Of a stretch of DNA of 64,000 nucleotides, positions 1 to 64,000 are shown in pieces. Both the position numbers and the translations under genes were made by a program. Positions within the stretch are counted from its first letter, which is position 1; each line of letters opens with the position of its first letter. Origin of the DNA: Candidatus Poriferihabitaceae bacterium (GTDB taxonomy: Bacteria; Pseudomonadota; Gammaproteobacteria; Arenicellales; Poriferihabitantaceae); the NCBI GenBank assembly GCA_965203265.1, contig CBDBBV010000002.1, positions 1,810,773 through 1,874,772 of the forward strand, in the 5' to 3' direction. The notes under the pieces were generated by a model. That model did not search any database and was not told the origin of the DNA. It worked only from the letters and a program-made list of their open reading frames with translations.

Positions 1-513
1 GTTGATTCGGCGCGGCGCGGTTTCCACATCGATGCCCACCTGCCGATTCCAAGCGAAGGCGTACAGCGCTTGGTCGCCCGATAGTGTGTAGTTGAAGCAG
101 AGTTGGCCGGCGGCTGAGCGGTTGCCCAGAGCGGGCTTGCCGCCGACTCCGTTGGTGATCGCGAGCTGGTCGTTGGCGATGCCGCTGTAGGCGGACAGCA
201 GTAGTCTCATGCCGATTCGCCCGCCGAGATACATCGCCCGCCGCCGCGGATCCTGATGCAGATCGCCGCGGCGCAATTCCGCCGCAGTCAAGCAGGTTGC
301 GCCGACCTGCAAGCGCAACGGCGCGAGGTGCACAGCCCACAGGTGGATTTGGTTCGGCGACAATTTCGGCGCCGCCTCCTTGAGGGAACGCGGCGTCCAG
401 CGGGGGGCGACAGCGGCTACTCCGCCTAAGCCGCCTAAGTCGCCGAAGTCGTCGATTTCGCTGATTCCACCGGCGCTCTCGGCGGGCGGACGCACCGCCG
501 CGTGGCGTGTCAT
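1..513 (-). CDS. 4'-phosphopantetheinyl transferase (Sfp/EntD type), 3' end cut by window edge
   Basis: Manual minus-strand translation from ATG 513..511 gives MTRHAAVRPPAESAGG...NQIHLWAVHLAPL...LTAAELRRGDLHQDPRRRAMYLGGRIGMRLLLSAY...GKPAL...FNYTLSGDQALYAFAWNRQVGIDVE. The R-x-LLS, GKP and G-I-D-x-E blocks are PPTase hallmarks. The ORF runs off the window, so it is absent from the ORF track. Confidence 0.75.
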   Translation of the reverse strand, partial: MTRHAAVRPPAESAGGISEIDDFGDLGGLGGVAAVAPRWTPRSLKEAAPKLSPNQIHLWAVHLAPLRLQVGATCLTAAELRRGDLHQDPRRRAMYLGGRIGMRLLLSAYSGIANDQLAITNGVGGKPALGNRSAAGQLCFNYTLSGDQALYAFAWNRQVGIDVETAPRRIN

Positions 514-740
514 CCGCCGAAACCGGGACGGAAGTTGTTGATTCGCAACAACGCGGTTTCCTCGGCGGCGGCATCCAAGCCGAGACGCTTCTTTTCCAGA
601 ATGCGGTGTTGCAGCCCCTGCCGGTCGAACAGGTAGGTCGCGCTTCCCTGATGCAATTCCACCACGAAACCCTCCCCCGGCAGATTGTATATGCCGCCGA
701 GTTCGGTCTTTTCGCTGAGATCTACGGTGATCGCGGGCAT
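510..740 (-). CDS. hypothetical 76-aa protein ending in Gly-Gly
   Basis: ORF track, 76 aa. Its stop overlaps the PPTase ATG (ATGA), and the composition looks coding. No family recognised. Confidence 0.45.
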   Translation of the reverse strand: MPAITVDLSEKTELGGIYNLPGEGFVVELHQGSATYLFDRQGLQHRILEKKRLGLDAAAEETALLRINNFRPGFGG

Positions 741-870
741 AGTTTCTTCGGATGAATTCGGGTGCGCGGGGGTTTTGAGGGACGCGAATTATAATCCATC
801 TGCGACGCCTTCCGAATTGGCAATTTGCTAGAATGCCGCCGACATCGACCGACCGCAACCGAGACAGAAC

Positions 871-1521
871 ATGGATTACGAAACCGCGCGCGCCAACATG
901 ATCGAGCAGCAAATTCGCCCGTGGAATGTGCTGGCGACGCAGACTCTGGACGCCCTCAAGCGCATTCGCCGGGAGGATTTCGTGCCCGCCGAATGCCGCC
1001 ATCTGGCGTTCGCCGATGTGCAAATCCCGCTTGGCGGCGGCGAGGTCATGCTGGAACCCAAGGTGGGCGCACGCATGATGGAATCCCTGCAACTCGGCGG
1101 CGACGATGCGGCGCTGGTGGTCGGCGCCGGTAGCGGCTATCTGGTCGCCCTGCTGGCGTCGGTGTGTTCACAGGTTACCGCCGTGGAAATCGATGCGCGA
1201 CTGCTGGCGCAAGCGCGCCGCAATCTGGATCGCGCCGCCATCGATAATGCTACGCTGGAAGATGGCGATGCCCACGCCGGCTGGGGCGATGCAGGGCAAT
1301 TCGACGCCATTCTCATCAGCGGCTCGCTACCGCAGATCACCGCTGCGTGGTTCGCCGCGCTCGCCGAGGGTGGCCGTCTGGTCGGCATCGAGGGGAATCT
1401 GCCGGCTATGGAGGTGGTGTGCTACCGCAAAACCGGTGGCAGCATCGCGCGCCAATCGCTGTTTGAAACCGCGGCGCCGCGCTTGCGCAACGTCGTGGAA
1501 AAAATCGAGTTCCAATTCTGA
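871..1521 (+). CDS. protein-L-isoaspartate O-methyltransferase family protein
   Basis: ORF track, 216 aa. It has a SAM-binding block (VVGAGSGYLVALLA). A Pcm-like gene immediately upstream of tolC is a common gammaproteobacterial arrangement. Confidence 0.7.
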   Translation: MDYETARANMIEQQIRPWNVLATQTLDALKRIRREDFVPAECRHLAFADVQIPLGGGEVMLEPKVGARMMESLQLGGDDAALVVGAGSGYLVALLASVCSQVTAVEIDARLLAQARRNLDRAAIDNATLEDGDAHAGWGDAGQFDAILISGSLPQITAAWFAALAEGGRLVGIEGNLPAMEVVCYRKTGGSIARQSLFETAAPRLRNVVEKIEFQF

Positions 1522-1533
1522 GTTCCATTTCCG

Positions 1534-2853
1534 ATGAAAACAACGCAACCCAATTCACTTCGCCGCCTGACCATCGCCACCGTCCTGCTGACACTGACGC
1601 TGGCAGCGCCCAGCGTCGGTCGCGGCGACGATCTGTGGGACATCTACCAAATCGCGCTGGAGCACGACGCCACCTACCGCGCCGCCAGCCACGAATACGA
1701 AGGCGCCAAACTGCGCCTGCCGTTGGCCAAAGCCGCGCTCAACCCGTCCCTCGCCTTGACCGGCTCGGCCGGCTGGGCACGCAGCGACTCCACCGGCAGT
1801 TCGGTTACCGACGACGAAAGTCAGCTCGACCTGAACGCGACCCTGCCGCTCTACGATCCCACCCTGAGAAGGGAAGTCGATCAGGCCGAATTCGAGGTGG
1901 AGCGCGCTCGCGTCCAATTCGAGCAATCTCGCAACGAACTCATCCTGCGAGTGGCCGATCGCTATTTTCAGCTGCTAGCGGCGCGCGCCAACGCGGATGT
2001 GGCGCGGCGGCAGAAAGTAGCCATTCAACGGCAGCTGGATCTCGCCTCGGAACGCCTCAACGTCGGCTTGGGCACTCGCACCGATCTGTACGACGCCGAG
2101 GCGCGCTTACAGCAGGCGGTCGCCGACGAGATTCAAGCGAACAACGCCATCGACAATGCGGTACAGGCGCTCAAACAGGTCATCGGCACCACCCCCGAGG
2201 CGTTGACGCCCCTCGACAAGGATGCGCCGTTGCAACCGCCCGTTCCGAACTCGGCGGAGGTCTGGGTCGAACGAGCGCTCACCCACAATCTGGCGTTGCG
2301 GGCGGCCGACTTCGATCTGCAAATCGCCGACGCCGAAATCGAAAAACAAAATGCCGCGCGCTGGCCCACCATCGGCCTGAGCGCCAACCAACGGCGGCGA
2401 AACAGCACCGACGGGGTAGTCAATTCCACCACCTTCGGCGCGACCTTGAACTGGCCGCTGCGTTTGGACAAGGCAATACAGCTCAAAACCAAGCAAGCCG
2501 CATTGCAATACAACGCCGCCGAGCAATCCAGAGAATCTCTCAAACGGCAGGTGGAAGCCGACACCATCTCGGCCTACCTAGCGGTGGTCAGCGGCATCAG
2601 TCAGGTAACCGCCCTATCCGAGGCGGTACGCGCGGGCGCCAACGCGGTGCAGGCAAAGGACGAAGGCTTTCGCGCCGGCCTGACCACCAATCTGGATGTA
2701 CTCGACGCCCAACGGGATCTGGCGAGATCACGCACGGATTATCTGAGCGCGCGCTATGCCTTTATTTTGTCGGTGCTGCGTTTGGAGCAGGCGGTGGGGG
2801 ATTTGGATGAGGGGGATGTGAAGCGGGTCAATGGTTGGTTGGTGGAGAAATAA
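1534..2853 (+). CDS. tolC: TolC-family outer membrane efflux channel
   Basis: 439 aa with a signal peptide (LTIATVLLTLTLAAPSVG). The mature N-terminus DLWDIYQIALEHDATYRAA is typical of TolC, and the protein shows the two-repeat OEP architecture. Confidence 0.85.
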   Translation: MKTTQPNSLRRLTIATVLLTLTLAAPSVGRGDDLWDIYQIALEHDATYRAASHEYEGAKLRLPLAKAALNPSLALTGSAGWARSDSTGSSVTDDESQLDLNATLPLYDPTLRREVDQAEFEVERARVQFEQSRNELILRVADRYFQLLAARANADVARRQKVAIQRQLDLASERLNVGLGTRTDLYDAEARLQQAVADEIQANNAIDNAVQALKQVIGTTPEALTPLDKDAPLQPPVPNSAEVWVERALTHNLALRAADFDLQIADAEIEKQNAARWPTIGLSANQRRRNSTDGVVNSTTFGATLNWPLRLDKAIQLKTKQAALQYNAAEQSRESLKRQVEADTISAYLAVVSGISQVTALSEAVRAGANAVQAKDEGFRAGLTTNLDVLDAQRDLARSRTDYLSARYAFILSVLRLEQAVGDLDEGDVKRVNGWLVEK

Positions 2854-2882
2854 TCCGCCAAATCGATTTTCCGAACCACACC

Positions 2883-3254
2883 ATGGCCGCCATACCCGAT
2901 TTTACCAATGCCGAAATCGCCGCCGTGCGCGGGATGTTGGTTCAGTGTTGCCGTCGGGATGTGTTGATTCATCTTGCCGATGGCGAATTTTCCCTTGAAG
3001 ACGATGGCGCGGTCGGCTGCCCGACTGTGTATTGGAATGAGCGGGGCGCCAATTTCATCGTCTTCAAATGTGCGGCGGATCGCTACCGCGCGCGGTTTTT
3101 CTATACGCCGCACGAGCACTTCGGCAGTGGAATCGGCGAGTGCGACGATCCCGGCGAATGCGTGCGCGCGGTGCTGCAGGCCCAAGCGGAGCATGAGCGC
3201 GCGAGCGAGCGGGACGCCGAATCGCGGCGGGTGACTGCCCGAACCCATCCATGA
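2883..3254 (+). CDS. hypothetical protein
   Basis: This is the in-frame ATG (MAAIPDFTNAEIAAVRG...) inside track ORF 2835..3254. It lies between tolC and pfp on the same strand. No family recognised. Confidence 0.45.
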   Translation: MAAIPDFTNAEIAAVRGMLVQCCRRDVLIHLADGEFSLEDDGAVGCPTVYWNERGANFIVFKCAADRYRARFFYTPHEHFGSGIGECDDPGECVRAVLQAQAEHERASERDAESRRVTARTHP

Positions 3255-4516
3255 GCGGCAAGCGAAACGCCTTCTACGCCCAGTCCGGCGGCGTTACCTC
3301 GGTGATCAACGCCAGCGCCGCCGGAGTGATCGAAACGGCGCGGCGGCATCGGCGGCGCATCGGCGCACTCTACGCCGGGCGAGACGGCATCATCGGCGCC
3401 CTCACCGAGAGCTTGATCGACACCACCCAAGAAAGCACCGCGACCATCCGCAAACTGCGCCATACACCGGCCGGCGCCTTCGGCTCGTGCCGCTACAAGT
3501 TGCGCAGTTTGGAGGACAGTCGGCGCGAGTACGAGCGCCTGATCGAGGTGTTTTCGGCGCACGACATCGGCTATTTCCTGTACAACGGCGGCGGCGACTC
3601 GGCGGACACCTGCCTCAAGATCTCCCAACTGTCGCGCAGCATGGGCTACCCGCTGCAGGCGATTCACATCCCCAAGACCGTGGATAACGATCTGGCGGTA
3701 ACCGACAATTGTCCCGGATTCGGCTCGGTGGCGAAGTACATCGCCGTTTCCACTCGGGAGGCCAGTTTCGATGTGGCTTCCATGGCGCGCACTTCCACTC
3801 GGGTGTTCGTGCTCGAGGTCATGGGCCGCCACGCCGGATGGATCGCGGCGGCGGGCGCCATGGCGTCGGACGATCTCGTCAAGATTCCGGTGATCGTGTT
3901 GTTCCCTGAGATTCCGTTCGATCGCGCAAAATTTCTGGCGGAGGTGGAGCGCAAGGTGCAAACCCACGGCTATGTCTCGGTGGTGGTGTCCGAAGGGGTG
4001 CGCCACGCGGACGGCGGCTTCCTCTCCGAGCAGGGCTTGGTGGACGCCTTCGGCCACGCCCAGCTGGGCGGAGCGGCGCCGGTGGTGGCGCAGATGGTGA
4101 AGGCGGATCTGGGCTACAAGTATCACTGGGCGGTGGCGGATTATCTACAAAGATCGGCGCGGCATATCGCCTCGGCAACCGATGTGGAGCAGGCATTCGC
4201 GGTCGGGCAAGCGGCGGTGGAAATGGCCCTGGCCGGCGACAATGCGGTGATGCCGGCCATCGTGCGCGTGGGCAATCGCCCGTATCGCTGGAAGATCGCC
4301 GCCGCCGATCTGGCGGAGGTGGCCAATGTGGAGAAAAAGATGCCGCGCGATTTCATCAGCCAAGATGGTTTCGGCATCACCCGAAAATGCCGGGCGTATC
4401 TCGCGCCGCTCATGGCGGGCGAGGATTATCCGCCGTATCGCAATGGGCTGCCGGATTATGCGCGGTTGAAGAATGTGCCGGTGGTTAGGAAACTTGAGAC
4501 GGAGTTTGCGTTGTGA
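3251..4516 (+). CDS. pfp: 6-phosphofructokinase, probably pyrophosphate-dependent
   Basis: 421 aa with PFK motifs FYAQSGGVTSVINAS and PKTVDNDL. GGGDSADT has Asp where ATP-dependent PFKs have Gly (GGDGS). A membrane pyrophosphatase gene lies nearby. Confidence 0.8.
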   Translation: MSGKRNAFYAQSGGVTSVINASAAGVIETARRHRRRIGALYAGRDGIIGALTESLIDTTQESTATIRKLRHTPAGAFGSCRYKLRSLEDSRREYERLIEVFSAHDIGYFLYNGGGDSADTCLKISQLSRSMGYPLQAIHIPKTVDNDLAVTDNCPGFGSVAKYIAVSTREASFDVASMARTSTRVFVLEVMGRHAGWIAAAGAMASDDLVKIPVIVLFPEIPFDRAKFLAEVERKVQTHGYVSVVVSEGVRHADGGFLSEQGLVDAFGHAQLGGAAPVVAQMVKADLGYKYHWAVADYLQRSARHIASATDVEQAFAVGQAAVEMALAGDNAVMPAIVRVGNRPYRWKIAAADLAEVANVEKKMPRDFISQDGFGITRKCRAYLAPLMAGEDYPPYRNGLPDYARLKNVPVVRKLETEFAL

Positions 4517-4701
4517 CTTTGCAGCGGGCACGGGAATTGTTGAAGGTGCAGGTGGGTTTTGGCGGGGGGTATAACCGTCAGTCGGCCAAGTTGATACTCG
4601 ACGAGGTGGCACGCGAGCATGGGCGGGGGGCGGCGGATGAGTTGATTTTGGAGTTGGGGTTGGATGGGGTTTTTGGGTTTGAGGTTGGGGAGGGGGGTTG
4701 A
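4513..4701 (+). CDS. hypothetical small protein (62 aa)
   Basis: The GTG start overlaps the pfp stop. The N-terminal two thirds look like ordinary protein, but the C-terminus (GLDGVFGFEVGEGG) is encoded by the G-run tract, so the true end is uncertain. Confidence 0.35.
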   Translation: MTLQRARELLKVQVGFGGGYNRQSAKLILDEVAREHGRGAADELILELGLDGVFGFEVGEGG

Positions 4702-4704
4702 GGG
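4656..4704 (+). other. G-run tract (C-rich on the minus-strand transcript) at the left border of AT-rich patch 1
   Basis: G runs of 3-6 nt lie at 4656-59, 4666-69, 4675-77, 4687-90, 4692-97 and 4702-04. The tract sits directly downstream (minus sense) of the stop of the 4709..6058 gene. Confidence 0.6.
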
Positions 4705-4708
4705 TGGT

Positions 4709-6058
4709 TTAAGAAAGTTCTTTGACTTTCTGCAAAAAAGATTCTATCGCTTTTATTGTTTCCTGCACGATTTGTCTTCCAAGTTCTTTCCCCTGTTTTT
4801 CATCTGTCAGTTGTTGTACAAAATTTTCATCTTCATAGCGGAAATCATTATATTTGCAGCTCCCAAAATCTTTTGTGAGCAACCAGTACTTATTTTTACC
4901 CATACCTTCAATTTCGAGCGATACTTTACGATATTTCTGGTAAGGCTTATCCAAATCATCATATTTATCAATCCATTTTCTATTATCGGCACTCAGTTTA
5001 CTTCCATAACCATAACCACAATCATATTCTTCCTCTTCTTTTCTTATTTCTTTTCCCTCGAGAAGGGAAAAATTTAGCTGCACAGTCTGACACTCATTTT
5101 TGAAAAGTATTAACACAATAACATTTATTCCATCTCCAGCAAGAATTTTCCAACCAATTATCGACTCTTCCTTCTCGTTCCAATTTTCATACCGAACCCC
5201 AACATACTGTTTGAAAAAATCTCCATTTTCCTTAACTGCTTCACGGATATAGTTCGATAATCGATTCTTCAATTCTTTTTGAAAAAACTCAATGAAATTC
5301 TCCAAACAGGGAACCAGTTTGAAGTTTCCGTTCTTGAAAAAAGGATTGTTTTTCATAGAAAATTCCTCCAAATGAGTTAGATAAGTCTGACCAGTAAGTT
5401 TTTTCAGTAACGATTGATACTGAAACAAAATTCCCTTGATATGTGAAATGTCTGCTTCTTCTTTCTCCTTCATGCATATCGCTAACCATTTGATAATATG
5501 ATCCTTGTATGAAACCCGTAAAACTTTTTCCTTTTCAAGCCCTTCTCCAAGCATATATTCACTCGGCTCTCGTCCATCAAGCGTAAGATAAATTATCGCT
5601 ATATTTTCATCTTTATAGTTCTTTTTGGCATAGGAATAATATTTTCCAATCTGCCGTTCTTGTTCCCTTGCACCTATTTTGTTCTCAATCACAACGAATT
5701 TGTCAGCGTTTTTAATCAAAATATCTATAAACCCATCACCTGTATACGACTCTTTGGTTACTCTGAACTTAGCAAGTTCGGTTTCAGAAAATTCCCAAGT
5801 GAATTGACTCGCGTGGGTTCTCTGCAACCTCTCGAAAAATAGCCGCAAGAAAACCGTGCCTTGGATATGCGATCCATCTGGGTTCAACAAATCGGTCAAC
5901 AGGGCCGAATGCGTTTTCTCTTCATCTCTCTCCCTATCCAAAATCGAAAATATATTGAAATGCTCGCCCGTATCCCGCGCACATTCACCATATTTTTCCT
6001 TGATCAACCTGAATTGATCAAGGAAGCCTTCCAGATCACCTGTCTGTTGAATTTCCAT
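4709..6058 (-). CDS. PD-(D/E)XK nuclease family protein, paralog B, with an uncharacterised C-terminal half
   Basis: 449 aa and AT-rich. It carries the N-terminal block FNIFSIL...HSALLTDLLNP.GSH.QG and the catalytic D...ExK signature GFIDILIKNADKFVVIENK followed by QERQIGKYY. It resembles the family I recall as Pfam PDDEXK_4 (unverified). Confidence 0.75.
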   Translation of the reverse strand: MEIQQTGDLEGFLDQFRLIKEKYGECARDTGEHFNIFSILDRERDEEKTHSALLTDLLNPDGSHIQGTVFLRLFFERLQRTHASQFTWEFSETELAKFRVTKESYTGDGFIDILIKNADKFVVIENKIGAREQERQIGKYYSYAKKNYKDENIAIIYLTLDGREPSEYMLGEGLEKEKVLRVSYKDHIIKWLAICMKEKEEADISHIKGILFQYQSLLKKLTGQTYLTHLEEFSMKNNPFFKNGNFKLVPCLENFIEFFQKELKNRLSNYIREAVKENGDFFKQYVGVRYENWNEKEESIIGWKILAGDGINVIVLILFKNECQTVQLNFSLLEGKEIRKEEEEYDCGYGYGSKLSADNRKWIDKYDDLDKPYQKYRKVSLEIEGMGKNKYWLLTKDFGSCKYNDFRYEDENFVQQLTDEKQGKELGRQIVQETIKAIESFLQKVKELS

Positions 6059-6112
6059 CGCTACTACTCACATCAATGTCCGCCATTCGTTCGGAAACAC
6101 ATTTCGTGGCTA

Positions 6113-7384
6113 TTATTGGACTTGTTCCAGAAATGATTTTATCGATCTTGTTACTGTGGCAACGATTTCTTTCCCAAACTTCCTTCCCCTCTCTGCATTT
6201 TGCAATTTTCCTGCTTCATACTCCCAATTACGCGAGCTCATTGTGGCCCCTCTAACCGAATCATTTTTCATGCCTTCAACGTTAAGTGCCGCCTTAAGAT
6301 ATTTCTGGCAAGTTGCATTTGGGTACTTATCCATGCGGTGTCCCGATATATTACCATCATCTGTCTCGATATTGTCTCCCTCATAAAGGTAAAGAGAAAA
6401 ATAACATTTATCCTTCCAATGATCCAACAAGGCAATCACATTTACACCATCGCTATAATCAATTTTCCATCTCCCCAATACTTCATTATCCTTCCATTTC
6501 TTCAATTCTTCTTTAGTACTTCTTACTTTAATTTTCACGTATTTGTTGAAAAAATCTCTCTCATTTTCCGAATCGATCGCTTCGCGAATATATTGCCAAC
6601 ACCGAGTGGGCAATTCCTTCTTGAAAGATGCGATAGATTTCTCCAAAGCACCAACCAATTTATGGTTGTCGTTCTTGAAAAAAAGATCGTTGGTTTCCAT
6701 AATAAATTCCTCACGATAAGTTTGGTCGGTAAGTGCTTTCAGTAACGATTGATACTGAAACAAGGTTTCTCTGATATGTGGAATGCGCACCACTTCTTTC
6801 AAACAGCCATCCAACCACTTGATAATATGATCTCGATATGAAACCCGCAAAACTTCGTCTTCTCCAAGTTTTGTGCCGCGGGTATATTCACTGGCTTCAT
6901 CCCCCTCAAGCGTGAGGTAGATTACCACTATATTCTCATCCGCATAATTTTCTTTGGCATAATCATAATATCGACCAAGTTGCCGTTCCTGATCCCCCGC
7001 ATAAATCTTGTTCTCAATCACAACGCATTTGTCGTTTTTTTCGATGAGAATATCTATGCGCCCACCGCCCACATCGGCCTCTGCAATTACACTGAACTGA
7101 GCAAGTTCGATTTCGGACAATTCCCATTTGACTCGACTCTCGCAATCTTCCCGCAACATCTCGAAAAACAACCGCAAGAAAACCGTGCCCTGATCGTGCG
7201 ACCCTTTCGGATTCAACAAATCGGCAAGTAGCGCAGAATGCCGTATCTCCCTGCTCTCCATGCCCAAGATCGAAAACACATTGAAATTCTCACCCGTAAC
7301 CCGCGCCACAGCATCATATTTTTCCTTGATCAACCTGAATTGACGAAGGAAATTTTCCATCTTTTCAACCTGTTCGATTTCCAT
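6113..7384 (-). CDS. PD-(D/E)XK nuclease family protein, paralog A, with an uncharacterised C-terminal half
   Basis: Start taken at MEIEQVEKMENFLRQF (ATG 7384) inside track ORF 6113..7468. It has the same motifs as paralog B (FNVFSIL, RIDILIEKNDKCVVIENK, QERQLGRYY). The ATG lies 7 nt after the methyltransferase stop. Confidence 0.75.
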   Translation of the reverse strand: MEIEQVEKMENFLRQFRLIKEKYDAVARVTGENFNVFSILGMESREIRHSALLADLLNPKGSHDQGTVFLRLFFEMLREDCESRVKWELSEIELAQFSVIAEADVGGGRIDILIEKNDKCVVIENKIYAGDQERQLGRYYDYAKENYADENIVVIYLTLEGDEASEYTRGTKLGEDEVLRVSYRDHIIKWLDGCLKEVVRIPHIRETLFQYQSLLKALTDQTYREEFIMETNDLFFKNDNHKLVGALEKSIASFKKELPTRCWQYIREAIDSENERDFFNKYVKIKVRSTKEELKKWKDNEVLGRWKIDYSDGVNVIALLDHWKDKCYFSLYLYEGDNIETDDGNISGHRMDKYPNATCQKYLKAALNVEGMKNDSVRGATMSSRNWEYEAGKLQNAERGRKFGKEIVATVTRSIKSFLEQVQ

Positions 7385-7391
7385 AGCAGTT

Positions 7392-8228
7392 CTACACTCC
7401 CAACAACGGCGCGGTCGGATCGTAAATAGGCTTGCCCATCGGTCGGGTGCGCAGCTCCCCCGCGTCAAGCGCCCGTACCCGCGCCCGGGCTATCTGCACA
7501 TATTCTTCCACGATATCGCAGCCATAGCCTCGTCGTCCATGCTTGAGTGCGGCGATCACCGCCGATCCCACACCCATATACGGATCGAAGACGGCATCAT
7601 CTTCGTCGGTCATCGAAAGGATCAGGCGTTCGACTAGTTCGACGGGGAACTGGCATGGGTGAATCGTCTTCTCCGGATGATTGTTTTTGACATTCGGAAA
7701 CTCCCACACATCACTCGGATTCTTTCCCTTGGGGTTGCCCGACAACTTCCCCGCATTCGGCCCCTTGAAATGTTTCTTGTTCGGGTATTTGGACGGTACC
7801 CGAATCGGATCCAGATGCCAGATGTAGTCGTTGCCCTTGGTCCACCAATTGATCGTCTCGTAGCGACCGGAAAGTCGCTTGGTGCAATGCAAGCCGTGTC
7901 CGAAATGCCAGATGATTCGATTGCGAAGTTTCAGCCCTTGGGCGCGGAACAATGGATACAACAGCGTATCGAGCGGCACGATCTCTCCGCTTTCAACATA
8001 GTTGCCGACCTGCCAGCAGAGCGAACCTCGACCGTGCAACAGGCGGGCGCATTCGCGAATAACCTGCTCCTGCGCCGCGAGATATTCGTCCAGAGTTGAT
8101 TTCCCTTCGTAGGATTTGCCGAGATTGTAGGGTGGGGAAGTAACGATCAGATTGAACATCCCATCGGGCAGACGCGCCATGAATGGCACATTGTCCGAAC
8201 AGGCGAGGACGACTCGCTCACGCATCAT
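7392..8228 (-). CDS. beta-class DNA amino-methyltransferase (SPPY type, probably N4-cytosine or N6-adenine)
   Basis: Start taken at MMRERVV (8228) inside track ORF 7392..8330. Motif IV is LIVTSPPYNLGK, motif X is IHPCQFPVELVERLI and motif I is VFDPYMGVGSA. This motif order and wording resemble the M.PvuII-like group. Confidence 0.85.
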   Translation of the reverse strand: MMRERVVLACSDNVPFMARLPDGMFNLIVTSPPYNLGKSYEGKSTLDEYLAAQEQVIRECARLLHGRGSLCWQVGNYVESGEIVPLDTLLYPLFRAQGLKLRNRIIWHFGHGLHCTKRLSGRYETINWWTKGNDYIWHLDPIRVPSKYPNKKHFKGPNAGKLSGNPKGKNPSDVWEFPNVKNNHPEKTIHPCQFPVELVERLILSMTDEDDAVFDPYMGVGSAVIAALKHGRRGYGCDIVEEYVQIARARVRALDAGELRTRPMGKPIYDPTAPLLGV

Positions 8229-8307
8229 GGTTCGGCATCGGCACAGCAACCGCCTCCCGCGCCGGCAGGATCCGCGTTGCCACTCCAGCGACAACGCCCC
8301 GCATCCC

Positions 8308-10320
<2,013 letters not shown>

Positions 10321-10450
10321 GGAATCTACTCCTGAGATAATTGGCGGGGAAAAATCGAAGGCGGCGGACTATAGCCCCGTTGCCGCCTCGTGGCAACAGG
10401 CAGGCGGTGATGAATCGATCCGGTTTCCTTGCCGCCGCCGCGCTCGGCGG

Positions 10451-11197
10451 CTAACTGCACTTGCTCTCCCCGCAGTTGAGGCAGGTCAGGCAGTTGTCCA
10501 TTACCACCATGGCCTTGGTGTGGCATTTGCCGCACAACGACGCGCCTTCGGGGAAGACGCCTTCCTCCCCCTCGACCGGATCGGGGCTGATGGCCTGCTG
10601 TTGTTGCAGTTCCCGGCGCTTCTGATCGATCAACCGCCGTTGGTGCTCGTCGAGGGCGGGGGCGGCGATCATGCCGATCATCTGCAGGTGGGAGGCGATG
10701 GCGTCGCCGATCTCGGCAACCAGAGACGGCATGAATTTGCCGCCGCGGCGAAAGTAGCCGCCCTTCGGGTCGAACACGCTACGCAATTCCTGCACCAAGA
10801 AGGTTACATCGCCGCCCTTGCGGAATACCGCCGAGACGATCAGGGTGAGGGCGGAAATCCATTGGTAGTGATCCATGTTCTTGGAATTGATGAACATCTC
10901 GAACGGGCGGCGGCGCTCGTAGGGCGTGCCCGGATTGAGCACGATGTCGTTGATGGTGATGTAGAACGCATGCTCGGACACCGGCGTCTTGATCTTGTAA
11001 GTACTGCCCACCAGCATTTCCGGGCGCTCGACCTTTTCGTGCATGTGCGCGATGTTGTCGCCGCTCGGCTTGGGCGATTCGGCGGAGGCGGGCGGTGTTG
11101 CGGGCGGCGCGGCGGATGCGGCGGCGGCTACGTCCACTTCCGCTTCCGGCTTGACGATGTCGAAACCGATGATCTTGCGTTCGATCTTGATGCTCAT
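10451..11197 (-). CDS. nrdJb: class II (adenosylcobalamin-dependent) ribonucleotide reductase, C-terminal fragment
   Basis: 248 aa with a Cys-rich tail (CGKCHTKAMVVMDNCLTCLNCGESKCS). It starts 29 nt downstream of the large fragment, the split arrangement known from Pseudomonas. Confidence 0.75.
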   Translation of the reverse strand: MSIKIERKIIGFDIVKPEAEVDVAAAASAAPPATPPASAESPKPSGDNIAHMHEKVERPEMLVGSTYKIKTPVSEHAFYITINDIVLNPGTPYERRRPFEMFINSKNMDHYQWISALTLIVSAVFRKGGDVTFLVQELRSVFDPKGGYFRRGGKFMPSLVAEIGDAIASHLQMIGMIAAPALDEHQRRLIDQKRRELQQQQAISPDPVEGEEGVFPEGASLCGKCHTKAMVVMDNCLTCLNCGESKCS

Positions 11198-11226
11198 GTT
11201 GTTGTCTCCCGAAATGTCGGCGACGG

Positions 11227-13401
11227 CTAGAACCTGCCGTAGTAGCCTTCCTTCAAGGCGTCAAAAAGATTGGCGGCGGTATGCGTCTCGCCGTCGTATT
11301 CGATTTCCTCGTCGCCCTTGAGCTCGAGAGTACTGCCGTCGTCCAGAGCGAAGCGGTATCTGGTGTTCTCCAGATCCGCCTTCTTCACCAGCACGCCCTG
11401 AAATCGTTCCGGATTGAAACGAAAGGTGGTGCAGCCCTTGAGCCCTTTTTCCCAAGCGTATCGATAGATGTCCTGAAATTCCTCGAAGGGAAAATCGGTC
11501 GGCACGTTGGCGGTTTTCGAGATGGATGAATCGATCCACTTTTGCGCCGCGGCCTGTACATCCACATGCTGTTTCGGGGTGATGTCGGCGGCGGTGACGA
11601 AATAGTCCGGCAGAACGTTGTTCGGATCATCGGCAGCCACGCCCGCATCGGCGTTCACTAAGCGGCGATACGCCAGCAGCTCGTAGGAATACACCTCCAC
11701 CTTCTGCTTGGTTTTCTTGCCCGCCTGAATCACATTGCGGCTGTACTGGTGGGCGAAGGACGGCTCGATGCCATTGCTGACATTGTTGCCCAGCGACAGG
11801 CTGATGGTGCCGGTCGGAGCGATGGAAGTGTGGTGGGTGTAGCGGCAACCGCGCTCGGCGATGGCGTCGCGCAACGCCTGCGGAAACTGCTGCATATAGC
11901 GGCTGTAGCGGCTCATCAGCACCGCGCCCTGGACCCGGTCGCCAACCCGCCAGCCATCCTCTGCCATCTCCGGGCGGCGCGCCAGCATCTCGGTGGTTAC
12001 CGAAAATTCCTGCTCGAGAAGCGGCGCGCAGCCCTTTTCCTCGGCGAGTTTGATGCCGGTCTCCCAGCCCACCGTGGCCATCTCCCGCGCGACCCGCTCG
12101 GTGAACGCGAGGGACGCCTCGCCGCCGTAGCGCATGCGCAGCATGGTCAGCGCCGAACCCAAGCCGAGAAACCCCATGCCGTGGCGGCGCTTGTGCATGA
12201 TCTCGTCGCGCTGAGGGGAAAGGGGCAGTTCGTTCACCTCCACCACGTTGTCCAACATGCGCGAAAAGACGGCGACCACCTCGCGGTATTTCTCGAAGTT
12301 GAAACTCGCCTCGTCGGAAAACGGATTCTCCACAAACCGCGTCAGGTTGACCGAGCCGAGCAGACAGGCGCCGTAGGGCGGCAGCGGCTGCTCGCCGCAG
12401 GGGTTGGTGGCGCGGATGTTTTCGCAGAACCAGTTGTTGTTCATGGCGTTGATGCGATCGATCAGGATGAAGCCGGGCTCGGCATAGTCGTAGGTCGATT
12501 GCATGATCAGATGCCACAGGCGGCGCGCCGCCACCGAGCCGTACACCCGGCAGGCCACCTGACCGAGGTCGTTGACCACATAGTCGTCGCTGCTCGGCCA
12601 GCGGCGCCAGACGAGTTCGTGGTCGCCGCCCTCCACTTCCCGGACGGTTGCCGGAAACGACAGTTTCCACTCGGCATCGTCGCCGACCGCCTGCATGAAT
12701 TCGTCGGTGATCAGACAGGACAGGTTGAACTGGCGCAATCTCCCGTCCTCGCGCTTGGCGCGCACGAACGCCTCGATGTCCGGATGGCTGATGTCGAAGG
12801 TGCCCATCTGCGCGCCGCGCCGGCCGCCGGCGGAGGAGACGGTGAAACACATGGAATCGAAGATATCCATGAAGGACAGCGGGCCGGAAGTGTAGGCACC
12901 GGCGCCGCTGACGAAAGCGCCTCGGGGGCGCAGGGTGGAGAATTCATAGCCGATGCCGCAACCGGCCTTGAGGGTCAAGCCGGCTTCGTGCACCGAGGCC
13001 AACACGCCATCCATGGAATCCGGCAGGGTGCGCGACACGGTGCAGTTGATCGTGCTGGTGGCGGGCTTGTGGTGGCGCGCGCCGGCGTTGGCGATGATTC
13101 GCCCGGCCGGAGTGGCGCCGTTTTGCAGTGCCCAGAGGAATTTTTCATGCCAGTGCCGCTGGTTGTCTTCGCCGATTTCCACCGCCGCCAGCGCCCGCGC
13201 AACGCGCTCGAAAGTGGCATCGATATCCGCGTCCAACGGCGCGCCGTCCATGGTCTTCAGGCGATATTTCTGATCCCAGATATCGAGGGAAGTGGGTTGC
13301 AGTTCGAGCGGCGCGGCGGGCGCCTGCCGGAAAAGGCGATAGGCTGCCGCGTCGGTCTCTTTAATATCGGTGTCGCGCTGTGCGCCTGATGAATTCGGCA
13401 T
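11227..13401 (-). CDS. nrdJa: class II (adenosylcobalamin-dependent) ribonucleotide reductase, large fragment
   Basis: 724 aa with the RNR active-site block TNPCGEQPLPPYGACLLGSVNL and typical class II N-terminal regions. Confidence 0.85.
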   Translation of the reverse strand: MPNSSGAQRDTDIKETDAAAYRLFRQAPAAPLELQPTSLDIWDQKYRLKTMDGAPLDADIDATFERVARALAAVEIGEDNQRHWHEKFLWALQNGATPAGRIIANAGARHHKPATSTINCTVSRTLPDSMDGVLASVHEAGLTLKAGCGIGYEFSTLRPRGAFVSGAGAYTSGPLSFMDIFDSMCFTVSSAGGRRGAQMGTFDISHPDIEAFVRAKREDGRLRQFNLSCLITDEFMQAVGDDAEWKLSFPATVREVEGGDHELVWRRWPSSDDYVVNDLGQVACRVYGSVAARRLWHLIMQSTYDYAEPGFILIDRINAMNNNWFCENIRATNPCGEQPLPPYGACLLGSVNLTRFVENPFSDEASFNFEKYREVVAVFSRMLDNVVEVNELPLSPQRDEIMHKRRHGMGFLGLGSALTMLRMRYGGEASLAFTERVAREMATVGWETGIKLAEEKGCAPLLEQEFSVTTEMLARRPEMAEDGWRVGDRVQGAVLMSRYSRYMQQFPQALRDAIAERGCRYTHHTSIAPTGTISLSLGNNVSNGIEPSFAHQYSRNVIQAGKKTKQKVEVYSYELLAYRRLVNADAGVAADDPNNVLPDYFVTAADITPKQHVDVQAAAQKWIDSSISKTANVPTDFPFEEFQDIYRYAWEKGLKGCTTFRFNPERFQGVLVKKADLENTRYRFALDDGSTLELKGDEEIEYDGETHTAANLFDALKEGYYGRF

Positions 13402-13553
13402 GATTTTCGTGACGGTTCTGTTTGGTTCGCTCTACCCATGCCCGCCCGCTTCGGGCGCGCCGGACGCCTCCTCGAGAAACCCCCGTTTTCCCTGCCAAAC
13501 GGCTGTCTCGGCGGCAACCGGCAATCTGCGAAAATCGCTGTTTGCCTCGTTAA

Positions 13554-13569
13554 ACACCATATATTGGGG
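13554..13569 (-). promoter_or_regulatory. candidate NrdR box (proximal)
   Basis: The minus-strand 16-mer ccccaatatatggtgt matches about 13 of 16 positions of the remembered gammaproteobacterial NrdR consensus acaCwAtATaTwGtgt. It lies about 150 nt upstream of the nrdJa ATG. Confidence 0.5.
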
Positions 13570-13585
13570 TTTAAGTCGCGATAGT

Positions 13586-13604
13586 ACACCAATATGTAGG
13601 GTGT
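13586..13604 (-). promoter_or_regulatory. candidate NrdR box (distal, imperfect)
   Basis: acaccaatatgtagggtgt has palindromic acacc/ggtgt arms. Its start is offset 32 bp from the proximal box, the usual three-helical-turn tandem spacing. The core match is weaker. Confidence 0.35.
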
Positions 13605-13632
13605 TTGTCAAAACCATTTCCCGCTGTCTCAC

Positions 13633-14643
13633 TCAATCGTCCAGCGCCGACAGCACCCGCTCGGGCCGCAGTTGCCGAAGACAGTCGAGGTGGCCGAGGG
13701 GGCATTCCCGCTGGAAGCAGGGGCTGCATTTCAGGCGCAGGTTGAGGAGTTCGCAGTTGTCGCTCAGCGGCGGGGTGAATGCATCGCTGGACGAGCCGTA
13801 GATGGCGATCACGCGGCAGCCGATGGCCGCGGCGACATGCATTAGGCCGGAATCGTTGGTTACCGCACAGCGCGCCAGCGACATCAGATCGATGGCCTCG
13901 CCGAGGGTGGTGCGGCCGCTGAGATCGGCACAACGTTGTCGGCAAATTCGGTTGATGCGTTGGCAGATCGCCCGATCGTTTTGCGAGCCGAACAGCCACA
14001 CCTGCCAACCCTGCTGCAGCTGCTCCTCGGCCACTTCAGCGAAATACTCCGCCGGCCAGCGTTTGGCCGGGCCGTACTCGGCGCCGGGGCACAGCGCCAG
14101 AATCCGCGTGGTCGGCGCATCGACTTCGAGGCCGAAGCGCGCCGCGGTTTGGCTGACCAGATCCCGCTCCACCACTAGCGCCGGATGGGGAATATGTGCG
14201 CTCGGCGGCGCCGATTTCGGCAGGCCGAGGGCGACGAAACGCTGGGCATTCACCGGCAACGCCTGCCGATCGAGGAGGCGGATGTCGTTCAGCAACCCCC
14301 AGCGCTGCTCGCCGAGATAGCCGGTGCGCACGGGAATCTTCGCAAACCACGGCACCAGTGCGGATTTGAAGGAGCCCGGCAGGACGATGGCGCGGTGGAA
14401 ATTCGACCGCCTGAGCGCCCGCCCCAACTTGCGGCGCACGCTCAGGCCGAGTTGGCCGTGCCCCACGGGCAGGCGGACGGTGCCGCCGACTTCCGGCATT
14501 CGCGCCAGTATCGGCATGCTCCAGGGCGGCGCGAGTACGGTGATTTCGGCGCCCGGCTCGTCTCGCTTGAGCACCTTGAAGAGGCTCTGCGCCATGACCA
14601 TGTCGCCGACCCAGGCCGGCCCCACCACCAGAATTTTGTTCAT
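13633..14643 (-). CDS. waaF: ADP-heptose:LPS heptosyltransferase II
   Basis: 336 aa. The N-terminus MNKILVVGPAWVGDMVMAQSLFKVLK and overall GT9 layout are typical of WaaF. Confidence 0.8.
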   Translation of the reverse strand: MNKILVVGPAWVGDMVMAQSLFKVLKRDEPGAEITVLAPPWSMPILARMPEVGGTVRLPVGHGQLGLSVRRKLGRALRRSNFHRAIVLPGSFKSALVPWFAKIPVRTGYLGEQRWGLLNDIRLLDRQALPVNAQRFVALGLPKSAPPSAHIPHPALVVERDLVSQTAARFGLEVDAPTTRILALCPGAEYGPAKRWPAEYFAEVAEEQLQQGWQVWLFGSQNDRAICQRINRICRQRCADLSGRTTLGEAIDLMSLARCAVTNDSGLMHVAAAIGCRVIAIYGSSSDAFTPPLSDNCELLNLRLKCSPCFQRECPLGHLDCLRQLRPERVLSALDD

Positions 14644-14677
14644 GGCCGCGATGTTCGGCCGGTGCCGCGCACCGGAA

Positions 14678-14920
14678 TCAGCTAGGCGTCTCCGCCGAAT
14701 CGACGAGTAGGTACAACGTGCCGCAATAGGGGCAGCGCTGCTCGCCGCTCTCCATGGGCAGATAGACTCGCGGATGGGAGTCCCACAGACGCTTGCCGGG
14801 CATGGGGCAGTGCAGCGGCAGGTCGGCCGCGCTCACCTCCACCCGCCGCTGGGCGTTGGGCAGGTCGTGCGCCGCCTTGGGCGTTTGCGGTGTTTCGGAT
14901 GCTTCGGACGTTTCAGACAC
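14678..14920 (-). CDS. zinc-finger domain protein (CHCC-type)
   Basis: 80 aa. LHCPMPG...RCPYCGTLY forms a four-ligand zinc knuckle. The GTG start lies inside a 9-bp tandem repeat that encodes SETSEASET. Confidence 0.55.
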   Translation of the reverse strand: MSETSEASETPQTPKAAHDLPNAQRRVEVSAADLPLHCPMPGKRLWDSHPRVYLPMESGEQRCPYCGTLYLLVDSAETPS

Positions 14921-14935
14921 TTCGGACCTCGGATC

Positions 14936-15856
14936 TCAGATATAGGTAAGCCATTCGCGATGACACGGTATGCGGTCGTGCACCGCATCGAAGAATCGGC
15001 GCTGAATTCTTTCGGTGATGGGGCCGCGTCCGCCGGCGCCGATGCGGCGGTTGTCCAGCTCGCGAATCGGCGTAACCTCCGCCGCGGTGCCGGTGAAGAA
15101 CGCCTCGTCGCAGATGTACACCTCATCTCGGGTGATGCGCTTTTCCACCAGCGGCAGCCCTTCATCCGCGAGCAGCCGGACGACCGTGTTGCGGGTGATG
15201 CCGTCCAGCGCCGAGGTCAGATCCGGTGTGTACACCACGTCGTCGCGCACGATGAACAGGTTCTCGCCGCTGCCCTCCATGACGAAGCCGTTGGTGTCCA
15301 GCAGCAGCGCCTCGTCGTAGCCGGTTTCCACCGCTTCCTGCAAGGCGAGGATGGAATTGATGTAATGCCCGTTGGCCTTGGCGCGGCACATGCTGACATT
15401 GACATGGTGGCGGGTGTAGGACGAGACGCGCACGCGGATGCCCTTTTCCATGCTCTCCTCGCCGAGATAGGTGCCCCATTCCCACGCCGCGATGGCCACA
15501 TGCACGCTCAGATTGTCGGCGCGGATGCCCATGCCCTCGGAACCGTAGAACGCCATCGGCCGCAGATATCCGGAGGTCAGATTGTTGTCCTTGACCACCT
15601 GCCGCTGCGCCGCCATCAGGGTATCGGTGTCGTAGGGTATCTTCATATTGAGGATGTGCGCCGATCGTAGCAGGCGATCGGTGTGGTCGCGCAGGCGAAA
15701 AATCGCGGTTCCCCGGCCGGTGTCGTAGGCGCGCACCCCCTCGAATACCCCCAGACCATAGTGCAGGGTATGGGTCAGCACATGCACCTGCGCCTCCCGC
15801 CAGGGGACGAATTCCCCGTCCAACCAGATCACGCCATCACGGTCACTGAACGACAT
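14936..15856 (-). CDS. ilvE: branched-chain amino acid aminotransferase
   Basis: ATG at 15856 (MSFSDRDGVIWLDGEFVPWREAQVHV), with GGAG 9 nt upstream, is preferred over the GTG at 15871. It has class IV aminotransferase motifs. Confidence 0.85.
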   Translation of the reverse strand: MSFSDRDGVIWLDGEFVPWREAQVHVLTHTLHYGLGVFEGVRAYDTGRGTAIFRLRDHTDRLLRSAHILNMKIPYDTDTLMAAQRQVVKDNNLTSGYLRPMAFYGSEGMGIRADNLSVHVAIAAWEWGTYLGEESMEKGIRVRVSSYTRHHVNVSMCRAKANGHYINSILALQEAVETGYDEALLLDTNGFVMEGSGENLFIVRDDVVYTPDLTSALDGITRNTVVRLLADEGLPLVEKRITRDEVYICDEAFFTGTAAEVTPIRELDNRRIGAGGRGPITERIQRRFFDAVHDRIPCHREWLTYI

Positions 15857-16017
15857 TTTGTTCGACTCCACGGAAATTTTTTCAACCGCACTAGATAATT
15901 CACCTCGCCGCCATTGTCAACCGAAAATTTGCCGCAAGCGTCGCGCGTGCCGCAAATATCAAGTTCCCCGGCGGCTTCATCCGCGCTAGAATTGCGCCGT
16001 GAGCGGAGCGGCGGCCA

Positions 16018-17166
16018 GTGAAAATTGCGACTTTTTCCCGTATTGACGACATCGATGCGCCCCAGTGGAACGCTCTGGTGCGCGCCCGTTATCCCTTCCT
16101 GCAACACGGATTCCTGTCCGCTCTGGAGCGCCACGGCTGCGTCGGCGCGCACGCCGGCTGGATTCCCCGACATATCGGCTGCTTCGACGGCGACGGCACG
16201 CTGGTGGGCGCCATGCCGTTGTACGAGAAGCACAACTCCTGGGGCGAATTCGTCTTCGACCACGCCTGGGCCGACGCCTTCGAGCGCGCCGGCCTCGCCT
16301 ATTACCCCAAATTGGTCAACGCCATTCCGTTCACCCCCGCCTCGGGTCAGCGGGTGCTGGCGCAAGCGGCGCGGCGCGAGACCATCGTGCAGGCGTTGGC
16401 GGACGGCGCCCGCGCGTTGATGCGGCGCGGGCGTTTCAGCGGCGTGCACAGTTTGTTCCTCGCCGCCGACGAGTTCGACCTGCTGTGCACCGACGACGCC
16501 GTGTTGCGCGCCGACTGCCAGTTCCATTGGCACAATCGGAACTACCGGAATTTCGACCAGTTTCTCGAAACCCTCAAGGCGAAGAAACGCAAGAACATTC
16601 GCCGGGAACGGCAGCGGGCGGTGCATTCGGGGATACGCATCCGCCGCCTCGACGGCCACACTGCGAGCGAGCGGGACTGGCGGGACTTCACCGAGATGTA
16701 TCGCGGGATATACCAGCGCAAATACGGCTATCCGGCCTTCAATCAGCCGTTCTTCACCGAGGTGGCGGAGATCATCCCCGATCAAATTCAGCTGCTGCTG
16801 GCGCATCGCGACGGGCGGGCGGTGGGCGCGGCGCTGATGTATCTCGACGACCATACCCTGTACGGCCGCCATTGGGGATGCCGCGAGCGCCTCGACTGCC
16901 TGCATTTCGAGCTGTGCTATTACCAAGGAATCGAGATCTGCATCGAACGCGGCTTGCGGCGCTTCGACCCCGGCGCTCAAGGGGAGCACAAGATCGCGCG
17001 CGGTTTCGCGCCGGTGCGCACGCGCTCGCTGCATTGGATGGCGCACAGCCCGTTCACTCAGGCGATCAGGCAGTTCGCCGGACGGGAAGCCGCCGGCGTG
17101 CGCCGCTACATGGACGCGGTCGAGGGGCATTCCCCCTACCATCGCCCGGACGGCGACGCGGCGTGA
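16018..17166 (+). CDS. GNAT/FemAB-like acyltransferase family protein (DUF482-like)
   Basis: 382 aa with a GTG start. The N-terminus IDAPQWNALV...PFLQHGFLSALE...GW.P.H is characteristic of this family. Confidence 0.6.
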   Translation: MKIATFSRIDDIDAPQWNALVRARYPFLQHGFLSALERHGCVGAHAGWIPRHIGCFDGDGTLVGAMPLYEKHNSWGEFVFDHAWADAFERAGLAYYPKLVNAIPFTPASGQRVLAQAARRETIVQALADGARALMRRGRFSGVHSLFLAADEFDLLCTDDAVLRADCQFHWHNRNYRNFDQFLETLKAKKRKNIRRERQRAVHSGIRIRRLDGHTASERDWRDFTEMYRGIYQRKYGYPAFNQPFFTEVAEIIPDQIQLLLAHRDGRAVGAALMYLDDHTLYGRHWGCRERLDCLHFELCYYQGIEICIERGLRRFDPGAQGEHKIARGFAPVRTRSLHWMAHSPFTQAIRQFAGREAAGVRRYMDAVEGHSPYHRPDGDAA

Positions 17167-17197
17167 GCGCGGTCGGCTCAGCGTAGGGAGTAGGGCG

Positions 17198-17980
17198 ATG
17201 TCCGTTTCGCTACGACGCAAACTCGGTAGATGGATCGCCCGCTATCTGAGCGCGCCGATCCCCAATTACCAGCCGTTCTGCACCTACGATGTGCCGGTGC
17301 TCGAATCCTGCCTGCAGCCCGCCGACATCCTGTTGGTGGAGGGCGACACCCGCATCAGCACCGCGATCAAGTACCTGACCCAATCCACCTGGTCCCACGC
17401 CGCCTTCTACGCCGGCGACGACACCCGGCGATTTACCGCCGAGGGCGAACCGTGCCCGCTGATCGAGGCCGAAATCGCCGACGGCGTGATCGCCTCGCCG
17501 CTGTCCAAGTACCGCGAGTTCAACACGCGCATCTGCCGACCGGTCAATCTCGGCGCCGACGATCGCCGCGCGGTGGTGGCGAAAATGGTGGCCAGCATCG
17601 GCCTCGACTACGATCTGCAACACATCGTCGATCTCGCCAGATACCTGCTGCCGGTGCCGCCGGTGCCGGTGCGCCTTCGTCGGCGCATGTTGGCGTTGGG
17701 TAGCGGCGACCCCACCCGGGCGATCTGCTCGACCCTCATCGCCGAGACCTTCCAGTCCATTCGCTACCCGATTCTGCCGCGAGTGGAGAAGAAAACCGTG
17801 CTGTCGAAATACCACTACAGCGTGCGGGAAATCCTGCACATCCGCCACCACAGTTTGTTCACGCCGCGCGACTTCGATGTCTCCCCGTATTTCAAGATCA
17901 TCAAGCCCACCATCGAAAGCGGCTTCGACTATCGAATGCTCACATTCGACGACCAGTCCACCGCGCGCAAAAACCGCTAG
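17198..17980 (+). CDS. YiiX/YebB-like permuted papain-fold hydrolase family protein
   Basis: 260 aa. PADILLVEGDTRISTAIKYLTQSTWSHAAFYAG resembles the permuted NlpC/P60 lipo-like proteins. Confidence 0.5.
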   Translation: MSVSLRRKLGRWIARYLSAPIPNYQPFCTYDVPVLESCLQPADILLVEGDTRISTAIKYLTQSTWSHAAFYAGDDTRRFTAEGEPCPLIEAEIADGVIASPLSKYREFNTRICRPVNLGADDRRAVVAKMVASIGLDYDLQHIVDLARYLLPVPPVPVRLRRRMLALGSGDPTRAICSTLIAETFQSIRYPILPRVEKKTVLSKYHYSVREILHIRHHSLFTPRDFDVSPYFKIIKPTIESGFDYRMLTFDDQSTARKNR

Positions 17981-18155
17981 CGCCGCCGATTTCGGCGTGA
18001 ATCGCGCCGCCGGATGGCATACAATGCGCCCCCGCCCGAAGACGCCCGTGGCCACTTGCCGCGCGCATGGCGGAGCCGGATTTTTCCGACACGATCGATT
18101 TTCCGATTGCCTATTTCGTCCCGTTCGCCCTGTTCGCCCCATTCGCCTCGTCGTC

Positions 18156-18743
18156 ATGTCTTCTCCCGCCGTGCTCATCCTCTCGGCTCCATCTGGAGCG
18201 GGCAAGACCAGCCTCGCGCGAACTCTGGTGGCGCGCCGCGCGGATGTGGCGCTGGCGGTGTCTCACACCACCCGCCCACGGCGCCCCGGCGAGCGCGACG
18301 GCAGCGACTATCATTTCGTCGATGAGGCGGAATTCGAGGCGATGATCGCGGCCAACCGCTTCATCGAGCACGCCACGGTGTTCGGAAACCGCTACGGCAC
18401 TTCCGCGCACGCCGTCGAAACCCTCATTGCCCGCGGCAAACACGCCATTCTCGAGATCGACTGGCAGGGCGCACGCGCCGTGCGCCGCAGATTCCCGCAG
18501 GCGAGATCGGTGTTCGTCATGCCGCCTTCGCTGGCGGCGCTGGAAGAGCGGCTGAAATTCCGGCGGCAGGACACCGACGAGGTCATCGCCGCGCGCATGC
18601 GCGCCGCCGCCGATGAAATGAGCCACCGGGAAGAGTATGATTATGTGATCGTCAACGATCACTTCGAGCGGGCGCTGGCGAAGTTGGAAGCCATTCTGCC
18701 GGCATCCGGCGATGGTGATGGTGGCGAGACGGCGGCTGAGTAA
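18156..18743 (+). CDS. gmk: guanylate kinase
   Basis: Start taken at [20 protein letters not shown] (P-loop) within track ORF 17877..18743. It belongs to the conserved gmk-rpoZ-spoT cluster. Confidence 0.9.
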
Positions 18744-18784
18744 GTCGAGTAAGTTGAACAAGTGCTGCTTACCGTTTCCGCTCT

Positions 18785-18847
18785 TTCGTCTTTCATTTTT
18801 CATTTTTCGTTTTTCACTGTTCATTATTCTGTTTTCATTATTCAGTA
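18785..18847. repeat. nine tandem imperfect heptamers (TTCRNTN), AT-rich
   Basis: TTC recurs at 18785, 18792, 18799, 18806, 18813, 18820, 18827, 18834 and 18841, an exact 7-bp period. The repeat lies in the gmk-rpoZ spacer and ends 12 nt before the rpoZ ATG. Confidence 0.85.
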
Positions 18848-18858
18848 GGAGTTTGCAA

Positions 18859-19179
18859 ATGGCGCGTGTAACCGTAACCGACTGCCTCGAGCACGTCGAC
18901 AACCGATTTCAGCTGGTATTGATCGCCTCCAAGCGGGCGCGGCAATTGCTTCTGGGAGCCATGCCGCTGGTGGCGGTCGACAACGACAAACCCACGGTGC
19001 TGGCCTTGCGCGAGATCGCCGAAGGCCACATCGGTTCATCGATTCTGGATGAGCCCGCGCCCGAGCTGATGTTCAAAAAGAGTGAGGTAACGATCCCATC
19101 CGATGACTATGTCATCGAGGAGGAAGACCGTGGCGAGCCGTTTGACGCTGAGCCAACGGTGGAAACGGAAACCGGCTGA
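18859..19179 (+). CDS. rpoZ: DNA-directed RNA polymerase subunit omega
   Basis: [30 protein letters not shown] is the canonical omega N-terminus. It is an in-frame ATG within track ORF 18712..19179. Confidence 0.9.
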
Positions 19180-21403
19180 TCCCCGCCGGCTCCACCCACC
19201 GCAAGCGCCGCGGGCGGCGGAAAAGCCGCAGACGCCAGCGGACGAGGCGGACGCGCACCGCCGAATTCCCCACGGCGACCTGCTCGAACACCTCGGCGCC
19301 TATCTCGGCGAGGAGGCCGTAGCCAACATCCGCGACGCCTGCCTGTACAGCGCCCGCGCCCATGCGGGGCAGACGCGGGCAAGCGGCGAAGATTACATCC
19401 ACCACCCCCTCGCGGTCGCCCGCATCCTCGGCGACATGCGCATGGACAGCCGCACCATCATCGCCGCGCTGTTGCACGATGTGGTGGAGGACACCGAAAT
19501 CACGCTGGCGCAGCTGGCCGAGAGTTTCGGCGACGATGTGGCCGAGCTGGTGGACGGCGTCAGCAAGGTCAGCCAGCTGGAGCAGGAGCCCAAGGAAAAC
19601 GCCGAGGCCGCCTCGTTCCGCAAGATGTTCATGGCCACCGCCAAGGACTTGCGCGTCATCATCATCAAACTGTGCGACCGCCTGCACAACATGCGCACTC
19701 TGGGCCCCCTCAGAGAAGAGAAGAAGCGCCGAGTCGCCCGCCAGACTCTGGAGATCTACGCGCCCATCGCCAACCGCCTCGGCATGAGAGACCTCGCTCA
19801 GACGCTGGAAGATCTGAGCCTGCGAAATCTCTACCCCAAACGCTACAACGCCATCTCGAAAAAACTCGGCAGCAAGAAACGCGGGCGCAAGTCCGTGGTC
19901 AACGAACTGTGCGGCAAGGTGCGACAGGAACTGCAGCGAGTCGGGATCGGCGCGCAGGTGTATGGCCGGGAGAAGGACATCTACAGCATCTACCGCAAGA
20001 TGCAGCAGAAGAAATTGCTATTGCGGGATGTGCAGGACATCAACGCCATCCGCATCGTCACCGAAACCCGCCCGCAGTGCTACCACGCGCTGGGCGTCAT
20101 CCACCAGCTGTACAAGCCTCGCCCGGAGAGTTTCAAGGACTATATCGCCATCCCCAAGGTGAACGGCTACCAGTCCCTGCACACCGTGGTGATCGGGCCC
20201 TTCGGCCAGCCCGTGGAGGTGCAGATACGCAGTCAGGCGATGCATCGGGTGGCGGAGAAGGGCGTGGCATCCCACTGGCTGTACAAAACCGAGACCACCG
20301 GCGAGCACGCGCCTCAGCAGTTGGCGCAGAAATGGCTCAGCAGTTTCCTCGAATCCCAGCAGAAATCCCTCGATTCCGGAGAATTTCTCGAGCACCTGAA
20401 AGCCGATCTGTTCCCCGACGAGGTGTATGTCTTCACCCCCAAGGGCGATATCAAGCGGCTGCCGCGCGGCGCCACCGCGCTGGATTTTTCATATGCGGTG
20501 CACACCGATGTGGGCAATCGCTGCATCGGCGCGCGCATCAATCAGCAAATGGTGCCCCTGCACGAAACCCTCAACAACGGCGACCACGTGGAGATCATCA
20601 CCTCGCGCAGCGCACGCCCGTGGCCGGCGTGGCTGGACTATGCGGTAACCTCCAAGGCGCGCGCCTCGATTCGCCACTTCCTCAATCAGCAGAAAGCCAA
20701 GGAATCGCGCCGACTCGGCGGCAAGCTGCTCAAGCAGGCGCTCACCCGACAGGGCTACCGGCGGTTGCGCATTCCGCCGAATCATCGCACCGCCCTGCTG
20801 CAATATCTGCGGCTGGACGACTGGGAGCAACTGCTGCGCGACATCGGCTTCGGCAAGCGCCCGCCGACTCTGGTAGCCAAGCAGCTGATCACCGCCGCCC
20901 GCCCCAACACCACCACCGATGATGGCGACAACAGCGACGGCGGCGACCCCGGCGGCGACAAACCCGCCGCCATGACCATCGAGGGCACCGAGCGGCTACT
21001 GGTCACCCACGCAAATTGCTGCCACCCCATCCCCGGCGACCACATAATCGGTACCATGACTCGAGGCAGAGGGCTGGTGGTACACCGCGCCAAATGCGCC
21101 AACTGCAAAAATATCGCGCACCATCCGGACAGCTACTTCCACCTCGCGTGGTCGGAAGCCACCAAGGGCAAATTCCAAGTGCGCATCAATCTGGAAACCC
21201 GCAACCAGCCCGGCGTGCTCGCCTCGGTCAGCAACATCATCGCCGCGCACAATTCCAACATCAACAACCTGCAGCTCGACCCCCAGCTGCACGGCACCTC
21301 GTCGATGTCCTTCATCATCGAGGTGAGCGGGCGCGTGCATCTGGCCGGCATCATGCGCCAGCTGCACGGGGAAAATTCCGTGATTCGGCTATCGCGCGCC
21401 TGA
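19103..21403 (+). CDS. spoT: bifunctional (p)ppGpp synthetase/hydrolase
   Basis: HD domain ([15 protein letters not shown]...LLHDVVEDT) followed by RelA/SpoT, TGS and ACT regions. The start is uncertain: the only in-frame ATGs (19103 and 19109) overlap rpoZ by about 75 nt. Confidence 0.85.
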
Positions 21404-21455
21404 GATCGAAACCGAGATCGAAACTGCGCCCGCGCCCGTCGACCACCCCCGCACA

Positions 21456-21947
21456 ATGCCCCCCGCCACCGTACACAGTGTGCTGTTCGTGTGCCTCGGC
21501 AACATCTGTCGCTCGCCCACCGCGGAAGGCGTTTTTCGCAAAATCGTCGAATCTCGCGGACTTGCGCGGCAGTTTGCCATCGACTCCGCCGGCACCGGCG
21601 ACTGGCACATCGGTGCGCCGCCGGATGAGCGCGCCCAGCGCGCCGCCGCTCGGCGTGGCATCGATCTGAGCATGTTGCGCGCCCGTCAGGTAGACGCCGC
21701 CGATTTGGCCGCATTCGACTACATCATCGCCATGGACTGCGCCAATCACGCCGACCTGCTGCGTCTTGCCGGAGCGCGTCATCGCCACAAGGTGCACTTG
21801 TTCCTAGATCTCAGCCCGAACATCGACCGCGACGAGGTGCCGGATCCGTATTGCGGCGGCGAAGGCGACTTCGAGCAAGCTCTCGACTTGATCGAACAAG
21901 CGAGCCACAACCTGCTCGACCACATCGTCAAGCAGTCGTCTCCCTAA
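21456..21947 (+). CDS. low-molecular-weight protein-tyrosine phosphatase
   Basis: 163 aa with the CX5R(S/T) loop VLFVCLGNICRSPTAEGVF. Confidence 0.85.
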   Translation: MPPATVHSVLFVCLGNICRSPTAEGVFRKIVESRGLARQFAIDSAGTGDWHIGAPPDERAQRAAARRGIDLSMLRARQVDAADLAAFDYIIAMDCANHADLLRLAGARHRHKVHLFLDLSPNIDRDEVPDPYCGGEGDFEQALDLIEQASHNLLDHIVKQSSP

Positions 21948-21953
21948 CATGCC

Positions 21954-22451
21954 ATGCCAAGTGGCCGCCACATCCGCATCGACCTCGCCGCGCAGACCCT
22001 CACCGTGCACGACTCACTGGGCGACACCCTCGCCGCCTACCCCATCTCCAGCGCCGCCAACGGCGCCGGAGAAGTCATCCATAGCGAATGCACCCCGCGC
22101 GGACGGCACATCGTGCGCGCCAAGATCGGTCACGGCGCGCCGCTCGGCAGCGTGTTCGTCGGGCGGCGGCGGTGGCGGCACGGCGAGATATTCCACCCCG
22201 CCCTGCGCGCCGCCCACCCCGGGCGGGACTGGATACTGACGCGCATCCTGTGGCTCAGCGGCTGCGAACCGGGCTTCAACCGCCTCGGCAATGTGGACAC
22301 CATGCGCCGCTACATCTACATCCACGGCACCCCGGACGACATCGAGCTGGGACGAACCGGCTCTCGCGGCTGCATCCGCATGGGCAATCGCGATGTGGTC
22401 GAACTGTTCGATTCGGTGGCAGTCGGCACGCCGGTGTACATCCATGAATAA
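21954..22451 (+). CDS. L,D-transpeptidase (YkuD) family protein
   Basis: 165 aa with the catalytic block IHGTPDD...GSRGCIRMGNRDVVELF. Confidence 0.75.
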   Translation: MPSGRHIRIDLAAQTLTVHDSLGDTLAAYPISSAANGAGEVIHSECTPRGRHIVRAKIGHGAPLGSVFVGRRRWRHGEIFHPALRAAHPGRDWILTRILWLSGCEPGFNRLGNVDTMRRYIYIHGTPDDIELGRTGSRGCIRMGNRDVVELFDSVAVGTPVYIHE

Positions 22452-23475
22452 CCCGCCCGAACAGTTGCCCCTCGGCTCGCTGATGGTCGATCTCGCCGGT
22501 GAAAACCTGACCGAGGAGGAACGCGATTTCCTGCGCCATCCCGCCGTCGGCGCGGTCATCCTGTTTGCCCGCAACTACCGCAGCAAACCGCAAGTATCCG
22601 CCCTCATCGCCGACATCAAGGCGATCAGAACCCCGCCTCTGTTGGTGGCGGTGGATCAGGAGGGCGGGCGCGTGCAACGTTTCGCGGAAGGTTTCCACAA
22701 ACTACCCGCGCCCGCGCGCATCGGCCACCTATACGCGCATAACCCACGCCGCGCCCTCGCCGCCGCCGAAACCGCCGGCTGGCTCATGGCCGCCGAGACG
22801 CGGCAAACCGGCGTGGATTTCAGCTTTGCCCCACTACTCGATTGCCGCCACCCGCACAGCCGAGTGATCGGCGACCGCGCCTTCCACCACGACCCGCTGG
22901 CCGTGTGCGCATTGGCCGGCGCCTACATAGACGGCATGAAACGCGCCGGCATGGCCGCCACCGGCAAGCACTTCCCCGGCCACGGCGGCGTGCGCGCGGA
23001 TTCCCACGAGCAACTACCGGTGGATTCGCGCCCGCTCGCCGAGATCGAAAAACGCGACCTGCTACCCTTCGCCCGACTAGCCGATCGCCTCGGCGGCATG
23101 ATGACCGCGCATATCCTGTTCAAAGAAATCCACCCAAAACCGCCAACCTACTCACCACTGTGGCTACAACAGGTATTGCGGCGGGAATTGAACTTCACCG
23201 GCGTCATCTTCAGCGACGATCTCAGCATGAAGGGAGCCAACCACGGCACCGGCACCGACGCGGCGACGAAAAGCGCCGCCGCCCTCACCGCCGGTTGCGA
23301 TGTAGCGCTGCTGTGCAACGACCCAACCGGCGCCCGCCACGCCGCCGATGCACTGCAACGAGACGGTTTACGCTGCCCCACCGAACTGGCGGCCCTGCGA
23401 GCGGACACACCCCCACCGCTCGATGCGGACGCGCTCGAACAGGCGGCGGAGGCGTTGGCCGCCGATCTGGGATAG
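22444..23475 (+). CDS. nagZ: beta-N-acetylhexosaminidase
   Basis: Start taken at MNNPPEQLPLGSLMVDLAG within track ORF 22291..23475. GH3 motifs include VAVDQEGGRVQRF and KHFPGHG. Confidence 0.85.
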   Translation: MNNPPEQLPLGSLMVDLAGENLTEEERDFLRHPAVGAVILFARNYRSKPQVSALIADIKAIRTPPLLVAVDQEGGRVQRFAEGFHKLPAPARIGHLYAHNPRRALAAAETAGWLMAAETRQTGVDFSFAPLLDCRHPHSRVIGDRAFHHDPLAVCALAGAYIDGMKRAGMAATGKHFPGHGGVRADSHEQLPVDSRPLAEIEKRDLLPFARLADRLGGMMTAHILFKEIHPKPPTYSPLWLQQVLRRELNFTGVIFSDDLSMKGANHGTGTDAATKSAAALTAGCDVALLCNDPTGARHAADALQRDGLRCPTELAALRADTPPPLDADALEQAAEALAADLG

Positions 23476-23592
23476 GCGCGGCTGCCGCTCGGTGCGTGGC
23501 GGAAAGTCGGGGCGGCCCATACACTGCGGCGTGATACCATGCCGCCGATGAACCGAATCCGCACATCCGCCGCGCCGGGACGCCTCTGACCC

Positions 23593-24636
23593 ATGAACCC
23601 ATCCCGCAAAAATCCCACCCGGCATCTCGCCGCCGCGCTCGCCCGCGCTCCCCGCTTTCCGTGTGCCCATCTGCCGACGCCGTTGGAGCCGTTGAAGCGG
23701 TTGAGTGCTCATCTAGGTGGGCCGAATCTGTGGATCAAGCGGGACGACTGCACCGGCCTCGCCACCGGCGGCAACAAGGCGCGGAAACTCGAATACCTCA
23801 TCGGCGACGCCGTCGCCCAGGGCGCCGACACGGTTATCACCCACGGCGCGCTGCAATCCAACCACGTGTGCCAGACCGCCGCCGCCGCAGCGCTGGCCGG
23901 CTTGGATTGCGAGGTGTTGTACGAACACCGGGTCGCCGATGCGGACGCCGATTACGCCGAATCGGGCAATGTACTGCTGACTCGCCTTCTCGGCGCGCGC
24001 CGCAGCGACCACGCCGCCGACACGGACATGGAGGCCGCCCTGCAGACGGCGGCGCGGGCACTCGCCGACGACGGCAATCTCCCCTACCCCATCACCGGCG
24101 GCGGCTCCAACCCCATCGGCGCGTTGGGATATGCGCAGTGCGCGCTGGAACTAGTTGAGCAGGCCGCGCATATGGGGGTGACCATCGACCATGTAATCCA
24201 CGCCAGCGGCAGCGCCGGAACCCAAGCCGGCCTGATCGCCGGCTGCCACGGCATGGGCCGGCCCTTCCCCATCCTCGGCATCGGCGTCAGCCGGCCACGC
24301 CGCCAACAGGAGCGGAAAGTACTCGACTTGGCGCGCGCCACCGCCGAGCATCTGCGCCTGCCGGGGGAACTGCCGCGCGAATCCGTACAGGTGAACTGCG
24401 ACCACATCGGCGCCGGCTACGGCCTGCCCACCGACGGCATGTTGGAAGCGCTTTCCCTGCTGGCGCGCTTGGAGGGGATATTGCTCGATCCGGTGTATTC
24501 GGGGAAGGCCATGGCCGGATTGATCGATCTGGTGCGCAACGGATTTTTCGCCCCCTCGGACAATGTGGTTTTCCTCCACACCGGCGGCGCAGCGGCGCTG
24601 TTTGCCTATCGCGCGGCGCTGAGCGGAGCGGAATAG
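23593..24636 (+). CDS. PLP-dependent D-cysteine desulfhydrase / ACC deaminase family protein
   Basis: 347 aa. PTPLEPLKRLS...WIKRDDCTGLATGGNKARKLEYL contains the PLP-lysine motif of this family. Confidence 0.75.
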   Translation: MNPSRKNPTRHLAAALARAPRFPCAHLPTPLEPLKRLSAHLGGPNLWIKRDDCTGLATGGNKARKLEYLIGDAVAQGADTVITHGALQSNHVCQTAAAAALAGLDCEVLYEHRVADADADYAESGNVLLTRLLGARRSDHAADTDMEAALQTAARALADDGNLPYPITGGGSNPIGALGYAQCALELVEQAAHMGVTIDHVIHASGSAGTQAGLIAGCHGMGRPFPILGIGVSRPRRQQERKVLDLARATAEHLRLPGELPRESVQVNCDHIGAGYGLPTDGMLEALSLLARLEGILLDPVYSGKAMAGLIDLVRNGFFAPSDNVVFLHTGGAAALFAYRAALSGAE

Positions 24637-24745
24637 GCGGATGGCGCTGGCGCGGGTAGAATCGAGCGTCGCCCACCAACGCCCAAGCCTACGACTACAA
24701 GCGAACCTACGGCGAATTGCGCTTCGTGCGGTTGTTTTGACGACC

Positions 24746-25927
24746 CTAACAAAACGCCTGCAAGCCGGTTTGCGCGCGTCCGAGGATGAGGGCGTGGATG
24801 TCGTGCGTGCCTTCGTAGGTATTGACGGTTTCCAGATTGGCCAGATGGCGCATTACATGGTATTCGTCAAAGATGCCGTTGGCGCCGTGCATGTCGCGGG
24901 ATTGGCGGGCGATTTTCAGCGCCTTGCCGCAGTTGTTGCGCTTGATCAGGGAGATGGCCTCCACCGGGCAACGGCCTTGGTCGAGTAGCCGACCAACGCG
25001 CAGGGCGGCTTGCAGGCCGAGGGTGATTTCGGTTTGCATGTCGGCCAGTTTCTTTTGAATCAGCTGGTTGGCGGCCAGCGGGCGGTTGAATTGGCTGCGC
25101 GTCAGGGTGTATTCGCGCGCCGCGTGCCAGCAGAATTCGGCGGCGCCGAGGACTCCCCAGGCGATGCCGTAGCGCGCCTTGTTGAGGCAGCCGAAGGGGC
25201 CCTTGAGGCCGAGGCTGGCGGCGGCGGGCAGCAGGTTGCCCTCAGGTACGAATACATCGTCCATGACGATTTCGCCGGTGGGGGAGGCGCGCAGGCTCAG
25301 CTTGCCGGAAATTTCGGCGGTGGTGAGGCCGGGCATGTCGCGTTCGAGGATGAAGCCGCGAATGACGCCGTCCAGCTTGGCCCAGACCACGGCGAGGTCG
25401 GCGATGGGGGCGTTGGTGATCCAGGTCTTGCGGCCGCGCAGGCGGTAGCCGCCGTCCACTTTGCGCGCGCGGGTTTTCAGGCCGCCCACATCGGAGCCGT
25501 ATTCCGGCTCGGTCAGGGCGAAGCAGCCGATCAGTTCGCCGCGCGCCAGTAACGGCAGGTAGGTGAGTTTCTGCGCTTCGCTGCCGTATTCGTGAATGGG
25601 GTGCATGACCAGCGAGGACTGCACGCTGAGGCACGAGCGATAGCCGCTGTCCACCCGCTCCACCTCGCGCGCGAGCAGGCCGTAGGCGATGTGGTTGAGG
25701 GCGGCGCCGCCGTATTTTTCCGGCAGGGTCGCCCCCAACATGCCGAGGCGCCCGAATCGGCGCATGATGGCCGGGTCGAAGGTGGCGGTGCGATTGGCTT
25801 GGATGATGCCGGGCAGGAGGGTTTCTTGGCAGAATTCTCGGGCGTTGTCGCGCACCAGTTTTTCGGTTGAGTCGAGCTGGGATTCGAGATCGAAGGGATC
25901 GTCCCATTTGAACGGCGGGGTGGGCAT
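24746..25927 (-). CDS. gcdH: glutaryl-CoA dehydrogenase (acyl-CoA dehydrogenase family)
   Basis: Start taken at [18 protein letters not shown] (ATG 25927) inside the artefactual 976-aa track ORF. ACAD motifs and the C-terminus [18 protein letters not shown] are present. Confidence 0.85.
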
Positions 25928-25944
25928 GGGTCGGCCTCGCTGTA

Positions 25945-27594
25945 TCAGTGCCCGCGCCGCCCGTTCCGCCCGCCGAGCCAAGCGGACAGTAGCGCGCCGA
26001 GGCCGGCCAGTAGCAGGAGGGCGCTGATCCAGCCGCTCCATCCGGCGGCCACGGGGAGGAACGCGCCCAATAACAGGGCGACGGCGATCAGGGCGCGGAC
26101 GATGCGGCGCTGGCCGGCAGCCAGTTGGCGGGTCAGTTCGGCGATTTCCCGGTCGCGGGCGCGCACGGTGAGTTCGCCGTTTTTCAGCTGGCTGAGAATT
26201 TGGTGAATGAGGCCGGGCAGTTCGGGGCCGAGGGCGGTCAGGTTGGGCAATTCCCGCTTCAGTTTGCGCGCCGCCGCTCGCGGGCCGAGTTGCTCGCGCG
26301 TCCACTTTTCGAGGAAGGGTTTGGCGGTTTCCCACAGGTCGAGTTGGGGGTATAGCTGCCGGCCCAGTCCCTCGATGTTGAGCAGGGTTTTTTGTAGGAG
26401 TACCAGTTGCGGCTGCACCGGCATTTTGAATCGATGGGCGACGCGAAACAGGTCGATGAGGAAGCCGCCGAAGGAGATTTCGCTGATGGGCTTGGCGAAG
26501 ATGGGTTCGCACACGGTGCGGATGGCGGCTTCGAATTCCTCGGCGGCGGTGGCGGACGGTACCCAACCGGCGCGGATGTGGGCGTCGGCTACCCGACGGT
26601 AGTCGCGCTCGAAGAAGGCCAGCAGGTTCTCCGCGAGATAGCGCTTGTCGGCGGCGGCGAGGGTGCCCATGATGCCGAAATCCACCGCGCGGTATTGTCC
26701 CTCGGGCGACACGAAGATGTTGCCGGGGTGCATGTCGGCGTGGAAGAAGCCGTCTCGGAAGGCTTGGGTGAAGAATATCTCGACGCCGTCGTGTGCCAAT
26801 TTGCGGCGGTCGATGCCGGCGGCGTCTATCTCGTCGAGGCGGCGGATGGGGATGCCGTGAATGCGTTCCATGACCATGACGCTGCGGCGGCTGTGCGCCC
26901 AGTAGACTTGCGGTACATGGATGAGGTCGGAATCGGCGAAATTGGCGCGCAGCTGGCTGGCGTTGGCGGCCTCGCGCATGAGGTCGAGTTCGTTGTGGAT
27001 GGTCTTGTCGTAGTCGGCGACGACTTCCTTGGGCTTGAGGCGGCGGGCTTGCGGCCAGTAGCGCTCGGCGAGGGCGGCGAGGGTGTGCAGCAGTTCGAGG
27101 TCGCGCTCGATGATTTCGCCCACGCCGGGGCGCAATACCTTGACCACCACTTCGGTGCCGTCGAGCAGCTCGGCGTGGTGCACTTGGGCGACCGAGGCGG
27201 AGGCGGCGGCTTCCGGATGGAAGGATTTGAAGTGGTTTTCGAGGGAATCGCCGTAGGCGCGCTCGATGACGGCGCGCGCCTCGCTCGCCGGGAAGGCGGG
27301 TACTTCGTCCTGTAGACGCACCAGTTCGGCGGCGATGTCCGCCGGCAGGAGGTCGGGGCGGGTGGACAGGGCTTGGCCGAATTTGACGAATACCGGGCCG
27401 AGTTCTTCCAACGCCTCGCGCAATCTTCGGGCGCGGGGGATGTCGCCGCTGCGCCGCCAGCGTTTCGGTATGGCCTTGAATAGGAATATGTAGGGCCTGA
27501 AGAGGTGCAGGGCGCTGACGAATTCGCCCAGATTGTGCTTGACCAGCACGCGGGCGATGCGCAGCAGGTGGAAGAAGTTTCGGCGCATGGGCAT
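25945..27594 (-). CDS. ubiB: ubiquinone biosynthesis protein kinase-like UbiB
   Basis: 549 aa. [23 protein letters not shown] is present, together with an ABC1 domain and C-terminal TM helices. Confidence 0.9.
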
Positions 27595-27617
27595 GGAGCG
27601 GTGGGGCGGCAGAGCGG

Positions 27618-28223
27618 CTAGGCGCGCGCCAAGACGCGGGCCAGGCGTTGCACGCGCCGCTCCAGTCGATCCACATCGGCGCGGGTGCGATCGAGAGATT
27701 GGTCGAAGCGCTCGACCGCCAAGCCGGTGGCCAGCAGGCGCTTTTCCTCGGTGAGGTAGTCGGCGGCGTTGGCGCGGGTGAGGTCGAGGGAATCTTCGGC
27801 CCAGCCGGTCAGTCGGCGCAGCAGGTTGCCGGCCTTGCGCGCCGGAGTGTCGCCGATGTGGCGCGACAGCAGTTCCTCCCAGTCGAGGTCGAGTTCGGCG
27901 AGAATTTTGCGCAAGGATTGGCCGAGCTCGGCATCGCCGCGCACGCTTACCGCGCCGCCGGCACCGGACCTGGCCAGCGCGGCCAGTGCCAGCGCGCTGC
28001 CGCTGAGAGTTACATCCGGCGGCGATTCCACTTCGCGGCGGAATGTGAGGCCCTGCTCGCTGGGCAGCAGGTAGAGGGTGAGGGGCGGGGCGGTGATCTC
28101 CACGCAGAACACGCTGCCTTGCAACTGCGCCAACGCGCGCTTGCCGTCCGGGTCGAGGTCGAGTAGGCGCTCGGCGGCGGCGTTGAGCAGGTCGATGAGG
28201 GCGTTTGCGGCGGGGTCTTGCAT
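27618..28223 (-). CDS. ubiJ: ubiquinone biosynthesis accessory factor UbiJ (SCP2 domain)
   Basis: 201 aa, located between ubiE and ubiB as in other proteobacteria, with an SCP2-like N-terminal half. Confidence 0.7.
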
Positions 28224-28235
28224 CGGTTTGGCGGC

Positions 28236-29003
28236 TCAGTATTTGAAGCCGATGTGGAGGGCGACTATTCCGCCGCTCAGATTGTGTATGCGGATGTCTT
28301 CGAATCCGGCTTGCGCCATCATGTTTTTCAGAGTTTGTTGATCCGGATGCTTGCGGATGGACTCGACCAGATAGCGGTAACTGTGCTCATCGCCGACCAC
28401 CCGCTTGCCGAGGGCGGGGATGACGGCGAAGGACCAGCGATCGTATAGTTTTGCCAGCAGAGGCAATAGCGGCTTGGAGAATTCCAGCAGCAGCAGGCGG
28501 CCGCCGGGTCGGATTACCCGATACAACGAGGCGAGGGCGTCCTGCTTGCGGGTTACATTGCGCAGGCCGAAGGAGATGGCGGCGCAGTGGAAGCAGTCGG
28601 CGGCGAAACTCGGTTTTTCGGCGTCGCAGAGGGCGTAGCCGATGTTGCCGATGAGGCCGGCGTCGATCAGGTTGCGCCGGCCCTGAGCCAACATGGCCGC
28701 ATTGATGTCGGTGAACGCCACCAAGCCGCCCGCGCCGACCTGCCGAGCAAAGTGCTTGGCCATGTCGCCACTACCGGCGGCCACATCCAGAGCCAGATCG
28801 CCGGGGCGCAAGGCACTCTGCGAGGCGGCAAAGCGCTTCCACAGGCGATGGACGCCGAAGCTCATCAGGTCGTTCATCAGGTCGTAGCGACCGGCGACCG
28901 AGCGGAACACATCGGCGACCATGCCGGCCTTGTCGTCGGCGTCCACCGAACGAAAGCCAAAATGGGTGGTGCGCCCCCGTTCCTGACCGGCCTGCTCCGC
29001 CAT
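28236..29003 (-). CDS. ubiE: demethylmenaquinone/ubiquinone C-methyltransferase
   Basis: Start taken at MAEQAGQERGRTTHFGFRSV (29003). FRSVAGRYDLMNDLMSFGVHRLWKR and LDVAAGSGD are canonical UbiE blocks. Confidence 0.9.
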   Translation of the reverse strand: MAEQAGQERGRTTHFGFRSVDADDKAGMVADVFRSVAGRYDLMNDLMSFGVHRLWKRFAASQSALRPGDLALDVAAGSGDMAKHFARQVGAGGLVAFTDINAAMLAQGRRNLIDAGLIGNIGYALCDAEKPSFAADCFHCAAISFGLRNVTRKQDALASLYRVIRPGGRLLLLEFSKPLLPLLAKLYDRWSFAVIPALGKRVVGDEHSYRYLVESIRKHPDQQTLKNMMAQAGFEDIRIHNLSGGIVALHIGFKY

Positions 29004-29019
29004 GACCACCACCCCGCCG

Positions 29020-29385
29020 TCAGGAATCCGCCGCGCGCTCGTGCCCGGCCTCGCGCAGCTGTTCGAGATAACGCCGCCAGTTCTCCGCCTGATTCCTGCC
29101 GAGGGAATGGAGCGTATCCCAAGAATAAATGCCGGTATCGTGGCCGTCATCGAACACCGGCTTGATGGCGTAATTGCCGATCGGCTCGATTTTGTCGATA
29201 TTGACCTCCTCCTTGCCGACCTGCAACACGGCTTGACCGGGGCCATGCCCTTGCACCTCGGCCGAGGGAGAATGCACCCGCAGGTATTCGCAAGTCATCT
29301 CGTAGGATGTGCCGTCGTCGAAGGATACCGTGAGGATTCTGGCTCTGCGGTTGAGGTTGATTTCGGTGGGGGTGGGTTTGCTCAT
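29020..29385 (-). CDS. DUF971 (gamma-butyrobetaine hydroxylase N-terminal-like) protein
   Basis: Start taken at MSKPTPTEINL (29385) within track ORF 29020..29547. FDDGTSYEMTCEYLRVHSPSAEV and FDDGHDTGIYSWDTL are typical of the family. Confidence 0.7.
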   Translation of the reverse strand: MSKPTPTEINLNRRARILTVSFDDGTSYEMTCEYLRVHSPSAEVQGHGPGQAVLQVGKEEVNIDKIEPIGNYAIKPVFDDGHDTGIYSWDTLHSLGRNQAENWRRYLEQLREAGHERAADS

Positions 29386-29568
29386 TGGTTTGGCCGGTTG
29401 TGTCGATTTTACAGATTTTCCGATAGTTGTTGTATTTCCGCTTGCGTGTGGTGCGGCTCTTGCATTTCTATGGCTTTCCACGCGCTTATGTAGGAAATTT
29501 TGTCGATGAGTTTTCCTAGTTGTTTGGCGGTTAATTTTGGGAATCATACCGATAACTTGACAAGGAAT

Positions 29569-29733
29569 TCACTGTTTTTTCTCTTTGATTTTGACTTTTC
29601 CATCCTTACCTACTCGCATAACGAACTTCCTTTCCAGACCTTTATTCGTAGGTACGGGTTCTCTCCCGTGCTCTGCTTTGCCCATGCCCAGCAACGCCTT
29701 CGCCGCTTTATCTAGTTTCTTTCTACTAGTCAT
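29569..29733 (-). CDS. 54-aa basic small ORF downstream of methyltransferase-HNH gene 1 (sORF1)
   Basis: My own translation, since it falls below the track length cutoff: MTSRKKLDKAAKALLGMGKAEHGREPVPTNKGLERKFVMRVGKDGKVKIKEKKQ. Its ATG shares one nt with the upstream TGA. The first 31 codons are duplicated at 31021-31113. Confidence 0.45.
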   Translation of the reverse strand: MTSRKKLDKAAKALLGMGKAEHGREPVPTNKGLERKFVMRVGKDGKVKIKEKKQ

Positions 29734-30956
29734 CACACTAACATTTGCAAGCGCGTTTTCAAATAGTCCATACCTCTATCGCCCTTTATACGATTACATG
29801 AACCACACAGCAATTGAAGGTTCTCCAAGTGATCGGTTCCGCCCTTCTTGCGTGATATTATATGATCTACTTCCAAATTCCTATGATTGAACTCTGTATT
29901 ACATCCAGCGCATTTCCCGTATTGCTCACCAAATAGAAACTTCTTGTTCTCTGGCGAATTATACGCCCGCAACTTACCTAAATCAGTGCGTTTCGGTATA
30001 TCCGTCCTATGCGTTATATCCCTGAATATACCCTGCGCGTCCTTTATACGGCTAACTACTAATTCTGAAGCCTTACTCGATATATCTATCCCTACCCAGT
30101 TTCGTTGTAAATAATCAGCCGCAACGCAAGTAGTCGCGCATCCGCAAAATGGATCCAGTACTACATCGCCTTCGTTGCTTGACGCTCTGATTATTCGTGA
30201 TAGAAGTTTCAAAGGCTTCTGCGTAGGGTAACCTGTACGCTCTTTTGATAAAGAATTCAAATAAGGTATATCCCACCAATCATTACATATCATCCCTTCA
30301 TCAGGATAATATGTTCTCTTTTTACCGGCATCAATCCGAATCCTACATCTGCGACCTTTATCATCTACTTGCTTATAATGACTATCCAAGTATTTCTGAC
30401 TAACGGGTATGCGATAATCTCCCCAATAAAACTTATCCGATTTAGTATAAAGAAATATCAAATCATGCTTCTTGGCGAAAAACTTCTTCGCTCTACCAGA
30501 AGTAGAATAGCACCATACAATCTCGTTTCTGAAATACTTGCGTCCGAAAACAGCGTCCATTACCAATTTCAAATAATGACTCATGGTCGGATCACAATGC
30601 AAATAGATTGAACCAGTAGGTTTCAACAATCTTTTCATCTCTAATATCCTTGCCGCCATATAAACCAAATACGATTTATCGCTCTTGGTCATTGCCGCTA
30701 ACAACACCCGATAAAGAACCGGATGTTTGTTCTCTATAAGATTTATCCATTCAACATCTACCTCCGACAACGACCATGTATCCTTGAACTCAGCACCAGC
30801 CGCTTTACTACCTATTGGCGCTGCGTAATTAGCATTTGAATTAAATGGCGGATCCAAATATATCAAGTCAACAGATTCACTATTCATCCCTCGCATAATG
30901 TACAAACAATCTCCCGTCCATATCGTCTTGTTCGCCCAGTTTTGTTTCTTACTCAT
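29733..30956 (-). CDS. beta-class DNA amino-methyltransferase fused to a C-terminal HNH nuclease (copy 1)
   Basis: Start taken at MSKKQNW (30956) within track ORF 29733..30989; 407 aa. It has DPPF (motif IV), GYPTQKP (motif X), VLDPFCGCATT (motif I), then CAGC...EVDHIISRKKGGTDHLENLQLLCGSCNRIKG (HNH). AT-rich. Confidence 0.85.
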   Translation of the reverse strand: MSKKQNWANKTIWTGDCLYIMRGMNSESVDLIYLDPPFNSNANYAAPIGSKAAGAEFKDTWSLSEVDVEWINLIENKHPVLYRVLLAAMTKSDKSYLVYMAARILEMKRLLKPTGSIYLHCDPTMSHYLKLVMDAVFGRKYFRNEIVWCYSTSGRAKKFFAKKHDLIFLYTKSDKFYWGDYRIPVSQKYLDSHYKQVDDKGRRCRIRIDAGKKRTYYPDEGMICNDWWDIPYLNSLSKERTGYPTQKPLKLLSRIIRASSNEGDVVLDPFCGCATTCVAADYLQRNWVGIDISSKASELVVSRIKDAQGIFRDITHRTDIPKRTDLGKLRAYNSPENKKFLFGEQYGKCAGCNTEFNHRNLEVDHIISRKKGGTDHLENLQLLCGSCNRIKGDRGMDYLKTRLQMLV

Positions 30957-31113
30957 TTCTTGCTCCCCCCTCCGCCAACCACCCGGCAACCTGCTCGGCG
31001 TAATAGGTCAATACCAGATCTTTATTCGTAGGTACGGGTTCGCTCCTGTGCTCTGCTTTGCCCATGCCCAGCAACGCCTTCGCCGCTTTATCTAGTTTCT
31101 TTCTACTAGTCAT
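30949..31113 (-). CDS. chimeric 54-aa small ORF: 5' part of sORF fused to a copy of the hemB 3' end (sORF2)
   Basis: My own translation: [54 protein letters not shown]. The residues after position 34 repeat the HemB C-terminus. It overlaps both neighbouring genes. Whether it is expressed is unknown. Confidence 0.3.
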   Translation of the reverse strand: MTSRKKLDKAAKALLGMGKAEHRSEPVPTNKDLVLTYYAEQVAGWLAEGGARNE

Positions 31114-32291
31114 CACACTAACATTTGCAAGCGTGTTTTCAAATAGTCCATACCTCTATCGCCCTTTATACGATTACATGAACCGCATAACAACTGTAGG
31201 TTTTCCAAGTGATCGGTTCCGCCTTTCTTTCGTGAAATTATATGATCTACTTCTAAATTTCGTGATTCGAAATGCGTCCCGCAACCCGCGCAATTCCCGT
31301 CTTGCTCTCCATATAGTATCTTTCGATTTGCTGGAGAATTGTAGGCCGGAAGATTTCCGAGATCGGTTCTCTTCGGTATATCCGTCCTATGCGTTATATC
31401 CCTGAATATACCCTGCGCGTCCTTTATACGGCTAACTACTAATTCCGAAGCCTTATTCGATATATCTATCCCTACCCAATTACGCTGTAAATAATCCGCC
31501 GCAACGCAAGTAGTTGCGCATCCGCAAAATGGATCCAGTACTACATCGCCTTCATTGCTTGACGCCTTGATCACCCTCCCTAACAACGCCAATGGCTTTT
31601 GTGTGGGATAACCCGTGCGTTCTTTATCCATAGTATTCAACGCCGCCAATGTTATTACATCATCCGGCGTCTTACCTCTAGGCGGTTCTTTCCCTTGTTT
31701 TTTGTAACGCCAAGTCGTCATACCACTCTCATATGGAATCAGTATATCGTCCCTTCTAAAAACACCTTTACCGGAAATTACATACCAAAGCAATATATCA
31801 TGCGACTTAGCCCATTGATATTTACCGCGAGAAGCATTTTTATAGTACCAAACAACTTCGTTCCTGAAATTTTTGCGTCCAAAAATAGCATCCATCACTA
31901 ATTTCAAGTAATGACTCATAGTCGGATCACAATGCAAATAGATTGAACCAGTAGGTTTCAACAACCTTTTCATCTCTAATATCCTTGCCGCCATATAAAC
32001 CAAATACGATTTATCGCTCTTGGCTATTGCCGCTAACAACACACGATAAAGGGATGGATATTTGTTCTCAATAAGATTTATCCATTCAACATCTACCTCA
32101 TCCAGCGTCCAAGTATCCTTGAACTCCGCACCAGCCGCTTTACTACCTATCGGTGCGGCATAATTCGCGTTTGAATTGAACGGCGGATCCAAATATATCA
32201 AATCAACAGATTCCGAATTCATCCCCCGCATAATATACAAACAATCCCCCGTCCATATAGTCTTGTTTGCCCAGTTTTGTTTCTTGCTCAT
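31113..32291 (-). CDS. beta-class DNA amino-methyltransferase fused to a C-terminal HNH nuclease (copy 2)
   Basis: Start taken at MSKKQNW (32291) within track ORF 31113..32336; 392 aa. It has the same motif set as copy 1 but a different central block. Its ATG lies 1 nt after the hemB stop. Confidence 0.85.
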   Translation of the reverse strand: MSKKQNWANKTIWTGDCLYIMRGMNSESVDLIYLDPPFNSNANYAAPIGSKAAGAEFKDTWTLDEVDVEWINLIENKYPSLYRVLLAAIAKSDKSYLVYMAARILEMKRLLKPTGSIYLHCDPTMSHYLKLVMDAIFGRKNFRNEVVWYYKNASRGKYQWAKSHDILLWYVISGKGVFRRDDILIPYESGMTTWRYKKQGKEPPRGKTPDDVITLAALNTMDKERTGYPTQKPLALLGRVIKASSNEGDVVLDPFCGCATTCVAADYLQRNWVGIDISNKASELVVSRIKDAQGIFRDITHRTDIPKRTDLGNLPAYNSPANRKILYGEQDGNCAGCGTHFESRNLEVDHIISRKKGGTDHLENLQLLCGSCNRIKGDRGMDYLKTRLQMLV

Positions 32292-32292
32292 T

Positions 32293-33330
<1,038 letters not shown>

Positions 33331-34179
33331 CTATTTTCCCGGCACTGCTTCCGCCGGGGCGGCTGAGGTGGCCGAGACGGCTGAGGCGGCCGGCGGCGGT
33401 TTTCCGGCGGGTTTGCGCGGCGGCGGGGACGCGCTTTCCGAGGAAGGGGTTATGCGGCTGATCTGCCCACCGGCGATGATGGTGTGGGTTTCCTCGTCGA
33501 GGGTTTGCGCGGCGGTCTCCAGCGTGTCCATTTCCAAAGGGCGCATTTCCAGATCGACGATGGCGCAAAACTTCTGCCGGATTTCCTCGGCCTCCCCCAC
33601 GGCCAACACCGTGCGCAACTTGTGCTGCGCCTTGTAATAGGCCAGCAACGGCGCGATTTGCTCGCGATAGGCTCCGACCTCGGCCACCGCCGCGCGGAGA
33701 TCGCCGCTTGCGGCGGCCAGTTCGCCGCCGCAAACGTCGCACTCGTCGGCGATTTTCGGCGGGGCGCAGCGGAGATGGTAGGCGGCGCCGCATTGGGTGC
33801 ATTGCAAGTGGCCGCCGAGGTGTTCTTCCAGCGTGTCGTCGTCGAGTTCGACATGGATCGCAATCTGCAGGGTGCGGCCGAACATGCCGAGCAGCGTGTC
33901 GAGCGCCTGCGCCTGCGGGATGTTGCCGGGGAAGCCGTCTATGATGAATCCGCGCCTGCAATCGCGCGCGCGCAAACGCTCATCCAACAGGGCGATGACG
34001 GCCTCGTCGCTAGCCGCCGCCACCTGAGGCGGGTGCGAGTCGCCCGCTCCCCCATTCCCGTCCGCCGCCGCTCGCAACAGGATATGCGGTGATATGTGCG
34101 GCACCCGATACCGCGCCGCCAGTGATTTCGCCTGCACTTCCTTGCCGGAAGCCGACGCGCCGAGGATGGCAATTCGCAT
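33331..34179 (-). CDS. adenylate kinase-like protein with atypical P-loop and a Pro/Ala-rich C-terminal extension
   Basis: 282 aa. The core is AK-like (FIIDGFPGNIPQAQAL) with a Cys4 lid (CTQC...CDVC). The P-loop reads GASASGKEV instead of GxPGxGKGT, and there are about 65 extra C-terminal residues. Confidence 0.6.
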   Translation of the reverse strand: MRIAILGASASGKEVQAKSLAARYRVPHISPHILLRAAADGNGGAGDSHPPQVAAASDEAVIALLDERLRARDCRRGFIIDGFPGNIPQAQALDTLLGMFGRTLQIAIHVELDDDTLEEHLGGHLQCTQCGAAYHLRCAPPKIADECDVCGGELAAASGDLRAAVAEVGAYREQIAPLLAYYKAQHKLRTVLAVGEAEEIRQKFCAIVDLEMRPLEMDTLETAAQTLDEETHTIIAGGQISRITPSSESASPPPRKPAGKPPPAASAVSATSAAPAEAVPGK

Positions 34180-34456
34180 GGGTCGTGCGGGCTTCCCCGC
34201 GGAAAAATTTGAACCGCAACCCTACTCGTTGTGGGCAATCAGGTCAACCGCCTGCACGATGCCGATACATTCGGGCTGTGGGTGGTTTTCGGCGATTCGG
34301 GATTGGTGGAGGCGCGCCGCCGGCCCTTTTCCGGGCAAGATTTGTGGACGGGGATGGGGGATCGGGCGGCGTTTTGGCTTGATGTGCTCTCGGGGCGATA
34401 GCCGAGGATTTGGAATCGTGGTTTTTTCTTGGGTCTGTCCGGTTCGGCTTCGATTG

Positions 34457-35197
34457 CTATGTTTTGCGCGCGAGAAATCGGCAACGAACATAATCTGCAA
34501 ACCACTCCCCGTTTTCATCTTTCAATTTTACGGCGGCCCTATCCGCAACATGGGCAATGAAATCGGCACGCTCGCGAACTGGTATATCTTTCAGAAAAGA
34601 ATCAGCAAAAGTTTCCAACCATCCGACAATACCCGTAGGTAATTTGGTCGGGCGATCAAAGACTTCGAATTCAACGATGTGAAAACCGTGTTGTTCCAAT
34701 TTGGATCGATATGCCGAACCGCTCGGAAAGTACCATGGATTGTAATCATCGCCATTCAGGCTCAACTCGTTCAACTGCGCATAAATCGCGGAAACCACTG
34801 CGCCAACATTGTTTTCGGCACCGAATTCGGCACAAAATCGCCCGCCTGCTTTGATTCTGGCGTACACATTTCGAATTACCGCATCGGCATCTTTCATCCA
34901 ATGCAGCGCGGCATTGGAAAACACCGCATCGAATTCATCATCGATGGATATGGATTGGGCATCGACAACCCGCGCATCAATGCCTTTATCCCTTGCCGCC
35001 GCAACCATTTCCCCGCTGGTGTCTATGCCGATCACCGAACAACCAATGGAGGCAATTTTTGCCGTCAACCGGCCATCGCCACAGCCGACATCCAGAATTT
35101 TTTCTTCGGGGACAGGAGAGAGAAGATCGAGCAACTTCTCGCCCAATTCGGCAACGTAACCGGCGTGCCTGCCATATTTGTCAACTTCCCACTGCAT
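34457..35197 (-). CDS. class I SAM-dependent methyltransferase
   Basis: 246 aa with motif I ILDVGCGDGRLT. GC is visibly lower than in the flanking genes. Confidence 0.75.
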   Translation of the reverse strand: MQWEVDKYGRHAGYVAELGEKLLDLLSPVPEEKILDVGCGDGRLTAKIASIGCSVIGIDTSGEMVAAARDKGIDARVVDAQSISIDDEFDAVFSNAALHWMKDADAVIRNVYARIKAGGRFCAEFGAENNVGAVVSAIYAQLNELSLNGDDYNPWYFPSGSAYRSKLEQHGFHIVEFEVFDRPTKLPTGIVGWLETFADSFLKDIPVRERADFIAHVADRAAVKLKDENGEWFADYVRCRFLARKT

Positions 35198-35209
35198 TGC
35201 CGGCCAGCT

Positions 35210-36046
35210 TTATCGAAGGCCGTGGGCAAGGGCGCTCCAGTCGAATTTCGGGTCGCCGCCGGCGAGGAACCAGGGGTTGAGGATGTCCGCCTTGTTGTAG
35301 CGCAACGGCACTCCGCACAGGGTGGTCATGCTGCCTCCCGCCGATTCCAGTACGCAATGCGCCGCCGCGGTGTCCCATTCCGAGGTGGGGCCCAATCTCG
35401 GATAGATGTCCGCCAACCCCTCCGCCACCAAGCAGATTTTCAGGGAGCTGCCCATGCCGGTAACTTCCACCTCGTCGGCTTCGTCGGCAAGACGCGCGCG
35501 GTAGGCTTCGACCGCGGCACCGGCGTGGGAGCGGCTGGACACCATGATGGCCTTCGCGCGCTCGAATTTCTTCACGCGGATGGGCGTGGCCTTCCCATCC
35601 GCGCCGGATTTGAACGCCCCCACTCCGGCAGCAGCATAGTGGCTGACGCCCTTGGCCGGTGCGTGCACCACGCCGAGCACCGCGCGACCGCCCTCGATGA
35701 GCGCGATGTTGACGGTGAATTCATCGTTGCGCTTGACGAATTCCCGCGTGCCGTCCAGCGGATCCACCAACCAAAATCTCCGCCACGCGCGCCGCTGGGC
35801 GAAAGTGCTCGCATCGGATTCCTCGGACAACAGCGGAGTCTGCGGGTCGAGGCGCTGCAGCCGCTCGTGGATGAGGCGGTGGGCGCGGCGATCGGCTTGG
35901 GTGAGCGGCGAACCGTCCCGCTTGTGCTCGACTTGGAACGATCCCGCATACACATCGAGAATTTCCCGGCCGGCGGCGATGGCAATATCGAGTACCTGCC
36001 GCAGCTGGGCGGTCGGGGATGGCGCGGTTTCGGGGTTTCGGTTCAT
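35210..36046 (-). CDS. cysQ: 3'(2'),5'-bisphosphate nucleotidase
   Basis: Start taken at MNRNPETAP (36046) within track ORF 35210..36262. Inositol monophosphatase-family motifs WLVDPLDGTREF and GSSLKICLVAEG are present. Confidence 0.85.
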   Translation of the reverse strand: MNRNPETAPSPTAQLRQVLDIAIAAGREILDVYAGSFQVEHKRDGSPLTQADRRAHRLIHERLQRLDPQTPLLSEESDASTFAQRRAWRRFWLVDPLDGTREFVKRNDEFTVNIALIEGGRAVLGVVHAPAKGVSHYAAAGVGAFKSGADGKATPIRVKKFERAKAIMVSSRSHAGAAVEAYRARLADEADEVEVTGMGSSLKICLVAEGLADIYPRLGPTSEWDTAAAHCVLESAGGSMTTLCGVPLRYNKADILNPWFLAGGDPKFDWSALAHGLR

Positions 36047-36286
36047 GTTCGATTTGCGTTGTGCTTCGGGGATTGCGGCGATGCGGCGGCCATAATGCCT
36101 GCAAAATCGCCTCGCCGCAAACCGGCGGGCGGCGGGCGCGGTGGGCGGGCGGTTGCATTCCGCGCCGGACGGCAGTATGCTTTTGCGCGTTACATGTACG
36201 GGTTGTCGGCGGATGCCCGTTCGGGTTGGCCGGCAGCGTTCCTTGATGCGTGTTGCGCGCATTTCACTTGCCCGGAGTATTCCTCA

Positions 36287-36364
36287 ATGAATCCCTTGCA
36301 AACCGTGGCCGGTACGATTATCACCGGCTTTGTATTGGCGGCCATCATCGCGTTTTTGCTGTAG
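36287..36364 (+). CDS. candidate 25-aa hydrophobic micropeptide
   Basis: MNPLQTVAGTIITGFVLAAIIAFLL forms a single predicted TM helix. GGAG lies about 13 nt upstream, and the ORF ends 74 nt before the next membrane-protein gene. Speculative. Confidence 0.25.
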   Translation: MNPLQTVAGTIITGFVLAAIIAFLL

Positions 36365-36437
36365 TTCGCGACTGCCGCAAATTCCACTCGGCAAATCATC
36401 TGCCATCCATCCCTCGAACTTTTCAGGAAATTCAGTC

Positions 36438-36932
36438 ATGAATATGTTTTCCCTTGTTGTCTGGTTGCACGTCCTCGCCGGTATTGCTTGGATCGGGCTG
36501 TTGTATTACTTCAATTTCGTACAGGTGCCGGCGGTTGCCGATGCCACCGCGGACAGCGACGGGCCCGGGCCCGCCGCCATTTCGAAATATGTCGCGCCGC
36601 GCGCCCTGTGGTGGTTCCGTTGGGGGGCGTTGGCGACTTGGCTGACCGGCGCTGCGGCATTGCACTATGTCGGCGGTTTTTCCACCAATTTTTTCGCTAC
36701 CAACGGCATTACCGTGATCGGCGTGGGCGCTTGGCTCGGCACCATCATGTTGTTCAATGTGTGGGTGCTGATCTGGCCGAATCAGAAGAAATTGCTCGGC
36801 ATAGTCGAGGCCAGCGACGAGGAAAAGGCAAGGGCCAAGGTCATCGCCTTCACCGCCTCACGAACCAATACGGTGCTGTCGATTCCCATGGTGATGTGCA
36901 TGGTCGCCGTCGGCCACGGCTTGCCGTTCTAG
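36438..36932 (+). CDS. integral membrane protein (resembles the N-terminal membrane domain of PuuD-like proteins; function uncertain)
   Basis: Start taken at MNMFSLVVWLHVLAGIAWIGLLYYFNFVQVP within track ORF 36330..36932. Four predicted TM helices. Confidence 0.55.
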   Translation: MNMFSLVVWLHVLAGIAWIGLLYYFNFVQVPAVADATADSDGPGPAAISKYVAPRALWWFRWGALATWLTGAAALHYVGGFSTNFFATNGITVIGVGAWLGTIMLFNVWVLIWPNQKKLLGIVEASDEEKARAKVIAFTASRTNTVLSIPMVMCMVAVGHGLPF

Positions 36933-36947
36933 GCGGACTGCCGGTCG

Positions 36948-37550
36948 TTGAAAACAGGCGCGCCGCAGGTTCCGCCGAACTCGGACGAACGACACTTCGT
37001 CAACGGCAATCCCCTGCGCGCGCCCTTTCCCGAGGGGTTGGAAACGGCGGCCTTCGCTCTCGGTTGTTTCTGGGGGGCGGAGCGCATCTACTGGCAGTTG
37101 CACGGAGTTCATGTTACTGCCGTGGGGTACGCCGGTGGCCACATCGCCAATCCCACATACCGGCAGGTCTGCGGTGGCGCGAGCGGGCACGCCGAGGCGG
37201 TGTTGGTGGTGTACGATCCGGCGGTAATCGGCTACGAGGCGTTGTTGCGCACATTTTGGGAATCCCACGATCCGACTCAGGGTATGCGTCAAGGCAACGA
37301 CCACGGCAGTCAGTACCGCTCGGTCATCTACGCCAATGGCGCGCGGCAACGGAAGTTGGCCGAACGATCCGTAGCGGAGTATCAGGCGCGGCTCACTCAG
37401 GCCGGCTATGGCACCATCACCACGGAAATCCTGTCGGCGCAGGCGTACCCGTTGCATTACGCCGAGAGCGTCCATCAGCAATATCTGGCGAAGAATCCGG
37501 GGGGTTATTGCGGGCTGGGCGGAACCGGCGTGAGATACGGGTCATTGTAG
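36948..37550 (+). CDS. msrA: peptide-methionine (S)-S-oxide reductase
   Basis: [13 protein letters not shown]...[26 protein letters not shown] is the canonical MsrA block. The only available start is TTG at 36948, so the start is uncertain. Confidence 0.85.
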
Positions 37551-37668
37551 ATGTTCTGTTCCTGACGCCTGCGCTCGGCCATTGGATGAAATACCGGTCG
37601 GGCTGGTCCAGGCCGCGAGCCGCGGGGCTCGAATCGGGGCGGAGCACATAACCCACTTTCATCGCGCC

Positions 37669-39144
37669 ATGCCCCGCCCAACTCATCGCCGGCCCTTCCT
37701 GCCAACCCTGCCAACCCTCGCCGCCCTATTCACCCTGATCCTCTGCGTTCTCGCGGGCGCCCATAGCGTAGCCGACGACGTTCTGCCGGCAACCTTCGCG
37801 CGGCTGCTGGACGAACACCGAATTCCGGCCTCGGCGATCAGCGTCGAAGTGGGCGCCATGGACGATCAGGCGGCGTTGCTGAGCCACAACGCGCACATAC
37901 CCCGAAATCCGGCCTCGCTGATCAAATTGCCGACCACACTGGCGGCGTTGGAATTGCTCGGCTCCGGCCACCAATGGCACACCGAGTATCTCGCCGACGG
38001 GGAGATCGCCGACGGCGTCCTTCAGGGGGACTTGATCCTGCGCGGCGGCGGCGATCCGTTTGTCAGCGTGGAGCGGTTGCTCGGCCACATTCTCGCGCTC
38101 AGGCGGGGCGGCCTCGAAACCATCGCCGGCGATCTGGTGATCGACAATTCCCGATTCGCCCCGAGGCGGCACGATCGGGGCGCCTTCGACGGCAAGTCGC
38201 AGCGCGTGTACAACGTCGAGCCCGACGCCGCCCTGCTCAATTTCTCCGCCACCCGATTCGTGATCGAGCCCCGAGGTGGGCGCATTCGCGTGCGCGCCGA
38301 GCCGCCGCTGGCCGGCCTGAAAATCGTCAACCGCATCGAGTCCCACAGCGGGCGCTGCATCGACGCCGACTCCGGCTGGTCCTATCGCATCGAGCGGGCG
38401 GGCGGGAATTTGACGGCGCGATTTCACGGCAGTTACCGCCACCGCTGCGGCAGCCATTCCATCCACCGCAGCATTCTGCCCAACGACGAATACGCCTATC
38501 GCCTGTTCACCGCCCTGTGGCGCGCTCTCGGCGGGAAATTCGACGGCGGCTATCGAGTGCGACACGCCCCCGGCGGTTTCGATCACGCGCGAATTCTGCT
38601 AAGCCGCCCATCTGAGCCCCTCGCGGATGTCATCGCCGGCATCAACAAATTCAGCAACAACGCCATGTCGCGCCAACTGCTGCTGACCCTCGGCGCACAT
38701 GTGAGCGGGCAACCGGGCACCGCCGAAGCCGGGGCGGCCGCCATCCACGACTGGCTGGCCGCCAACGGCGTCTCCATGCCGGCTCTGGTGATCGACAACG
38801 GCGCCGGCCTGTCGCGCAAAAGCCGCGCCTCGGCGGCCGGCCTGCGGGCGCTGCTGCGCCACGGTTGGGCGAGCACCTACCGCCCGGAATTCGTCTCCTC
38901 CCTGCCCCTCGCCGCCATCGACGGCACCATGCGCAAGCGCCTCACCGACACCCCGCTGCGGGCGCGGGCACGCATCAAAACCGGCTTGATCGACGGCGTT
39001 CGCAGCATGGCGGGCTACGTCCATGCGCGCAATGGCCGCCATTACGCCGTGGTGATGATGATCGACTCCGAGCGGGTGAATTTCCACAACGGCAATGTGT
39101 TGCAGGATGCGATGTTGCGGTGGGTGTACGAGCGCCCGCAATGA
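37669..39144 (+). CDS. dacB: D-alanyl-D-alanine carboxypeptidase/endopeptidase (PBP4 family)
   Basis: Start taken at MPRPTHRRPFLPTLPTLAALFTLIL (signal sequence). NPASLIKLPT (SxxK), FSNN (SxN) and KTG motifs are present. Confidence 0.85.
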   Translation: MPRPTHRRPFLPTLPTLAALFTLILCVLAGAHSVADDVLPATFARLLDEHRIPASAISVEVGAMDDQAALLSHNAHIPRNPASLIKLPTTLAALELLGSGHQWHTEYLADGEIADGVLQGDLILRGGGDPFVSVERLLGHILALRRGGLETIAGDLVIDNSRFAPRRHDRGAFDGKSQRVYNVEPDAALLNFSATRFVIEPRGGRIRVRAEPPLAGLKIVNRIESHSGRCIDADSGWSYRIERAGGNLTARFHGSYRHRCGSHSIHRSILPNDEYAYRLFTALWRALGGKFDGGYRVRHAPGGFDHARILLSRPSEPLADVIAGINKFSNNAMSRQLLLTLGAHVSGQPGTAEAGAAAIHDWLAANGVSMPALVIDNGAGLSRKSRASAAGLRALLRHGWASTYRPEFVSSLPLAAIDGTMRKRLTDTPLRARARIKTGLIDGVRSMAGYVHARNGRHYAVVMMIDSERVNFHNGNVLQDAMLRWVYERPQ

Positions 39145-39200
39145 GCTCGGCGGGTTGCATAATGCCAGAAACATTCTGGACTTTTGGCTGTCGGAAAAAG

Positions 39201-39235
39201 GGAAGCCGACATGCTGATTCAGCGTGTCGGCTTCC
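39201..39235 (+). other. perfect 11-bp stem hairpin in the IS 5' leader
   Basis: ggaagccgaca (39201-39211) pairs with tgtcggcttcc (39225-39235) around a 13-nt loop. It sits between the left IR and the transposase RBS. Confidence 0.7.
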
Positions 39236-39285
39236 GCGTGCGCGGGATGTATCATGTTGCTTCTTTGGGAATGAAGGAGGCACAC

Positions 39286-40243
39286 ATGAGCCAGTCGACC
39301 GAAGTCAAACTCCGCGCCCTCGAAGTATGGCGCGAACACGACATTCACGCAACTATGACGGCCTTTCAGGTCAGTCGCAGCACGCTGTATGCGTGGCGCA
39401 AGGCGTATCAGCAGGGCGGCGTGGCGGCGCTCACCAATCGCACTACCAAGCCGCTTCGCGTGCGGCGGCGCAATTATCCGCGCGCCCTGATTGAGCAAAT
39501 GCGAAAGTTGCGCCGCGAGTTTCCCAATATCGCCGGAGAAGCCCTGCGCGTGCATCTGGCTAAGTGGTGCGCGGAAAACAGGATGAAATGCCCAAGCGCT
39601 CGCACCCTCGGACGCATCATCGCCGACCAGCCGGATCGACTGCGCATCGCTCCGGCGAATATCACCCGCTACGGCCGGCTCAAAGCATTCACACGCCAGA
39701 TAAAACAACGACTTAGCCGCGCCATCCGGCGCACCACCATCCCCGGCCGTTGCGTTGCCTTCGACACCATTGTGCGGCACATAGATGGCGTGCGGCGATA
39801 CCTGATCGTTGCCATCGACCACGCCACCCGCTTGTCTGTGGCCATCTGCCCCGAAAGCGCATCGAGTAAAAACGCCGCCCGATTCGCCGAATTGGTCGAA
39901 GCGATGTTTCCGTTTCCCATTGAGAACGTCCTGACCGACAACGGCTCGGAGTTCGCCGGGGCGTTCGACCAGTTTGCGAAAGAAAGGGGCTGGACGCACG
40001 CATACACCTATCCGAGATCGCCTAAAATGAACGCCATCGTGGAACGCTTCAACCGCACCATTCAGGAGGATTTCGTGGATTACGAGGAAGACCTGCTACT
40101 CACCGACCGCGTTGCTTTCAACCAGCGCCTGTTGGATTACCTAGAAAAATACAACACCCGCCGCCCCCACGCCTCACTGCAATTCCGCTCCCCCGTGCAG
40201 TTCCTCGCGGAAAACCATCCGGAGTCCAGAATGTATTGGCATC
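39286..40243 (+). CDS. IS481-family DDE transposase (reading frame has no stop inside the element)
   Basis: ATG at 39286 is preceded by AAGGAGG (39274-39280). It has an N-terminal HTH ([15 protein letters not shown]) and rve core residues D (AFDTIV), D (LTDNGSEF) and E ([10 protein letters not shown]). The frame continues open through 41715. Confidence 0.8.
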
Positions 40244-40341
40244 GTACACGGGTTTGTGATTTGACGGAAATTCGATTATCGTATAGGCAGTTGCAAAACT
40301 TGATTCACGTTCCCGACACCTCTAGAAAATCCCGAGAAAAC

Positions 40342-41715
40342 ATGAGCAAAAAAGACATGCCCGCCGCGCCTGCGGCGAATAGCGACACCTTCACCCTGAC
40401 CGACAACGCCACCGGCCAATTCTGGTCGCTACCGGCGCGCACCGGCATCATGGGCAATCGCCTGATCGACATCACCCGGCTGTACGGCGACACCGGCATT
40501 CTCACCTACGATCCCGGCTTCACTTCCACGGCCTCGTGCAAGTCCGACATCACCTACATAGACGGCGAAAAGGGCGTGTTGTTGCATCGCGGCTATCCCA
40601 TCGATCAGCTGGCTAATCACAGCGATTTCATGGAGACCTGCTACCTGCTGCTGTACGGCGAATTGCCCACTCCGGAGCAGAAAGCCTCCTTCGACGCCGA
40701 CATCAAGAATCACTCGCTACTGCACGACCAGTTCATCTCCTTCTACAAGGGCTTCATGCGCAACGCCCACCCCATGGCCATCATGGTGGGCGTAGTGGGG
40801 GCGCTGTCGGCGTTCTACCACGACAGCATCGACATCACCGATCCCGAACAACGCCAGCTGGCGGCGCACCGACTCATCGCGAAGATGCCGACCATCGGCG
40901 CCTACGCCTTCAAGTATTCACTCGGCATGACCTTCCCCATGCCGCGCAACGAGCTGAGCTACGCGAAGAATCTGTTGCAGATGATGTTCTCCAACCCGGC
41001 CGAGGACTACGAGATCGATCCGGTGCTGTCTCGCGCCATCGACCGCATTCTCATCCTGCACGCCGACCACGAACAGAATGCCTCCACTTCCACCGTGCGT
41101 CTGGCGGGCTCATCCGGCGCCAATCCCTACGCCTGCATCGCCTCCGGCATCGCCTCGCTGTGGGGCCCGGCGCACGGCGGTGCCAACGAGGCGGTGCTGA
41201 AAATGCTGGAGGAAATCGGCACGGTCGAGCGAGTCGGCCAGTACATCGACAAGGCCAAGGACAAGAGCGACCCATTCCGTCTCATGGGATTCGGCCATCG
41301 GGTATACAAGAACTACGATCCGCGCGCCACGGTCATGCGCGAAACCTGCCACGAGGTGCTCGGCGTGCTAGGGGTCGAGGATCCGAAACTGAAGTTGGCT
41401 CTGGCTCTGGAGAAGATCGCCCTCGAAGACGAATACTTCATCGAGAAGAAACTCTATCCCAATGTGGACTTCTACTCCGGCATCATCCTCAAGGCGATGG
41501 GCTTCCCGACCTCGATGTTCACCGTCATGTTCGCCATCGGCCGCACCGTCGGCTGGGTGTCGCACTGGAAGGAAATGCTGAAGGACGACGAGCAGAAAAT
41601 CGGCCGCCCGCGGCAGTTGTATCTGGGGCAGAAACAGCGCAATTACCGGCCCATGGAACGGCGCGGACACACCGACAAGAAAACCAGTTGGTCGTGGTTG
41701 TGGGGCGGCAAATAG
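40342..41715 (+). CDS. gltA: citrate synthase (type II)
   Basis: Starts at [25 protein letters not shown]. It has [14 protein letters not shown], the catalytic region [14 protein letters not shown] and HWKEM. Confidence 0.9.
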
Positions 41716-41777
41716 CCTCGAATCGACGCAAACCGGCCTGATCTGGGCGGCGCGAGCGCCGAGGGCGTAAAGGGAAT

Positions 41778-42146
41778 ATGCTGATCAAAATCCTGTTCAC
41801 CATGGCGGTCATCATAGTCGTGATCGTCTTCTTTCGCCGCAAACGCGGCGACGCGCCGATCTCCGGCGTTCCTGCGGCGGGCGAGGACGGCGCGGAAGAC
41901 CGTTCCATCTCCCCGCGCGCGCTGGCCTATAGCCTGCTCGGTGCCCTCGCCGGCATTTCGTTGCTGATCTTCGAACTCAACCGGCGCGCGCAAAATCGCA
42001 TCGTCGACATCCGCGTGATCTCCGACGGCACCACCACCCGCTACCAAGCGCAACGCAAATCCATCAAGGGGCGGAGATTCGTCACGCTGGACGGCGCGCA
42101 GGTGATTCTGGGGGAAAGCGATCGCATGGAGCTGCTCGATCCATGA
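41778..42146 (+). CDS. small membrane protein, hypothetical
   Basis: 122 aa with an N-terminal TM helix (ILFTMAVIIVVIVFF) and a second hydrophobic segment. Its stop overlaps the next gene's start. Confidence 0.5.
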   Translation: MLIKILFTMAVIIVVIVFFRRKRGDAPISGVPAAGEDGAEDRSISPRALAYSLLGALAGISLLIFELNRRAQNRIVDIRVISDGTTTRYQAQRKSIKGRRFVTLDGAQVILGESDRMELLDP

Positions 42147-42745
42147 CAACCCGCGCGCCTACCGCCACCCTCGCCCTGATCGGCGTCTCCACGCTGGTGT
42201 ATCTGGCCATGACCTTGCTCGATCGCGGCGCCGTGGTTCGCCCCCTGCTCATCTCCGAATATACCCACCCGACCTTGCCGGAAATACTCGACGAGCACCA
42301 AGTGTGGCGTCTGCTGACGCCGGTTTTTCTGCACTTCGGCCTATTTCACTTCGTCTTCAACATGCTGTGGACTTGGGAACTGGGGCGGCTCATCGAGGCG
42401 CGCCATGGCGCTCTCAACCTGCTCGGCCTGAGCGCGCTCATCGGCGTCGTTGCCAATCTGGGGCAATACCACGCCACCGGCCCGCTGTTCGGCGGCATGT
42501 CCGGCGTGGTGTACGGCTATTTCGGCTACCTGTGGGTAATGGGGCAGTTTCACCCCACCTTCGGCGTGCGGCTGGCTCCGCAGGTGGTGTGGCTGCTGCT
42601 CGGCTGGTTCGCGCTGGGGTGGGTCGGCGCGCTCGAATGGTTCGATATTCACATCGCCAACACCGCCCACGCCGGCGGCCTGCTGTGCGGCATCGCGCTG
42701 GCCTTCATCGTGTGCGGACTGTATCGGGGGAAACATGGCGTTTGA
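42143..42745 (+). CDS. rhomboid-family intramembrane serine protease
   Basis: 200 aa with HFVFNMLW (H/N), the GMSGVVYGYFGY catalytic Ser and NTAHAGG (His). Confidence 0.8.
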   Translation: MTTRAPTATLALIGVSTLVYLAMTLLDRGAVVRPLLISEYTHPTLPEILDEHQVWRLLTPVFLHFGLFHFVFNMLWTWELGRLIEARHGALNLLGLSALIGVVANLGQYHATGPLFGGMSGVVYGYFGYLWVMGQFHPTFGVRLAPQVVWLLLGWFALGWVGALEWFDIHIANTAHAGGLLCGIALAFIVCGLYRGKHGV

Positions 42746-45700
42746 ACCGGTGGAAAGCCGCTACCACGGGCCCCGGCTGGAACTGGAAATTCTGAAATTC
42801 TGGGAGTCCCGCAACATCTTCGCCAAGTCGCTGGCGCACAGCGAGGGGCGGCCGCGATTCAGCTTCAACGAGGGCCCGCCCACGGCCAACGGCAAGCCCG
42901 GCATCCACCACGTGCTGGCGCGCGCCTTCAAGGACATCTATCCGCGCTACAAGACCATGCGCGGCTATCACGCCCCGCGCAAAGGCGGCTGGGATACCCA
43001 CGGCTTGCCGGTGGAGCACGAGATCGAAAAGCGTCTGGGGATTTTCGACAAGAAGGAAATCGAGCGGCAAATCGGCGTCGCCGAATTCAATCGCCGCTGC
43101 CGCGAATCGGTCATGGCCTATATCGGCGAATGGGAGGAGATGACCCGGCGCATGGGCTACTGGGTCAACCTCGACGACGCCTATTACACCCTCGACAACG
43201 ACTACATCGAATCCACCTGGCACCTGCTCAAGGAAATCTGGGACAAGGGATTGATCTACAAGGGCTACAAGGTGGTTCCCTACGATCCCCGCATCGGCGC
43301 CACCCTGTCGTCCCACGAGGTGGCGCTGGGGTACAAGGAAGTGGAAGATCCGTCCATCACCGTGCGCTTCCGCCTGTGCGACGAGGAAAATACCTCCCTG
43401 CTGGTATGGACGACCACGCCGTGGACCCTGCCCGCCAATCTGCTGCTGGCGGTGGGCGCGGACATCGACTATGCCCGCGTCTCTTGCGGCGACGAGGTAC
43501 TGATTCTCGCCGCCGCCCGAGTGGAATCTGTGTTGGCGCAAACCCCCCACAAAATCATCGACACCGTTCAGGGCAGCGAGCTGGTCGGGCTGCGCTATCA
43601 ACGGCTGTTCGACTATCTGCAGGTCGAGCGCGGCGACCCGTTTCGCGTGGTCGCCGCCGACTTCGTCAGCACCGAAGACGGCACCGGAATCGTGCACACC
43701 GCGCCGGCCTACGGGGTGGACGATCTCGCCCTTGGCCTGCGCGAGGGCCTGCCGGTCATCCACGGAGTCGGGCTGGACGGCTGCTTCAAGGACGAGGTCG
43801 CGCCGCTCGCCGGCGTCTTCTTCAAGCAGGCGGATCCCATCATCAACGACATGCTGAGAGAGCGCGGGCTACTGTACCGAGATGAGAAAACCCTACACAA
43901 CTACCCATTCGGCTGGCGCACCGGCGATCCGCTCATCTACTACGCCAAGGAAGCCTGGTACATCCGCACCACCGCGATCGCCGAACAAATGGTCGAGCTC
44001 AACCGCACCATCAACTGGGTGCCGCGCAGCATCCGCGACGGGCGCTTCGGCAAGTGGCTGGAAAACAACATCGACTGGGCGTTGTCGCGCGAAAGATTCT
44101 GGGGCACGCCGTTGCCGCTGTGGCACAACCACGAGGGCGACTTCATCTGCATCGGCTCGCGCCGCCAGCTGGAGGAACTCACCGGGCAATCCCTCGAGGG
44201 GGTTGACCTGCACCGCCCGCGCATCGACGAAATCACCTTCGTCCTGAACGGCAAGACCTACACGCGGGTGCCGGAGGTGATCGATTGCTGGTTCGACTCC
44301 GGAGCGATGACATATGCCCAATGGCATTATCCCTTCGAGAACCGCGCGGAATTCGAGCAGCATTTCCCCGCCGACTACATCTGCGAAGCGATCGACCAAA
44401 CTCGCGGCTGGTTCTACACACTGCACGCCATCGCCGCGCTGGTGTCGGACAGCGTCGCCTACAAGAATTGCGTCTGCTTGAGCCACATCGTCGATCAGGA
44501 TGGGCGGAAGATGTCCAAGTCGCGCGGCAACATCGTCGATCCCTACGATGTATTCGACACCATCGGCGCCGATTCCCTGCGCTGGCTGTTCCTCGCGCGC
44601 ACCGCGCCGGAAGGACAAAAGCGCATCTCGGTGGAGATCGTGCGCGAAGTGGCGGCGTCCTTCGTCAACACCTTGTGGAACACCTACGCCTTCTTCATCC
44701 TCTACGCCCGTCTCGATCAGGTCGATCTCGCCCGCAAAGTGGACGAGGCGCAGCGCCCGGAAATCGACCGCTGGATTCTCGCGCTGGCGCACCAAACCGT
44801 GAAAACCGTCACCGAGGCGCTGGACGAATACGACGCCCGGCGCGCCGGCGAGGCCATCGAAAAACTGGTGGATCAGCTGAGCAACTGGTATGTGCGCCGC
44901 AACCGCCGACGATTCTGGAAAAACGACCACGGCGACGACAAGCAGTCGGCTTACCTGACCCTGTTCGAGTGCCTCGACCTGTGCCATCGCCTGATGGCGC
45001 CGTTCATGCCGTTTCTGAGCGAGGCGATCTACCGCAACCTGTATCGCGATGTGGCCGGCGCGGCGGAAAGCGTTCACTTGACCGAGTGGCCCGAACACGA
45101 TCCCCAACGCCTGCAACCGCATCTGGTGTTTGAAATGGATGTGGTGCAACAGGTAGTCGGGCTGGGGCGATCGGCGCGGGAGGCGAGCCGCATACGGGTG
45201 CGCCAACCGCTGGCGCGCATGTTGATCAGCGTCGCCGCCGACGACGAAGACGCGCGGGCGGCCATCCGCAAACACGAACGGCAGATCGTCGAGGAACTCA
45301 ACATCAAGTCGGTGGAATTCATCGACCGAGACGGAGGCGGAGACGGAGACGCCGGCCTGATCGACTATGTGGTCACGCCCAATTTCCCCGTGCTCGGCAA
45401 GCGCTGCGGCAAGCGAATGCCGGCCATCAAAGCCGCGCTAGCGCTGGCGGACGGCGCCCGCATCGCCGAGCGGGTGAACGCCGGGCGGAATTTCAAGTTG
45501 GAAATCGACGGCGTGGAAATGGCGTTCGCGCCCGACGAAGTGCGCGTGCAAACCACCTCCGCCGAAGGCTACGCCTGCGCCCGCGCCGAACGCCTGTTGG
45601 TGGCGCTGGACACCACCTTGAACGAGGCGCTGGTGGTGGAGGGTCTCGCCCGGGAAATCGTGAGAACCGTGCAGGACGCGCGAAAATCCGCCGGACTGGA

Positions 45701-45893
45701 AATTGCCGACCGCATCACCCTCGCCGTCTGCGGCAGCGAAAATGTACAAATCGCCCTGCGGCGACACCGCGAATACATCATGGGGGAGACTTTGGCGATC
45801 GAACTGTCGGAAGATGGCGATTCGGACGGGCATCAAGCGGAACGCGCGCTGGAGGAGGATCGCTGGCGCATTGTGTTACGCAAGACTTCTTGA
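42735..45893 (+). CDS. ileS: isoleucine--tRNA ligase, long (about 1050 aa) type-2-like form with non-canonical GIHH signature
   Basis: 1052 aa. It has GPPTANGKPGIHHVLARAFKD, the CP1 editing region and KMSKSRGN. It is not in the ribF-ileS-lspA context. Confidence 0.9.
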   Translation: MAFEPVESRYHGPRLELEILKFWESRNIFAKSLAHSEGRPRFSFNEGPPTANGKPGIHHVLARAFKDIYPRYKTMRGYHAPRKGGWDTHGLPVEHEIEKRLGIFDKKEIERQIGVAEFNRRCRESVMAYIGEWEEMTRRMGYWVNLDDAYYTLDNDYIESTWHLLKEIWDKGLIYKGYKVVPYDPRIGATLSSHEVALGYKEVEDPSITVRFRLCDEENTSLLVWTTTPWTLPANLLLAVGADIDYARVSCGDEVLILAAARVESVLAQTPHKIIDTVQGSELVGLRYQRLFDYLQVERGDPFRVVAADFVSTEDGTGIVHTAPAYGVDDLALGLREGLPVIHGVGLDGCFKDEVAPLAGVFFKQADPIINDMLRERGLLYRDEKTLHNYPFGWRTGDPLIYYAKEAWYIRTTAIAEQMVELNRTINWVPRSIRDGRFGKWLENNIDWALSRERFWGTPLPLWHNHEGDFICIGSRRQLEELTGQSLEGVDLHRPRIDEITFVLNGKTYTRVPEVIDCWFDSGAMTYAQWHYPFENRAEFEQHFPADYICEAIDQTRGWFYTLHAIAALVSDSVAYKNCVCLSHIVDQDGRKMSKSRGNIVDPYDVFDTIGADSLRWLFLARTAPEGQKRISVEIVREVAASFVNTLWNTYAFFILYARLDQVDLARKVDEAQRPEIDRWILALAHQTVKTVTEALDEYDARRAGEAIEKLVDQLSNWYVRRNRRRFWKNDHGDDKQSAYLTLFECLDLCHRLMAPFMPFLSEAIYRNLYRDVAGAAESVHLTEWPEHDPQRLQPHLVFEMDVVQQVVGLGRSAREASRIRVRQPLARMLISVAADDEDARAAIRKHERQIVEELNIKSVEFIDRDGGGDGDAGLIDYVVTPNFPVLGKRCGKRMPAIKAALALADGARIAERVNAGRNFKLEIDGVEMAFAPDEVRVQTTSAEGYACARAERLLVALDTTLNEALVVEGLAREIVRTVQDARKSAGLEIADRITLAVCGSENVQIALRRHREYIMGETLAIELSEDGDSDGHQAERALEEDRWRIVLRKTS

Positions 45894-45999
45894 TCAAACC
45901 CGACATCTCGACCAGATGGAACAAAAGCCCGTTGCGCCGGAAACCTGTTACTATTCTTTGCTCGTCAATCGCTCGAACCAACCTGTATCGGGAGGAATC

Positions 46000-46473
46000 A
46001 TGAAGAACGCATTGTTACTGTTCGCAGTTACGGTTTTCATCGGAGTTGGGCATGCGACTTACGCATCGGATGCAATACTGTCCGAAAATTTGCTGGGCAA
46101 ATGGTCGTGTTCTGCCGGTACAACAAGCGATGGCATGGAAATCAAGATGGAATTCGACCAACACTACATTGGAAATGGAACATTCGATGCACGCGGCGAT
46201 TTGACTTTCACTGCGTTGGAGGAAGGAATCGTCCTTGAATACATCGTAGCAGGTAGCGGTGAATGGGAAATTTCCGATAACTTTCTGATTGAAACGGTAA
46301 CGGATGTGGAAATAACCAGTGTGGATCCCCTTTTCGATGAACTTTTCGACCTTGAAGAAATGTTTCCGACCGGAATCAGCGATGCCTCCAAAATCATCAC
46401 GCTTTCCGAAGAGTCATTGGTGACTGTTGCCGAATCCGATGGAACCGAAATCTCTTGTTCTCGAAACCGCTAG
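46000..46473 (+). CDS. secreted hypothetical protein
   Basis: ATG at 46000 follows GGAGG (45991-45995). The signal peptide is MKNALLLFAVTVFIGVGHATYA. The gene is visibly AT-richer than its flanks. Confidence 0.6.
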   Translation: MKNALLLFAVTVFIGVGHATYASDAILSENLLGKWSCSAGTTSDGMEIKMEFDQHYIGNGTFDARGDLTFTALEEGIVLEYIVAGSGEWEISDNFLIETVTDVEITSVDPLFDELFDLEEMFPTGISDASKIITLSEESLVTVAESDGTEISCSRNR

Positions 46474-46565
46474 CAATACTCGCAGCGGCGTTCGATCCGA
46501 CTCCGACACAAACAGTTTGCCGGTTGCGGTTGACCTTGCGCCAAACTAACGATCACTAACGATCA

Positions 46566-47573
46566 ATGAACATACTGATCACCGGCGGAGCGGGCTTCAT
46601 CGGCGCCGCGCTCGCGCATCGCCTGTTGGATGACGGCCACCGAGTCCAAGCTGTCGACGACCTCAACGACTACTACGATGTCGCCCTCAAACAAGCGCGC
46701 CTGCAACGCCTGTCGGCGCGAGACAACTTTACCTTCCACAAACTGAATATCGCCGACCGCGCCGCCGTCGAGTCGGTATTCCGTAGCGGGCGGTTCGATG
46801 GGGTGGTGAATCTCGCGGCGCAGGCCGGGGTGCGCCATTCGCTGGAAAATCCGGCGGCGTACATCGACGCCAATCTGGTCGGCTTCGGCAACATCCTCGA
46901 AGGCTGCCGCCACAATGGCAGTGAAAACGGCGGCGGCGTAAAGCATCTGGTATACGCCTCGAGCAGCTCCGTGTACGGCGCGAATCGCCGGCTGCCGTTT
47001 GCCGAGCGCGATCCGGTGGATCATCCCCTGTCCCTGTACGCGGCCACCAAGAAAGCCAATGAATTGATGGCGCATACCTACGCCCACCTGTACCGACTGC
47101 CGTGCACCGGTTTGCGATTTTTCACCGTGTACGGCCCCTGGGGGCGGCCCGACATGGCGTTTTTCCGATTCACCGAGCGCATGTTGGCGGGGCGTCCCAT
47201 TCCGGTCTACAACCACGGCGATTCCATCCGCGATTTCACCTACATAGACGATGTGGTCGAGGGCGTCACGCGGGTGCTGGCACGCCCGCCGCAAACCGAC
47301 TCCGACCCCGACACCGCCAGCGCCGCCCCCTGCCGGATATACAACCTCGGCAATGGCCGGCAAATCCGCTTGATGGACGCCATTCACGCGCTGGAAAAGG
47401 TGCTAGGGGTAACGGCGCGCTGCGAAATGCTGCCCATGCAGGCGGGGGATGTGGCCGCCACCGAGGCGGATGTGGGGGAGATTTCGCGGGATTTCGGCTT
47501 TCGACCGGCCACCGATCTCGCGGTCGGCTTGGCGGCCTTCGCCCGATGGTATCGCCACTACTACGACTGCTAG
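46566..47573 (+). CDS. NAD-dependent nucleotide-sugar epimerase (UDP-glucuronate 4-epimerase-like)
   Basis: 335 aa with [16 protein letters not shown] (Rossmann fold) and YAATKKANE (YxxxK). Confidence 0.8.
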
Positions 47574-47590
47574 GACTGCGGCGCCCGCCG

Positions 47591-48897
47591 ATGACGAAGA
47601 TGAAAGAACAATTGCTGGCGAAGATAGAAAACCGCACGGCGATCATCGCCGTGTGCGGCCTCGGCTATGTGGGGCTGCCGCTGGCATTGCGCTTCGCCGA
47701 GGCCGGTTTTCAGGTCATCGGCTTCGATACCGACGGCGACAAGGTGGGCAAACTGAACGCCGGCACCAGCTACATCGAACGCATCGCCGACGAGAAAATC
47801 CGACAAGCCACGGCCGCGGCGGCCGGCTTGGTCGCCACCGACAGCTACGCGCGAACCGCCGAAGCGGACGCGCTGATCATCTGCGTGCCCACGCCGCTGG
47901 GCAAGCACCGCGAACCGGACTTGAGCCATGTCATCGGCACCATGGAAGGCATCGCCCCGCACCTGCGCGGCGGGCAGGTGATCTCGCTGGAAAGCACCAC
48001 CTATCCCGGCACCACCGAGGAGGAGCTGCTGCCGCGCATCAAGGGGCGCGGCCTCACGATAGGCGAAAACGTGTTTCTGCTGTATTCGCCGGAGCGGGAG
48101 GATCCGGGCAATCCGAATTTCAACTTGCAGACCATCCCGAAAATCTGCGGCGGGCATACCGCCGAGTGCCTCGAGGTTGGCACGAGTTTGTACGGCAGCG
48201 TCATCGATGAGGTCGTGCCGGTGGCGTCCGTGCGCGTGGCGGAGATGGCGAAATTGCTGGAGAACATCTATCGGGCGGTGAACATCGGCCTGATCAACGA
48301 ACTGCAACGGGTCACCGATCGCATGGGCATAGATCTGCACGAAGTCATCGCCGCGGCGGCCACCAAGCCCTTCGGCTATACGCCGTTTTATCCGGGCCCC
48401 GGCATGGGCGGCCACTGCCTGCCGATCGATCCGTTCTATCTGACTTGGAAGGCGAAGGAATACGGCGTCGATTCCCGCCTCATCGAGCTGGCCGGCGAGG
48501 TCAACGCGGGGATGCCGGCGTGGTATGCGGACAAGGCGGTGGCGCTGCTGAATCAGGCCGGCAAGTCCATTGTCGGCGCGGCGGTGCTCATCCTCGGCGT
48601 GTCCTACAAGAAAAATGTGGACGACATGCGCGAATCGCCGGCGCTTGCCATCATCGACCTACTCTCGAAGAAGGGCGCACGGATTGTATATGTGGACCCC
48701 CATGTTCCCCGCGTGGCCAAACTGCGGGATTACCCCTTCGACCTGCGCAGCGAGACGCTTTCCGGAGAATTGCTGGGGCGGAGCGATGTGGTCATCATCT
48801 GCACCGACCACGATAAATTCGACTACGACCTGATTGCGGAAAAAAGCGCCCTGCTGCTCGATACGCGCGGCGTGTTGCGCCGCCGCGCTCAGCCACG

Positions 48898-48901
<4 letters not shown>
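47591..48901 (+). CDS. UDP-sugar 6-dehydrogenase family protein (nucleotide sugar dehydrogenase)
   Basis: Start taken at MTKMKEQLL within track ORF 47102..48901. It has [14 protein letters not shown], the catalytic GGHCLPID region and the C-terminal UDP-binding domain. Confidence 0.8.
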
Positions 48902-51804
<2,903 letters not shown>

Positions 51805-51840
51805 GGCGGCTAGCGCGAGCCGAGCGGCGGCGCGGGAAAC

Positions 51841-52284
51841 TCAGGAAACATGGTGGGTACGCGGGACAATGCCCTGCTCGCGATAGAAGCGAAAGCGGCG
51901 GCGGCCGGCCGACTTGTCCGCCGCCTCATCGACGATCAATTCCGCCACCCGACCGAATCGGGCATAGTCCGCCGGCGCCTCCTGCCTGAGAGAGATGAGC
52001 AAATCCACACACCCATCCGGAGCGTCTTCATGCCCGATCTGCACCGGATAGCGCTCGAGGTCGGATGCCGGCTGCGCCACGTGGTGGATGGCATGAGGCA
52101 CGAAACTGCTCTGGGAAAAAGTCCACAACATGGCGTCCAGCAAACTGCTCTGCGCCGCCTCGTCGGTTTGCATGTACACCTTCAGGCCGTGTTCGTGCGC
52201 CTTGTTGGCGATGCGGCAGGCGTAGTTGTATTTATCCGACGCCTGCGCCCGCGCGAGCACATAGAAATCCACCTGCGTGGTCAT
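51841..52284 (-). CDS. holC: DNA polymerase III subunit chi
   Basis: 147 aa. MTTQVDFYVL...ACRIANKA is typical of chi. It lies in the conserved pepA-holC-valS string. Confidence 0.85.
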   Translation of the reverse strand: MTTQVDFYVLARAQASDKYNYACRIANKAHEHGLKVYMQTDEAAQSSLLDAMLWTFSQSSFVPHAIHHVAQPASDLERYPVQIGHEDAPDGCVDLLISLRQEAPADYARFGRVAELIVDEAADKSAGRRRFRFYREQGIVPRTHHVS

Positions 52285-52297
52285 GGCGCGGCGGCGA

Positions 52298-53785
52298 TCA
52301 GCGATTCAGGAGGAACTCGACCAGCAGCGGCACCGGGCGACCGGTGGCGCCCTTGTTGCGCCCGGAAGTCCACGCGGTACCGGCGATGTCGAGGTGCGCC
52401 CAATCGAATTTCCCGGTGAATTTCTTGAGGAAGCACGCCGCCGTTACCGCCCCGGCATAGCGCCCGCCGATGTTGGCCACATCGGCGAAATTGCTGTCCA
52501 GCTGCTTGGCGTACTCGTCCCACACCGGCATGCGCCAAGCGCGATCGCCGCTCGCTTCTCCGGCGCCGAGCAACTCGTTGGCGAGGGCATCGCAATCGCT
52601 GAACAACCCGCTGGCCTGATCCCCCAAGGCGACAGCGCAGGCGCCGGTCAGGGTGGCGATATCCACCACCGCCGCCGGGTTGTAACGCTCGGCGTAGGTC
52701 AGCGCGTCGCACAGAATCAACCGGCCCTCGGCGTCGGTATTGAGCACCTCGATGGTGGTGCCGGCCATACTCGTTACGATGTCGCCGGGCTTGTTGGCGG
52801 CGCCGTCCGGCAGATTCTCGCTGCTCGGCACGATGCCCACCAGATTGATCTTCAACTCCAACTCGACCGCCGCCTGCATCGCCCCGAAGACGCTGGCGCC
52901 GCCGCACATGTCGTATTTCATCTCGTCCATGGCGGCCGCCGGCTTGAGGGAAATGCCGCCGGCGTCGAAGGTCAACCCCTTGCCCACCAGCACCACCGGG
53001 CGCTCGCCGCGCTTGCCGCCGTTGTATTCCATGATGATCAGCTTGGCCGGTTCGCGGCTGCCGCTAGAGACCGACAGCAGCGCGCCCATCTTGCGCTGCT
53101 TCATTTCCGCCTCGTTCAATATCGTCGTCTTGATTCCGAGGCGCTTGGCCATGCGCCGCGCCTGCGTGGCGAGATAGGATGGCGTGCACAGGTTGCCCGG
53201 CAGATTGGCGTAATCCCGCGCCAACGCCACGCCGCCGGCGACAGCGGCGGCCTCGCGCAGGCCCTGAACGACCTTGGAGCGCTGCCCACGGGCGCACAGC
53301 ATGGAGACTTTCTTCAGTTTGATCGGCTTGTTCGCGCCGCTCTTGGTCTGCTCGAAGCGATACAGCGCGCTTTCCATGGCCTCCGCCAGATTCCTCGCCC
53401 GGCGGCGCTCGTCGGTGTCGGCGTAGGTCGCCTCCAGCAGGCTCAGATCGGCAGAGGGGATGGCGCGCTCGTCGAGCAGGGTCGCGGCGGCGGCGGCGGC
53501 GCGGCGGGCGGCGGCGGCGGTGAAGTCGTCCTGCGGCCCGAGTCCGAGGAGCAGCACTCGTTCGGCCTTGAGGCCGGGGGGGTTGTACAGCATCTGCATA
53601 CTGCCGAGACTGCCGTCCAAGTCGCCGCGACCGAGCAGGGCGGTGAGTTGCTTGCCACCGGCCTCGTCCACGCGCCCGCCCGTGGGGGTGAGCGCGGATT
53701 GCGCGGGTTTTGCCTTGAATATGCCCACCACCAAACAGCGGGACGCCAGAGTAACCGCGTCGGCGGTCTTTGCAGAGAATTCCAT
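52298..53785 (-). CDS. pepA: leucyl aminopeptidase
   Basis: ATG at 53785 (MEFSAKT), with GGGAG upstream, is preferred over the TTG at 53797. M17 motifs VGKGLTFDAGGISLKP and NTDAEGRL are present. Confidence 0.9.
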   Translation of the reverse strand: MEFSAKTADAVTLASRCLVVGIFKAKPAQSALTPTGGRVDEAGGKQLTALLGRGDLDGSLGSMQMLYNPPGLKAERVLLLGLGPQDDFTAAAARRAAAAAATLLDERAIPSADLSLLEATYADTDERRRARNLAEAMESALYRFEQTKSGANKPIKLKKVSMLCARGQRSKVVQGLREAAAVAGGVALARDYANLPGNLCTPSYLATQARRMAKRLGIKTTILNEAEMKQRKMGALLSVSSGSREPAKLIIMEYNGGKRGERPVVLVGKGLTFDAGGISLKPAAAMDEMKYDMCGGASVFGAMQAAVELELKINLVGIVPSSENLPDGAANKPGDIVTSMAGTTIEVLNTDAEGRLILCDALTYAERYNPAAVVDIATLTGACAVALGDQASGLFSDCDALANELLGAGEASGDRAWRMPVWDEYAKQLDSNFADVANIGGRYAGAVTAACFLKKFTGKFDWAHLDIAGTAWTSGRNKGATGRPVPLLVEFLLNR

Positions 53786-53964
53786 GCTTACTCCCAATCA
53801 GGAAATTTCGGAAATTTAGATTACACTTCGATGATGATTCAGCAGCCGCAGCCACAATCACCGGCCGGCGCCGATTATAGCAAGGCCGCGCTAAGCCGGT
53901 GTGTCCGGTGCGTCCGGTGCGCCGCTGCGCAACCTGCAGCGGTAACGATGGCGGCGGCGGCCGA

Positions 53965-55038
53965 ATGATCATCCATCGCGCCTTCGTTCGCGAAGTACTG
54001 CAAACCTGCGGCCTCGTCAGCGTTATCCTGCTCGGCATTTTCCTGCTTGGCCGACTCATGGAATTTCTCCGTCAGGCGGCCGAGGGGGATATTCCGGCCA
54101 ACAGCGTGTTGTTGCTGTTGCTGCTCAAGCTGATCACCTACCTCGATATTCTGGCGCCGTTGGTGCTGTACATCTCCACTCTGCTGGTTCTGGGGCGCTG
54201 GATTCGCGACAACGAGTTGACGGTGATCAGCGCCTGCGGCATCGGCATGAATCAGCTGCTCAGGCCGGCGCTGACGCTGGCCGCCCTAATCGGCGGCATA
54301 ACGGCTTTGTTTGCCCTGTATCTGTCGCCGCTGTCGGCCGAGGCGGCGCGCGCGGTGTCCGAGGAAATTCGCAATCGCGCCGAGCTTGCGGGAGTGGTCG
54401 CGGGGGTGTTCACGCCGATGCGGGATGGTCGCGGCGTCTATTTCGTCGAAAGTTACGACTCGCAAAACGGCGCCTTCGGCGGCATTTTCGTCCATCATGG
54501 CAGCGGCGGCGGCGAGGACGCCGAAGACGAAGTGGTAGTAGCCGAAAGCGGCTACCGCACCATTGATGAAAAAACCAACGCCGACTTCCTCATCCTGAAA
54601 AACGGCAGCCGCTATCGCGGCACCGCGGGCGCCGCCGAATACGGCGTGCTCGATTTCGAGACCTACGGACTGCGCATCGAACCGCGAAATTCGGCGGCGC
54701 GCGAACTGCCCCTTGATGCTCGTCCGACCTGGGCCCTACCCACCGGCGACGCCGCCGCCATCGGCGAATTCCACTGGCGCGTCTCCAAGGTCGTCCTGTT
54801 GCCCATCCTGCTGGTGTTCGCGCTGGCCTTCTCCGCCATCACCTATCGCCGCAACCGATTCCCCGGTATGCTGCCGGCGCTACTGACGTACTTCGTCTAT
54901 ACCCATTTCCTCGGACTCGGAGTCGTCCTCATTCGCCGGGGAATCGGCCATCCCCATCTCACCCTGTGGGCGATTCACCTGCTCTTTCTCGGCTGCGCCC
55001 TCTACCTGTTGCACCGCCGCAATCGACCGCTCGCATGA
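53965..55038 (+). CDS. lptF: LPS export ABC transporter permease LptF
   Basis: Start taken at MIIHRAFVREVLQT. It is divergent from pepA, as in E. coli, and has six predicted TM segments. Confidence 0.85.
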   Translation: MIIHRAFVREVLQTCGLVSVILLGIFLLGRLMEFLRQAAEGDIPANSVLLLLLLKLITYLDILAPLVLYISTLLVLGRWIRDNELTVISACGIGMNQLLRPALTLAALIGGITALFALYLSPLSAEAARAVSEEIRNRAELAGVVAGVFTPMRDGRGVYFVESYDSQNGAFGGIFVHHGSGGGEDAEDEVVVAESGYRTIDEKTNADFLILKNGSRYRGTAGAAEYGVLDFETYGLRIEPRNSAARELPLDARPTWALPTGDAAAIGEFHWRVSKVVLLPILLVFALAFSAITYRRNRFPGMLPALLTYFVYTHFLGLGVVLIRRGIGHPHLTLWAIHLLFLGCALYLLHRRNRPLA

Positions 55039-56117
55039 TGAGCATACTCGACCGCTATCTCGGCAGAATCATCCTGCAATACACCCTGATCACCATGCTG
55101 GGGCTGTTGGCGCTGTTCGCCTTCGTCAATTTCCTCGACCAGTTGGAGGATCTGGGCAAGGGCGAATACGGCGTGCGCGAGGCGCTCGCGTACATCCTGC
55201 TGACCATGCCGCGCACCATGTACGAATTGTTCCCCATCGCCGCCCTGCTGGGCTGCGGCATCGGCCTATCTCTGCTGGCCAACGACTCCGAATTGATCGC
55301 CATGCGGGCGAGCGGCGTCTCGGTGCTGCAGATCACCACGGCGGCGCTGAAAACCGGTGGCCTGTTCGTGGTCGCCGCCATGTTGATCGGCGAATTGATC
55401 TCGCCGCAGAGCGAAGATCGGGCACAACGCGGGCGCGCCGAGGCATTGCAGCAAACGGATTCCGGGCTGTGGCTGCGAGACGCGCACACCTATTTCCACG
55501 CCGACGAGGTGCTACCGGATCTGACCCTGCGGCGCATCAGGATATTCGAATTCGACTCGCAACGAAAACTGCGCGAGTTGGTGTCCGCCGCCGATGGCAG
55601 ATTCGCCGACGGCCACTGGCTGCTCAACGATGTGCACAAAACCCTGATCGACGCCGACGGCAACGCCGAGACGGCGCGACTGGCGGCAAGTCGTTGGCAG
55701 TCCGGCATCACGCCGGAAATTCTCTCGGTGTTCCTGCTGCAGCCGGATCAGCTGTCGTTGCGCCACCTGCGCAGATACATCGGCCACCTGCGGGCAAATC
55801 GGCAGCAAACCGAGTCGTTCGAGCTGGCCTTCTGGAACAAGATGATGCTGCCGATTTCCACCGCGATCATGGTGGCGCTGGCGATCCCCTTCGTGTTCGT
55901 CAACATTCGCAGTGGAACGTTGGGGCGCAATCTGTTCATCGGCATCATGCTCGGTTTGGGCTTCCATGTCGCCAATCGCGGCCTCGGCTACCTAGTGCTG
56001 GCCTACGGCCTGCCGCCCGTGCTCGGCGCCACCCTGCCGTTGCTCGCCTTCATGCTACTGGCGGCGGCGATGCTGTGGAAGGTCGAGCATGTTGCCGCGG
56101 CAAACAAGGCGGCGTGA
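55035..56117 (+). CDS. lptG: LPS export ABC transporter permease LptG
   Basis: Start taken at MMSILDRYLGRIILQYT. Its ATG overlaps the lptF stop (ATGA). Confidence 0.85.
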   Translation: MMSILDRYLGRIILQYTLITMLGLLALFAFVNFLDQLEDLGKGEYGVREALAYILLTMPRTMYELFPIAALLGCGIGLSLLANDSELIAMRASGVSVLQITTAALKTGGLFVVAAMLIGELISPQSEDRAQRGRAEALQQTDSGLWLRDAHTYFHADEVLPDLTLRRIRIFEFDSQRKLRELVSAADGRFADGHWLLNDVHKTLIDADGNAETARLAASRWQSGITPEILSVFLLQPDQLSLRHLRRYIGHLRANRQQTESFELAFWNKMMLPISTAIMVALAIPFVFVNIRSGTLGRNLFIGIMLGLGFHVANRGLGYLVLAYGLPPVLGATLPLLAFMLLAAAMLWKVEHVAAANKAA

Positions 56118-56236
56118 GCGGGTTCGCTCGATTCCATCTTTTCCGCTTTTCCATCGGCGAGGCGGGAAGCACGGCAAGGCTGGGCGTTTTGGTTGTATAG
56201 TCGAGTTTTCGCTCACTTCCGAATCTGGAGCCGCCA

Positions 56237-57133
56237 ATGCCTGACCACAACGTTTCCTTCATCGGCCTCGGCGTCATGGGCTATCCGATGGCCGGCCACC
56301 TCGCGCAGAGCGGTTGGCGGGTGTGCGTGCACAACCGCACCGCCGCCACGGCCGAGCGCTGGGTCGCCCAATACGGCGGCGGCAGCGGCGGCAGCCTCGC
56401 GGCCACGCCGGCGGAAGCCGCCTCGGGCGCGGATTTCGTGTTTTCCTGCGTCGGCAACGACGACGACCTGCGCCACATCACTCTGGGCGCGGACGGGGCC
56501 TTCGCCGGCATGAGGGCGGGCGCGGTGTTCATCGACCACACCACCGCCTCCGCCGACATCGCCCGCGAGATTGCGGCACACGCCGCCGAACGCGGAATTT
56601 CGTTCTTGGATGCGCCCATCTCCGGCGGCCAATCCGGAGCGGAAAACGGCACGTTGACGATCATGGCGGGCGGCGATCGGGAGATTTTCGATCTCGCCAA
56701 GCCGCTACTACACACCTACGCCCGCAGCGCCACGCTCATGGGGGATTGCGGCGCCGGTCAACTGACCAAGATGGTCAATCAGATCTGCATCGCCGGGCTG
56801 GTGCAGAGTCTGTCCGAAGGCGTCGCCTTCGCCGTCAACGCCGGTTTGGACGCTCGCCGGGTGTTCGAAGTGATTTCTCAGGGCGCGGCGCAGTCTTGGC
56901 AGATGGTCAATAGATACGAAACCATGCTCGACAACCATTTCGAATTCGGTTTCGCGGTGGACTGGATGCGCAAGGACCTCGGGCTGTGCCTTGCCGAGGC
57001 CGAGCGCAACGGCTCCGACCTGCCCGTGGGCAAGATCGTGGATGGCTACTACGCCGAGGTGCAGGCGGCCGACGGCGGGCGCTGGGACACTTCCAGTTTG
57101 CTCACCCGGCTGTATCGCCAGGACCTCGACTGA
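56237..57133 (+). CDS. NAD(P)-dependent oxidoreductase, 3-hydroxyisobutyrate dehydrogenase family
   Basis: 298 aa with VSFIGLGVMGYPMAGHL (Rossmann fold) and LDAPISGG. Confidence 0.8.
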   Translation: MPDHNVSFIGLGVMGYPMAGHLAQSGWRVCVHNRTAATAERWVAQYGGGSGGSLAATPAEAASGADFVFSCVGNDDDLRHITLGADGAFAGMRAGAVFIDHTTASADIAREIAAHAAERGISFLDAPISGGQSGAENGTLTIMAGGDREIFDLAKPLLHTYARSATLMGDCGAGQLTKMVNQICIAGLVQSLSEGVAFAVNAGLDARRVFEVISQGAAQSWQMVNRYETMLDNHFEFGFAVDWMRKDLGLCLAEAERNGSDLPVGKIVDGYYAEVQAADGGRWDTSSLLTRLYRQDLD

Positions 57134-57144
57134 GGTCGGGACTG

Positions 57145-58254
57145 ATGGACGAACTGCGCGCCTACCTGTCGCTGTCGATCCTATTGGAAATTTTTCAGGG
57201 ACGACCCTGGGTACAAGCGGCGGTCGCGCTCGGCATCTTCGTCGCCGTGGCGCACCTGCTCACCGCGCTCATCCAACGCGGCCTGTTGCGCCTCGTGTGC
57301 AAAGTCGGCCTGCGCCTCGGCGGCGAAATCATCGCCAATCTCCACCAACCGCTGTTCTATTCCATCCTGATGGTCGGGCTGGCCGTTTCGCTGGCGCTGT
57401 CTCCCATCGGCGGCACCATCGAACGCACCGCAATTTCCGCGCTCAAAACCGTCAATGTGCTCATCTGGCTGGGCTTCTTCATCCGCCTGTCGGGGCTCTT
57501 GCTGAAGGCTGTGGCGCAGCGTCGCCGCCAGCAGTTGATCACCCAGCAAACTCTGCCGCTGTTTCAAAATCTGGCGTTTTTGCTCATCTGCGCCGTGGCC
57601 CTCTATGTGGGCTTCCGGCTGTGGGGCGTGGATATGACCGCGTGGCTGGCCTCCGCCGGCGTGCTCGCCGTGGCCATCGGTTTTGCCGCCAAGGATACCC
57701 TGTCGAATTTTGTCGCCGGATTCTTCATCCTCGCCGAGTCGCCTTACAAGATCGGCGACTACATCGTGCTGGACACCGGCGAGCGCGGCGAAATCACCGA
57801 AATCGGCATTCGCAGCACCCGCCTGATGACGCGCGACGATGTGGAGCTGACCATCCCCAACGGCATCATGGGCAACAGCAAAATCGTCAACGAAAGCGGC
57901 GGGCCGCATCCGAAATTTCGCATCCGCATACCGGTGGGGGTGGCCTACGGCAGCGATGTGGCGTTGGTGAAATCGGTGCTGTCCGTGGTCGCCGAGACCA
58001 ACGAATTCGTCTGCGACGAGCCCGAACCGCGAGTGAGATTCCGCCAATTCGGCCCTTCCAGCCTCGATTTCGAATTGCTCTGCTGGGTCGAACAGCCTTC
58101 TCAGCGCGGCTTGGTGGTCGATCTGCTGTTGACCGCCATCAATCAGCGTTTCAGCGAAGAGGGGGTGGAGATTCCCTTCGTCAAGCGCGATGTCTATATC
58201 AAGGAAATGCCGGCGGAGCAGCGGCCGCCACCATCGGAAAAAACCCGACAATAA
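57145..58254 (+). CDS. mechanosensitive ion channel family protein (MscS-like)
   Basis: Start taken at MDELRAYLSL within track ORF 56986..58254. TM helices are followed by SNFVAGFFILAESPYKIGDYI and the beta domain. Confidence 0.8.
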   Translation: MDELRAYLSLSILLEIFQGRPWVQAAVALGIFVAVAHLLTALIQRGLLRLVCKVGLRLGGEIIANLHQPLFYSILMVGLAVSLALSPIGGTIERTAISALKTVNVLIWLGFFIRLSGLLLKAVAQRRRQQLITQQTLPLFQNLAFLLICAVALYVGFRLWGVDMTAWLASAGVLAVAIGFAAKDTLSNFVAGFFILAESPYKIGDYIVLDTGERGEITEIGIRSTRLMTRDDVELTIPNGIMGNSKIVNESGGPHPKFRIRIPVGVAYGSDVALVKSVLSVVAETNEFVCDEPEPRVRFRQFGPSSLDFELLCWVEQPSQRGLVVDLLLTAINQRFSEEGVEIPFVKRDVYIKEMPAEQRPPPSEKTRQ

Positions 58255-58269
58255 TCGCTGAAGGCGTCG

Positions 58270-59007
58270 ATGAAAGTGAAGCGAAAGGTGTCCGCGCTGC
58301 TCGGAAAAATGGCGCGAGACGAGCGCGACAAGATATTGGCGCAATGCAACCAGCGCAGCTATGCCAAGGGAGAGCAGATCGTTCGCGAAATGGATTGGGC
58401 GGAACACAACATGTATTTCATCGATCACGGCACAGTACGGGTAACGTTGTTTGCCGACAATGGCAGGGAGGTGAGTTTCGCCACCCTCGGAGCGGGCGAA
58501 AATTTCGGTGAAATTTCGGCCATAGACGGCATGCCCCGCTCGGCCACCGTGATCGCCCTGACCGAAACCGACATCACCATCATGTCGTCGCAGGTTTTCG
58601 CGCGACTGCTCGGCGACTACCCAAAGGTGGCGCGGGAACTGTTGCAGCAGATGAGCGCCACCATCCGCCGACTGTGCGACCGCATATTCGAATATTCCAC
58701 CATCGGCGTGAATAACCGCATCCACGCCGAACTGCTGCGACTTGCCAGAAAAAACCTCGATCTGGACGGCATCGCCCGCATCATCGAGATGCCGACTCAT
58801 GCGCAACTCGCCAGCCGAGTAAGCTGCCATCGCGAAGCGGTCAGCCGAGAATTGAAGGCGTTGGAGAAACGGGGCATTGTGGTGAAGAAAAAGCGCAAAT
58901 TCATCATTTCGGACATCGACCTGTTGCAAAACATGGTGGATCAGGTCATGCGGCGCAGTGAAGACTGCTACGAAGCAGACAGTGCGCTTAGCCGAGCCGA
59001 TTTGTAG
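58270..59007 (+). CDS. Crp/Fnr-family transcriptional regulator
   Basis: 245 aa with a cNMP-binding fold (FGEISAIDGMPRSATVIA) and a C-terminal HTH (THAQLASRVSCHREAVSRELKALE). Confidence 0.8.
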   Translation: MKVKRKVSALLGKMARDERDKILAQCNQRSYAKGEQIVREMDWAEHNMYFIDHGTVRVTLFADNGREVSFATLGAGENFGEISAIDGMPRSATVIALTETDITIMSSQVFARLLGDYPKVARELLQQMSATIRRLCDRIFEYSTIGVNNRIHAELLRLARKNLDLDGIARIIEMPTHAQLASRVSCHREAVSRELKALEKRGIVVKKKRKFIISDIDLLQNMVDQVMRRSEDCYEADSALSRADL

Positions 59008-59057
59008 AATTAAATTTCCCCGGCGAAGCCGTGACGCGGGTTCGATTCGGTCGTACA

Positions 59058-59684
59058 ATGCGCCATGAGCCGCCATCGCAAGATCGATTCCCCCGTTTTC
59101 CCGTGAAGCCATTGTTATCCCAATTACCCAACCTGCTGACCCTGCTGCGCATCGCCGCCTGCCCGGTATTGGTGTTGCTGTTGCACGACCGCAGTTACGA
59201 TGTGGCCATCGCGCTGTTCCTCGCCGCCGGCATCACCGACGGGTTGGACGGCTACATCGCCAAGCGCTTCAACTGCGTCTCCAACCTCGGCGTCATCCTC
59301 GACCCCATCGCCGACAAACTGCTGATTGCCAGCGCCTACATCATGCTGGCGGTGCTGGGGGGCATTCCGTTCTGGCTGCTCATCGTGGTGATGTTCCGCG
59401 ACCTGGTCATCGTGGTCGGCTATCTGGTGCTCATGGTCATGGGCAACGACATCCCCATGAAGCCGACCTACACCAGCAAGCTGAACACCTTCCTGCAGAT
59501 TTCGCTGGTGATCGCGGTACTCATCGGCATGGCCGACTGGCTGCATCTGCCGTGGGTGGAACATGCGCTGGTGGTCGGCGTGCTGATCACCACTGTTACC
59601 AGCGGCTGCCAATATGTATGGGCCTGGGGCATTCGCCGGGACGCCTCGGATACCTCGGACAACTCGGAAACCTCCGAGCGATGA
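59058..59684 (+). CDS. pgsA: CDP-diacylglycerol--glycerol-3-phosphate 3-phosphatidyltransferase
   Basis: CDP-alcohol phosphotransferase motif DGLDGYIAKRF...LDPIADKL. The start is uncertain, with candidates at GTG 59031, ATG 59058 and GTG 59103. Confidence 0.8.
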   Translation: MRHEPPSQDRFPRFPVKPLLSQLPNLLTLLRIAACPVLVLLLHDRSYDVAIALFLAAGITDGLDGYIAKRFNCVSNLGVILDPIADKLLIASAYIMLAVLGGIPFWLLIVVMFRDLVIVVGYLVLMVMGNDIPMKPTYTSKLNTFLQISLVIAVLIGMADWLHLPWVEHALVVGVLITTVTSGCQYVWAWGIRRDASDTSDNSETSER

Positions 59685-60379
59685 ACCGGCAAACGCTGAT
59701 ACCGGCCAGCGGCGAGGGGGAGAGTAGTTTCGACAGCTTCCGCGTAGGCGACAACGCCGAACTGCTGGCGCAGCTGCGGTGCATGGTTCACGGCACCCGC
59801 GCCACGCGGGTTCTGTATTTCTGGGGGGAGCGCGGCAGCGGCAAAACCCACCTGCTCAACGCCTGCTGCCAACTGGCGCGGCAGCTGGGGAAACCGAATG
59901 CCTATCTGCCGGTGCACGGCTCGGCGCCGCAACCGGGGCGAATCGACCGCATCGAAGCGCACGCTGTGGCGTGCATCGACGATTTTCAGGCCGCCGCGGC
60001 GCGTTATTCCTGGGAGAGCGCGCTGCTCGCGCTGTATGAAAAACTGCGCAACCCCAGCGACGGCGGCAGCGGCGCGCTGGTGGTCGCCGCCAACCAACCT
60101 CTCGAGGCGCTCGACCTCGGCTTGAAAGACCTCGAATCGAGAATGGCGAGCGGCGGCATCAGCCGCCTGGTCCACCTGAACGATCAGGACAAACTGGCGG
60201 CTCTGCGCGCGCGCGCGCGGCAACGGGGCTTTGTCCTCAGCGACTCGGTATTGCAATTCATCATCACCTACTACCGGCGCGACACCGCCTCCCTGTTTTC
60301 CCTGCTCGACCGCATCGACAACGCCTCGCTGGCGCAGCAGCGGAAAATCACCGTGCCGTTCATCAAATCACTGCTGTAG
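59681..60379 (+). CDS. hda: DnaA regulatory inactivator Hda
   Basis: Start taken at MNRQTLIP. It has FDSFRVGDNAELL and the Walker A block LYFWGERGSGKTHLL. Its ATG overlaps the pgsA stop. Confidence 0.8.
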   Translation: MNRQTLIPASGEGESSFDSFRVGDNAELLAQLRCMVHGTRATRVLYFWGERGSGKTHLLNACCQLARQLGKPNAYLPVHGSAPQPGRIDRIEAHAVACIDDFQAAAARYSWESALLALYEKLRNPSDGGSGALVVAANQPLEALDLGLKDLESRMASGGISRLVHLNDQDKLAALRARARQRGFVLSDSVLQFIITYYRRDTASLFSLLDRIDNASLAQQRKITVPFIKSLL

Positions 60380-60994
60380 GCGCGCGGGCGCAGGCTCGAG
60401 CGAGTGGGCGAGCGCCAGCGCGCACTTGGCCACCCGCCGTCCGAGGGTTTCCGCCAACTTTCTTTCATCGGCGCTGAGCGGCAAGGCGTTGTCGGCGCCC
60501 GCTATGTGGCCGGCACCATATGGGGCGCCGCCGCCGGTGGTGTGGCCGAGGGTCGTGCCGTAGAACGGAATGCCGACCATAACCATGCCGTGGTGAATCA
60601 GCGGCAGCATCATCGACAACAGGGTGCTCTCCTGCCCGCCGTGCATACTGCCGCTCGAAGTGAACACCCCCGCCGGTTTGCCGTCGAGGGCGCCGCGCAG
60701 CCACAAAGCGGCGGTCTGCTCGAAGAAATACTTGAGGGGCGCCGCCACCGTGCCGAAGCGGGTCGGGCTGCCGAGAATCAAGCCGTCGCAAGTTTCCAAA
60801 TCGGCTAGATCGGCATGAATATCGCCGCTTGGGGGAATTTCATCCGCCAGCGCCTCGCACACCGTGGAAACCGGCGGCACCGTCCGGCGCACCGCCTCGC
60901 ACTCGGCCATGCTTTCCACCCCGTCGGCCACGGATTTCGCCAACTCGGCCACCGAGCCGTGGCGACTGTAGTACAGGATCAATATGCGCTTCAT
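60368..60994 (-). CDS. wrbA: NAD(P)H:quinone oxidoreductase, WrbA-like flavodoxin
   Basis: Start taken at MKRILILYYSRHGS (60994) within track ORF 60368..61330. LGSPTRFG and SSGSMHGGQEST are typical WrbA blocks. Confidence 0.75.
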   Translation of the reverse strand: MKRILILYYSRHGSVAELAKSVADGVESMAECEAVRRTVPPVSTVCEALADEIPPSGDIHADLADLETCDGLILGSPTRFGTVAAPLKYFFEQTAALWLRGALDGKPAGVFTSSGSMHGGQESTLLSMMLPLIHHGMVMVGIPFYGTTLGHTTGGGAPYGAGHIAGADNALPLSADERKLAETLGRRVAKCALALAHSLEPAPARLQQ

Positions 60995-60999
60995 CGCGA

Positions 61000-61923
61000 T
61001 CAGGAGGATTGCCGATTCAGCAGGAATTCCATCAGCGCCTTTTGCGCGTGCAGGCGATTTTCCGCCTGATCCCACACCACGCTTTGCGCGCCGTCGATCA
61101 CCTCGGCGCTGACCTCGCAGCCGCGATAGGCCGGCAAACAGTGCATGAAGAGCGCGTCCGGCGCCGCCCGCGCCATCATCGCCCGATCCACGCAAAACCC
61201 CGCGAATGCCTGTTCCCGATCGCTTTTCTCCCGTTCCTGACCCATGCTGATCCAGCTGTCGGTTACCACCACATCCGCCGCCGCAACCGCCGCCGCCGGA
61301 TCCCGGCCGAGGGAAATGTGGACGGCGCATTGTCGCGCCATCTCGCCGTCCGGCTCATAGCCCTTCGGCGTGGCGACGGCGAGGTGGAAATCGAGTTGGC
61401 GGGCGGCGTTCATCCACGAGTGGCATACATTGTTGCCGTCGCCGACCCAGGCCACCCGTTTGCCCGCCAAGTCTCCCCGATGTTCCCGATAGGTCAGTAT
61501 GTCCGCCAGTTGCTGGCAGGGGTGGTTGAAATCGGACAGCGCGTTGATGACCGGCACCGAGGCATTTGCCGCCATTCGCTCGACTCGCTCGTGGGGGCCG
61601 GTTCGCATGATGATCAGCCGCGCCATCCTCGACAGAACCCGCGCGGTGTCCTCGACCGCCTCCCCCCGACCCAGTTGGGAATCCGCCGGCGCCAGAAAGA
61701 TGGCGTGGCCGCCCAGTTGGGTTACCCCGACCTCGAAGGAAACCCGCGTGCGTGTCGAGGATTTCTCGAACACCAGCACCGCGGTTTGGCCGCGCAACGC
61801 CTCGGCGCTTGAGTCGCGTTCGTCGGCGCGCGCCGCCTTCTTCATCGCCTCGGCGCGCGCGACCACCCCCCGGATTTCCTCCGGAGAAAAGTCCATCAGG
61901 GACAGAAAATGGCGAACCGGCAC
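61000..61923 (-). CDS. argF: ornithine carbamoyltransferase
   Basis: FEKSSTRTRVSFE, the HPCQ motif and FMHCLPA are present. The start is probably the GTG at 61923 (MPVRHFLSLMDFS); the upstream extension in track ORF 61000..62025 looks non-native. Confidence 0.85.
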   Translation of the reverse strand: MPVRHFLSLMDFSPEEIRGVVARAEAMKKAARADERDSSAEALRGQTAVLVFEKSSTRTRVSFEVGVTQLGGHAIFLAPADSQLGRGEAVEDTARVLSRMARLIIMRTGPHERVERMAANASVPVINALSDFNHPCQQLADILTYREHRGDLAGKRVAWVGDGNNVCHSWMNAARQLDFHLAVATPKGYEPDGEMARQCAVHISLGRDPAAAVAAADVVVTDSWISMGQEREKSDREQAFAGFCVDRAMMARAAPDALFMHCLPAYRGCEVSAEVIDGAQSVVWDQAENRLHAQKALMEFLLNRQSS

Positions 61924-62221
61924 CGGTTTTCGTGGATGTAATGAAAGGAAACGCCATGCCGTCAGGCACTGGCGCAACTTCGATTGTACGCAAGCCGCGA
62001 GCGGATGCCAACACATCCGATTCACGGCAAATCGCCCGCCGGACGGCGGCGGCGTTCGGCCACGAGCCGCCCCAATTATCGGGAATCGTCAATCGTCAAG
62101 CGGGCATGGAAAAAAAGAGGCGGCGGCGCATTGAGGAAACGCCACCGCCGTGGGCAAAGGTGCGAAATGGGACGGCGGGCGTAGCCAAATCAAGTCGCCC
62201 GCCGTCCGTAGCTGATAACGA

Positions 62222-64000
62222 TCAGAAGCGCGCCTCTCCCTTCAATAAAACTGCGTGGTCGGCGTTCGTATTTTCCGATTCGCGGCGTTCTCCGTGCAGG
62301 CGCAGGGTGAACGGGAATGGCCCGCCGGAAGCCCAATCCAATCCTAGGCGATACAGTTTGCCGTTTTCTTGCAAGGTCAGGCCGCTCCACGGGGTCAGCA
62401 GGCCGTTTCGTTCGCCGGGGGACGATAGGCCGTAGCCTAGGCGTATTTCCAGCCGTCCGCTTGGGTCGTTGGTGGGCGCAGAGATGTCCCCGCGCAGGCC
62501 GTTCGACCAGATCTGGCCGGTGTTGCTCGCGCCGTTGCCGTTGCCATAGCCGGGGCTCATTACGAAGGATAGGCCCTGCCCATCGGCGCCGGGGGAGTTG
62601 CGTAGGGTGGCTTGGATTCCCCATTCCTCGTAGTCGTTGCGGCCGACAAGGGCGTGGGCTGTGGCGGAGGCGTTTATGCCGGTTTGCGGGTTGGTGTAGC
62701 GCACGCCGGTGGTGATTTCCGCGCCCGCGCCGGTGTGGCCGTCTCCGCCGTCGTGGCGCATGCCGAAGGAGAATGACGGGGAAAGGTGGCCGCCGTTGGT
62801 GAGGCTTCGCGTGCGGCTGGCTTCGGCGGCTAGGCGCATGAGGGTGGCGTCTACCGTGAGAGCGGCGGTTTGTTCGCTCCTCTCCACTTCCATCTCGGTT
62901 TGCGTGAATTCTCCCTTGAGGCGCACGGTGGCGGTGTTGTCGGAGTTCGACCACAACAAGCCACTGCCGCCGGTGCCGATGGAACGCAGATTTACATCGC
63001 TGGCTGTGGCCGTGCTGCCTTCGGGGGTGATTTCCACTTCGCCCGTGCCGTAACCGGCGGTGGCCCACCAACTCAGCGCGCCTGAACGCCAGCCGAGGTA
63101 GGGGTGGATGGCTTGTAGGTCGATTTCGTAGTCGCCCTGGCCACCGCCTTCGCCGGTGTCTTGGTAGTCGAACTCGCCCTGACTCCAAGACAAGGCGACA
63201 CCGGCCAGCAGGTTTTCCCGCAGTTTGCTATCTACGCCGATTTGCGCACCGTGCAGGTTGCCGTCGAATTCCAACCCGTCGTTTTCGCCGGAGAGGTTGC
63301 GGTATTCTCCACTGCCCCACAGGGAGGTCTTGCGCACACCGTCTCCGCGACTACTTTCGGTGTGAAACGGCAGGACGAAGTTGCTGCCGTGCAACAGGTC
63401 GCGAACGGGGCGGTTTTCGTTGATCAAGCCCAGCGCATGAGTTTGCAAGACGCCCGCGAGGGAACTTTGGCCGCCGAGATTGGCCGAGGCGGTGTTGCCG
63501 CCGCCATTTAGCACTTGCCCAACCCGCGCCGAAATGGCGCCGGTTACCCGACCGGCCACGGCGCGCGCCACTTCGGGTAGGGCGGCGCGATGCAGTTGCT
63601 CGGCTTGTAACGGCGACACGACTTCGATCACGAGGGGATCAGCGGTCAGGCGGTAGGTGCCGCTCATGATGGGGTCGACCGCCGTGAGTTCGATTTTGGT
63701 GCCGATGTCGGCGTCCTCGCTCACCGTGAGGGTAGCGGCGGCGGTGCTGGTCTTGGTGCCGCTGGTGATGGTGAGGGTGCGCGGCGCGAGTGTGAGTGTA
63801 TAAGTGCCCGAAGGTCTGCTCATCGGATCGGCCAGCATGACCACGGTATCGACGGGTGCGTTTTCGTCAATGGCCGCCGTGATCGTCGCCTTCTCGCCCG
63901 GACTCACACGCAGGGTATCTGCCAAGAGGGTCAGGGTGCTTGGGGCGGCGGCTTCGGTGATGGTTATCGTCACCGAGTTGGGGCTGCCGGCGGTTACCGT
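62222..64000 (-). CDS. autotransporter outer-membrane protein (beta-barrel domain plus part of passenger), 5' end beyond window
   Basis: The C-terminal ~280 aa have alternating beta-strand pattern and end in ...AVLLKGEARF (terminal Phe). The frame stays open upstream of 63973 to the window edge. Confidence 0.75.
   Translation of the reverse strand, partial: TVTAGSPNSVTITITEAAAPSTLTLLADTLRVSPGEKATITAAIDENAPVDTVVMLADPMSRPSGTYTLTLAPRTLTITSGTKTSTAAATLTVSEDADIGTKIELTAVDPIMSGTYRLTADPLVIEVVSPLQAEQLHRAALPEVARAVAGRVTGAISARVGQVLNGGGNTASANLGGQSSLAGVLQTHALGLINENRPVRDLLHGSNFVLPFHTESSRGDGVRKTSLWGSGEYRNLSGENDGLEFDGNLHGAQIGVDSKLRENLLAGVALSWSQGEFDYQDTGEGGGQGDYEIDLQAIHPYLGWRSGALSWWATAGYGTGEVEITPEGSTATASDVNLRSIGTGGSGLLWSNSDNTATVRLKGEFTQTEMEVERSEQTAALTVDATLMRLAAEASRTRSLTNGGHLSPSFSFGMRHDGGDGHTGAGAEITTGVRYTNPQTGINASATAHALVGRNDYEEWGIQATLRNSPGADGQGLSFVMSPGYGNGNGASNTGQIWSNGLRGDISAPTNDPSGRLEIRLGYGLSSPGERNGLLTPWSGLTLQENGKLYRLGLDWASGGPFPFTLRLHGERRESENTNADHAVLLKGEARF

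Follow-up and report, generated by a model that had tools for sequence, protein, structure and literature searches.

The 64,000-nucleotide stretch of DNA analysed in this study (hereafter, the window) carries a gene for isoleucyl-tRNA synthetase (IleRS), ileS, which very probably encodes the single housekeeping IleRS of the organism: a type-2 enzyme (IleRS2) whose GIHH signature was inherited within its clade, whose gene appears to be of foreign origin and to have replaced the native ileS1, and which is predicted to be hyper-resistant to mupirocin. The enzyme itself is unexceptional, belonging to a variant class that is published and very common. The modest addition made here concerns the ribF-lspA scar and the mixed IleRS1/IleRS2 state of one gammaproteobacterial order.

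The open reading frame (ORF) listing shows ileS as a single frame of 1052 aa on the forward strand, with the N-terminus MAFEPVESRYHG. In the translation, the internal stretch NEGPPTANGKPGIHHVLARAFKD holds the signature region, and the N-terminal part that contains the signature reads FNEGPPTANGKPGIHHVLARAFKD. The gene and the features of its product are as follows, where PmIleRS2 denotes the Priestia megaterium enzyme:

42735..45893, + strand: ileS, type-2 isoleucyl-tRNA synthetase (IleRS2), 1052 aa (TIGR00392; solved-structure matches)
42900..42911, + strand: codons of G56-I57-H58-H59 (DNA ggc atc cac cac), the swapped GXHH form of the class I HxGH signature
43410..43433, + strand: threonine-rich motif TTTPWTLP of the CP1 editing domain, residues 226-233, intact and aligned with its PmIleRS2 counterpart
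44484..44486, + strand: His584, at the PmIleRS2 His582 position (alignment: LSHIVD versus HGFTVD in IleRS1)
44508..44522, + strand: canonical KMSKS loop (KMSKSRGN), residues 592-596 (ORF translation; alignment)
45282..45884, + strand: type-2 C-terminal region (Pfam DUF5915, PF19302; 157 bits), residues 850-1050

The window enzyme belongs to IleRS2, combining a HUP-2 catalytic domain with a type-2 C-terminus. On TIGR00392, the ileS equivalog model, it scored 935.9 bits against a cut-off of 621.4. Its top matches among solved structures were the four PmIleRS2 entries 8c8w, 8c8v, 8c8u and 8c9d (E-values from 1.7e-267 to 1.1e-263), followed by Thermus thermophilus IleRS; residues 13-1020 were aligned to PmIleRS2 by HMMER, and the two enzymes are approximately 50% identical. 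The preliminary description had described the gene as the long, Thermus/actinobacterial-like form and placed its product among the type-2 enzymes, a claim that is upheld by a score of 893 bits to PmIleRS2 versus 357 bits to the type-1 enzyme of the same species (PmIleRS1; 342 bits to Staphylococcus aureus IleRS1), by the DUF5915 C-terminus, and by nesting within IleRS2 in a maximum-likelihood tree of 83 IleRS. In that tree, the branch between the window enzyme and four IleRS1 from the same order measures 1.88+1.88 substitutions per site and has 100% support. The zinc-binding Cys cluster is absent from the C-terminus, where the last 250 aa hold three scattered Cys residues; the IleRS1 of relatives have a tail rich in C..C, of the zinc-domain type. 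A second CP1 editing-domain motif, GTGIVHTAPAYG, lies at residue 316. The position equivalent to PmIleRS2 His582, occupied here by His584, is a Phe in IleRS1, where it stacks on mupirocin (PMC10485003).

At the site of the canonical HxGH signature the enzyme reads GIHH, a documented exception among IleRS2 that leaves class membership unaffected. In the HMMER alignments, PGIHH falls column-for-column and gap-free on PHVGH of wild-type PmIleRS2 (8c8u, 8c8v) and, likewise gap-free, on PGVHH of 8c8w, the engineered mutant. The motif region is also free of gaps in a MAFFT alignment with four same-order IleRS1, four HxGH IleRS2, MupA and the pTML1 IleRS, where the first His is matched by G56 and the Gly by H58. 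An alternative register was considered and rejected, as a canonical HxGH occurs nowhere else in the alignments to the solved structures and to the IleRS1 and IleRS2 sets. The G56-I57-H58-H59 reading at nt 42900-42911 and the canonical KMSKS, both claimed from the first inspection of the sequence, were reproduced exactly: the DNA and a residue count from M1 return the same coordinates and residues for the signature, KMSKS occupies residues 592-596, and the alignments against IleRS1 and IleRS2 sustain the register. G56 and H58 place the enzyme in the G/AXHH subclass, defined by Gly or Ala at position 1 and His at position 3.

The signature is shared by all close relatives that could be read. GIHH together with KMSKS was found in 120/120 best homologues from a large protein collection, at 66-100% identity. 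The ileS loci fetched from same-order relatives (n=29) included 25 encoding IleRS2, every one of them with GIHH, and the named gammaproteobacterial loci from metagenome-assembled genomes (MAGs; 62-71% identity) carried GIHH in 15/15 with a readable N-terminus. The latter records are labeled Woeseiaceae, Acidiferrobacteraceae, Arenicellales, Chromatiales or Gammaproteobacteria. Among named homologues, one at 75% identity comes from Candidatus Spongiihabitans, order Arenicellales, and the window organism is most likely a gammaproteobacterium of Arenicellales type, either marine or sponge-associated. One Arenicellales MAG record has an IleRS identical to that of the relative G027. The next nearest IleRS, at 44-51% identity, derive from Chloroflexota, Ignavibacteriota, Bacteroidota, Rhodothermota, Actinomycetota, Acidobacteriota and Poribacteria, and their signatures comprise 34 GIHH, 24 GVHH and a few GLHH, GFHH, GAHH and GSHH. 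Canonical signatures in this set number only four, namely three HVGH (two from Clostridia, one from Ardenticatenales) and one HPGH. GIHH is therefore an ordinary trait, inherited with the gene and the norm for the lineage. Since it is present in all close relatives and G/AXHH in over half of the published IleRS2, the motif is uninformative about this organism in particular.

The biochemical meaning of the swap has been established elsewhere. According to Brkic et al. 2023 (PMC10485003), G/AXHH, with X being Ile, Val, Leu, Met or Tyr, replaces HXGH in many IleRS2 and in no IleRS1; among the 163 IleRS2 sampled, 86 carried G/AXHH and 77 HXGH. A 2026 preprint from the same group mapped [A/G]XHH on a large IleRS tree as a feature of the HUP-2 (IleRS2) lineage. 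For the natural ALHH enzyme of Deinococcus radiodurans, the mupirocin Ki is 6.6 mM, and reversion to HVGH lowers it 823-fold, while exchange of HVGH for GVHH raises Ki approximately 200-fold in the T. thermophilus enzyme, to 35 uM, and approximately 430-fold in the P. megaterium enzyme, to 460 uM (PMC10485003). The motif helix of IleRS2 is displaced by ~1.7 Å from the adenine, allowing the swap to be tolerated; the third-position His substitutes for the catalytic imidazole of the first His, and a clash with mupirocin was modelled (PMC10485003). The association of GxHH IleRS2 with very high mupirocin resistance, which the preliminary description had stated as established, is accordingly correct, being restricted to IleRS2 and extending to Ki values in the mM range. 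Its placement of the window enzyme in the hyper-resistant class likewise agrees with the sequence, a G/AXHH motif in an IleRS2, the resistance itself being a prediction.

Applied to the window enzyme, the PmIleRS2 structures suggest that H58 would supply the catalytic imidazole normally given by the first His, a role open to it because IleRS2 has its motif helix displaced from the adenine. Mupirocin would be obstructed by that residue at both its nonanoic-acid and its ring parts, and the predicted consequence of this putative clash is a very high Ki, from tens of uM up to mM. The presence of GIHH in the sole, intact ileS and in 120/120 homologues implies that the enzyme should be catalytically competent despite the swap. 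Mupirocin hyper-resistance is predicted here from the motif, and the size of the effect depends on the enzyme background: given reported values of 35 uM, 460 uM and 6.6 mM, the Ki of the window enzyme could lie anywhere within a span of three orders of magnitude. This background dependence, together with the observation that no simple set of neighbouring residues accounts for the motif shift (PMC10485003), lends some weight to a different reading, in which the enzyme is GXHH by sequence yet not hyper-resistant, the swap being a neutral ancestral state and Ki remaining in an ordinary IleRS2-like range of ~0.2-10 uM. We consider this unlikely: the motif alone moved Ki 200- to 800-fold, and in both directions, in the three enzymes tested (PMC10485003), and the clash arises from the His side chain, which here aligns gap-free in a protein ~50% identical to PmIleRS2.

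Hyper-resistance remains the preferred prediction. The genome (2.30 Mb, 2 contigs, 98.17% complete) contains one TIGR00392 match above cut-off. A whole-genome search for a second ileS returned only weaker matches to ValRS (980 aa), LeuRS (840 aa) and MetRS (685 aa), and none of 40 relatives has two ileS matches at E <= 1e-100. The question of whether this is the only ileS, left unanswered when the window was first described, can therefore be answered in the affirmative for a genome of this completeness. The neighbouring genes are as follows:

41778..42146, + strand: 122-aa ORF (orf122) upstream of the rhomboid gene (tblastn, 43-62% identity beside the rhomboid gene in same-family relatives)
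42143..42745, + strand: rhomboid-family membrane protease gene, upstream of ileS (PF01694, 94.7 bits)
46566..47573, + strand: NAD-dependent sugar epimerase gene, the downstream neighbour of ileS, kept in the genus (PF01370, 195.8 bits)
48898-51804: ValRS, 980 aa, also within the window (profile match below the ileS cut-off)

The stop of the rhomboid gene overlaps the ileS start by 11 nt, and a rhomboid gene lies upstream of ileS in most same-family relatives. The 122-aa ORF had no match in a Pfam search. In the same-genus loci L027, L030, L031 and L036, ileS and the start of the epimerase gene downstream are separated by anything from a few nt to a few tens, and the order orf122-rhomboid-ileS-epimerase is preserved across the family. 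The genes around ileS are housekeeping genes, and the GC content of ileS (0.62-0.65) matches that of its neighbours. An IS481-like element is located 2.5 kb upstream of ileS, with gltA, orf122 and the rhomboid gene in between.

These observations bear on another reading, which we regard as highly improbable: an antibiotic producer might keep this IleRS for self-resistance or as an auxiliary copy, or the gene might be mobile and newly gained, in the manner of mupA, mupB or the pTML1 IleRS gene. High scores on the MupA and MupB NCBIfam models (808.8 and 770.3 bits) and the nearby IS481-like element point toward it, but the cut-offs of both models, at 1900 bits, lie far above these scores, and the enzyme is 38-39% identical to MupA and the pTML1 IleRS, which read HTGH and HHGH. 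The gene is also the sole ileS of its genome, has the GC content of its neighbours and syntenic flanks across the family, and is separated from the insertion element by three genes. Producer self-resistance was rejected in light of the housekeeping neighbours, the single ileS and a genome without a modular PKS, in which only three KS matches were found, in frames of 405-476 aa; recent mobile acquisition was rejected on the basis of native GC, family-wide synteny and distance from the plasmid-borne IleRS2. That GIHH is an artefact of a wrong register, a sequencing error or a decaying gene is hardly conceivable, given gap-free alignments, the same motif in 120 independent homologues, an intact 1052-aa frame with full-length similarity, and KMSKS and editing motifs in place.

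As the preliminary description had claimed, ileS is not in the ribF-ileS-lspA context; it follows the rhomboid gene, and ribF and lspA are located ~350 kb away on the same contig. There, the sequence ATGA (positions 1477-1480 of locus L038) combines the lspA start ATG with the overlapping ribF stop TGA, and this locus of the organism's own genome holds neither an ileS remnant nor room for one between ribF and lspA. In five relatives of the same order (G029, G033, G034, G035 and G039), ileS lies between ribF and lspA, and in G031 it adjoins ribF at a contig end. The ileS of G033, G034, G035 and G039 read as IleRS1, with HIGH or HTGH, while for G029 and G031 we infer IleRS1 from frame length and context. 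Among IleRS2 carriers with both genes on one contig, ribF and lspA are adjacent, for example in G001, G002, G013, G025 and G027, and further in G030, G032, G036 and G040. The pattern fits a putative course of events in which ileS2 was gained elsewhere in the genome and ileS1 was then cleanly lost.

The phylogeny points in the same direction. In the 83-IleRS tree, the gammaproteobacterial IleRS2 form a clade of 27 rows, all with GIHH, with 100% SH-aLRT support and a stem of 0.48. This clade sits within a 57-row group (98%) alongside clades of Chloroflexota and Acidobacteriota; the forks linking the gammaproteobacterial to the Chloroflexota clades are drawn open. Because the forks inside the 57-row group lack resolution, the donor lineage is uncertain. 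The IleRS2 of Oceanococcus groups with Rhodothermota (98%) in the same tree. Across the class, a sample of 300 gammaproteobacterial genomes (approximately one or two per family) yielded an IleRS2-like best match, at >=40% identity, in 13, the window organism included; 2 of these 13 fall in the clade of the window enzyme (66% and 62% identity). IleRS1 accounts for all other sampled genomes that gave a match, with identities of 30-36% among the matches listed. The IleRS2 arrangement is thus a minority state for the class, though not a new one, in agreement with a published account in which IleRS1 is the usual form in proteobacteria and ileS2 has been disseminated horizontally (PMC4861432). Together, the tree and the ribF-lspA scar support the horizontal origin that had been raised for this gene.

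For the course of events, we infer the direction and timing of the transfer as follows. An ancestor of marine gammaproteobacteria (Arenicellales, Woeseiaceae and Acidiferrobacteraceae-like lineages) would have acquired ileS2 from outside the class, the nearest sister clades being those of Chloroflexota and Acidobacteriota, almost all of which already carry GXHH. Integration of ileS2 at a site away from the original one would have been followed by clean deletion of the native ileS1 from ribF-ileS1-lspA. The transfer into the lineage appears to be old, as indicated by native GC, synteny across the family and the overlap between the rhomboid gene and ileS.

The number of replacements was addressed with an RpoB tree, a single marker gene sampled from one genome per family, from which the outgroup row G065 was dropped on account of a wrong frame and a very long branch. 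The backbone of the order lacks resolution in this tree. Constraining the IleRS2 carriers of the order to a single clade cost 47 log-likelihood units (p-AU 0.042), and the same constraint without two long rows cost 35 (p-AU 0.048), so that the AU test rejects a single IleRS2-carrier clade inside the order at a borderline level. When G277, a member of another order with a 66%-identical IleRS2 of the same clade, was added, one clade was strongly rejected (p-AU 8e-119). As judged from this single marker gene, ileS2 therefore probably passed between gammaproteobacterial lineages at least once more. It is conceivable, but on balance doubtful, that GIHH-type ileS2 replaced ileS1 repeatedly in marine gammaproteobacterial lineages, each time leaving ribF joined to lspA. 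If so, this would point to recurrent selection for the type-2 enzyme, with mupirocin- or thiomarinol-like compounds present in sponge and sediment communities as one conceivable agent. The alternative would be one ancient accident.

Earlier publications already cover the GXHH signature, how it works structurally and how widely it occurs among IleRS2. The value of the present analysis for annotation lies in identifying a sole IleRS2, with predicted intrinsic insensitivity to mupirocin-type IleRS inhibitors. It also offers a tidy case of an essential gene swapped for a foreign version, in which the overlapping ribF and lspA mark the former ileS1 site.

Close known systems include the D. radiodurans ALHH enzyme and the Streptomyces griseus IleRS2 (PMC10485003), which, like the window enzyme, are housekeeping type-2 enzymes with positions 1 and 3 swapped and a canonical KMSKS. 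The window enzyme differs from both in belonging to a gammaproteobacterial clade, and from the D. radiodurans enzyme also in having Gly rather than Ala at the first position. PmIleRS2 resembles the window enzyme in domain order, up to and including the type-2 C-terminus, and in the His at the His582 position, and the mutant 8c8w has the swapped motif as well; however, the natural signature of PmIleRS2 is HVGH and the enzyme is an inducible second copy alongside IleRS1, whereas the window enzyme is naturally GIHH and the only copy. MupA and MupB, which are plasmid-borne in staphylococci and confer high-level resistance, and the IleRS of the thiomarinol plasmid pTML1 are also of the IleRS2 type with low mupirocin affinity, a property predicted here for the window enzyme, but they are extra, mobile copies, whereas the window ileS is chromosomal and sole. 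Compared with E. coli-type IleRS1, encoded in the ribF-ileS-lspA operon, the cellular function is shared and the identity is only ~27-30%; the E. coli-type enzyme has a HIGH motif, a zinc-binding C-terminal domain and Phe at the His584 position, and its gene is missing from this genome.

Within the genome that carries the window, ribF and lspA adjoin one another at a junction lying outside the window:

G000:C2:1505223-1506583 (positions 959-2364 of the fetched locus L038), ribF/lspA junction

The stop codon of ribF overlaps the start codon of lspA in the tetranucleotide ATGA. The gene ileS1, which encodes the usual gammaproteobacterial IleRS1 and normally lies between them, has disappeared from this genome, leaving no remnant at the junction. 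The order ribF-ileS1-lspA is still present in relatives from the same order that retain IleRS1.

The surroundings of the window's ileS, which encodes a type-2 enzyme (IleRS2), contain the following features:

39184-41715, + strand, single open frame with transposase and citrate synthase domain matches
45894-46565, AT-rich spacer of 672 nt from ileS to the NAD-dependent sugar epimerase gene
about 46000-46473, + strand, ORF of 157 aa inside this spacer
48898-52284, - strand, ValRS (968 aa) and holC (DNA polymerase III chi)

Upstream, a domain search of the window assigned residues 38-337 of the open frame to the HTH and rve integrase domains of an IS481-like transposase and residues 445-810 to a citrate synthase domain that is complete, so that no stop separates the transposase frame from gltA. 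Downstream, the spacer has a GC content of 0.49, compared with approximately 0.63 in its surroundings, and its ORF matched no known family in the same search. Because the corresponding gap is far shorter in four genomes of the same genus (loci L027, L030, L031, and L036), ranging from a few nucleotides up to a few tens, the spacer looks like a small insertion restricted to this genome. In one relative, the gene call P0004 (1400 aa) joins IleRS2 and the downstream NAD-epimerase as a single product, the probable cause being either read-through at the junction of the adjoining genes or loss of the stop codon there. The ValRS and holC pair, encoded on the opposite strand, follows ileS at a distance of 3 kb downstream, bringing two large class I synthetase genes within 10 kb.

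The gammaproteobacterial genomes G277 and G091 (loci L140 and L143) are sisters in the single-marker RpoB tree (support 100/99). Their IleRS2 enzymes, sharing 66% and 47% identity, respectively, with that of the window, belong to different clades, which suggests that gammaproteobacterial lineages acquired ileS2 independently.
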